DNA of 64,000 nucleotides from Octopus sinensis (Eukaryota). Shown one piece after another: positions 1-64,000 of the stretch. How positions within the stretch are numbered: the stretch's first letter is position 1; every line of letters begins with the position of its first letter. The stretch lies in assembly GCF_006345805.1 (NCBI RefSeq), contig NC_043017.1:25606001-25670000 (forward strand). The letters run 5' to 3'. A program made the translations under genes and the position numbers. The notes beneath the pieces are model-generated. The model ran no database searches. It was not told where the DNA came from and was given only the letters and a program-made list of their open reading frames with translations.

Positions 1-196
1 TTCAGAATCACAATTGAAAACAGACTCAACATCCATCGATAACACATCAATAGCCATCCTTAGACATCAGAAATGCAACAAAAAATTTTAAATATATCGA
101 AGTCAAATGAAAGAGGATCATAGAAAAATGGCCCACGATATGAAATTAACGAAACTAGACTTTAAAAAGAAAATAACGAGAAAAAACTCAAAATAT

Positions 197-227
<31 letters not shown>

Positions 228-736
228 TGGATATTCTCATGATCTTCTGGCGGGGGGGGGGGGTCTCTTCCCCATATATCTACGCAGCTCCCAGGTAAAA
301 GTAATTATTGAAATTAGTGATGGCTCATTTTACTCCGATTTAGAAATGATTTTGTTTTTAAATTGAAAAATGATCAAATTTTGTGGGGGAAAATTTGACC
401 TGTAATCCAACAGAGACAAGAATATCGATTGTTAAACACCCAAAAATTATCCAGATATTTCCTTAGCAATCTCTATTACAACCACGTGCTAAGTTGAAGA
501 AAAAATTATTTGAAAAACCTGTTGCCTGTCTGTTTCAAACACTCTCAACTTTGCTGATCAGTTTTCACTCACAAAGATGATGCAACAGCACAAAACGATG
601 ACGTAGTACTTCCAAGATAATTGTTTCCGACATATAGGGAGAAAATAACGAGAAATCAGAAGTTACACATTGTCCCACTTACTAATTTTGCCCACCTGTC
701 TACCTCCATATAAATATATATATTTTATAATATAAT

Positions 737-1846
737 ATAAGGGTAAATAATTATTAAATTTTAAAATCAACAATTATTTACGGGTAGTTTCGGTACGGAA
801 ATATAACCATTATCGGTAGGAACTTTTTCAAAAAGTTCTTTATATATATATAACTTATAAATAAAGGCAAACGAAAAAATTTCTAATGCCAATTCTTTTC
901 GTTTGCCCTTATTTATTAGTTGTTTATAATTTTAACCTTTAGAGGTATTTTTTAATATGCTGACCATTGATAAAAAATTTTTTCGAAAAATGTTTCTACA
1001 TTATATATATATATATATCATCATCATCATCATTTAGCGTCCGTTTCCATGCTAGCATGGTTGGACGGTTCAACTGGGCTGTGAAGCCAGAAGGCTGCAT
1101 CAGGCCCAGTCTGATCTGGCAGTGTTTCTACGCCAACCACTGCGCGAGTGTAGTGGGTGCTTTTTACGTGCCACCGGGGAGGCTGGCAACGGACACGAAC
1201 GGATGGTGCTTTTACGTGCCACAGGCACGGAGGCTATTATATATATATATATATAATATATAATATTATATATAAATAATATAATATATATATAAAAAAT
1301 ATAATATAATATAATATGATATAAGGGTAAATATTAATTTTAAAATCAACAATTATTTACGGGTAGTTTCGGTACGGAAATATAACCATTATCGGTAGGA
1401 ACTTTTTCAAAAAGCTCTTTATATATATATAATATAATATAAGGGTAAATAAATATTAATTTTAAAATCAACAATTATTTACGGGTAGTTTCAGTACGGA
1501 AATATAACCATTATCGGTAGGAACTTTTTCAAAAAGCTCTTTATATATATATAATATAATATAAGGGTAAATAAATATTAATTTTAAAATCAACAATTAT
1601 TTACGGGTAGTTTCAGTACGGAAAATATACCATTATCGTAGGAACTTTTTCAAAAAGCTCTTTATATATATATATATAATATAAGGGTAAATAAATTAAT
1701 TTTTAAAATCAACAATTATTTACGGGTAGTTTCAGTACGGAAATATAACCATTTCGGTAGGAACTTTTTCAAAAAGCTTTATATATATATAATATAATAT
1801 AAGGTGTAAATAAATATTATTTGTAAAATCAACCAATTATTTACGA
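737..1846. repeat. ~120-bp tandem repeat: one isolated copy at ~737-842, then ~4.5 copies at 1321-1846
   Basis: The unit aagggtaaa...tttacgggtagtttc(a/g)gtacggaaatataaccattatcggtaggaactttttcaaaaag starts at ~739, 1323, 1441, 1563, 1683 and 1801. Confidence 0.9.
1018..1233 (-). mobile_element. Retroposon 3' fragment with (TGA)n tail (RTE-type tail)
   Basis: (cat)n followed by ttagcgtccgtttccatgctagcatgg, with internal repeats of ggtgcttttacgtgccac. GC-rich island in AT-rich DNA. Confidence 0.6.
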
Positions 1847-1877
1847 GTTCTCTCTCTCTCTATCTATATATATATAT

Positions 1878-2285
1878 TGTTGTTGGCATCCTTTTTGTCT
1901 CGGGAGACAATGGAGTTGCGCATAAAATAATCTAGTCCGGCTTTTACATTTCATGTCTTAATACATTTCCTGCTGTAGCTGTGTAGTCCTATCATGGACA
2001 AATACTCCCTCTGGCAGCGAAGACTTTGCCTGGCTGGTTGTAATGTCATAGTTTCTTGTCTTTCCATTTCTCCCCCCTCTCTCTCTGTCACTCCTTTGTG
2101 TTCCCTCTTTTACGGTACGTCGCCAATCTCCACGGTTGATGGCAACTGCTTCCCAATTGCTAATATTGATGTTGCAGGCCTTCATGTCCCTTTTGCAAAC
2201 ATCCTTGTAACGTAAGAACGGTCTTCCCACAGACCTAGTACCCCTAGCAAGCTCTCCGTAGAGTATGTCCTTGGGGATTCTGCAA
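1878..2285 (-). mobile_element. RTE-clade LINE, 3' end fragment
   Basis: ORF 1958-2296 reads RIPKDILYGEL...GRPFLRYKDVCKRDMK...NWEAVAINRGDWR, a typical RTE C-terminus. (CAA)n tail at ~1878. Confidence 0.85.
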
Positions 2286-2407
2286 TATATATACATAAAT
2301 AAAAAGGGTGTTGCTTACCCACATACCAAAAATTTAGAAATAGCAGTCAAAGACGACTTATTTCTATTTTCTACAAATATAACTCCACATATAAGTAACT
2401 CAAATGG

Positions 2408-2444
<37 letters not shown>

Positions 2445-2558
2445 TGACCAAAAGTCACCCGACAGTAAATCAAAATTCCATAAATAATATTCAAATCTAA
2501 TTTGTTCATTCCAATTATGAATGCTGTGAGTTGAAATCATCATTTGTCTTATATAAAA

Positions 2559-2937
2559 CTAGCAGTATCGCCCGGCGTTGCTCGGGTTTGTAAGGGAAAT
2601 AACTATAAAGCATTTTTAGAGAGTTATAGCCAAAAAATAGCAAAAAATGGGGAAAAAAATGATGGTAATTTTTTTTTGAAGTTAAAAGGTCGAGTGCGTC
2701 CCCTAGACCATCTGTGGTTTGTGTTTCTGATTGTCGACCCCATGTCGAATTTATCGATCTTTTTCAGAACTGGGGGAACTTTTCAAAATTTTCGCTGCGT
2801 TAGTTTTGAATTATGACATTGGGCTATGTGTGTGTCAAGTTTCATCAGAATCGGTTGAAAGCCGTGGTCAGAGTGAGGGTACAACCAAACAGACACACAG
2901 AAACACACAGAGACAAACTGCCGTTTATATAGAGAGA
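2559..2937 (-). mobile_element. Non-autonomous Helitron-like element
   Basis: On the minus strand it starts TC and ends CTAG, inserted between host A and T. Subterminal hairpin cccggcgttgctcggg at 2571-2586. Short microsatellite near the 5' end. Confidence 0.75.
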
Positions 2938-3003
2938 TACTTTTTTGTTTTAATCTTGGAATTAAATGAGTTTTGATTTACTGTCAGATGACTTTTGGCC
3001 AAA

Positions 3004-3030
<27 letters not shown>

Positions 3031-3034
<4 letters not shown>

Positions 3035-3411
3035 ACCTTGTTTCAGTCATTTGACTGCGGCCATGCTGGAGCACCGCCTTTTTAATCGAGCAACTCGACC
3101 CCGGGACTTATTCTTTTGTAAGCCCAGTACTTATTCTATCGGTCTCTTTTGCCGAACCGCTAAGTAACGGGGACATAAACACACCAGCATCGGTTGTCAA
3201 GCAATGCTGGGGGGACAAACACAGACACGCATATATATATACATATATACGACGGGCTTATTTCAGTTTCCGTCTACCAAATCCACTCACAAGGCTTTGG
3301 TTGGCCCGAGGCTATAGTAGAAGACACTTGCCCAAGGTTCCACGCAGTGGGACTGAACCCAGGACCATGTGGTTGGTAAACAAGCTACTTACCACACAGC
3401 CACTCCTGCGC
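3031..3411 (-). mobile_element. tRNA-derived SINE, family A
   Basis: A box (gtggctgtgtggt), B box (gggttcagtccc), internal (TA)n, and conserved tail ...gctccagcatggccgcagtcaaatgactgaaacaag. Many copies in the window. Confidence 0.9.
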
Positions 3412-3662
3412 TATATATATATTATATTAAATTAGAGACAAAACCACTATTATGCAAATCAAACAAAGAAAGACTTAAGCCAATACAATCAATCCTAAAT
3501 CTGATTTTTCCCTGTAAATTTGGATTTATTCCCTAATATTTATTATTATTATATATATATATATATTTAGAAAAAGTCTAGGTGGCATACGAGTGGGTAT
3601 ATATTTATATAAAAGAAGTTTGAAAACGCCTCTATATAAGATAAATTTTAATTTTCTTAGAG

Positions 3663-3710
3663 ATTTTACATGTTTCGGTTCTTCTTGATAAAACGAACCT
3701 TAGCAAAAAT
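3663..3710 (-). ncRNA. Hammerhead-ribozyme-like fold, variant core
   Basis: Minus strand: auuu-UUGCUAA-gguuc...gaacc-GAAA-caug-UA-aaau. Stems I, II and a palindromic III all pair. U3-A8 compensatory pair, A6C substitution. Confidence 0.5.
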
Positions 3711-3997
3711 ATTTTAAAAAGAGTAATAAAAAAGTTCATAAGTGTTTCTTACTAGTCTCAACAGAGTCTACGTGGCGGTGTTTTGTGTGTGTAAGTAGTA
3801 CAATGGCTGTCTTGTGTGCTGACAAGAATCGTTGGTTGTAACAGCAGAGGTATATATATATATCAAACAGTGGTCCCGGTGCGCGCGCACGCGCTAGCAT
3901 GTTTGTATCGCACATGCAGCATATTGGGGTCAATGGAATTGACTAATTTCCTACCCCAAAATTTCAGGCCTTGTGCCGTTAGTAGAAAGGATTGAAA

Positions 3998-4175
3998 AAG
4001 CGGCGAGCTGGCAGAATCGTTAGCGCGCCAAACGAAATGCTTAGTGGTATCCGCCCGTAGCCACGTTCTGAGATCAAATTCCGCCGAGGTCGCCCTCAGC
4101 GGAATTTGAACTCAGAACGTCAAGTCGAACGAAATACCGCGAAGCATTCCGTCCGGCGTGCCAGCTTGCCGCCTT
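3998..4175. mobile_element. Two truncated SINE B heads in inverted orientation (fold-back)
   Basis: gcggcgagctggcagaa...ttctgagatcaaattccgccgagg is followed directly by its reverse complement, ending gccagcttgccgcctt. Confidence 0.8.
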
Positions 4176-4559
4176 AAATAAAGAGTATAAAAATAGCATA
4201 TGAATATTAAGTTGAAAATCGAAATATTGAAGGCTGTCCGTGGAACTTGAACCCGCATCGCCTTTAGACATAAGAGATATTCTACCATTATCCCCACAAC
4301 ATCCTTTAACTTTTTCTGTCAAAATGGGTTTTTTTCTTTGACTTATATTCAAAGCAGACTCTCCCAAAAACCACACATATATAATAGGAAACTATGGTAA
4401 AACGGCAGACTTTTGCGCCGTTGAGTCGCAAAGAATCATGGGTAAACTACTGATTTTTGTTTGTTGTTTTTCTTTCTTTTTTCTATTTTTTTTTGGACGA
4501 CAAAATTAAAAAATTATCCAACGGATAAGTCCGGTAGTTTTCGTATGTTATACAGTACT

Positions 4560-4800
4560 GGGCTAATTATCCTGGAGGCGGTGGTCGATGAACATTTACG
4601 AGCAGAACAAAGGGGATTCAGGAACAGACGTGACGCGGTGGAAAAACCCTGGCGTTGCGAAATATCATTTAGCTGAGTCGCGAGTTCTAGAAGCGGCTTG
4701 TGATCAACATAATCGATTTCAAGAAGGTCTTCGACTGTGTGGCCAAGGAATCTCTATGGAAGATCATTATGCCGTATGGAGTATCCATTTGCCAAATGAA
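4560..4800 (+). mobile_element. Degenerate non-LTR reverse transcriptase fragment (RTE-like)
   Basis: Reads VDEHLRAEQRGFR, then after a frameshift INIIDFKKVFDCVAKESLWKIIMPYG. These match the Q-GFR and DF-KAFDSV RT motifs. Confidence 0.7.
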
Positions 4801-5142
4801 CACCATGTGATCACTTCACCGGAGGATATACTGCGTCAGAACCCAAGAGGGGGAATATGGAGAGATTCGATAATGCCACAAAAGTGCGTGCTGTAGCATA
4901 CCTGGAAGGTGGGGTGCTTTGCCCCAGGCGACGATTTTATGGGGCGACACTATAGAGTTTGCTGTATAGGCATGGGTGGAGCGAAAAGCTCAAGGGCGGC
5001 CCCGAGCGGCACACGCTCTAGCCGAATAGTCCCCAAACATTTCAATATCCGTGCCAGATCAAAAACCTAAACTTTTTTAAGGCTCTTGCCCCACCACAAA
5101 AATGTGAAAAAAACAAATTAATTAGAAAGAAAATTTATTACA

Positions 5143-5481
5143 TAGGCGCAGCTGTGTGGTAAGTAACTTGCTTACCAACCACATGGTTCCGGGTTCATTC
5201 TCACTGCGTGGCACCTTGGACAAGTGTCTTCTACTATAGCCCCGGGCCGACCAAAGCCTTATGAGTGGATTTGGTAGACGGAAACTGAAGGAAGCCCGTC
5301 GTATATATATATATGTTTGTCCCCCCATCATCGCTTGACAACCAATGCTGGTGTGTTTACGTCCCCGTAACTTAGCGGTTCGGCAAAAGAGACCGATAGA
5401 ATAAGTACTAGCCTTCCAATTTGCTCGACTAAAAGGCGGTGCTCCAGCATGGCCACAGTCAAATGACTGACACGAGTAATG
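5143..5481 (+). mobile_element. SINE family A
   Basis: Same head, body and tail as 3031-3411. Confidence 0.9.
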
Positions 5482-5877
5482 AGAGTATATTTATAGAGAG
5501 AAGTTCGTTGGGGACCGCTGGAAGGATACTTGAGGGCTGCATGTGACCTTGGGAGCCGCTGTCCTAGCTGCTTCACTGTCGAGGACGTGTCCTGTCTTGT
5601 TTTTGTTGGCAGTGGATTTTTTCACGACGAAGACCATAATGTAAGACCTGACCACAAGTCTCAGCAACTACATCTCAAAGGTTGGACTTCTGATCAACAA
5701 ATGAAATGGCTAAAATTATGACTAGAGCAGCGACAAGACCGGTTTGAAGACCAGATTTGGAGATCGTTCATGTAATGATGTTACGGAAACTGTTGCGGAG
5801 AAGAGCATCTTAATTAATCCCGTGCCTGTAGCTTGTGTGGCTGATTTCGTTGTAGCCGTTCTCTTGTATATATATCA

Positions 5878-7045
5878 TTATTCAATTTTATTTTAAGATT
5901 TCATGCCAATAGACAAAGAGCCGGTTTCTAACCTAGATCCAAGGCTCCATCATTAGAATTTCAACACCAACAGTGTATTTTTGTATTATATATACAGATT
6001 TGTATGTTTTGTTTTATGTCTGCATTCTCGTGCATATATAGACATGCTCATATATATATAAATGATAAACTTCTGGAAAGTTTTACTGATTTTTACAGTT
6101 CCAGGAATGGCTTGGAATCAACTTTCTGGTTTTGAGAAGCCTAATTTCTCAAGACTGGTATCTAGACGGTGTATTACATATCCCAGAGCCCTAATAATTA
6201 CAGGTGTAAACCTGATCTTGTAATCTCGATAGAATAACTGCATATTTCTCAATAGTTTAGTATATGTGTTCTCTTTTTCACTGATCTTCAGCTTTATGTT
6301 AACATCCGCTGGGGAGCTAATTTCCACAACAGTGCACAGTATCTCTTCTCTATCCCATATCACTATGTATGTATTTATTCAGTTTTATTTCAAGATTTCA
6401 TGCCAATATAGAAAGAGTCGGTTTCTAACCTAGATCCAAGGCTCATGTTTTATTTCTCTATTCTCATGCATATAGTTGCATATGTAGACATGCTCATATA
6501 TACATAACTGATAAATTTCTGGAAAGTGTTACTGATTTTTACAGTTTCAGAAATGGCCTGGATCTGTAGTCTTGGAATCAGCTTTCTCCTTTCTGGTTTT
6601 GAGAAACCTAACTTCTCAAGATTGGTATTTAGGTAGTGTTTTACTTCACTTCCTTTGTTCCGACTTTCTATCTGCCATCCTCTCACCTTTAGTCCCACAG
6701 GACATTTTCACTTTCCCTTGCGTTATTCCATATTTGTCTTTCCGGCAGCCGCACGGGTTTTTTGGTTGTATCTGTATAATTATTATATTTTGTGGTGTCT
6801 GTTTTCGTCAGTGTCCTGTACGTTCGCGAGCAATTCCCAGTAGCTTCTGTCTACAGGCGCCAATAATACCCTAATAATTACAGGTATAAACCTGAACTTG
6901 TAATCTGGATAGAGTAGCTATAGATTCCTCAATAGTTCAGCGTAGGTATTTTCTTTTTCCCTAATCTTAAGCTTTATATTAACATCCGTTGGGCAGCTGA
7001 TTTCCACAACTGTACACAGTTTTTCTACTCTATCCTAGATTACAA
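5878..7045 (-). mobile_element. Three rearranged 3' fragments of an RLE-type (R4/Dong-like) non-LTR retrotransposon (~5878-6365, 6375-6645, 6868-7045)
   Basis: IWDREEILCTVVEISSPADVNIKLKISEKENTY...FTPVIIRALG is a PD-(D/E)xK endonuclease region. The 3' UTR (ggtttctaacctagatccaaggctc) occurs twice. Confidence 0.75.
6704..6862. repeat. Interspersed repeat with an inverted copy at ~10990-11147
   Basis: ttttcactttcccttgcgttattcc...ctgtctacaggcgcca matches the reverse complement of 10990-11147. Confidence 0.8.
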
Positions 7046-7269
7046 TGTCAGGTACATTATACGTTTATATATGAATGTATGTATGTCAGGTCATTGTTAA
7101 TGCTGCTGCTAACACGTATGCATCATATTTTATATACCTGTGTGTGTTTATGTGTATGCGAGCAAATACATATGCGCGTGCATTTGTGTATTCATATATG
7201 TATATACTATGTCCATGCATAATGTGTATAGCTGTATATTCGAGAAGTGTGGCATCGCTGAGAGTGCTT

Positions 7270-7363
7270 GTGTGTGTGTATATATATATATATATATGTA
7301 TATGTATGTGTATGTATATATATATAATATATATATATATGCATATATATATGTATATATATG

Positions 7364-7395
<32 letters not shown>

Positions 7396-7509
7396 TGTAT
7401 ATATAATGTATATATATATATATATGTATATATGTATATATAATATGTATATATGTATATATGTATTATATATGTATATATATATATGTATATATAATGT
7501 ATATATATA

Positions 7510-7607
<98 letters not shown>

Positions 7608-7610
7608 GTG
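7270..7610. repeat. (TA)n/(TATG)n microsatellite
   Basis: Seen directly. Confidence 0.95.
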
Positions 7611-8071
7611 TGTGTATTCGCGTGCTCGTTGAGGATGTGCATATGCGTACGTGCGTATGTGGAGAGAGAGTTCGTGATGCGGCAATAAGTTGCCGAGGAA
7701 TCCATTCCACGACCTTTTCTAGTCGAGAAAAAAAAAAAGAAAACCACAAAACAGAAAGAGCAATGAGATGGACGAACAATGCTAGTGTAGTTAATTTCCT
7801 GTTTAACGAGATAGCCATTTACTATGTCTATAGAAATCGTTATGTAGATTTGTTGGAACGACGTTGGCAGGTCGAGGGAAATGTGTCGTAGGGATTCCTT
7901 TTACAAGACGAAAACATAGACCTTGTTTGCTTTTTCCATCTCACTCACGTATATTCATACACACACACACACGTGTGTGTGTGTATATTAGTGGCGTTCA
8001 TGAATTTGGCTAACTTTAAGTGGTATGGGAGAAGTCGTGTGTGTGTATGTGTGTATGTATATATATATATA

Positions 8072-8471
8072 TAGACGCAGGAGTGGCTGTGTGGTAAGTA
8101 GCTTGCTAAACAACCACATGGTTCCGGGTTCAGTCCCACTGCGTGGCATCTTGGGCAAGTGTCTTCTGCTATAGCCCCGGGCCGACCAATGCCTTGTGAG
8201 TGGATTTGGTTGACGGAAACTGAAAGAAGCCTGTCGTATATATGTATATGTATATATGTATGTGTGTGTGTTTGTGTGTCTGTGTTTGTCCCCCTAGCAT
8301 TGCTTGACAACCGATGCTGGTGTGTTTACGTCCCCGTCACTTAGCGGTTCGGCAAAAAGAGACTGATAGAATAAGTTCTAGGCTTACAAAGAATAAGTCC
8401 CGGGGTCGATTTGCTCGACTAAAGGCGGTGCTCCAGCATGGCTGCAGTCAAATGACTGAAACAAGTAAAAG
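8072..8471 (+). mobile_element. SINE family A, full length
   Basis: A and B boxes, internal microsatellite, conserved tail. Confidence 0.9.
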
Positions 8472-9347
8472 AGAGAGACAAACATATACATACACAAACA
8501 TACATACAAATATATGTATATATATACATACACAAACATACATACAAATATTTATATATACACACACATATATACATACATACACACCCATACGCATATA
8601 CGTACATCACGCACACTCGCTCTCTCTCTCACTTTGAGATACACACACACTTATATACAATACGCACACGGATTTTATATATATATATAATCTGTATATA
8701 TATATAAATACACACACACACATATATATAAATACACACATATATATGTATATACAGAGAGAGAGGTGGGAATAAGCAGAGAGACGACATACTCCTAGAT
8801 AGCTCGCCAGATAGAACTGAATGAGTAGAGGCGTTGAGGTAGACAGACAGGTTTCATAAAAAAAAAATGGCTGATGTTTTACGAAGAAGAAGGAAGATTA
8901 GAGATTTGGTGACTTACAGGAAGATTAGAGATTCGGTTACACCCAGGGAGATTTATGTCTTAGAAAAAAAAAAGGAACAAAGAGAAGAATAAATGGTTGT
9001 ATGTAGCACTTATATTCACATGTAGGTATCTTTGAGAGATCCTTTTAACCATGTGAACTATTTCAAATTCTCACATCTTTCTCAAGTGTTGCATACTAAT
9101 GGTGGAAGCATGGTTATATGATTCCCAAAGTTCCGTCCCAGGACATAGCACTTTGGATAAGTGTCTTTTACCATAACCCTAGACCAATCGACGCCATGTG
9201 AATAGATATTTTTTTTTGACGGAAACTGAAAGAAGCCCATCATATGCATACGTATATAAGTTATTAGCGACAGAATCAGTATAAGGCACACACGTGTGTG
9301 TGTGAGTGTGCGCGCGCATATATTTATATAATGAATAATAAATATTA

Positions 9348-9378
<31 letters not shown>

Positions 9379-9434
9379 CATACACGCATATATGGGTACA
9401 GGACGACACCAATGATGCAAATAACATGAAATAC

Positions 9435-9513
9435 ATATGGCGTAGTGATTAAGAGCGCGGTCTACTAACCCCCAAGATTCCGAGTTCGATTCAAAGCAGG
9501 GGCTTGAATAATA

Positions 9514-9559
<46 letters not shown>

Positions 9560-9739
9560 TAATAATAATAATAATAATTATTATTATTATAACAACAACG
9601 TCGAAAAATAACTGAGGAATGAGAACCCAGGTTCGAAATTTTCCCAAGACACCTGATGATGGCGAGAAGGTATATCAGCCGAAATGTTGTGTTAACAACA
9701 AACAAGATGAGGATTGATATCCGTCAAATGTAAATAACG
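9435..9739 (+). mobile_element. tRNA-headed SINE-like element carrying a hammerhead motif
   Basis: A box tggcgtagtgatt, B box gagttcgattc, (TAA)n, then a hammerhead at 9648-9693. Flanked by the 12-bp direct repeat aacatgaaatac (9423-9434 and 9740-9751). Confidence 0.7.
9648..9693 (+). ncRNA. Type I minimal hammerhead ribozyme motif, slightly decayed
   Basis: gacac-CUGAUGA-u-ggc...gcc-GAAA-ug-UU-guguu. Canonical core and 5-bp stem I. Stem III augu could be CpG decay of palindromic acgu. Confidence 0.65.
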
Positions 9740-10313
9740 AACATGAAATACGTAAATAAACACGGGAAAACGAGTGAAATACGTAACGAGAAAAAATGTC
9801 AAGTTAACGCAGAGAAAGGACCCTTCATCAGTTGTCGGCTGTATACTCTTAATTTCAAGCATTCAACGACAATATGAGTCCTCAAAGACAGTTGCTCCCA
9901 AGAGCAACCCGGAGGGAGGAGGCCGGTTGCTCTTGTGACAGTAGCCCCACTCAGCTTTCACTTGAAAACATTATATCATTAGAACAGCTTATGCGTTGAT
10001 ATCTATCACATTGTTTTTCCCTACTAGTTTTGTTTAAATTATAACACATCTATATTTTACCTTTCGAAAATCTTATTCAATTTACGTGTTTGTATGCGTG
10101 TATAGCCTATTATTTCCTAACTATTTGCAAGATTGTGTCTGGTCTAATTCCCTTAACTATGTTTCATTATTTAACGTTATAGTATTATTGTTTCTAATTA
10201 ATTTTTATTTCTTCAAGTTTACCTTTGTGTATTTCTTTAAACTGAATTTCACATTATATTCATGGAATATGTTCAACATGTGTGTTTGTGTGTCTATACG
10301 TCGATACATACAA

Positions 10314-10408
<95 letters not shown>

Positions 10409-10519
10409 TTATTTGTCTATCTATCTGTCTGTCTGTCTATCTATCTAAAAAGAGAGGAGAAAAACATCTTTAATTGATGATTATACCGCACATTACCGAC
10501 GACAGGTTCTATTATACCA

Positions 10520-10598
<79 letters not shown>

Positions 10599-10610
10599 TA
10601 GATAGATAGT

Positions 10611-10668
<58 letters not shown>

Positions 10669-10699
10669 TAGATAGACAGATGGACAGCTAGATAGATAG

Positions 10700-10842
10700 A
10701 TAGGGAGTGTTTACGAAAAAACAAAAGACGAAGACAGATGGTGTACAAAGCAAACAGATGTATTAGTATAACGCTCAGGAATAGAAAAAGTCTTTTACGT
10801 TTCGAGCCTATGCTCTTCTACAGAAAGGGACACAGAAAAAAC
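10700..10842 (-). mobile_element. Penelope-like terminal-repeat family with hammerhead-like fold (10792-10827)
   Basis: cuuu-CUGUAGA-a-gagc-auag-gcuc-GAAA-cg-UA-aaag. Homologous copies at 11219, 13834, 23873 and 61225. Confidence 0.6.
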
Positions 10843-11147
10843 ACAAAGATTTCACAAAAGCACAGCAAACGGAAAATTTAACAAAAGCATAACAAATGGA
10901 AAATTCGTAGCTAATTCCTCATCAGTCAACGTCCAAAAAAGATCCTTACAATTTCGCGCCCTTTATCATTGATAATGTTCACTTTTGGTGGCGCCAGTAG
11001 ACAGATGTCACTGGGAATTGCTAACGAACGTACAGGACATTGACGAAAACAGACACTACAAAATATAATAATTATACAGATACAACCAAAAAACCCGTGC
11101 GGCTGCCGGACATACAAATAGGGAATAACGCAAGGGAAAGTGAAAAT

Positions 11148-11340
11148 AATTGGAGTGGTTGATGAAAAAAATGTGTACGGATATGTGTGTGTGTGTATAT
11201 ATATATCTTTCTGTGTTCCTTTCTGCGGAGGAGCGTAGGCTCGAAACGTTAAAGACTTTTTCATTTCCCGAGCGTTATACTAATACATCTGTTGTCTACA
11301 CCACCTGTCTTCGTCTTGAGTTTTGTTTTGTGTATATATA
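11148..11340 (+). mobile_element. Penelope-like terminal-repeat family with hammerhead-like fold (11219-11254); direct repeat of 13758-13950
   Basis: cuuu-CUGCGGA-g-gagc-guag-gcuc-GAAA-cg-UU-aaag. Near-identical to 13758-13950, including the upstream flank. Confidence 0.6.
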
Positions 11341-11471
11341 TATATATATATACATTATAAACGTATTTATACATACAGCCAAACACACACACACACACAG
11401 TGCAAAGAGTAATACCGCAATGATTGATTTGGGGTTCTTTTCGAAAGTCCACTGTTCTGGTAATTCCGTAC

Positions 11472-11528
<57 letters not shown>

Positions 11529-11552
11529 CTATCTATCTATCTATTTGTCAAA

Positions 11553-11636
<84 letters not shown>

Positions 11637-11693
11637 ATCTATCTATCTATCTATCTATTTGTCTATCTATCTATCTATCTATCTATCTATTTG

Positions 11694-11762
<69 letters not shown>

Positions 11763-12299
11763 TTATCTATCTATCTGTCTGTCTATCTGTCTATCTATTT
11801 GTCTATCTATTTGCCTATATATCTATCTATCTATCTGTCTATCTGTCTATCTATTTGTCTATCTATTTGCCTATATATCTGTCTATCTATCTATATGTTT
11901 ATCTCTCTAACAAGAGAGGAGAAAAACACATCTTTGATTATACCGCACATTACCGACCATAGGTTCTATTATGCCAGCATATTCTATATATATTATAGAA
12001 CCTTTCCACGCTACAAGATATTTCTAATAGTTTAAGTAACTCCCAAACAACGCAGCGAAGTGACTAACAAAGCGAACTGGCTCGAGGCAAAAGTGAATCG
12101 GTGCTCCAAACAACAACACAATCATCTATTTATTCGGGCTTGTCATTATCAGATGACCAACACGGCATCGCTCAAGTCTTCCTAACAAAACTTGAATTCT
12201 CGAAAGGGGTTTATTCTTATTTGCTTTTTTTACACACATATATATATATACGTATAATTGCGTTTTTACTCTCTCTTTCTCTCTCTCACTGATGTACAC

Positions 12300-13194
12300 A
12301 CATTCAAATACATATCATAGACACACTCGTATATGTATATGTGTGTGTATACATACATACACACACACGCACACATATAGATATATATACACACATATAA
12401 ACACATGTGCATATATATATATGTATACACACACAACACATATATGCACACACACATATATATATATACACACACATATATATATATATACACACATACA
12501 TACACATATATATACGCACATACATAAACATATATATACATGCACATAAATATATATACACACACATATATATGCACACATACCTACACACATATATATA
12601 CATATATATAAATATATATACAGACATATACATACATATACATATATACACATACATATATATACATACATATATACATACATATATATATGCACACATA
12701 CATACATACACACGTATATATACATATATATAAATATATATACAGACATATACATACATATACATATATACACATACATATATATATATATATATATACA
12801 TATATACATACATACATATATACATACATATACACATACATATACATATATACATACATATACATATATACATACGTATACGTGCATACATATATATACG
12901 TATACGTGCATACATATATATATACATATACGTACATATATATATATATATACATATACGTACATACATATATATATATATATTCAAAAATACATCATCT
13001 TCATACCTCACGCACGTGCCTGTGTGTATGTATGTATATACATACATACATACATATATATATATACACATATACACACCCACCCACCCACATATATATA
13101 TACACTAGCACGAATATATATATCGATTTATAAAAGTACATATGTACCCGCATATATATATATATATATATGTATTGAATATGTATCTATATAC

Positions 13195-13253
<59 letters not shown>

Positions 13254-13390
13254 ATATATATATGAATACATATATTTGTATACACACACATATCTGCACA
13301 AACATATATGAATGTGTGTGTATAAATACGTACATATACATGTGTGTGTGTATACGCGTATATATACACATATTTGCATATATGTGTGTG
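12300..13390. repeat. Compound (TA)/(CA)/(TACA) microsatellite field
   Basis: Seen directly. Confidence 0.95.
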
Positions 13391-13757
13391 TATCTAATGA
13401 CACTGAATACTAATACCGAAATGAACTGAAGGTCGTAAACACTTGTAGACCAACGAAGGATATAAAAAAACATACTTTGAAATAGAAACAGAGAAACGGT
13501 TCACACTGAGAGGTTACTGCGAATAAAATAAAATCACTCTTTAGCTGTTAGCCTTTTCGTGCCAATCATAATTGTTTGTTTTTACAGGACTGTTTATTTT
13601 CCTTCTGTGCGGGGAAATACTGAACGAATGATTATAAAAGAGGGCCAGAGAAAAAAGAAATGACATTAAACAGGCAAGAATAAATTGAAAAAATGAAAAA
13701 AAAAAAAAATAACAGAAAAAAACCCAAACAAACGAAAAGGGAAACAAAAACGAATTA

Positions 13758-13950
13758 TAATTGGAGTGGTTGATGAAAAAAATCTGTACGGATATGTGTG
13801 TGTATGTGTGTATATATATATCTTTCTGTGTTCCTTTCTGCGGAGGAGCGTAGGCTCGAAACGTTAAAGACTTTTGCACTTACCGAGCGTTATATTAATA
13901 CATCTGTTTGTTGTCTACACCACCTGTCTTTGTCTTTAGTTTCTTTTTGT
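13758..13950 (+). mobile_element. Second direct copy of the hammerhead-like repeat (fold at 13834-13869)
   Basis: Fold identical to 11219-11254. Confidence 0.6.
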
Positions 13951-14117
13951 GTGTATATATATATATTTAAAAAAAATTCTTTTATTTGTTTCAGTCATTT
14001 GTGTATATATATACACACATACATATACTCATACATACATACATATATATACACACACATATATATATATATATACACATACACACAACTTGAATTTAGG
14101 ATGTATATACGTATGCC

Positions 14118-14154
<37 letters not shown>

Positions 14155-14190
14155 CACACAACTTGAATTTAGGATGTATATGCGTATGCC

Positions 14191-14246
<56 letters not shown>

Positions 14247-15251
14247 ACAATCAAGGAACGGCCATAATAGGCCATTCACCCACTAGAAATAACAGCCAAA
14301 GCTTCAACCGCAAATAAAAGTCAACTCCGTAAACCAGGAGAAAATTTAAAAACATTTACCCTGTAATTTCTTATACGATGCACCGTTTCATCTGCTGTTT
14401 AATGGTAAACTAACCTGATTAAATTAAATCAAGCCAATATATATATATATATATTTGCGGTGTATGCGTAAATGTGTGTGCATATTCACGGATGTTAAAG
14501 TGACTGAAACTGGCGAAAATGAAGGATTAAAACAGATAAAAGAAAAACGCCCCCACCCCCGCTGCCAAAAAAAAAAAGAGAGAGAGAGAAAAAAACATTT
14601 TGTGTCGGGCAATTCTCTCTCTTCTGACCGATTATCAATGGACATTAGTCCAGTCACGACCTTACGTTCTCTCTTTTACCTACAGAACAAACCACATATC
14701 GTGTCTCTTTCCGAAACACTCTTCACCTCATCTCCTATCTTTCACCCAACGCCGCATGTCGTCTGCCATTTTGAATCGTCGTCTGCCATTCTGAATCGTC
14801 TGCACTGCTTAGCAACGACGTTATCTATCTTCCACTGAACACACTCAGTAAACCAAACAGTTTCTTGTCCAAAAATATATTGGCTGTTCTTACATAGAAA
14901 TCCTTTCTTTCTTTGCTGGACATCTCTTCAACTCAAACGTTAGCAATAAATACTTCCATTTTCCTCTGCCGCACAATTCTCTCCTCCCATTCCGCCATGT
15001 TCATTTGCTTTCTCTATCGCTCACCAATTATTTTCCGAGCACCAGAAGCTTTTAAATGAAGACTGACCTCTCAGAAAGTGTATATCTCTTAACTATCTTT
15101 TTCTGAAGTTACCGTTATAGATAATTTCAATGTATACGGACATTACGGTGAAGTTAAGAACTTCGCTTCGCAGTCATGAGGTTCCGCGTTCGATCTTCGC
15201 TGAATGCTCTTCGGATAAATGTCATCTTCTATAACCTCGGGCTGACAAATA

Positions 15252-15482
15252 CCTATTTCTTTACTACCCACAAGGGGCTAAACATAGAAGGAACAAACAA
15301 GGACAGACAAACGGATTAAGTCGATTATATCGACCCCAGTGCGTAACTGGTACTTATTTAATCGACCCCGAAAGGATGAAAGGCAAAGTCGACCTCGGCG
15401 GAATTGGAACTCAGAACATAGCAGCAGACGAAATACGGCTACGCATTTCGCCCGGCGTGCTAAAGTTTCTGCCAGTTCGTCG
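15252..15482 (-). mobile_element. SINE family B inserted in an old SINE A-like copy
   Basis: Minus strand: head ..gaactggcagaaac, B box gagttccaattcc, body gcctttcatcctttcggggtcgat, tail gtaagaaatagg. TSD ctg(a/g)caaatacc at 15242-15253 and 15483-15494. Confidence 0.9.
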
Positions 15483-15559
15483 CTGGCAAATACCGTGTGA
15501 GTCGAATGCAGTTGGCAGAAACTATTCGGAAATCTATCGCATATGTAAGTAAGTATATT

Positions 15560-15930
15560 TAATGTGTCAAGAGGTTTGCTTCCTAACAATATGGCTCCGG
15601 GTTCACTCGTGCGGCGTGGAACCTTGTGTAAGTGTCTTCTACTATAACCCCTGATCAAAGCCTTGTGTGTAGATTTGGTAGACGGAAACTGAAAGAAGCC
15701 TGTCGTGTATATGGATAAGAAATGTGTGTAGCTTTATGTCTATGTTCCACCGTCACCGTTTGAAAAGCGGTGTGGTGTATTTACGTCCGAGTAACTTAGC
15801 AGTTCGGCAAAAAGGATCGATAGGTACCAGATTTTAAAAAGTAAGTAATGTAGTCGATTTGGTCGACTAACATTCTTCAAAGTGGTGGCCCAGCATGGTT
15901 GCAGTGTAATGACTGAAACAAGATAAAACA
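15560..15930 (+). mobile_element. Diverged SINE A copy; source of an inverted duplicate at 16255-16549
   Basis: Shares the private internal sequence gtatatggataagaaatgtgtgtagctttatgtctatgttcc with the inverted copy. Confidence 0.85.
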
Positions 15931-16073
15931 CACACACTCACTCACATGCATGCAACAAAACCTTCGTAAGACTGAAATCTTTAAAGAAGTATTACCATTG
16001 TCAGAAATACAATTCGCATGAAGGAGATGATAAACATCATACAATTCTGGGTAAAGTCTTCGCCTCTCAAGTA

Positions 16074-17385
16074 TTGGGTTGTCCGGAAAGTTCGTGCCGA
16101 TTTATAGCAGCTTACCTTTCGACTTACACATATATACACACGCATACTAACACACATCCATCCATACATACACATGTGAACGACAATCTTATACTGGTTT
16201 CCATACAGAACTGCATAAACGAATGATTTTCACACAAACAAATGGAAGCGATATCATTAAACTGCAACCATGTTGGACCACCACTTTGAAGAATGTTAGT
16301 CGACCAAATCGACCCCCATTACTTACTTTTTAAAACCTGGTACTTGTCGATCTTTTTGCCGAACCGCTAAGTTACTCGGACGTAAACACACCACACCGGT
16401 TTTCAAACGGTGACGGAGGAACATAGACATAAAGCTACACACATTTCTTATCCATATACACGACGGGCTTCTTTCAGTTTCCGTCTACCAAATCTATTCA
16501 CAAGGCTTTGATTGATCCGGGGTTATAGTAGAAGACACTTACACAAGGTGAACGACAGTCCTAAACTGGTCTCCATACAGAACTGCATAAACGAATGATT
16601 TTCACACAAACAAATGAAAGCGATGGTCCTATGGAGATGATCCAAATGTTATTTAATTATCCTTGGTGTGTTCTCGTTGCTTTAGCGTCTTGTATCTCTT
16701 GGAATATCAATAAAAGAACCAGACTCAGTGAAAGTAATTTCCAAAAACAGAATCTTTCCGTCTCAGTAACAGACACTGTGATACGTAAACGCTAATAATG
16801 GTTGAGTCCATAAAATAGGATTTGACTACACCTCCATTTAGAGCACGGTTTAAGCTATCTTTTCATGGAAGAAGATTTATGTTCCTATAACCTGTGTTAA
16901 TTCTGTAACCCTTTAAAATGGAAGATAAGAAAGTTCATTTTCGGCACTTGATGCTTTGGGAACCAGACAAAAATTGCTGCAGCTCGGCTGGGATGTGTTA
17001 CCCCACCCTCCATATTCACCAGATATTGCTCCTTCGGATTTCCACTTATTCAGGTTTCTGCAGAATAGTCTTAATGGTAAAAATTTCAATTCCTTGGATG
17101 ACGTAAAAAGATACCTTGATGAATTCTTTGTCATGAAACTACCTCAATTTTGGGAAGAGGGTACACTGTGATACGTAAACGCTAATAATGGTTGAGTCCA
17201 TTATATAGAATTTGACATGAAACCACCTCAATTCTGGGAAGAGAGTATATTCAAGTTAAAGGAAAGATGGAGACGCATTGTGCAACAAAATGGTTCATAT
17301 TTGGTTGATGAAAAATGTAATGGCAAGTATTTATTGACCTTTTACTTTCCTTTAAAAATCGGCATGAACTTTCCGGACAATCCAA
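16074..17385 (+). mobile_element. Internally deleted mariner transposon with inserted local DNA
   Basis: 30-bp TIRs (16074-16103 and 17356-17385, 2 mismatches), TA on both sides. N-terminus MEDKKVHFRHLMLWE is joined to LGWDVLPHPPYSPDIAPSDFHLF (YSPDLAP motif) and LKERWRRIVQQNGSY. Confidence 0.92.
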
Positions 17386-17706
17386 TAAATGTTGAACTAT
17401 ACGATAGGAGAGAGTGTCCCTCATCCTCTCATACCCACCCCCGCCACATTCCCTCACACAGTAGTCAATATCGTTTGTCGTAAAAATGCACCCGATAACT
17501 ATATCATGATTCTTATTTATTCCTTATGTATTTTGTTGCATATCGAGAGGGCCATTATGCCAATAACAAACACGCACTGGTTCTATTTCACTTCTTTATT
17601 TGCCAATTGGTTAACCATTTAACCCAAACTAATCGATTGTTTGACCAATCGTTCGGCGAATCAATCAGACAGTCAATTTAGTTTGTCAAAGTCCCTTTGT
17701 TGACAA

Positions 17707-17940
17707 CCTATTTCTTTACTACCCACAAGAGGTTAAACACAGAGTGAACAAACAAGGACAGACAAACGGATTAAGTCGATTATATCGACCCCAATGCGTA
17801 ACTGGTACTTATTTAATCGACCCGAAAGGATGAAAGGCAAAGTCGAACTCGGCGAAATTTGAACTCAGAACGTAGCGGCAGACGAAATACTGCTAAGCAT
17901 TTCGCCCGGCCTTGCTAACGATTCTGCCAGCTCGCCGTCT
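17707..17940 (-). mobile_element. SINE family B
   Basis: Full length. 17-bp TSD tccctttgttgacaacc (17692-17708 and 17941-17957). Confidence 0.92.
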
Positions 17941-19119
17941 TCCCTTTGTTGACAACCGCGACCTCATCAACGGCATTTGTCCTCGACTCCAGGTCTGCTC
18001 TATGCCTGTCTGTCAGGCTCTGTTTGTCTCCTAAGTTTACAGGTTATATCTATTTAGATGTGAATGAGAAGTGTGCTGTGTAAAGTTAGAATCTGTTATT
18101 TTTAGGCATAAAATTGTTTGTGTTGCTTGCTTTTGCAATTTTTTCTTTCGAAAAATCCGGCTGAACTTGTTCTCACTTAATAACATGGAAAATCAATAGG
18201 AAAATTAATTTTGCATTACGACAAGTTTTTCAGAAACGTATTAGTTTCGTAAAATGGGGATTCCTTTGTATGAATACAAATATACGTAAATGAAAAACTT
18301 TGGGAAGCTAATTTAAGCGAGAATATATTTTAAATTCCATCGTAAATTCTATTCACATATTTTTAGCTCAATATCCACAGCAGCAAGCAGAAATGTTAAT
18401 TGAAATTTTGCTGGTATCTTATTTGCTTTCTTTTATTATTTGATTCACACATAGTCTGGCTAGAAGCATAATTTGGAAGTGTTTGCTATTCACAGTAGAT
18501 TACTGATCGGCACAGCCTGTCCGGTATAAAAAAACGGTTGTAATTGTTTTTGTTTCTCGTTCTTTCTTCGTTACCCCCTGAAGAAGCTTCATTTTTTTTG
18601 TTTTTTAATTGTAGCTTCAAAAATTGGTTTGCAAACAGATAACGGTATGAGTTGCAAACATAAATTTCTGTCCAAGGAGGTTTGATAGGAAATGTGAAGA
18701 ACAGTTTGAACGTTGAAGCAACGAATGGGCAAACTCCAGTATACAAATACACCGCATCCACACACAGACACACATATGTGTACACACATTCACTCTTACA
18801 CACACATGCATACATACAAACACACATACATACATATGAAAAATAAACTAAATAAACTAAGAAAAATAATTCAAAGTGGCTTGTGGCATGTATTTGAACA
18901 ACACAGACAAATACTGGTCTATCAAATACCATACAACATAAATTCTTGATGTATTAAAATTTGTTCCCCCCACCCAAGACAATGAGTCATGATTACCGAA
19001 TGGTAAATGAAACCAGCTCCACTTGAGAAAGGGAGATAATCTTGAGAATCAAGTACTCTCGAAAGCTGATGTGCCATTGAGGAAAGCAACAGTGTTATTT
19101 CCTGGAGATATTAGGACAG

Positions 19120-19162
19120 CTGTGGACACGCGTTTCTGCCTTAATAGGCGTTATCAGCACAA
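19120..19162 (-). ncRNA. Hammerhead-ribozyme-like fold, decayed
   Basis: Minus strand: ugug-CUGAUAA-cgcc-uauuaa-ggca-GAAA-c-gcgu-g-UC-caca. GUC triplet and all three stems present. G8A breaks the C3-G8 pair. Confidence 0.55.
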
Positions 19163-19224
19163 TTGGTTGTAGCCTGTCTCTTACAGTCAAGGAACATGGA
19201 CATATACAAAGACATGTTCTTATA

Positions 19225-19703
19225 TTTGTTTGTCATTTGACTGCAACCATACTGGAGAACCGCCTTAAAGGGTGTTAGTCGAAGAAATCGACCCCAGGAC
19301 TTCTTTTTTGTAAGCCTAGTACTTATTATATCGATCTCTTTTGTCGAACCGCTAAGTTACGGGGACGTAACTTTTAGTCGAGGTCTTTGTAAGCCTAGTA
19401 CTATTCTATCGGTCTCTCTTGCCGAACCGCTAAGTGACGGGGACAAATCACACTAGCATCGGTTGTCAAGCGATGTTGGGGGGACAAACACAGACACACA
19501 AACATATATATACATACATATATGCATATATATATATACGACGGGCTTCTTTCAGTTTCCGTCTACCAAATCCACTCACAAGGCTTTGGTTGATCTGAGG
19601 CTATAGTAGAAGACATTTGCCCAAGGTGCCACGCAGTGGGACTGAACCCGGAACCATGTGGTTGGTAAGCAAGCTACTTACCACACAGCCACTCCTACGC
19701 CTA
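19225..19703 (-). mobile_element. SINE family A with a partial tail duplication
   Basis: The tail module occurs twice (19225-19370 and from 19371). The head ends at 19703. Confidence 0.88.
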
Positions 19704-19719
19704 TGAAGATTGATGTCTT

Positions 19720-20340
19720 ATGCTTCGTATAGTGCTCCAGTCTCAGCCAAAATGCGCCGAGAACTTCAGCCTTTACCATTTGCCACGATGATACACTAAA
19801 AATTCATCATCGCGTCCTTTACTCGAGCGTGTGCGCGGGGCCCCAATTTGAACAAATCTAATTGGCTTAAAACCGGCCCTGATGCCGAAGATGGTGGCTG
19901 CAAGCGTGATCGTTATAGTACGTGTAGTACACTAGTCTCAACTAAAAAGCGTTGAAGGTTTGAGGCCCCGTCGTTAGCCTCGATGATATACTAAAAATTC
20001 ATAATAGTTTCCTCCGCTCGAGTGTGTGCGCGGAGCCCTTGATTGGCGAGGGGCCCAATTTGAACAAATCTAATAGGCTTAAAACCGGCCCTGATGCTGG
20101 AGGAGTGGCTGTAAGGGTGATGGGTGTTGTACTTGTTGTACACCAGTCCCAGCCAAAAAGCATTTAAGGGGTTGAGGTACCACAATTATTCCCAGTGGTA
20201 AAATAAAAATTCGTCATAGCGTCCTTCACTCAAGCGTGTGCGAAGGGCTCTTTCTTGGCGCGGGGTACAATTTAAACAAATCTGTGTATTGGTTTAAAAC
20301 TAGCCCAGGTACTGGAGGTGGTGGTTGTAAGGTTGATGAT
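19720..20340. repeat. ~200-bp diverged tandem triplication containing a DNA-transposon-like end
   Basis: taaaaattc.tcat...tcgagcgtgtgcg...aatttgaacaaatct...ggcttaaaaccggccctg occurs three times. Its reverse complement CAGGGCCGG resembles a hAT-type terminus. Confidence 0.7.
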
Positions 20341-20487
20341 TTTAGTGGTGATAATGGCGGTCGTGATAATTGTAGTAGTTTTGGTTGCAATGGCTCTTGT
20401 TACGTCACTTTTTAAATCATTCGACGCGACCAGAAGTCGTTCTTTTTACTTTTTGAATTTGTCTCATAATGCTTAATGAAATACAAC

Positions 20488-20952
20488 GTTTTATAAACAA
20501 ACTTTGGAAGCGTCGAATGTGTTTGGTATTTTACAGACAAGAGAGTAAATTTCGAGCGCAGTATATAGTTGTGGAAACAGCAGAAAGATTGTGCATTTTA
20601 CCATTATAAAACAAAAAAGAGTTGCTAGCAGACGGCTATGGGACTCGAACCCGTACCCCCAAGATACCAGCTGAATACTTTACCTATTTCATTACTACCC
20701 ACAAGAGGCTAAACACAGAAGGGACAAACAAGGATAGACAAACGGATTAAGTCGATTATATAGACCCCAGTGTGTAACTGGTACTTTATTTATCGACCCT
20801 GAAAGGATGAAAAGCAAAGTCGACCTCGGCGGAATTTGAACTCAGAACGTAACGGCAGGCGAAATACGGCTACGCATTTCGCCCGGCGTGCTAACGTTTC
20901 TGCCAGCTCACCGCCTTACCAGCGGAATACTCTACCATTAAGCTAAATGGCA
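20488..20952 (-). mobile_element. tRNA-derived element (family E) interrupted by a SINE B (20683-20916); body repeated at ~21015-21590 and inverted at ~21605-21675
   Basis: Minus strand A box tagcttaatggt and B box ggttcgagtcc. The SINE B is flanked by a 20-bp TSD (20665-20684 and 20917-20936). Confidence 0.75.
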
Positions 20953-21069
20953 CGTTGACATTAATTACCGTCAGTTTTAACGTTAAATAATAATAGCTTT
21001 TGGAATGTGACAACATTTTATAAACAAATTTTGAAATGTGTTTGGTATTTTTTACCGACAAGAAAGTAT

Positions 21070-21492
21070 GGATCTTTTCGGTTTGAACGGCAGTTTTTTC
21101 TAGCGGTGTCATATGAAATTGTTACCCATAATTATGACCCTAGAATCGATCTATTGCATATCAATCTCTTTTAGGGTTAGGGTTAGGGGTGGAGGAAGGG
21201 TATCTTTTTTTATTCACAAATGTAAATAAACCCAATCTGTTTCTTAAACGAGGGACATATTCATACGGCACAGAATGCTTTTTAACTCAATAGACGTCAC
21301 TGATTGGTTGAAATTGCAGAAATTGAAGAAAAGAAAAACAAAAAAACAAATATCTTACAAACTATAGAATTTTCTCAATAAAGGCAAGAGAAAAAGATGT
21401 TTTATAAACACATTCTACCAGTATACGAAATTTAACATTTTTTAATTACCTAGAAATTATGTTAAAAACATCCGTTCAAACCGAAAAGATCC
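21070..21492. mobile_element. MITE with 21-bp TIRs, 8-bp TSD and internal TTAGGG repeats (possibly Merlin-like)
   Basis: ggatcttttcggtttgaacgg...ccgttcaaaccgaaaagatcc. TSD gaaagtat at 21062-21069 and 21493-21500. Confidence 0.92.
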
Positions 21493-22160
21493 GAAAGTAT
21501 ATTTCGAGCGTAGTCTAGCTGTGCAAAATAGCAGAAAGATTGTGTATTCTCCATTTGTAAGACGGAAAAGAGTTGCCAGCAGACGGCTCAGTCTTATAAG
21601 GGTAAAATACTCAATCTTTTCGCTGTTTTCATAGCCATGCTGTGTTCGAAATCTACTTTCTTACCTATAAAATTCTTAATGGAAAAGTTTTCTAAATTTG
21701 ATGAAGGGCCCTGCCTAAATCATTGTATCTCCTCTTTGTTACAGCAAAGAATATTCTAAAACAGGCTTGTCGGTGGCGCTAGTTGTATTGGTGGTTGTTG
21801 TAGCGGCTGTGGTTGTAGTTGTCATAGTTGTGACGGAGTGGAAGCGGTGATTAAGAGAGAAAAGAAAAGAAAGGAAGAAAAAAAAGAACGGAGAGGGACC
21901 GAAGGCGAGGCGAGGCGAGAATTACGGAGTTAATAGCCGTGGTCATAGTGTTAAGTTTAATGACTTGGAACAAATTCAAAGCACAAATTATGTTTGTTTG
22001 AATGGCGAAAATATTCCACATTGTCGATGGCAGGGTCGAACGTATTTATGGCTTGACTTGGCAAACAGATCTCAACTTATGGAAACACAAGCAACAGTAA
22101 TAAAAAAAAATAACAAAAAAAACTAAAAAACAAAACAAAAATAAAAAATAAAAAATAAAA

Positions 22161-22191
<31 letters not shown>

Positions 22192-22604
22192 CAAAAACTA
22201 AAGCATACAAAATAAAAAAGAAATGCAGATAAAAATGATAAAAAAATGGCGGCGTTGATTTTCATCTAATGTGTTTGTTTAATTGTTTAAGTAAGAGATG
22301 AAAAAAAAAAAACCTAAACAAAACAAAACAGTTAAATGCATAAAGAAAGGTATTAGCTTCCTCCCTATAAACTAAGGAATAACGAAGAGACCGACAGCAG
22401 ACCATTATTTATTTGTTATTTCGATGAGTTTGAGCAGAATGTATCATGGTATCAACGCCGTCCGAGTTACGGTACTTGCCTGGTTCGAAGTTCGAGTCAA
22501 GCGAATGGCTTCCCCCCCGCCTAACCGTCATCTCGTCTGCTTCTTTATTCATTTATTTTGAAGAAAACCCCAATGTATTACAGGTTGGTATTTATATTTC
22601 TTAT

Positions 22605-23695
22605 AAGGCGGCGAGTTGGCAGAAACGTTAGCACGCCGGGCGAAATGCTTAGCGGTATTTCGTCTGCTGTTACGTTCTGAGTTCAAATTCCGCCGAGGTC
22701 GACTTTGCCTTTCATCCTTTCGGGGTCGATAAATTAAGTACCAGTTACGCATTGAGGTCGACATAATCGACTTAATCCGTCTGTCTGTCTCCTCTGTGTA
22801 TATCTCCTTGTGGGTAGTTAAGAAATAGGTATTTCGTGTGTCTTTACGTACTGAGTTCAAATTACGCCGAAGTCGACTTTGCCTTTCGTCCTTTCGGGGT
22901 CGATAAATTAAGTACCAGTTACGTATTGGGGTCGACATAATCGACTTAATCCGTCTGTCTGTCCTTGTTTTTCTCCTCTGTGTTTAGCCCCTTGTGGGTA
23001 GTAAGGAAATAGGTATTTCGTCTGCAGTTACGTTCTGAGTTCAAATTCCGCCGCGGTCGACTTTGCCTTTCATCCTTTCGGGGTCGATAAATTAAGTACC
23101 AGTTATGCACTGGGGGTCGACATAATCGACTTAATCCGTCTGTCTGTCCTTGTTTATCTCCTCTGTGTTTAGCCCCTTGTGGGTAGTAAAGGAAATAGGT
23201 ATTCCGTCTGCAGTTACGTTCTGAGTTCAAATTCCGCCGAGGTCGACTTTGCCTTTCATCCTTTCGGGATCGATAAATTAAGTACTAGTTACGCATTGAG
23301 GTCGACATAATCGACTTAATCCGTCTGTCTGTCTCCTCTGTGTATAGCCCCTTGTGGGTAGTTAAGAAATAGGTATTTCGTGTGTCTTTACGTTCTGAGT
23401 TCAAATTCCACCGAGGTCGACTTTGCCTTTCGTCCTTTCGGGTTCGATTAAATAAGTACCAGTTACGCACTGGGGTCGACATAATCGACTTAATCCGTCT
23501 GTCTGTCCTTGTTTGTCTCCTCTGTGTTTAGCCCCTTGCGGGTAGTAAAGTAATAGATATTTCGTGTGTCTTTACGTTCTGAGTTCAAATTCCACCGAGG
23601 TCGACTTTGCCTTTTGTCCTTTCGGGATCGATTAAATAAGTACCAGTTACGCACTGGGGTCGATGTAATCGACTTAATCCGTTTGTCTATTCTTG
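22605..23695 (+). repeat. Head-to-tail array of SINE B: one head plus about six bodies of ~180 bp
   Basis: A single head aggcggcgagttggcagaaacg, then repeated units joined at aaagaaatag|gtatttcgt. Confidence 0.92.
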
Positions 23696-23774
23696 TCTAT
23701 ACACATACAGACATATATATACACACACATACACACGCATACATACACATACATAAATACATACATATATATAT

Positions 23775-23935
23775 AACGGGAAGCTTTATGAAAATAAACA
23801 AAAGACGAAGGCAGGTGGAATACAAACAAACAATTGTATTAGTATGGCGCCCAGGAATATAAATAAAACAAGTCTTTTACGTTTCGAGCCTACGCTCTTC
23901 AACAGAAAGATACACAGAAAAGAAACACGGAGAGA
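23775..23935 (-). mobile_element. Penelope-like terminal-repeat family with hammerhead-like fold (23873-23910)
   Basis: ucuuu-CUGUUGA-a-gagc-guag-gcuc-GAAA-cg-UA-aaaga. Confidence 0.6.
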
Positions 23936-24196
23936 AACAAGGAGAGAAAAAAAATGCGTGCAGAAGCTAGCGAATCAACATGGCGATCTGATTCCGGCCA
24001 GAAGTCAAAGATCAAACGTGAGACGCAAGAGCGAAAATAGGGGAGATAACAGGGTCAAATGACCACATATATATATATATATACGAATATATATTAACAC
24101 ATACATATATACACACAGATTCACACGCACATATATACAGATATATACACACGCACATACATACACACGCTCATACATCCATACATACATACATAT

Positions 24197-24497
24197 GTGA
24201 ACGACAATCCTATACTGGTCTCCATTACAGAACGAAAACTGGTCTAACGGTCTAATGGCCTATTTTAACGTTGCATCAAACTGCCTAAACGAATGGTTTT
24301 CACACAAACAAATGGAAGCGATGGTCCTATGGAGATGATCCAAATGTTATTTAATTATCCTCGATGTGTTCTCGTTGTTTTAGCGTCTTGTATCTCTTGG
24401 AATATCAATACAAGAACCAGACTCAGTGAAAGTAATTTCCAAAAACAGAATCTTTCCGTCTCTGTGACAGACACTGTGATACGTAAACGCTAATAAT
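24197..24497. repeat. Segment duplicated inside the mariner at 16548-16799 (and partly at 16176-16254)
   Basis: Near-identical sequence. The 66-codon ORFs 16595-16795 and 24293-24493 are almost the same. Confidence 0.9.
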
Positions 24498-24748
24498 AAA
24501 AATGGCGACCTGGAAGATGTTCAGTCGAAATTTTCGTTAGCACCACAGCGCTATAATGCTTATCATATATTCTGTACGTGTGCATTTGTATATGTGCATG
24601 CGTAATTTTTCTATTCTGCTTGTGTGTGTGTGTGTGTGTCTGTATAAACACACACACACATTTGTGTATGCGCATGTGTGTATCAAATTGTTTATTAATT
24701 GTTCATAGACGCATGTATGTATGTATATATAAATACACACATTATGCA

Positions 24749-24783
<35 letters not shown>

Positions 24784-25014
24784 CCTTTGCATCTGATTTT
24801 TTAATGTCTCTACCCCCCATACTTCCGTGAGTTGAATTGAGCAAACACTATATGAGAGAGGTTTTCTTTAAGTATTAGAAATAGTTTTATAAATGTTTTT
24901 TTAGCTGCTATTTCTAATGAGTTCAGTATGCGGCAAAGTAATTTATTTTACTAAGCCCTTTTATATAATGTAATAATTATATATATATATATATATATAC
25001 ATGACACTTCGTCG

Positions 25015-25222
25015 TCAACAGCCTGCTCGTGAAATTAACGGGCAATTAAGTGGCTGAGCACTCCACAGACACGTGTACCCTCAACGTAGTTCTCGGGGAG
25101 ATTCAGCGTGACACAGTATGTGACAAGGCTGGTCCTTTGCAATACAGGCACAACAGAAACAGGAAGAAAGAGTGAGAGAAAGTTGTGGTGAAAGAGTACA
25201 GCAGGGTTCGCCACTGCCGGAA
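25015..25222 (-). mobile_element. SINE family C, 5'-truncated
   Basis: Matches 29480-29692. Confidence 0.85.
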
Positions 25223-25224
25223 CT

Positions 25225-25843
25225 GTCTTGCGCGTTACGTTGACATCGGGAAGTGCAGCTAAACTCGCAGGTTATCCCAGCAGCACTCTTAAACCTATCC
25301 TTCCGTGACATTCTAACCATAATACGATCCCGTCTTGGTGAAGCTTTACGAGGTCTACTGGTTTGGAGTTTAGCATCTGTCGATCCTGATGACTTCAAAC
25401 GAGCTACAATTCCTACAATAGCTGCTATCATAGAAAGTGACTTGCCCTCTTGGTGAAGGCACACAATCCTTTGCTTTTCATTACTGGACACCGGTCGTCT
25501 CTCACAAGCTACCATGTTGAAAGCCGAATGTTCCAATAATGCAAGATCATAAGAAGTAACTGTTAGCCCTTTAACAGTCTTCTAAATAACAAATACCTCG
25601 GTTAGGAGTTTTTTTTTATAAGTGACCCTTAAATTTTGACCGCTGCAATTTAGAAGATTGTTTGTTTACTTCCTCATAACTTACGAAATATTCATTTCCT
25701 TCACTTGAAAATTTCACGAAAGATAGTTATTAGATCTATCTAAATATGTGTAAAATATCGAGTCTCAACGTGTAGATAAATCTTCTATAATAAATATTTC
25801 AATACACATGTTCCTACTGACCCTTATATTATGGCCGCTACTG
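25225..25843 (-). mobile_element. Tc1-like transposon, left end and transposase N-terminus (IR-DR type)
   Basis: Terminus TA|CAGTAGCGGCC on the minus strand. Inner direct repeat at 25623-25646 matches 25818-25841. ORF EKQRIVCLHQEGKSLSMIAAIVG...SRPRKASPRRDRIMVRMSRKDRF has the HTH and a GRPR-like motif. Confidence 0.82.
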
Positions 25844-26065
25844 TATATGCATCTCTCTCAGAGAGAGAAATAGTAGAAGAAATAGCTAAGATTTTTTGGC
25901 TGCTATTTCTAAAAGTTCGGTGTGTGGTAAAGTAAATTATGTTACTGAACCCTAATTATATAACGTAATGTTTTAAATACACCGTAAATGGTCTTTTTAC
26001 ATACTGAACACTACTTGGTAAAATTAATAAATAATTAATTGATTTTACCCTTTTATTATTGATAT

Positions 26066-26104
<39 letters not shown>

Positions 26105-26498
26105 ATGGAATCTTGATTTTATTTTTAAAGGAGAAGAGAGGCCTTAATGTGGTGTAGTTTGTGGCAAAATGCTGTGAAATGATTCTATAAAACCAACAAA
26201 GTTAAAGCAGCAGTTACTGAACGTTCGTTCATTTTCAACATGGACCAAAGATAAACGTTCTTCTGCATGCTGTAGGGGTGGTCTTAAAAGGATTGAACTG
26301 GATTCAATAGAAGCGTTTCAAAAAGTGAATAAGATAGTTACTGGAGTTTATGGCATTACTTGAAAGAGCAAAGTAGAAAAAAAATACATTCAATTGGAGA
26401 GATTTTGATCCCATTTCGATTTCTCAAAATGGTGGAAATTTTATTGGGGAACAGACAGGAGATAAAACTTGCAGCAGTTCCACTGTAAAACAGAACTG

Positions 26499-26916
26499 GG
26501 ATCTTTTCGGTTTGACCGGCAGTTTTTTCTAGCGGTGTCATATGAAATTGTCACCCATAAATGAAATTGCGACCCTAGTATCGATCTATTGCATTTCAAT
26601 CTCTTTTAGGGTTAGGGTTAGGGGAAGGGTATCTTTTTTTCTTCACAAATGTAAATAAAACCAATCTGTTTCTTAAACGAGGGACATATTCATACGGCAC
26701 AGAATGTTCTTTAACTCAATAGACGTCACTGATTGGTTGAAATTGCAGAAATTGAAGAAAAAAAAACAACAAATATCTTACAAACTATAGACTTTTCTCA
26801 ATAAACCCAAGAGAAAAAGATGATTTATAAACGCATTCTACCAGTATACGAAGTTTAAAATTTTTTAGTTACCTAGAAATTATGTTAAAAAACATCCGTT
26901 CAAACCGAAAAGATCC
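26499..26916. mobile_element. Second copy of the TTAGGG-containing MITE
   Basis: Same TIRs and body as 21070-21492, with a different 8-bp TSD cagaa(c/t)tg (26491-26498 and 26917-26924). Confidence 0.92.
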
Positions 26917-27487
26917 CAGAATTGTTTAAAAGAGGATTAGAGACAAGGCCATTGGCATGAAGGACCAAGTTGTGCAGGAAATCGTCTTCAGTGACTGACA
27001 TTTGCAAGATATGGTCTTCTAGGTTTATTTAAAGCGGAGTTTCTTTTTCGTTCTCTTATTGAAATGATTTAAAGGTTTCGTATTTTGGAAAAGGTTTCAT
27101 CTTCTATGGAATTCGAAAAATATTTCGTGGGACAATGTCTGAGGATGCCATACAGATGGAGCACCAACTAATTTTGAGAACAATTTGCGGAATTTAAAAT
27201 GTATGAAAAAGTGAGCTCTGAAAATGGATGACACTCACTCACAAACATTTCCAGTTACTCCACAGAAAAGTTTTGAATAAAATCGAGAATTTTTATCCTC
27301 AGTTCATGACATTTCAAGCAATTATGTATTGACAGGGATTCAGAAAAAACAACAACAACAACAACAAAATTTGATTTCTTCCTTACAAATGGTGGATGAC
27401 TTTCAAGAAGAAATATATTACTGAACGAGTATTTGAATTTAGAGACGAACTCGAATATATATATAATAAAAAAATAAAATAAAATAT

Positions 27488-28693
27488 ATGTGCCCTTTTT
27501 AAAGCCTAGCCAGGATCATGGGCCCGGTTTCCCGGTTTCTATGGCATATATCTTCCCCCACTGGACGGGACGCCAGTCCATCTCAGCGTTACTCATTTTT
27601 GCTGGCTGAGTGGACTAGAGCAACGTGAAAATGAAGTGTTTTGCAAAAAAAAAAAACACAACGCGTCGCCCGGTCCAGGAATCGAAACCACAATCTTACG
27701 ATCATGATGCTGACACCCTTAACCACTAAGTCACACGCCTCCACATGCGCCCTTTTAAAGTCTAGCCAGGTTCATGGGCCCGGTTTCCCGGTTTCTGTGG
27801 CGTATGTGTTCCCCAGCTGGACAGGACGCCACTCCATCGCAGCGTTACTCATTTTGCCAGCTGAGTGGACTGGAGCAACGTGAAAATGAAGTGTTTTGCT
27901 AAAAATCACATGTCGCCTGGTCCAGGAATCTAAACCACAATCTTACGATCATGATGCTGACACCCTTAACCACTAAGCCACGCACCTCCACATGCGCCCT
28001 TTTAAAGCCTAGCCAGGCTCATGGGCCCGGTTTCCCGGTTTCTGTGGCGTATGTGTTCCCCAGCTGGACAGGACGCCACTCCATCGCAGCGTTACTCATT
28101 TTGCCAGCTGAGTGGACTGGAGCAACGTGAAAATGAAGTGTTTTGCTAAAAATCACATGTCGCCTGGTCCAGGAATCGAAACCACAATCTTACGATCATG
28201 ATGCTGACACCCTTAACCACTAAGCCACGCACCTCCACATGCGCCCTTTTAAAGCCTAGCCAGGCTCATGGGCCCGGTTTCCCGGTTTCTGTGGCGTATG
28301 TGTTCTCCAGCTGGACAGGACGCCACTCCATCGCAGCGTTACTCATTTTGCCAGCTGAGTGGACTGGAGCAACGTGAAAATGAAGTGTTTTGCTAAAAAA
28401 CACAACATGTCGCCCGGTCCAGGAATCGAAACCACAATCTTACGATCATGATGCTGACACCCTTAACCACACGCCTCCACATGCGCCCATTTAAAGCCTA
28501 GCCAGGCTCATGGGCCCGGGTTCCCGGTTTCTATGGCGTATGTTTCCCCCAGCTGGAGTAGAGTGGAGCAACGTGAAAATTAAGTGTTTTGCAAAAAAAA
28601 AAAAAAAACACAACGCGTCGTCCGGTCCAGGAATCGAAACCACAATCTTACGATCATAGTGCTGACACCCTAACCACTAAGCCACGCGCCTCC

Positions 28694-28694
<1 letters not shown>
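27488..28694 (-). repeat. Tandem array of five CORE-like tRNA SINEs (family D), period ~247 bp
   Basis: Units end at 27744, 27991, 28238, 28480 and 28694. Most have the A box tggcttagtgg and B box gtttcgattcc (some with substitutions or deletions) and a CORE-like gcaaaacacttcattttcacgttgctccagtccactcagctggcaaaatg. Confidence 0.92.
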
Positions 28695-28731
<37 letters not shown>

Positions 28732-29430
28732 TTATTTGAAATTCAGAGCAAGATGGCAAAGCCTTTTTTGCCTGAACGATGAGCACTAGAACTTATCTGT
28801 TTGATAGTTTGAGCAGCTGACTGAATAAATTGAATGTTCAAATGCCAGGAAGGAATATAAACATCATAAAATTAATCGATTCTTTGAAAACTTTCAGGAG
28901 CAAACAGGAAAATCCGAAAATAATGTAATAAAATATTGTAAAACTCGAGAAACTGTCACCAATTCTTTTTGTTGTTGTTGTTGGTGGTGGTGAAGACCAA
29001 GTGACTTCCAGAATCAGAATTTGTAAAAAAAAAAAAGAAGATTGAAGAAATTTGCAACATTAGACAGTTCTGAAAAATGAAATCAGCCTATATTTTCCTA
29101 TATTAAATGATGAGAAGTTAGATTTAGTGTGAAATCTGTTTAAATTGTCAGTTGGAAAAAAAAAAGTTACTTGATGACTGTCAAGATGAATGGAGCAGTA
29201 GAAATTTTCAGGATCAAGAGATATGTTCGGTGAGAAATCAATCACAGAATTTTAACCCTTGCCATTATGTGTGATTCCTACACAGAAGTGGCAGAAAGAT
29301 CTATACGTGTATCGCATTCGATAATGATAAGGGTAAAATTAATTAATTAGTAATTAATAATTTTACCAAGCAGTGTTCAGTATGTAAAAAGACCATTTAC
29401 GGTATATTTAAAACATTACTTTATATAATT

Positions 29431-29812
29431 GGAAGCACTCCGTCGGTTACGACGACGAGGGTTCCGGTTGATCCGAATCAACGGAACAGCCTGCTCGTGA
29501 AATGAACGTGTAAGTGGCTGAGCACTCCACAGACACGTGTACCCTTAACGTAGTTCTCGGGGATATTCAGCGTGACACAGAGAGTGACAAGGCCGGCCCT
29601 TTGAAATACAGGTACAAGAGAAACAGGAAGTAAGAGTGAGAGAAAGTTGTGGTGAAAGAGTACAGCAGGGATCACCACCATCCCCTGCCGGAGCTGCGTG
29701 GAGCTTTAGGTGTTTTCGCTCAATAACACTCACAACGCCCGGTCTGGGAATCGAAACCGCGATCCTATGACCGCGAGTCCGCTGCCTAACCACTGGGCCA
29801 TTGCGCCTCCAC
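29431..29812 (-). mobile_element. SINE family C, full length
   Basis: Head gtggaggcgcaatggcccagtggttagg...gtttcgattccc. TSD actttatataatt (29418-29430 and 29811-29823). Inserted in an AT-rich repeat also seen at ~25860-26060 and ~39575-39725. Confidence 0.92.
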
Positions 29813-30288
29813 TTTATATAATTAGGGTTCAGCAAAAGAATCTACTTTACCACACACCGCTTTTATTTAGGTCTAGATACTGTTCCTGGTGTGATACGAA
29901 TTAAAAACCTTATAAAAGGGGACTGGACTGAAAACTTCGAACCATTTTTTTTTCGATTCGCCATGGTTTCTTCTTCAGTCGCGATACTTTCGCAGATTCC
30001 CATGATTCTCAGTCGACTCCCAATTCCATTGTTATAAAGTTGAATTGGGAGCTTGAGTCATGGTAAATCTTTCATTAGTTGAATACTCAACCAAGGGCTC
30101 TGCCCTTGCAGATGTGTCTGTAGTTACTCTCTCGATGGGGCTGCAGACATGGCGGATTGGCAAGAGGTAGCGGTAGAACTCAACTGACCTAACAGTGCTT
30201 TTTACATTGAAGCTGTGAGGAGGAATCCTAGATCAACGGTTAGAAAAATTCCTGTCTTGAGTCAAAGTAAATCTTTCATTAGCAGATT

Positions 30289-30658
30289 TTTATTTCTTTA
30301 TTGCCCACAGGGAGCTACACACAGAGGGGACAAACAAGGACAGACAAACGGATTAAGTCGATTACATCGACCCCAGCACGTAACTGGTACTTGTTTAATC
30401 GACCCCAGCACGTAACTGGTACTTGTTTAATCGACCCCGAAAGGATGAAAGGCAAAGTCGACCTCGGTGGAATTTGAACTCAGAACGTAACTGCAGACGA
30501 AATACCTATTTCTTTACTACCCACAAGGGGCTAAATACAGAGGGGACAGACAATGACAAACAAACGGATTAAGTCGATTACATCGACCCCAGGACGTAAC
30601 TGGTACTTGTTTAATCGACCCCGAAAGGATGAAAGGCTAAGTCGACCTCGGTGGAATT
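30289..30658 (-). mobile_element. SINE B dimer with the same body-body junction
   Basis: Junction gacgaaatac|ctatttctttac at ~30497-30518. Internal ~34-bp duplication. Confidence 0.88.
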
Positions 30659-30659
30659 T

Positions 30660-30868
30660 TTTGGTGAAGGATGGAGTTCGATGCTACTGCCCTCTTTTGA
30701 GTTTCTTGCTTAGACAGATATTGGCTCATCCGGGATCTCAGCGAGCCAGAGGTCGAGTTCACGTTTGAAAACGTCTACATTCACTCCACGGAGGCTCCTC
30801 AGATGCTTCGGCAGACAGTTCAACAGGTGTGGACCCTTGAAACCCAAGCTATTGCAGTACATCGTCCT
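30660..30868 (-). mobile_element. CR1/L2-group LINE C-terminal fragment
   Basis: My translation of the minus strand: YCNSLGFKGPHLLNCLPKHLRSLRGVNVDVFKRELDLWLAEIPDEP...ASNSILHQ. Confidence 0.75.
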
Positions 30869-30954
30869 ATACACACGTAAATATGCCTATACACAATCAG
30901 TATGTAAGAGCGCGCTTTACTTTGAACTATGCATATATGTATGTATGTATATAT

Positions 30955-31138
30955 ATATATTAATAAATAAAACATATGCATATATATAAACATATATGTA
31001 CGTACCTACCTCAACATGTACATATACACGCATATATGAGTACAGGACACCAAAAGGACGTCGAACACAATGAGAAACGAAAACATAGACACAAACCAAA
31101 GGAAGTGGACATTTTTTTAAACAACAAAAAAAATAGAG

Positions 31139-31140
<2 letters not shown>
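30955..31140. repeat. Interspersed repeat with an inverted copy at ~40190-40390
   Basis: ORFs 30976-31440(+) and 40086-40451(-) share HVHIHAYMSTGHQ.DVEH.EKRKHRHKPKE, which reflects DNA identity. Confidence 0.85.
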
Positions 31141-31169
<29 letters not shown>

Positions 31170-31387
31170 GTATGTGTATAGGTGTGTATATGTGTCTATG
31201 CAAGTGAATACATGTCTTGAACCATACTTTAAAAGCTTTTCCTGTTACCAAAATATTTTGGAATATACTATGCACAGCTACAATGATCTTAGACATTTAA
31301 ATACCAAGAAAACAAGAACGACTACAGCAACACCGAAAATAAGAAAAAAAAGTGCCTCTCTCTCTCTCTCTATATATATATATATGT

Positions 31388-31424
<37 letters not shown>

Positions 31425-31766
31425 TATTGTAATAATATAGCATAAATAGCTGCGATCAAAACCGCCCTCTCTTTCCATTTCTACGACAAAAATAAAAAAA
31501 CTAAACTAACTCCAAACAAACCAACAATATAGTAAATAATAATAATGATAATAAAAAAAATCAAGCATTAAAGCAATATACAAAAAAAAAACTCCCAAAA
31601 AACGATTCAAAACAACGGAAAAAAAATGAGGATTTCTCCGTTTTCTAAAACGTTCGTTAAAGAAAAGATGGCGGAAATAGCAAACACATTTTGATATAAA
31701 AGGTACGAACGAGATTTACCGTATCACAGTTCAATGTCGTCAGTTTCGTTTTCAATTACTACTATT

Positions 31767-31801
<35 letters not shown>

Positions 31802-32354
31802 GGTAGTGTTTTCTTTTCTATTTTTTTCTCTTGGTGTTAACGTTTTACATTTTTCTTATATATATATATTTTTTTGCATTTGTTTTCTTTGTAGTTGTTT
31901 TCAATTACGTTTTTTATCTGCCTTCTCTCTCTCCCTCCTTCAATCTCTCTCACTCATTCTCTCTCTCTCTCTCTCTCTCGTGCTCTGTCTTTCTCCTCCT
32001 CGTTCTTGTCTTCCTCGCTATACAGCCTTTATATTGTAATGGCTGATAATGAATGCAGTTGTGTTTACCATAAAACAACCATAAATTATGGTGGAAATCT
32101 TTTAGTATCTCCAAAACACTTGTTTATTCGTCGATAGCACGCTGAAAGTGTTTCCTTCTTTCTATCTTCCATTCGTTTTTCTCTTTTCTAATATTTCTTT
32201 ATTTATCTTTTATTCTCTTTGTTTTGATTTTTTTTTTAGCTGTTACAATCAGTCGACAACAATTGTATTTTGAGAGTACGACAACCGTATTACAGCTATC
32301 ATGTGACCTATGACAGACGAACTTCCGTTTTATTGTTACGCTCCAAACAAGCAT

Positions 32355-32412
32355 ATACATACACACATGCATACACACAGATACACACACATATACACAT
32401 AGGTATATATTA

Positions 32413-32446
<34 letters not shown>

Positions 32447-32812
32447 CACATACATATATATATACATATATATACACATATATGTATATACATACATATG
32501 TATATACATATACATACATATATATGCATATATATACATATATACATTATATTTATATATATACATACACATATAATTACATATATATACATATATACAT
32601 ACACATATAATTACATATATATATACATATATACATACATACATATATAAATACATATACATATATATATATACATACATATATACATACAAATACATAC
32701 ATGCATACATAGATACATGCATGCATACATAGATACATATATACATACATAGACACATACATACATATATGCATGCATGCATATATAGATACATACGTAC
32801 ATATATATATAT

Positions 32813-32846
<34 letters not shown>

Positions 32847-32851
32847 CGTAC

Positions 32852-32884
<33 letters not shown>

Positions 32885-32894
32885 TACGTACATA

Positions 32895-32925
<31 letters not shown>

Positions 32926-33113
32926 CGTACATATATATATATACATACATACATATATATATATACATACATACATATATATATATACATACATATATAT
33001 ATACATATATATATACATAGATATATATATAGGCATATATATATATACATATATATATAGGCATATATATACATAGATATATACACACACATATATATAC
33101 ATAGATATATATG

Positions 33114-33147
<34 letters not shown>

Positions 33148-33380
33148 TATATTCATACATATATACATACATATATATATATATACACATACCTGCATAT
33201 ATATACATATTTGTACATATATACACACATACATATATCCACACACATATACATATACGTATATACATACATATATATATATATATAAATTCATATGTGT
33301 GTGTGTGTGTATATATATATAAATACATATACGCATAGGCACACACGCATATATACATCATATACATAAATGCATGCATG
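32355..33380. repeat. (TA)/(TACA) microsatellite field
   Basis: Seen directly. Confidence 0.95.
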
Positions 33381-33632
33381 TGTGTAAATGTGCGTTATGT
33401 CAAAAAAAAAAAAAAAAAAAAATCGAAGCTGCCATTTAAGTCGCTGAAAGAAGTAAGAAGCAAATAAAGGCAACGTGTTGTTCTCGAACTACTTTTCCTC
33501 TGAAACATTTCCAAAATATCGATTCCTTAATTGTGGACATAAAAATGAATTACCACGAGATTCTGCGAAGCTCTCGAATCTCCCATGGAGCATCAGAGGC
33601 GCAAGGAAAACGAAACAGCTGAAAAAAAGTGG

Positions 33633-33925
33633 GTGGAAGTACATGGCCTAGTGGTTAGAGCAGCGGACTCGCGGTCAAGGGATCGCGGGTTCGAATCTCA
33701 GACCGGGCGATGCGTGTGTTTATGAGTGAGAACACCTAAGCTCCACGCGGCTCCGGCAGAGGGTAATGGCGAACTTCTGCTGACTCTTTCACCACAACTT
33801 TCTCTCACTCTTTCCCCCTGCATCTTGCAGTTCACCTGCGACGGACCGGCGTCCCGTCCAGGTGGGGAAACCGGGAAAACCGGCCCTAATGAGCCAGGTA
33901 TGGCTCAAGAAGGAACAAACAAACA
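33633..33925 (+). mobile_element. Chimeric-architecture SINE: family C head plus family D tail
   Basis: The 5' part matches the SINE C head up to actctttcaccacaactttctctcactctt. The 3' part gcgacggaccggcgtcccgtccagg...aaaccggga..accggccc matches the D tail. Confidence 0.85.
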
Positions 33926-34760
33926 AAAAAAAAAATAGGGGTGAAAATATATCAAACAGCCAAAAGGAGTTGACTTGACAGAACGTACGGTTGAACAATA
34001 TTTCCCGAGTCGAAAATGATATGGAAACTAAGACTCTTTACTCTCTTTTACTTGTTTCAGTCATTTGTCTGCGGCCATGCTGGAGCACCGCCTTTAGTCG
34101 AGCAAATGGACCCCAAGTATCCCGTTCAGCAGTTGTGACCCCGGTCCATTATACGCCGTGGAAACCGGATGATAGACCATATGAGTCCTAGGGCACGAGT
34201 CGGTACTCACTTCTGAGTTTAATTTTAGGTCTGAGGTGACGTTGTCATCCTTCCTGAGATCGATAAAATAAGAACCAATCAAGTACCCACGTTGATCGAA
34301 TTGGGTATAATTATACCCAACTTTAATAACCTTGTACCTATATCAGAAATCTATATTTACATCTACAGTATATTTCGATATATCTGATTCCCGGCTATCA
34401 TCAAGTGTTTTGTTTTTGGATATTGTTTTTTTAAAACTTGTTTAAGTAATTAGGCTGTGGCCATGCTGGGGCATCAACTTGAAAGTTGAGTCGAACAACT
34501 CGACGACAATATTTACATATATTTTTTTTTAAAGTATGGTACTTATTCTACCAGTTTCTTTGCCGAATCGCTAAGCAACAGGGATGAAAGCAAACCAACA
34601 TCGGTTGTCAAGAGAGGACAGGCTACGCAAAAAGGCACACACACAGATGGGCCTCCACATGGTTTCCAAATTTTCTTCCAAGGATTTGATCGTCCAGAGA
34701 AATGGTAGAAGACACTTTCTTGGTGCAATCCTATGGTCATTCGTGGCCGAAGGGGGTCCC

Positions 34761-34801
<41 letters not shown>

Positions 34802-35216
34802 CTTATTTATTCAAAGGGCACAATGCATGCATTCAAATACTACTAATAATTTCATATGTTGAGAAATACTGAAACATATTCTTCAGGCGCAAACCACATA
34901 TCGTAATATTTAACTCTCACCAGATGGAGTACTTCTTTTGTTGAATTTTCTACAACATAACATTACATTATATATAGAATGGGCTAACAAGACTTGTTGG
35001 TTGGTTGGTTGAGAAGCAAATTTCTTATTACACAGCCACACCTCCACCAACACACACATACACACACACGACGGGCTTCTTTCAGTTTCCGTTTGCCAGA
35101 TTCACTCACAAGATTTTGGTCGGTGCGGGTCTATAGTGAAACATCCTTGCTCAAGGTAGCACGCAGTGGGATTGAACCCTACAGAACATGGTTGGGAAGC
35201 AAGCATCTTACAGAAA

Positions 35217-35446
35217 CTGTTTCTTTATTGCCTACAAGGGGCTAAGCATAGAGGGGACAAACAAGGACAGACAAACGGATTGAGTCGATTACATCGACCC
35301 CAGTGCGTAACTGGTACTTAATTTATCGACTCCGAAAGGATGAAAGGCCAAGTAGACCTCGGCGGAATTTGAACTCATAACGTAACGACAGACGAAATAC
35401 GGATACGCATTTCGCCCGGCGTGCTAACGATTCTGCCAGCTCGCCA
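35217..35446 (-). mobile_element. SINE family B next to a partial SINE A
   Basis: Full B body and head. Confidence 0.88.
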
Positions 35447-35899
35447 ACGAAATATCACAATCTAATATTCTCGCCACAGACTGGACACAGCTTCAAGCAG
35501 TGTCCAGTTCATTGCAAGATTCAGGACCAACTCCCTGCGCTAAGTATAATCAATGACCATTACGTTCTTTGCCCTCAGATGAGAAACCAACCTTGTACAA
35601 AGGTGACGGTCGTTGTTCTTTCTCCTCCGAGAAAACCATTAGAAAAAATACATATATTCTATAGAGTACATTCCCTCGGTGACCCACCACACTCGGCACA
35701 AGAGGAAATTCTATTTTATATTCACACATTTTTCCCATTGCATCCTGTAAATTACACAGAATAAGTAAACCTGGCAAGGTTCCACGCTGCCTCAGTCAAT
35801 ATATATATCTGCGTATCGATATGTAGATGTATATTTAGAAAGGCAACATGCCAATACACTGCTTCTAGTATGCATTGTGCATAGAAAGACATATTTACA

Positions 35900-35911
35900 T
35901 ACACAATGCAA

Positions 35912-35951
<40 letters not shown>

Positions 35952-36278
35952 TATATATACACACATAATAATATATATATAACATATATACATACGCATA
36001 TATATAGCATTATGTACAATGCCATATAAGGACGTATATATACATACGCATGTATATATAAATGCATATATTATATATATTATATATACACACATATGCA
36101 TATATTTATATACACGTATGCATTATTTATATTATATATATATATACACATATGCATATATATATACACACATGCATATGTATAAATATACATATGCGTG
36201 TATATACATATCTACATATATACATATATATATATACATATCTATATATACATATGGATATATATATATATATATATA

Positions 36279-36309
<31 letters not shown>

Positions 36310-37222
36310 CACACACACACATATATACACACACACATATATATATATAACTGTTTGGATGCGTATGTGTGTGTGTGCGTGCATATTATATATATGTTTA
36401 CATTTGTGTATTCGTGTCTATGCATACACAAACCCATGCACACATGCACGCATATAGACGTCCATATGTACATGTGTGTACCTGCGCACGTGCGTGAGTG
36501 TGTGTGTCTGTGTGCTTGTGTGTGTGTATTTGTGTGTGTATATAAATCAATAGAGAGATGTCCATCATCTTGCTTTCCTTTCTCTTTATTTTCCCTTTAT
36601 TCGTCTCTCAGTATATTTTATAGACACATTCATCAGTCATACAATCTATACATAAACGAGCCTTTGTACATACATACATATCATATACACACATATATAT
36701 ATAATATGCATATTGCATTGACCCATATAAAGGAACACTCATGCATTTCTAATTACTGTTTAGTAGGATATATAAATGTGTGTGTATGTGTTGTACGCGA
36801 ATGTGTGTGTTTATGTTCACATATGATGTGTACATTTATTCACGTTCGGTCTCTGTTTCCTCTCCAGCCTACAACGTGTGTGCATGCTTATATATCTGCG
36901 CGAATGTGTGTGTGTGTGTGTGTGTGTACGTACGTCTGTAATCTACATTTACACATGTACATAACCCGGACAAATTATATATATATATCTGCACATACAG
37001 CTTTATATATATATTTATACACACATACATATATATATATATATACAGATATATATATACATATATATACACATTTATATATATACATATATATATATGC
37101 ATATATATATACATACATATATATATACACACACATTCATATAACTGTACATATATATATATCTATTCATACTTATATACACACTCGTACCTACATTTTC
37201 ATATTTACATAACCCAGAGAAG

Positions 37223-37257
<35 letters not shown>

Positions 37258-37290
37258 TACATATATGTATGTATGTATGTATGTATTGAA
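35900..37290. repeat. (TA)/(TG)/(CA) microsatellite field
   Basis: Seen directly. Confidence 0.9.
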
Positions 37291-37993
37291 AAGCTGACTG
37301 TGCTCCGCCTATAGTAATCTGTTTTATCCCAGTTGCATTTATTAATTATTAAATTATTTAATAAAGACAATCACTACTCATTACCCCGTTCCCACCACGA
37401 CCACTTCAACCGTCGAGCAATCGTTCACTCCATGCCGCCATTTCTGATCTAAATTCCCCTTTAAAACCGTTCAGTTTTATCAACTGTTGTCTGCGCTAGC
37501 GTAATGGCGGAATTTTCCAGTTTTATCAAGCGCTGTACAGTAGTCATAATAAAGATAAACGTTTATCGTCTGCTGTTAGATTTTCTGTTTGTTTATTTGT
37601 TTGTTTGTTTGTTTGTGTTGTTGTTGGTTTTTCTTTTCTTTTTTCTTTTTTTGAATAGTTTCTGTCGGGTATTAGAGTTATGGCATGAAGGCAAGCAATC
37701 GAAAGATGTATTTGATCGATGTTACTATGTCTGACTTTAGCTGTCTTCTAAACATTTTCGGGGGAAAACTATCAAGGGAGCTTCTATGATTCTGCGTGCT
37801 TGTTCGTTCGAGCTACAAGAAATAGCAGCTAAATTTCCACCGAAACAGATCTAATTTTTTTAAATGGGAGGTAACACTGGATTACGTAACCGTGAAAATG
37901 AAATTTAAATAAAAAAAAACTCAAAAAGCTGAAGAAGACGCGATGATCACGGTTGGCAAGCCTTTGAGATTATGTATGCGTGAAGTCATAACC

Positions 37994-39153
37994 AAGGTGG
38001 CTTCACTATAGACGGGGAGATGATTCAGGAAGTGAATGATTTTGTGTACTTGGGACCACAATCAGCACCAATGGATCAAGTACACCAGAGATACGGAAGG
38101 AGGCTCGCGATAGCGAGGCAAGCGGTTCAAGATATGGAGGACATCTGGAAGAGCCGTGGCGTGTCAATACTGCTGAAGATAAGGCTACTTCGGGCTGCCG
38201 CTTTCTCTATTGCGATGTATGGCTGCGAGTCGTGGACAATGTTGAGGGCAGACGAGAAAAGAGTGAGCGCTTTTGAAATGTGGTGTTACCGCAGAATCCT
38301 TAGAGTGTCGTGGACGGAGAGAAGGATGAACAACTGGGTACTAGAAAAGCTCGGTTATTTCTTTACTACCCACAAAGGGCTAAATACAGAGGGGATAAAC
38401 AAGGACAGACAAAGGGATTAAGTCGATTACAAAGGGATTAAGTCGATTACAAAGGGATTAAGTCGATTAACTGGTACTTAATTTATCGAGAAGGCGGCGA
38501 GCTGGCAGAAACGTTAGCACGCCGGGCGAAATGCTTTGCGGTATTTCGTCTGCCGTTACGTTCCGAGTTCAAATTCCGCCGAAGTCGACTTTGCCTTTCA
38601 TCCTTTCGGGGTCGATTAAATAAGTACCAGTTACGCACTGGGGGTCGATATAATCGACTTAATCCGTGTGTCTGTCCTTGTTTGTCCTCTCTGTGTTTAG
38701 CCCCTTGTGGGCAGTAAAGAAATAGGTACTTAATTTATCGACCCCGAAAGGATGAAAGGCAAAGTCGACCTCGGCGGAATTTGAACTCAGAACGTAACGA
38801 CAGACGAAATACGGCAACGCATTTCGCCCGGCGTGCTAACGTTTCTGCCACCTCGCCGCCTTTAAAGAAAAAAGCTCGGTTTGTGAGATGACGCTTCGGC
38901 GAAACATCATGAAGTGGAAGCTACAGTTCTTTGGCCACGTCATGCGCCGGGATGGACTTGAACGAACGATCATAACTGGCAAGGTGACCGGCAGACGTAA
39001 AAGAGGCAGATCACCCACTTCTTGGCTGAAAGACATTGCAGCCACAGGATTGTCTTTATTCTCAGCTGTCCATGGGGTTGAGGACAGGAGAAGGTGGTAG
39101 GACATCGTGATGACCACAGCAGCGCATAGTGCGACACCTGACTAGGATGATGA
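37994..39153 (+). mobile_element. 5'-truncated RTE (BovB-like) LINE interrupted by nested SINE B copies
   Basis: FVYLG...YGCESWT...AFEMWCYRRILRVSWTER, then LQFFGHVMRRDGLE...GKVTGRRKRGR. (GAT)n tail. TSD tgaagtcat(a/g)acc at 37981-37993 and 39154-39166. Confidence 0.93.
38357..38862. mobile_element. SINE B (+, ~38492-38726) inserted within SINE B (-)
   Basis: Inner TSD ggtacttaatttatcga (38473-38489 and 38725-38741). Outer TSD a(g/a)aaaagctcggtt (38343-38356 and 38868-38881). Confidence 0.9.
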
Positions 39154-39835
39154 TGAAGTCATGACCGAAAGGAAGAATGAAACCAAAAAAACACCTAAAG
39201 GGCAAAAACAACAATTACAAGTACTACCGCCGCAACAGTACTACCACACCAACAATGACCATCACCACTAAAACAACAACAACAACAACGAGTATAACAA
39301 CTGCTAAAACCACAACAACGACAACTACCAGCAGTACCACCACCGACAACAACGCTATAATAATGATACGGTTATGAAATACGAAAGTCTGCTTTCGGGA
39401 ATAGAGTGATCTTTCAATGAATGTTTGTTCATATAAAACTATATTTTAGGCCGGAAGCTGGAGGTGGTCGCTTTGAACAAATCTGTGCAGGTCGTTCGGC
39501 GAAAGCTGAACTTTCATACGGCGTCTTCGATGGGACAGTCCATCGTGTGTGTGTATATATATATATCTCAATAATAACAAAGGGTAAAATTAATTAATTA
39601 ACCAGTAATCAATAATTTCACCAAGTAATTTCACCTTTTTAAAGTAGAAGAAATAGCTAAGGTTCTTTGGCTGCTATTTCTAAACTTCGGTATGTGGTAA
39701 AGCAAATCTTTGCTGAACCCTATTATAAAGTATATATATATATATATATATAAATAATAAATATTAGGGAATATATCCAAATTTACAGGGAAAAAAAATC
39801 AGATTTAGGATTAAATCCAATTTATAGTAAAATAT

Positions 39836-40154
39836 TATAAAATATTATTGAGACAAAACCACTATTTTGCAAAACAAACAAGGAAAGACTTAATCAATAC
39901 ATAAAATTTAATAAATAGTCAAAAAACCGCCACTACAATCGTTTCTTGTCTTGATCGACAATCTTCAGGTGGACTTCCAATAATTCAGTTACAAATTGTA
40001 ACTGAATTATTGGAAGTCCACCTGAAGATTGTCGATCAAGACAAGAAACGATTGTAGTGGCGGTTTTTTTGACTATTATTAAATTTTATGTATTGATTAA
40101 GTCTTTCCTTGTTTGTTTTGCAAAATAGTGGTTTTGTCTCAAATAATATTTTAT
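39836..40154. repeat. Near-perfect ~320-bp palindrome centred at 39995
   Basis: Arms of ~160 bp with a 1-nt spacer (...cagttacaa-a-ttgtaactg...). A related rearranged sequence lies at 3430-3545. Confidence 0.95.
40018..40060 (+). ncRNA. Type I hammerhead ribozyme with canonical core; mirror copy on the minus strand at 39930-39972
   Basis: ccac-CUGAAGA-uuguc-gaucaa-gacaa-GAAA-c-gauu-g-UA-gugg. Confidence 0.8.
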
Positions 40155-40406
40155 ATATATATATATATTATTATATATATATATAATTAATGTCCTGTAC
40201 TCCATTTTGTTGTTGTTTTTAAAAAAAATGTCCAGTTCCTTTGGTTTGTGTCTATGTTTTCGTTTCTCTTTGTGTTCGACGTCCCTTTGGTGTCCTGTAC
40301 TCATATATGCGTGTATATGTACATGTAGAGGTAGGTACGTACATATATGTTTATATATATGCATATGTTTTATTTCATTTATTAATATATATATATATAT
40401 ATATAC

Positions 40407-40795
40407 AGGCGCAGGAGTTGCTGTGTGGTAAGTAGATAGCTTATCAACCACATGGTTCCGGGTTCAGTCCCACTACGTGGCACCTTGTGCAAGTGTCTTC
40501 TACTATAGCCTCTGGCCGACCAAAGTCTTGTGAGTGGATTTGGTAGGAGGAAACTGAAAGAAGCCCTTCGTATATATGTATATATATATGTGTATGTGTG
40601 TGTGTCTGTGTTTGTTCCCCCAGCACCATCACCGATGCTGGTGTGTTTACGTCCCCGTAACTTAGCGGTTCAGAAAAAAGAGATCGATAGAATAAGTACT
40701 AAGCTTACAAAGAATAAGTCCTGAGGTCGATTTGCTCGACTGAGGCGATGCTCCAGCATGGCCGCAGTCGAACGACTGAAACAAGTAAAAGAGAG
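40407..40795 (+). mobile_element. SINE family A
   Basis: Full length. Confidence 0.9.
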
Positions 40796-40858
40796 AAAAG
40801 AAAAGTGTATATATTAAGTATATATATATATAACTACTATGAAGCATTGTGTAGAGTA

Positions 40859-41143
40859 TATTGTATAAGGGATTGTGGGTAAGGCTAAAACAATGCGAAG
40901 TAAATGCAAGGTAAATAACAAGGAAACAAATATGTAGACTTAATGTAGACTTTGTATTCAATATTTCGGAGTTATGACCCCATTTTCAAGAAATTGACAT
41001 CGGAAACAATTGTCAGTTTCTTGAAAATGGTGTCATAACCCCGAAATATTGAATACAAAATAAAGCATACATTAATTCACATTTTGTTTCTTGTGACTTA
41101 CTTTGTATTGTTTTGGCCTTACCCACAATCCTTTATGCAATAC
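40859..41143. repeat. Imperfect ~285-bp inverted repeat with a U3-A8 hammerhead variant in each arm (40957-40992 -, 41018-41053 +)
   Basis: The two-arm consensus is uuc-UUGAAAA-u-ggggu-caua-acccc-GAAA-ua-UU-gaa. Confidence 0.75.
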
Positions 41144-41339
41144 ACACACACACACACACACATATATTACTTAATACATATATATATACTTAATATTTAA
41201 TCCCTTCTGCTGTAGGCACAAGGCCTCAAATTTTGGGCGAGGGGGCTTAAAAAGGCAAAAAGGATTGACGTTTCTGACATTAGTCCTTCTTCAGAAGAAA
41301 TAAAAGAATGAGAAAGAGGATGGTGTGTGCATGTATAGG

Positions 41340-42126
41340 AGAGTATCCGTGTATAGTGATGGGCATAGGAGGACAAGTCTGGTTTCTTGGTGTGTGTGCG
41401 TATGCGTGTGTGTGTGTGTGGAAGTGTGCACTAAAGGAAGTGAAACAGATGGAGGGCGTGCGCGGGTGAATGGTGTGTGGGTGTATTCGTATTGCACGTG
41501 AGAGGAGTGCGCAGAGAAGAAGTGGCAGACGCGAGTGAGGCGAAAGGTAAGAGAGATGTGATGTGTAAGAAAAAACACACTGAAGAAAAAGCTGTATTAA
41601 TAACAAAAAAGCCAAAAAAAAGTGAAATACACACACATACACACACATAAATATCGTATTGCTTTGTGACTACCCACTCTGAAAAATGCATAGGAAAGAG
41701 AATCTGACTTCAGTTTCACAGTCAGTGAAGTCGTATGGTGAAATTAATAAGTAACCGTCATTTTTCACGTGAGGGCAGTTTTCTGCAAACTTCACTCCCT
41801 TCAAATAGTTTCATAGACAGGAATTTCTTTGGAAATTCCTGTGGTGGAGGTGGGGGAGGAAGAACAAGAAAACTACAAGAACAACAACAGCAAGAAGAAC
41901 AACCACTAGCGTGCCAAGAATGACCAGCACCGCTTGTTAGAGATCTATTCCTGTGGATGGACTTCTTACAAAGTTCTGCGGTGATAGTCAGCTGTGGAAG
42001 CAAAATGAGACGATTGGGCGTGGCTGTTTGACAGCTGGGCATTAAGCAAAGCTGACTGGACGGGGAAGCTCTTATGATGATGGTTTTTTTTTTTGGCGAC
42101 TGTACTTTTTAGCACTGGAGGTAAGC
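41340..42126 (+). promoter_or_regulatory. Candidate promoter and first exon of a host gene
   Basis: Unique, relatively GC-rich DNA. CACGTG at 41495 and 41766, Inr-like TCAGTT at 41710, donor-like AAG|GTAAGA (41547) and GAG|GTAAGC (42121). ATGATGATG at 42074 precedes hydrophobic codons. Confidence 0.35.
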
Positions 42127-42157
42127 TTACATACTTTCACGCAGAAATATACATATA

Positions 42158-42595
42158 CAGGCGTAGGAGTGGCTGTGTGGGAAGTAGCTTGCTTACCAAT
42201 CACATGGTTCCGGGTTCAGTCCCACTGCGTGGCATCTTGGGCAAGTGTCTTCTACTATAGCCTCGGGCCGACCAAAGCCTTGTGAGTGGATTTGGTAGAC
42301 GGAAACTGAAAGAAGCCCGTCGTATATATGTATCTATATATATATATATATGTCTGTGTGTGTATATATGTTTGTGTGTGTGTGTTTGTCTCCACAACAT
42401 CGCTTGACAACCGATGCTGGTGTGTTTACCTCTCCGTGACTTAGCGGTTCGGCAAAAGAGACCGATAGAATAAGTACTAGGCTTACAAAGAATAAGTACT
42501 AGGCTTACAAAGAATAAGTCCCAGGGTCGATTTGCTCTATTAAAGGCGGTGCTCCAGCATGGCCACAGTCAAATGACTGAAACAAGTAAAAAGAG
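42158..42595 (+). mobile_element. SINE family A
   Basis: Full length, with a 22-bp internal duplication agaataagtactaggcttacaa. Confidence 0.9.
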
Positions 42596-42845
42596 TAAAA
42601 AAAAAAAGAATATACATAGATAGATAGACAAATAGATAGATAGTGTGTGTGTGTGTGTGTGTGCGTGTGTGTATGAGAGTAAGTGAGTGAGTGAGAGGGA
42701 GAGAGAGAAAGAGATATTAAAATGTATTAGATGACACCGATTGCTACAATCACACCCACTCTTCACGTATGCATAAAGAAAACACACAAACGCAATGTGC
42801 ATGTGTGCGTGAGAGTAAGAGCATGAAAGAAAGAGAGAGAAAGAA

Positions 42846-42879
<34 letters not shown>

Positions 42880-43215
42880 AGATACGTTTGTAGCAGTCGG
42901 AGTCGTTTAATACGTCTTTATGTTTTCTCTCTCTCTCTCTCTCTCTCCAATTTTTCTGCTAACAGCGCCAAACTTTAAATTCGCTGTCAGTTCTGCTTTG
43001 TCAAAGACGTACGGAAATCCATTGAGAGAAAACTTTTCTTTTCTTTTCCCCCCCCAATTCCGTCAATATTCCACAAAGCAAAGTCGTATACACAAAATGA
43101 AGCAGAAAGCTAAATAATGTTTTAGAAAGGCGAAGAGTTTGAGTAGCTGTGATTACAAGTTAGTTGTCAACTGAAATAAAGACAAAGCTTTCACGGTGCT
43201 GAAAAGTCCTGAGTT

Positions 43216-43603
43216 GCCAAAACGGCGGCGCCAAAACGGCGGCGCCAAAACGGCGGGCCAAAACGGCGGCGCCAAAACGGCGGCGCCAAAACGGCGGCGC
43301 CAAAACGGCGGCGCCAAAACGGCGGGGCCAAAACGGCGGCGCCAAAACGGCGGCGCCAAAACGGCGGCGCCAAAACGGCGGCGCCGAAACGGCGGCGCCG
43401 AAACGGCGGCGCCGAAACGGCGGCGCCAAAACGGCGGCGCCAAAACGGCGGCGCCAAAACGGCGGGGCCGAAACGGCGGGGCCGAAACGGCGGCGCCGAA
43501 ACGGCGGGGGCCAAAACGGCGGCGCCAAAACGGCGGCGCCAAAACGGCGGCGCCAAAACGGCGGCGCCAAAACGGCGGCGCCAAAACGGCTGTGCCAAAA
43601 CGT
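43216..43603. repeat. GC-rich 14-bp minisatellite (gccaaaacggcggc), ~28 copies
   Basis: Seen directly. Variants gccgaaac and ggcgggg occur. Confidence 0.97.
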
Positions 43604-43749
43604 CTCCTATCCAGATGGAATTATGTAATTGCAAACCTGCACATGGCTCGGAAATGAAATTTGCTTAGGCGGTGCAAACCCAGGTCCAATATTTTTTACA
43701 AGCAAGATTTTATTGTTTTATTTATTTATTTATTTATTTATTTTATCAT

Positions 43750-44154
43750 TTTACTCTTTTACTTGTTTCAGTCATTTGACTGCAGCCATGCTGGAGCACC
43801 GCCTTTTGTCGAGCAAATCGACCCCCAGAATTTATTCTTTGTAAGCCTAGTACTTATTCTATCGATCTCTTTTTGCCGAACCGCTAAATGACGGGGACGT
43901 AAACACACCAGCATCGGTTGTCAAGCGACGTTGGTGGGGGAGGGGATTACAGAAACACACACACACACACACATATACATATAGATATATATACGAGCTT
44001 CTTTCAGTTTCCATCTACCAAATCCACTCACAAGGCTTTGGTTGGCCCGAGGCTATAGTAGAAGACACTTGATCAAGGTGCCACGCAGTGGGACTGAACC
44101 TGAAACCATGTGGTTGGTAAGCAAGCTACTTACCATACAGCCCCTCCTACGCCT
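43750..44154 (-). mobile_element. SINE family A
   Basis: Full length. Confidence 0.9.
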
Positions 44155-44191
44155 ATATATATATATATATATATATATTCAGTCCTTAATA

Positions 44192-44441
44192 TTGGGTTGG
44201 TGCATAACAATTGTGGCTTTTTGTCAACAAATTTTATTCAACAAAAACAATAATAATATTTAACAAAAACATCTTTAAATGACGGTCTGACCGTCTGCCA
44301 TGCAAATGGGAAACAGTAATTGAAGTAGATGGTGAATATGCTCCGGAATAACCATTTAAAGATGTTTTTGTTACATATTGTTAGTGTTTTTACTGAATAA
44401 AATTTGTTGAAAAACGCTGCAATAATTATGCACCAATCCAA
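44192..44441 (+). mobile_element. Mariner-derived MITE with ~90-bp inverted arms
   Basis: TA|ttgggttggtgcataa...ttatgcaccaatccaa|TA. The centre encodes RLPCKWETVIEVDGEYAPE*, a mariner C-terminus. Confidence 0.85.
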
Positions 44442-44606
44442 TACATCCGGTATATAATTGGTTAGACCCACATCAGGTTCAATCAAACAGGCTTATGATC
44501 AGATCAGATTCCAATCGTGACCATCCCGTCTTTTTTGTTTTCCGGATACTGTTTATAAAGTAGAACATCGATGCATTCTTCTTGAAGGCGAGCTGGCAGA
44601 AACGTT

Positions 44607-44706
44607 NNNNNNNNNNNNNNNNNNNNNNNNNNNNNNNNNNNNNNNNNNNNNNNNNNNNNNNNNNNNNNNNNNNNNNNNNNNNNNNNNNNNNNNNNNNNNN
44701 NNNNNN
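44607..44706. other. Assembly gap (100 N)
   Basis: Run of N between a SINE B head and a SINE A tail. Confidence 1.
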
Positions 44707-45370
44707 CGGTGCTCCAGCATGGCCGCAGTCAAATGACTGAAACAAGTAAAAGAGAGAAAGAGAATACACACACAAACAAGTATCATAAATTGAAAACGAA
44801 AACACTCCAACCGAAAGAATTATACACGCTAAATCTAACGACAAGTTGTGGAAGACGGTGTCTTCCCTCAGATATTAGTTGGGCATTTCTTTAAAATTCT
44901 TAGACCATTCTCTGATAAGAATATCCTCGTCTGCAAGGATATACCATTCTGTCTTTAGTGACACTCAGAATGGGATTCTTCTTTTGTTACCTTATTGTCA
45001 CATTAGTGAGGGTACGTGGGTAGCCCATAAGTTCGACACACGGCGGCGCAATGTACCTTTGATCCAGACACTTCCTTTCACGTTGTTGGCAAAAAAGAGT
45101 TGTATTTCTGTACTTGTGTTTCTGAAGGTCAGCCTTGCTACATTCTACGCCTTAAGGATAATCGTATATGTAGCATGTTCAGCCACTTGTACGTTACTTT
45201 CACGAGCAGGCTGTTCCGTTGATCGCATCAACTCGAACCCTCGTCGTTGTAGCTGACGAAGTGACATTCTCAAAGCGAAACCTAGTAGTTTTCGTTTCGT
45301 TTTACAGATCCAAGACACATTTATAGGGCCCAATCCGCTCTTGTAATGGCGATATAACATGTGAGCCACA

Positions 45371-45584
45371 GGGCGGCAAGCTGGTAGAAACGTTAGCACG
45401 CCGGGCGAAATGCGTAGCCGTATTCCGTCAGCCGTTATGTTCTGAGTTCAAATTCCGCCGAGGTGGACTTTCATCCTTTCGGGGTCGATAAATTAAGTAC
45501 CAGTTAAGCACTGGGGTCGATGTAATCGACTTAATCTGTTTGTCTTCTGTGTGTTTAGCCCCTTGTGGGTAGTAAAGAAATAGG
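45371..45584 (+). mobile_element. SINE family B
   Basis: 16-bp TSD taacatgtgagccaca (45355-45370 and 45585-45600). Confidence 0.9.
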
Positions 45585-46009
45585 TAACATGTGAGCCACA
45601 TTAGGTAATGGCTTTCATCCGGAATTTTTAAGATAAAGGAAATTTTGGACTGAGCCATTGACCTGGATGTTAACAGTGGTATTACAATATTGAAGATAAT
45701 GCTTTGCGGTCCTCCTTTTAAGATTTCAGCGTCCAAATTGCATGAAGGCCAAATATACTATACATCATTTCAAAGTATTACAATAATATAACAATCAAAT
45801 TCTGGAATTAGTTTCGTTTCGTTCTCCTTCTGTCTACTTTCACTTTCTATACATCGCTATGTGATCATAATGACGATGATTAGGCGGAAGGGGAGCAAAA
45901 ACATAATGGGAATGATGGAGGCGATGGTAGTATTTATGTTCGTGTGGCAGTCGGTTGTTGCAACTGCTTCAATCTCATATTGTGGTGGTGATGCATGATA
46001 TATGCATGT

Positions 46010-52268
<6,259 letters not shown>

Positions 52269-52489
52269 CGTCTCGGATTGTTCGATTGGTATGTTTTGAA
52301 GTTGTATATTAAGTAATTCTAAGCTAGCTAATTTAATAAATTGCACAATACCATTTTCTGGAGATATTTTTTTAAACTCAACAGTGGGATTTCCAGGTTG
52401 AAAAATATTTTCGATTTATTTCGCTCAATTTGCGTTTCGACACAGTGTCTCTTTTATTTCCAAGTGTTTTCCCTCATATACAACAGTGA

Positions 52490-52911
52490 TCTACGTATCG
52501 TATCCAACAACGACAATCTTACTCAGATGGTCAACCTGTAATGACTTGCATAAGATCTGGTCATCAAATCTAAGTAGAGACTTCAAACTTGAAATCTTCT
52601 CGTGGAAGCGCCATCCAACCAAAATGCAAATATATGGGAAACTACCCCCTGTGTCATCTCTTGTGAAAGGTAGGAGAGTCCAGTTTGCTGGACATTGTTG
52701 TAGAGCTGAAAAAGAGGTAATTTCTACTCTTCTCCTCTGGAAGCCATCTACACGCAATACCAGAGGGCGCACACTCTCCTACCCTGATGTAATCTCCAGG
52801 GATACAGGCATCCAGCAACAGGACCTCCGTAATGCCATGATGGACCGTGAAGTCTGGCGTAGCATGGTAAATTCCATCGTCTCGACCACGGTCGAACAAT
52901 GATGATGATGA
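52490..52911 (+). mobile_element. RTE-group LINE 3' end
   Basis: SWKRHPTKMQIYGKLPPVS...RRVQFAGHCCR...LLLWKP...RGR...AMMDREVWR, then a (TGA)n tail. Confidence 0.85.
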
Positions 52912-54016
52912 AGCTTCATTGGCCGTTCCTTTGTTTTGCCCAGCCGGTTTATTTATACTCGACCAAGTCTCCACATGCCAAACACACACCAGTTCCCTAA
53001 ACAGAAACATGAAATATATAATTCAAAAGGAATATTGCAATCGTATGTTTCTTCATTTTGCTTTTTGTTTTTCTTTCATCAGCAAAAACACACTATCACA
53101 GCTCCTATCCAGAAACATTATTGCTTCGCCCACAACTTTACCCTATCAGCATGCAACTTGAACCTCTCTGACGATTCATACGTTGAACTACTCTGACTGC
53201 TGTCAAAAAAGGAGAATACAGTACGACTTTCTAAAAGGCTATTCCCTATACATATAAATTTGACATCTGTTGACTATTCAGTATTTGATGTAATTTGTTC
53301 TTAATGCTTGCTCTTGAGCAGCACAGATTAGAGCCTCCGATTCTTGTCTTGGGATTCACGGTCAAACGGCTGAGTAGGATTGAGCGATGAATTACACAGA
53401 TGTGCAAAATGATGCGGTGGTTATGCTGGGCTTTGTATTTTTCATAGCTCCCATGGTTAAAGGAAGGGGTGACGTCATTTGTATTTTTTTCATAACTGAG
53501 ATAATCTACTATAATAATACTCTTGTTTTTATGAATGAGAAACGAAGAGATTATAGATGATTAAGAAAGGTAGGGATGATGTCATACTTGGTAGTGGGAT
53601 GATGAAAATTGTACGCTGAAAAAACTAAATCAAACAGCGTTTCAACTCTGTGTGAATATATGTGCGTGTATGTAAAAGGGTTTATGAGAACGTGTGTTTG
53701 TGTGTGCGTGTGTGTGTGTGTGTGCGTGCATTTTTGTGTGTTTGCGCGCGCAATAGAATTGGGATGGTTCACCTTTGTTTGCTTAGTATTTCAGTTTATA
53801 TTGCAATTTGGTTGAATCCTGATTGTTTTTTTTATTTTGTTGGTCAGTTATTTTTAACGTTTTCTGAGAAAAGTCATACTAAAATTGTTTTTTAACGTAA
53901 GCGTGTCCAAATAAGTCGAATGCTAACGCAGAACAGGTTTTACAGCCAGCTCATCTAAACCAACCGGCTGAACCGGGCTTAGCTGCTAGTATGCCTATAT
54001 GTATTGTTCTTTGTAT

Positions 54017-54069
<53 letters not shown>

Positions 54070-54319
54070 ATTATATAATATATATATAGGAGATGTGTGT
54101 GTACTAAATCTTAGCAATGGTACATTGTGTAGGATGTCGAAGATTGTAGGTGGATTTAATATGAAATTTTCCAAACGCTGTATACGGCAACAATTGTTTT
54201 TGTGTTTGGTCATAAATATATGTGTATGGGCGTTTGTGCTTTCGTGTATACATACACATATATACGTCCATATGTACCTCTTTGCCTGTAAATAAATATA
54301 TATACATATATATACATAC

Positions 54320-54373
<54 letters not shown>

Positions 54374-54918
54374 ATATATATATATATAACAGAGAAGGAC
54401 TGATAGGTAGACAGATAGATAGATAAATAGATAGATAGACAGAGTATAAATAGACACGTTTGTATGTATTGCGTATGTATGTTGTTGAGACATCGATTAT
54501 GTCTGGAATCCTACTAAAACAATGACCACCCAACTAGAAGTAATGTATTGGCAGAATATTATCTCTGAATATAAGAAATATGTCGCCCATTTCAACATTT
54601 AAACGGATCAAATAAAGTAAATCTTCCGAACCAATAAAAACCATGGGTTCGGTACACAAGTACACTCTTCCTAACTTTAATCGGATGAGAGATAATTCTC
54701 TTCGGGATAAACGAAGTCCATTGGAGAGGAGCAGCTTCTGATTGAGTTGTAAGTAGTTGTGGAGAATTTTGTGTTTTACTGGTGATGCTGATGTTGTTGT
54801 TGTTGTTCCTATTATTATCATTATAATCATCATCATAATCGTCGTCGTCATCATCATCATCATCATCATTAAGATTGCTATCATCGTCATCGTCATCATC
54901 ATTATTATTATTAATGTG

Positions 54919-55129
54919 TAGGCGGCGAACTGGCATATTAGGCAAAATGCTTAGCGGCATTTCGTCCGTCTTTCAGTTCTGAGTTCAACTTCCGCCCAGG
55001 TCGACTTTGCTTTTCCTTCTTTCGGGGTCGATAAATTTAGAACCAGTGAAACACTGCGTCGATGTAATCGACTAGACCCCTCCTTCCAAATTTCAGGCCT
55101 TATGCCGTTAGTAGAAAGGATTATTATTA

Positions 55130-55199
<70 letters not shown>

Positions 55200-55206
55200 C
55201 ATTGTT

Positions 55207-55279
<73 letters not shown>

Positions 55280-55310
55280 TTGGTGTTGTTGTTATTGTCA
55301 TTATTATTAT
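54919..55310 (+). mobile_element. SINE B head and body with an alternative tail ending in (ATT)n
   Basis: The B body is followed by ccaaatttcaggccttatgccgttagtagaaagg(att)n. The same tail occurs at ~3955-3992 (+), ~41200-41240 (-) and ~49300-49335 (-). Confidence 0.8.
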
Positions 55311-55339
55311 TTTATTGTTTTTGCACAATTTCTAACGCT

Positions 55340-55941
55340 GGAGATGTTCTACGGTGTCAGCTGTTCACAACCAGTGAACTAAGGTAACACTCCTTATTTT
55401 TCGAGCACCGTCCGGAGTATTCGAGAAGTTCCAAGCAGTGCTGTTTTCTGCAAGTGCTCCACCCTTATTGCAGCTCCTAAATGTTCCAAGTACTTCTCAA
55501 GATTTTTACTCACTTTTCCCAGGTTTCTGACAATCATTGGTACTACCACCTTTTTTATTTACCACAACTGCTCAAACTCCCATGCTAACCTGTTATAACT
55601 ATGACTTCTCTTTCTTCCTTATCACATACCTTGTCGCCAGCTGGTCATGTTATATCGATAATCCAGCATCGTTTGCTTTCTTCCTCAATTAAGACTGTCT
55701 GGTTTCCTATTCTCTGTCTCATACTCTCTTTTACTCTTTCACTTGTTTCAGTCATTTGACTGCGGCCATGCTGGAGCACCACAATTAGTCGAGCAAATCG
55801 ACCCCGGGACTTATTCTTTTGTAAGCCCAGTACTTATTCTATCGGTCTCTTTTGCCGAACCGATAAGTGACGGGGACGTAAACACACCAGCATCGGTTGT
55901 CAAGCAATGCTAGGGGGACAAACACAGACACACAAACATAT

Positions 55942-55987
<46 letters not shown>

Positions 55988-56890
55988 GACGGGCTTCTTT
56001 CAGTTTCCGTCTACCAAATCCACTCACAAGGCATTGGTCGGCCCAGGGCTATAGCAGAAGACATTTGCCCAAGATGCCACGCAGTGGGACTGAACCCGGA
56101 ACCATGTGATTGGTAAGCAAGCTACTTACCACACAGCCACTCCTGCGCCTGTAGCATTGAATCATAAAATTCCATAGGATCTTTGCATTATCATTTTCGA
56201 TGATGCCTTCAGGTTTACGTACGTACACTTTTTTGATCATACTCGTTCATACTTGTTGCAAAGTGTCCAGTAGTAGGCAATCCTTGCTATATTGCCGTGA
56301 CGTCTCTTATATTCTTAAAAAATAAAAAAAAAGACTTAAAAAGACTCCGCCGGTCACGACGGCGAGGGTCCCAGCTGATCCGATCAACGGAACAGCTTGC
56401 TCGTGAAATTAACGTGCAAATGGCTGAGCATTCCACAGACACGTGTACCCTTAACGTAGTTCTCGGGGATAATCAGCGTGACACAGAGAGTGACAAGGCT
56501 GACCCTTTGAAATACAAGTACAACTCATTTTTGTCAGCTGAGTGGACTGGAGCAATGTGAAATAAAGTGTCTTGCTCAAGGACACAACGCGTCGCCGGGA
56601 ATCGAACTCACAACCTTACGATCATGAGCCGAATGCCCTAACCACTAAGCCACGCGCCCTCACTCTTATATTCTTACTGGGCTAGTGTTGTACATTGAAT
56701 GGCAGTATGCCATACGTTTCACTATTTTGTGCACAGATTCTACACTTATCACTTCCTGATGTGTTGTCTGCTCTGTATTTGATGTAATTCGTTCTTAATG
56801 CTTGCTCTTGGGCAGCGCAGATTAGAGCCTCCATTTCTTGTTTTAAATCACTTTTAGTCATCCATAGCCATCTTTTTTCTCTGTCTTATC
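55340..56890 (-). mobile_element. R4/Dong-like RLE non-LTR retrotransposon, 3' part, interrupted by SINE A (~55725-56151) and a D/C SINE
   Basis: EALICAAQEQALRTNYI...KCRIC...KPEGIIENDNAKILWNFMIQC...LQKTALLGTSRILRTVL. A further EALICAAQEQ fragment lies at ~53285-53345. Confidence 0.85.
56318..56663 (-). mobile_element. Chimeric-architecture SINE: D-type head/CORE plus family C tail
   Basis: Head gcgcgtggcttagtggttaggg, CORE gtccttgagcaagacactt...ctcagctgacaaaaatgag, then the C tail. TSD tcttatattctta (56305-56317 and 56664-56676). Confidence 0.88.
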
Positions 56891-56900
56891 TTCAATATAT

Positions 56901-57330
56901 CTATGTAGCTGTCTTTTCGCCTGCTTTCTTGACTTTTCGTGGGTCAAAGGGGCATGCAACATCAACTGTATAGCACATGTGGTGCACTTTGTCCACAACC
57001 ATTAGGTCCGGTCTGTTATGCTCTAGCTCCTGATCTGTGTGGGTTGGGAAATCCCAGAGGATTTTGCTAGTCTCCGAATTCGCCACTCTCTGCGGTTTGT
57101 GCTTATACCACGTCTTGTCTCTCTCTAGTCCACACTTTTCGTACAGTTTCCAATGTAGCACTTTCGCTATGTGACCGTGTCGCCACAACTTGTAGTGGTT
57201 TTGGTGAAGTCTAGGGCATTCATTCGTGGTATGGGCAATGGTACTGCAGATGCGGTACAGAAGAGACACTTGCTCCATATCAAAGTTCACACTCCAGTTC
57301 GCAGCCAAAACTTGGATTTGCGCTGCCAAT
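56901..57330 (-). mobile_element. Second R4/Dong-like fragment (zinc knuckle and RLE)
   Basis: H...EC...YKLWRH.HIAKVLHWKL...KILWDF...NRPDLMVVDK....VDVACPFD. Confidence 0.85.
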
Positions 57331-58008
57331 ATAGTGGTCTAGGTCTCTTTTTTTAGTGTTCCTTTCATCAGCCAATACCACATATTTTTGCAGTAACTTT
57401 TGTCGTGGCTATATTATATTATATTATATTATAGTGGATTATCTCGGTTATGAAAAATTCAAGATGGTACTCCAGCATGGCCACAGTGTAATGCTTGAAT
57501 CAAGGAAAAGATAGAAGATATTTCATTGCAGCTCCTATTTTTGGCGCTGTTGTTGATGATGTCGTATGTGCCGATATATTAATAATGAACAATAGTATAA
57601 AAGCAATAACAGGCAATCGACATCTATTATCATTATTGGCGTTATTTTTAAAGACATTATTTGGCTTCTATTATACGACGTATTACTATAAAATCAACAA
57701 TAATTAAAAATAATTGTAATTAATTTTGCTGTAAGTTAATTGTTAAATGTGTCATTTTTATTATAGCTTAGTTATTAATATCCAAAATTATTATTAGCAA
57801 TATTGTTGCTGTTACTGTTGCCGTTGTTGTTAGTATCATTACTGATATTAAAATTCTGTTTTAATTAACACACTTTTTCTCTAAAAAAAAATTCAGAATT
57901 TTTTAAAAAGCGCATTGCAAAATGAAAGCAAAATGTCGAAGTCAACATGGTAATGGATTATGCGTGGGTTTTCTCTGTAATGTCTATTCATAGACGTAAT
58001 AGGTCTTG

Positions 58009-58477
58009 GCGTGGCAGTGCGGTTAAGAATCTCGCTTTGCAATCATGTGGTTTCGGATTTCTGGTTCAGTCCTGCGATGAGGCACCTGCGGTAAATGTCT
58101 TCTGTATTATAGCCCCAGGCTGACAAATGACTAGCCCCGGTTTAGGTTACTAATGACCTAAACTCTTCCTCGGTGCATATATATATAAGGCGGTGAGCTG
58201 GCAGAAGCGTTAACACACCGGGCGAAATGCGTGGCCGTATTTCGTCTGCCGTTACGTTCTGAGTTCAAATTCCGCCGAGGTCGACTTTGCCTTTCATACT
58301 TTCGGAGTCGATTAAATAAGTACCAGTTACGCACTGGGGTCGATATAATCGACTTAACCCGTTTGTCTGTCCTTGTTTGTCCCCTCTGTGTTTAGCCCTT
58401 TGTGGGTAGTAAAGAAATAGGTACATATATATATATGTGTGTGTGTGTGCGTGTGTGTGTGTGTATTGTTTTGTGTT

Positions 58478-58510
<33 letters not shown>

Positions 58511-59180
58511 TGTTTTGTGTTTGTGTGTTTGTGTTTGTGTGTTTGTGTTTGTGTGTGTGTGTGTGTGTGTATTGTTTTGTGTGTTTGTGTCACCACCGTA
58601 TTGGGAAGCACTCCGTCGGTTACGACGATGAGGGTTCCGGTTGATCCGAATCAACGGAACAGCCTGCTCGTGAAATTAACGTGTAAGTGGCTGAGCACTC
58701 CACAGACACGTGTACCCTTAACGTAGTTCTCGGGGATATTCAGCGTGACAAAGAGAGTGACAAGGCCGGCCCCTTGAAGTACAGGTACAACAGAAACAGG
58801 AAGTAAGAGTGAGAGAAAGTTGTGGTGAAAGAGTACAGCAAGGATCACCATCATCCCCTGCCGGAGCCTCGTGGAGCTTTTAGGTGTTTTCGCTCAATAA
58901 ACACTCACAACGCCCGGTCTGGGAATCGAAACCGCGATCCTATGACCGCGAGTCCGCTGCCCTAACCACGGGGCCATTGCGCCTCCACCAACACCGTATT
59001 ACAACTGGTCTTAGTGCCCTTACGTCACTGCAACTTAGCAGTCGGACAAAAGATATATATCTGATAATTAACAGTCTTACAAATATAATAACTAGTGTCG
59101 ATTCCTTCGACTAAACATTTCAAGATGCTGCTGTACTCCAGTATGGCCGCAGTCCAATGACAGGAAACAAGGAAAAGATT
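58009..59180 (+). mobile_element. Old SINE A-like copy with nested SINE B (+, 58188-58401) and SINE C (-, 58603-58988)
   Basis: B TSD ggt(g/a)catatatatata. C TSD ca(c/a)caccgtatt (58591-58602 and 58989-59000). The A-type tail resumes after 59000. Confidence 0.82.
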
Positions 59181-59439
59181 GAAAAAAATAATAAAACGGT
59201 GTTAAGTGAAAAAAGTTAGCTTCCCATGGTTCAAGTTATGTAATTGAAGTTATATTAGCAATATCGGTGCCAAAGTGATATATGAATACAGTGTAATATT
59301 CGTGTGAAATTCCTGTGTAGAATTGGTTGTATGTATGTCTTTGACAAGAAAATTATTAGTTTAAACAGTAGGTGTTTCTCACTTTTGTCGTGATATTCAA
59401 GATAATCCACAATGATATCGCATAATATATTGCCTAACA

Positions 59440-59998
59440 TATCACCTTAATATATTACCTTAACATATTATCTTTCTACTTCAGGTGTCCGTGCTTGATA
59501 TGATAAACTTCAGCCCGACTGACAACAGTTAACAACCGCGGAAAGGAGCATCCGTGTGGTCATACGGTGTGCTAGAAATAATAACCAAATGTTCCATTAA
59601 TCACACGCGATCGTCTCTGGGAAAAGAAGTTTATCGATATCAATGCTTGATGCGCCAAACTTAAACTTGACACTGAATAACCCTCGGTCGTGGACGTGGA
59701 AAGGAGTCAGCCTTAATGCGGTAGTATGGCTTGCTAGAAATAGCAGTCAATTCTTCTTTAAATCGTACTTGATAATCTATTCATGACGAAAGTCGACTTG
59801 CGTAATATGGATGCGGGAATACAATTAATAGAAGAGTAAACGTTATGAAAGAATATAATTTGATAAAAAATACGACCTCACTTGGAATGGTTTTTATTCC
59901 AAGTTTAATCAAAGAGCCACATCAATCTTAATCACTGACCAGAAAAATGCATCGAGTGTGAAATTTAGTCAACTGAAGCTCTAAGAAGGCAAGACGCC

Positions 59999-60086
<88 letters not shown>

Positions 60087-60130
60087 CTCTCTTTCTTTCT
60101 CTCTCTATTTAGCTTTCTCTCCCTATTTCG

Positions 60131-60166
<36 letters not shown>

Positions 60167-61085
60167 TTCGCGTTCCCTCTCTCTCTCTGTCTCTGTCTCT
60201 CTCTCTCCCTATTTCGCTTTCTCTCTCTCTCTCTCTCTATTTCACTTTCTCTCTCTCTATTTCGCGTTCTCTCTCTCTCTGTCTCTGTCTCTCTATTTCA
60301 CTTTCTCTCTCTGTCTCTCTCTCTCTCTCTATTTCGCTTTCTATCTCTCTATTTCGCTTTCTATCTCTCTCTATTTCACTTTCTCTCTCTGTCTCTCTCT
60401 CTCTATTTCGCTTTCTATCTCTCTATTTCGCTTTCTATCTCTCTCTATTTCACTTTCTCTCTCTGTCTCTCTCTCTCTACTTCGCTTTCTATCTCTCTAT
60501 TTCGCTTTCTATCTCTCTCTATTTCACTTTCTCTCTCGCTCTCTCTCTATCTCTTTCTTTCACTTTCTCTCTCTGTCGCTATCTCTCTCTCTCTCGTCTG
60601 GCCCCAATTTCCCCCCCCCCAACCTTCAAGAAGGCTTCCTCTCACTGTTTCACGTCCACACTGTCAGCCCCTTTTTATTCAGCTCCCGTTTTGTTGATAG
60701 CTTACTGTTCCCTCAAAGTCAAAATACGTTGAAGAGTATCTTCACACTTCGGAATAATTCAACAAAAGGTGCAGCTTCAAAACAACTGTCAACCTTTTTC
60801 TTGAAAACTCACAAGCATTCATGCACGTGCACATGTGTGCGTGTTTCTGTCTGTTTGTCTGTCTATCTGTTTGTCTGTGTGTCTGTCTATCTGTCTGAGA
60901 TATCACTTTAATATATCACCTTAACATATCATCTTTCTATTTCAGGTATCGCCTAGTTATCAGTTTCCGTACGTGATGTGATAAACTTCCGCCCGACAGA
61001 CAACAGCTAACAACCACAGGAAGGAGGTCACACGATGTACTAGAAATATTAACCAAATTTTCCTTAAATCACACCTGATCAGCTT
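59440..61085. repeat. ~170-bp direct repeats (59440-59612 and 60900-61082) flanking a ~600-bp (CT)n tract (60002-60595)
   Basis: Both copies share ccttaacatat.atctttcta.ttcaggt...gataaactt..gcccgac.gacaacag.taacaacc. Confidence 0.8.
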
Positions 61086-61224
61086 TAAAAGTGTGTATTC
61101 ATCTCTGTGTGTGGATATACGCCTATATCTATGTTCATTGCTTTTTTTGAGTATGTGACCCCGTCTGTATCACTAGCGATTTTTTCCCCCTGTCTTCCCT
61201 TCTCGAGATCTTTCCTTCTCCTAT

Positions 61225-61259
61225 GTTTCCGACGAAGAGCTCCGCTCGAAACGTCAAAC
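61225..61259 (+). ncRNA. Minimal type I hammerhead motif (U4C) in a Penelope-like terminal repeat
   Basis: guuu-CCGACGA-a-gagc-ucc-gcuc-GAAA-cg-UC-aaac. Palindromic stem III, GUC triplet. Confidence 0.7.
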
Positions 61260-61461
61260 CCTCCTTCTTCCCTTCTTTCCTGAGCGTCCAATAATACTTT
61301 ATTTGTTCCACGTCCTTGCGTTGTTGTATTTTTGTTTTTGTTTTCTTGTTTGGATTAACTTTATATATATATATATTTCGGCATATTTGGCATAAGAAAT
61401 CTTTTCGTTTGCCCTTATTTATAAGTTATATATATATATATATATATGTGTGTGGTGTTGT

Positions 61462-61512
<51 letters not shown>

Positions 61513-61818
61513 CGGTGAGAAAATCAATAAACCAATATTTTGGAACGGAGTTCGATGTCATTTTTGTTGTGCCTCTCTTTTCACTTTCAGTTTAGTTTAG
61601 CAATTGTAGTAAGCCCACAAGTTGCCTACCGTTAAGTATGTATCCAACGATCCAACAACGTTATTTTCTATAAGGTTTTGCTTAATGGTTTAGTACGAAG
61701 GGTTCGCCGTTACCTCCCAGCCTTCACATAGGCTTAATCAATGAACGATGATCTCGGGTTTAAACAACGATGACATCAACAACAACAACATACATAATAC
61801 GAGGCGAGCATATATAAT

Positions 61819-62236
61819 AGGCGGCGAGCTGGCAGAACCGTTAGCACGCCGGGCGAAATGCTTAGCGGTATTTCGTCTGCCGTTACGTTCTGAGTTCAAA
61901 TTCCGCCGAGGTCGACTTTGCCTTTCATCCTTTCGGGGTCGATAAATTAAGTACCAGTTGAACTCTGGGGTCGATGTAATCGACTTAATCCGTTTGTCTG
62001 TCCTTGTTCGTTCCCTCTATGTTTAGCCCCTTGTGGGTAGTAAAGAAATAGAAATAGGTATTTCGTCTGCCGTTACGTTCTGAGTTCAAATTCCGCCGAG
62101 GTCGACTTTGCCTTTCATCCTTTCGGGGTCGATAAATAAAGTACCAGTTTCGTACTGGGTCGATGTAATCGACTTAATCCCTTTTTCTGTCCTCGTTTGT
62201 CCCCTCTATGTTTAGCCCCTTGTGGGTAGTAAAGAA
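61819..62236 (+). mobile_element. SINE B dimer (one head, two bodies)
   Basis: Junction gaaatag|gtatttcgtctgccg at ~62057, as in the 22.6-kb array. Confidence 0.9.
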
Positions 62237-64000
62237 CTACATATATAATACGAGGATTTACTGTTTGTCGCTGTCTGAAGCAAAATAATAAACAACTGTT
62301 TTTAAACTTCGATAAACTTAGAACTGCTTCGGGCAAAATTTGGACCAGGCAATGTCTAATTATTAGCATCACCAGTTAGGTTAAGTTATTTTAAGTCAAG
62401 TTTCGTGGTATCATGGCCTATTGAAATGGAAGTTGTTAAGTGAGATGTATTCGGATATAGATGTGTCTATGTGCCTATGTGTGTGTATGAGTGCGTATGT
62501 GTGTATAAGTATGTGTGTGTGAGCGCTTGTGTGTTTGTGTGTGTGTGTGCATGTGTGTTAGTGTGTATGTCTTTGCCTGCGCCTATCCCCCAACACCGCT
62601 TGACAACCAATGCTGGTATGTTTTCTTGTCCTCGTAACCTAGCTGTTCACTAAAACTCGACGATAGAATAACTCCCAGACTTTAAAAACAAAGAAGATAA
62701 GACAGAGAAAAAAGATAGCTATGGATGACAAAAAGTTTGGCTTGTTTGGTATATCTTGAAGAAATTTGTTGTGGTGTCGTTTGAAGGTGATGAGTTCTTG
62801 TTCTTCTTATAGACGATGCTTCATATTTATCAATGATTTATCTGTAATCTAAAGCGAGAAGTTCATGTCAGTTGCTTCAAGCCAAATAGATGATCTGTTA
62901 CTAAAATAAAAGAAAGATTGGGTGTAGTTAATTATAACGACTACTGTACATTCCAGAAACTCTGAGACGTACAAGCATATAGAAGGAAAGAAAGAACAGA
63001 CTAACAAACAAACAAACAAACAGAGAATAGACCAATACAAGTTGGGGGTAAATTACTCCCTGTGAAGGAAACTAGTATATAAGATGATTTAGCAAAGATA
63101 ATTTAAGGACCAGGCATAGACTTTTACCCGGTTTAAACCATTCGCTGAGTGACATGTTTCTTCACGGGTATCGACTTTGATAGAAAAATTCGGAATGGGC
63201 TTCGGTCCCAGGACAACTCACTTCCCCCACCTGTATTTGTGTCGAAAGCTCCAAAACTAATCTGTTGCTTAATGTGCTAGAATTAGCAGCGAAATATCAC
63301 CTCAAATGATAGCCTTCTGTCTTTAAAAAGAAGGTCGGATGACACTGGATAAGTCATTCCCGTATATATTTGAAAAATACGGGATGATCACGATCGAAAT
63401 ATCTTTGATCACACATCCTACTGATCAGGGTTAATCTGACTCTAAACAATGTGTGAGCCATTATTGCATGTACCTATAGCATCGAATGATGCGTAATTGG
63501 CCACTTCAAAAGCTTCGCTGTTGCCTTATGCTATAAATTTAAATTAGATCCTGAGAACAAGCTTTGATTCCGCTAATGATATTTATGTGTGTTGGACACG
63601 AATACAATACAATGTGAGTGATATATTTGACCTCTCGGGTTATTGTCCTCTCCACTGGCTCTGGAAATTATACGTTAATATAAAGGATTTCGACAACCTT
63701 CCAAACTATAATGAAGCGAATGTCTCCAGTGCATGACAAGGCCTTTCAACATTCATTAAAAAAAAATTAATATATTCAAATTTAGTTTTAAATAACGACT
63801 TTATCAACGCATACGTAACTGCGCTGTTAAGATGGTCGCTTTGCCATTACATAGTTTCGGGTTCAGAACTGCTAGAGGTCCTTCAGACTGAATTTGGTAA
63901 TTTAGTAATGAATGTGTGTATGTGTGTGTCTGTCTGTATCTGTGTTTATTCCCCACCACGGCTTAACGACTGTTACTGGTATGTTTAGGGCCCCGTAACT

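What the first reader, a model, noticed from the sequence alone, without database searches (positions are those of the whole stretch)
9423..9751. tRNA-headed, TSD-flanked SINE carrying a hammerhead ribozyme
Seen: Pol III A and B boxes (9438-9492), a (TAA)n spacer, a second B-box-like ggttcgaaat (~9630), and a hammerhead with the canonical CUGAUGA/GAAA core and 5-bp stem I (9648-9693). The whole unit sits between 12-bp direct repeats. Known: minimal type I hammerheads mark Penelope-like element termini and retrozymes, and the schistosome Sm-alpha repeat combines a Pol III promoter with a hammerhead. Inference: this could be a Pol III-transcribed, self-cleaving non-autonomous retroelement mobilised by Penelope-like machinery. 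I do not recall this being described in cephalopods.
Basis: partly seen in the sequence, partly recalled or inferred. Interest (0 to 1): 0.8.

Follow-up and report, generated by a model that had tools for sequence, protein, structure and literature searches.

The report
Penelope retroelement with tRNA-like promoter
This 305-base insert is the terminal repeat of a Penelope-type jumping gene rather than a free-standing SINE; it carries a decayed hammerhead ribozyme behind a tRNA-like head that likely marks where RNA polymerase III starts the element's RNA, a layout not found for Penelope elements in the papers searched.

Summary
The anatomy is real, but it is not an independent SINE. The unit (tRNA-like A/B boxes, (TAA)n, minimal hammerhead) is the pseudo-LTR of an autonomous Penelope/Poseidon-type retrotransposon of this genome: the head lies 29 nt behind the stop codon of a reverse-transcriptase ORF in 28 of 30 long copies, and short and long copies share one majority sequence. 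The 12-bp duplication is proven by paralogous empty sites. Penelope hallmarks hold: 36 of 59 loci are head-to-head pairs; the optional tail sits on one arm in 32, on both in 0. The unusual part: 25 of 30 intact heads stop within 7 nt of the tRNA-like +1, the majority ORF has no TTTT, and a distant Penelope relative (L315) has A/B boxes at the same place. Likely mechanism: Pol III start at the head, internal reverse-transcription start ~120-160 nt into the ORF, solo repeats as products. Pol III use and cleavage are untested; the window copy's hammerhead is decayed. In passing, possibly more surprising: the repeat it landed in carries a non-circularly permuted (type-SGC) hammerhead, covarying across three families and seen by eye in published octopus Naiads.

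The parts
9423..9434 (+). left target-site duplication (12 bp)
   Evidence: single copy at paralogous empty sites
9435..9504 (+). tRNA-like head of the pLTR, first 3-4 nt missing; no cloverleaf
   Evidence: ARAGORN and Rfam blank (4, 37); fold z +0.67 for a good copy (116)
9438..9448 (+). Pol III A box (10 of 11 to the consensus quoted in PMC8969392; 11 of 11 in the family)
9483..9493 (+). Pol III B box (9 of 11; 10 of 11 in the family), 34 nt behind the A box
9505..9599 (+). (TAA)n spacer of variable length, often hit by later insertions
9619..9739 (+). first 121 nt of the parent ORF (ATG at 9619), broken by a stop in this copy; holds the B-box-like word 9630-9639 and the hammerhead
   Evidence: natural open frames of 401 and 391 codons run through it in L218 and L225
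9648..9693 (+). minimal type I hammerhead, decayed; predicted cut 9688/9689 after GUU
9730..9739 (+). 3' end at the proximal of the two family end points (+121 from ATG); ~40-nt tail absent
9740..9751 (+). right target-site duplication
9385..9900 (-). older repeat into which the unit inserted (about 80% identical copies, ends in (TA)n)
9815..9880 (-). type-SGC (non-circularly permuted) hammerhead of the host repeat, decayed in this copy

Best explanation
The insert is a solo pseudo-LTR of an autonomous Penelope/Poseidon-type retrotransposon whose RNA likely starts at the tRNA-like head, likely by RNA polymerase III, and is likely copied back to DNA from start sites inside the ORF. Shown: the unit lies directly behind the ORF stop and directly in front of the ORF start in tandem copies; the ORF's ATG lies just 5' of the hammerhead; copies end at two points about +120 and +160 from the ATG; their 5' ends pile up at -7..0 of the tRNA-like +1. 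Inferred, by analogy to Poseidon of Anolis (PMC11167929): the element's protein nicks both strands of AT-rich DNA 7-14 bp apart and starts cDNA at those two internal points; copying from the first ORF start of a transcript runs to the RNA's 5' end and yields a SINE-sized solo repeat, copying from the next unit yields longer, ORF-bearing copies. Two primed strands (one from each start point) and fold-back at the short 5' palindrome give the head-to-head pairs. Internal A/B boxes would let every head-complete copy keep its promoter. The hammerhead is predicted to cut only as a dimer or with the protein's help and need not cut for insertion.
For: Parent: RT motifs and RVT_1 hit (E 1.2e-9), 780-codon open majority frame from 35 long copies at 5.2% mismatch, 54 homologues with RT domains, placed among Penelope/Poseidon-type proteins away from the Neptune-type ORFs of the genome. 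Head behind the stop in 28 of 30 long copies; 5' pLTR joined to the ORF start in 5 of 30 N-terminal loci, beginning at the head in 2. Short and long copies: no majority difference, mismatch 7.5/8.9% head, 6.1/5.7% hammerhead part. Head-to-head pairs 36 of 59; tail on one arm 32, both 0 (7.1 expected if independent, P 4e-4), none 4; shared word of 7 or more bases flanking 22 of 36 pairs against 75 of 872 control pairings. 5' ends: 25 of 30 within 7 nt upstream of +1, none at 8-39, five at 40-1539; background loss 0.3-0.5% per nt predicts about 5%; genome counts 2760 for the head-start motif against 814 for a motif 9 nt upstream. Boxes score above all 150 shuffles in two good copies and in relative L315, in none of 17 other relatives. 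No TTTT in 2340 nt of majority ORF (2.6 expected, 91 of 2000 shuffles) against 9-13 in Neptune-type ORFs.
Against: No direct sign of Pol III: three RNA-seq runs (one study, 6% read) show the pLTR at 1000-2000x on both strands, the ORF at 2-15x, and no place where many molecules begin or end, as expected from read-through. The TTTT deficit is marginal (P about 0.045), and two relatives without boxes are as poor in TTTT (0 in 479 and 1 in 830 codons); L315 has two. Box scores (18-21) are far below host tRNA genes (33-40). A TATA-like word overlaps the stop codon about 25-30 nt upstream of the pile-up, so a Pol II start predicts the same ends; Drosophila Penelope uses a Pol II-type internal promoter (PMC2377424 passages). 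A hairpin of -9.7 kcal/mol spans the same boundary. An uncapped Pol III RNA is a poor message (established knowledge). The 30 head-anchored loci were chosen by an exact head motif and hold two non-independent pairs. 21 of 23 single copies showed no clear duplication, mostly with uncertain boundaries. The local Pfam copy did not hit the endonuclease part.
Confidence: 0.6

Rival explanations
1. Same parent and same solo-pLTR origin, but the RNA starts by Pol II from the TATA-like word at the stop codon; the A/B boxes are a passive remnant of a tRNA-derived insert in the UTR.
For: TATA-like word 30-34 nt upstream of +1; TATA words precede the hammerhead in several box-less relatives; (TAA)n behind the head looks like a SINE tail; the message must be translated.
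Against: Copies that begin at the head lose the TATA word, yet full-length copies begin there (L218, L236); boxes at the same place in distant L315; no TTTT in the unit.
Confidence: 0.2
2. There is no start site at the head: reverse transcriptase stalls or folds back at the hairpin that spans the boundary, so ordinary 5' truncation piles up there.
For: Hairpin of -9.7 kcal/mol; many junctions are perfect fold-back palindromes.
Against: At least 8 of the 25 short ends join flanking DNA at -7..-2 with no inverted piece, beyond the hairpin's 3' arm; stronger hairpins in the hammerhead (-12 kcal/mol) show no comparable stop.
Confidence: 0.1
3. One reading: an independent tRNA-headed SINE with its own source copies, mobilised in trans by Penelope machinery.
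For: Short copies outnumber ORF-linked ones about five to one, keep both boxes and have duplications; tail-bearing solo copies could act as secondary sources.
Against: Head is native to the autonomous UTR; no subfamily difference and equal age; solo copies end at the RT start points, whereas the Anolis protein needs RNA beyond them (PMC11167929).
Confidence: 0.08
4. The head is a tRNA-like structure cut at its 5' side by RNase P, which makes the RNA end; no promoter role.
For: Ends cluster near the tRNA +1.
Against: No cloverleaf; most ends lie upstream of +1, in what would be the leader.
Confidence: 0.02

Closest known systems
Poseidon of Anolis carolinensis (PAc; Frangieh et al. 2024, PMC11167929, main text read)
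   Same: Single RT-endonuclease ORF, pLTR with hammerhead overlapping the ORF start, two internal RT start points that define an optional 30-40 nt tail (first at +111-118 there, about +120 here), both strands nicked.
   Different: No tRNA-like head or Pol III boxes reported; here the ATG lies upstream of the whole hammerhead; the rule 'tail on one arm of an inverted pair, never both' is not stated in the text read.
Penelope of Drosophila virilis (PMC2377424 passages; PMC4209133 results)
   Same: Internal promoter in the pLTR, tandem and inverted structures, hammerhead in the pLTR.
   Different: Its promoter is of the Pol II type and overlaps an intron; no intron was shown here.
Schistosome Sm-alpha/Sj-alpha repeats (via review PMC6765202, passages)
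   Same: Pol III promoter followed by a hammerhead in a short interspersed repeat.
   Different: Non-coding, tandem, no parent ORF known in the passages read; here the promoter-hammerhead unit is part of an autonomous element.
Metazoan non-LTR retrozymes (PMC7761336 passages; bioRxiv 10.64898/2026.07.22.740005 part 1 and passages)
   Same: Short hammerhead repeats related to PLE pLTRs.
   Different: Head-to-tail arrays with circular RNAs and no described Pol III head; this family is mostly solo or head-to-head.
tRNA-derived SINEs (definition in PMC8969392)
   Same: Size, A/B boxes at 33 nt spacing, duplications, high copy number.
   Different: Not a lineage apart from its autonomous partner; no LINE tail or poly(A).

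Membership tests
Penelope/Poseidon PLE | single ORF with PLE-type RT and C-terminal GIY-YIG | tested here: met
   RT; endonuclease by motif and by homologues, not by a local Pfam hit
Penelope/Poseidon PLE | no CX2-5CxxC knuckle between RT and EN (unlike Neptune/Nematis) | tested here: met
   translation against Neptune-type ORFs; tree
Penelope/Poseidon PLE | pLTRs by tandem arrangement; inverted 5'-truncated copy; optional 30-40 nt tail | tested here: met
Penelope/Poseidon PLE | hammerhead in the pLTR overlapping the ORF start | tested here: met
   same in homologue P0005 and others
Penelope/Poseidon PLE | retained intron in the 5' region | not tested
   no spliced joint looked for beyond the joint table
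tRNA-derived SINE | A and B boxes at tRNA spacing near the 5' end; 80-500 nt; duplications | tested here: met
tRNA-derived SINE | non-autonomous lineage distinct from the autonomous partner | tested here: not met
   (24 short against 30 long copies)
tRNA-derived SINE | transcribed by Pol III | not testable with these tools
   one search shows no defined ends
minimal type I hammerhead | core boxes, stems I and II, palindromic stem III | tested here: met
   family copy 10 of 10 pairs; covariation across 11 Penelope sequences, 18 double changes, 0 of 500 shuffles; window copy fails the strict descriptor, 11 of 79 copies pass
minimal type I hammerhead | self-cleavage as dimer or with protein | not testable with these tools
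   needs an in vitro assay
non-LTR retrozyme | head-to-tail arrays of non-coding units | tested here: not met
   solo or head-to-head in the loci; one tandem pair (L027)
type-SGC hammerhead (host repeat) | blocks in order site, GAAA, CUGAnGA with stems I, II, III | tested here: met
type-SGC hammerhead (host repeat) | self-cleavage | not testable with these tools
   needs an in vitro assay

The most novel reading that the evidence does not exclude
Some Penelope elements have swapped their Pol II promoter for a tRNA-type Pol III promoter, at least twice, and the whole protein-coding unit is read by Pol III: an autonomous retrotransposon that is its own SINE and sheds SINE-sized copies, showing one road by which SINEs arise. 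Beside it, permuted SGC hammerheads are the 'missing' ribozymes of Naiad-type elements and sit in thousands of copies in animal DNA.
Probability: 0.3. Interest if true: 0.85.

Novelty: new variant of a known kind. Interest (0 to 1): 0.68.

Why it matters
Solo pLTR ends give a fossil map of a Penelope transcript: its start and both RT start points. The one-arm rule for the tail is a testable prediction for the unresolved second-strand step of PLE insertion. A Pol III-type promoter inside an autonomous element blurs the SINE/partner split and means that some 'unclassified SINEs' in cephalopod annotations (893 of 900 recently active SINE families in PMC13282606 are unclassified) may be PLE ends. 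The SGC hammerhead, reported only from metatranscriptomes (PMC10085705), would be new in animal genomes and could explain why Naiads seem to lack hammerheads (PMC8557442).

Tried and rejected
Rfam and ARAGORN on the window and on a good copy: no hammerhead or tRNA hit. GIY-YIG search of the genome returned Neptune-type and other families, none sharing the tail (50 of 150 places fetched). tRNA of origin unresolved: Arg, Ala and Thr score alike among 20 distinct host tRNAs. No RNA holder listed for the element; the RNA lay shows no ends. Viral contigs gave no relative; genome contigs gave 6. DNA of the closest protein relatives (P0001-P0006) could not be had, so whether they carry a head is open. 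L324's tRNA lies upstream with its own terminator and was rejected as a second example. L315 is not sister to this family in a FastTree tree, so common origin of the two heads is not shown. Chance nesting rejected. The octopus SINE 'Twitch' (recalled as about 4% of a genome) could not be compared: the paper is not held; this family is roughly 0.1-0.2%. No ORF of a parent was found for the SGC repeats in 50 loci. Earlier scan notes: none. Repbase, Dfam and the Zenodo library of PMC13282606 were not available; the family may be catalogued there.

Full report
Observation. On its own the hammerhead pattern is near chance (4 matches, 1.27 expected), and Rfam and ARAGORN are blank. The unit is, however, a repeat family of the window's genome (G000, 2.72 Gb; most likely an octopus, a recalled resemblance that no call establishes): 3484 first-look candidates for the 3' part and 846 for the head, 975 exact matches of a 41-base hammerhead stretch. 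With 2 of 31 head-anchored copies exact or 6% divergence this means roughly 12,000-15,000 arms, a loose estimate. The 12-bp repeat is a true target-site duplication: the unit sits inside an older repeat, and 18 of 19 paralogues of that repeat continue the left flank across one copy of the 12-mer. The window copy is decayed (3 of 5 stem II pairs, broken stem III palindrome, weakened boxes, a new TTTT, no tail).

Structure of insertions. Among 59 best-scoring loci, 36 are head-to-head inverted pairs; a ~40-nt tail lies on exactly one arm in 32, on neither in 4, on both in 0 (7.1 expected if arms were independent). A shared word of 7-14 bases flanks 22 of 36 pairs, against 75 of 872 control pairings, so a pair is one insertion. 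Only 2 of 23 single copies (the window's and L049) showed a clear duplication; many have uncertain ends. Inverted truncated copies and a one-sided tail are described PLE hallmarks (PMC8557442, introduction and passages).

The parent. In 30 loci picked only by the hammerhead, 17 have the head upstream and 3 of those run on into coding sequence. That sequence has 2928 candidates; in 28 of 30 such loci the head follows the stop codon, 29 nt behind it. [quoted passage not shown] It groups with Penelope/Poseidon-type proteins, apart from two Neptune-type ORFs (FastTree, no named reference set). In 5 of 30 N-terminal loci the same unit precedes the ORF as 5' pLTR, starting at the head in L218 and L236. 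The ATG is in the unit (window 9619), upstream of the hammerhead; natural frames of 401 and 391 codons run through it, and homologue P0005 begins with the matching peptide. Short and long copies show no majority difference and equal divergence (24 against 30 copies). Contigs spanning the UTR-head junction are listed for 3 of 4 public runs of other organism labels (list cut).

Fit to known mechanism. Frangieh et al. (PMC11167929, main text) showed for Anolis Poseidon that both strands are nicked, that cDNA starts at two internal points whose distance is the tail, that the hammerhead overlaps the ORF start, needs the protein and is dispensable for insertion. Here copies end near +120 and +160 from the ATG. 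These features are therefore known; the one-arm rule adds that the two strands likely use different start points.

The unusual part. Of 30 loci with an intact head, 25 end within 7 nt upstream of the tRNA-like +1, none at 8-39 nt, five at 40-1539 nt; loss rates of 0.26% per nt upstream and 0.46% inside the head (my classing) predict about 5% (two pairs of loci are not independent). Genome counts agree: 2760 for the head start, 814 for a motif 9 nt upstream. A profile from 20 host tRNA genes scores the boxes above all 150 shuffles in two good copies (17.7, 18.4) and in L315 (21.4), a 37%-identical tandem Penelope element from a metagenome contig with boxes, a TAA-rich stretch, ATG and hammerhead in the same order; 17 other relatives stay within their shuffles; host tRNAs score 33-40. 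The majority ORF has no TTTT (2.6 expected, P 0.045), Neptune-type ORFs have 9-13, but box-less relatives range from 0 to 8. RNA-seq gave no ends and no strand bias. A TATA-like word and a hairpin at the same boundary keep a Pol II start and an RT stall alive. I put the solo-pLTR origin at about 0.9 and Pol III use at about 0.6.

Literature. Searches turned up no description of a tRNA-headed Penelope pLTR. Seen: PMC4209133 parts 1-2 of 4; bioRxiv 10.64898/2026.07.22.740005 part 1 of 5 and passages; PMC13282606 parts 1-2 of 3 and supplement passages; passages of PMC6765202, PMC8969392, PMC2377424, PMC6962438, PMC7761336, PMC8967140. Two papers were not held. Repeat databases could not be checked.

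The host repeat. On the minus strand at about 9815-9880 the blocks of a hammerhead stand in the order site, GAAA, CUGAUGA, type SGC of Eckert et al. (PMC10085705, section 13 and passages), who found such RNAs only in metatranscriptomes. A descriptor scan of the loci in hand found 10 distinct hits in 2.39 Mb, 0 in a shuffle; a looser scan 27 in 2.7 Mb, 25 of them in three families with different stem I and III sequences and 2 low-complexity, 1 in 5.4 Mb of shuffle (many loci were fetched by these motifs, so this is no frequency). Seven aligned sequences give 8 double changes, 0 of 500 shuffles, from only three independent families. One family has 1197 exact 23-base matches and ~860-nt tandem units. 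Read by eye, the published Naiad_Ovul consensus and the record before it end with the same arrangement in a fourth sequence (5-bp stem III, 6-bp stem I, weak stem II); Naiad_Esco shows stems I and III but not II; both named records are flagged 'HHR_half_core' by their authors. Searches found no report of SGC ribozymes in animal genomes. Cleavage is untested.

Verdict. Real feature; a solo pseudo-LTR of a Penelope/Poseidon element with a tRNA-like, probably Pol III, head: new variant of a known kind, interest 0.68, with the SGC hammerhead as a lead worth its own follow-up.

Noticed in passing
window 9815-9880 (-); L295-L311, L400, L407; L072, L082, L419-L448; L161: Type-SGC non-circularly permuted hammerheads in three repeat families of this genome, stems covarying between families; thousands of copies, some in ~860-nt tandem units ending in (TA)n. 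Previously reported only from metatranscriptomes.
   Followed up: partly
PMC8557442 File S5, 3' ends of Naiad_Ovul, the record before it, and Naiad_Esco: By eye these Naiad consensuses carry the SGC arrangement (Esco without stem II); the 'missing' Naiad hammerheads may be permuted ones.
   Followed up: partly
L315:2757-3032 and 5550-5699: Distant tandem Penelope element with A/B boxes, a TAA-rich stretch, ATG and hammerhead in the same order; host unknown.
   Followed up: partly
L289-L293, L067, L068: Young Neptune-type PLE families with open frames of 775-883 codons; their 3' ends show a type I hammerhead variant with a U3-A8 core (read by eye).
   Followed up: no
L143 laid with run X20: In one other organism label a variant of the ORF part has high depth, perhaps a younger subfamily.
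   Followed up: no
L036, L042, L052, L053, L102, L112 and others: The (TAA)n spacer is often interrupted by later LINE-like and other insertions.
   Followed up: no
L144, L147, L148, L149, L164, L168: Long copies often carry short internal deletions in the head and hammerhead region.
   Followed up: no
L048:1700-1765: A 7-bp stem between the hammerhead's 3' flank and the tail encloses the 9-nt repeats at the proximal end point; whole-fold z only -0.8.
   Followed up: no
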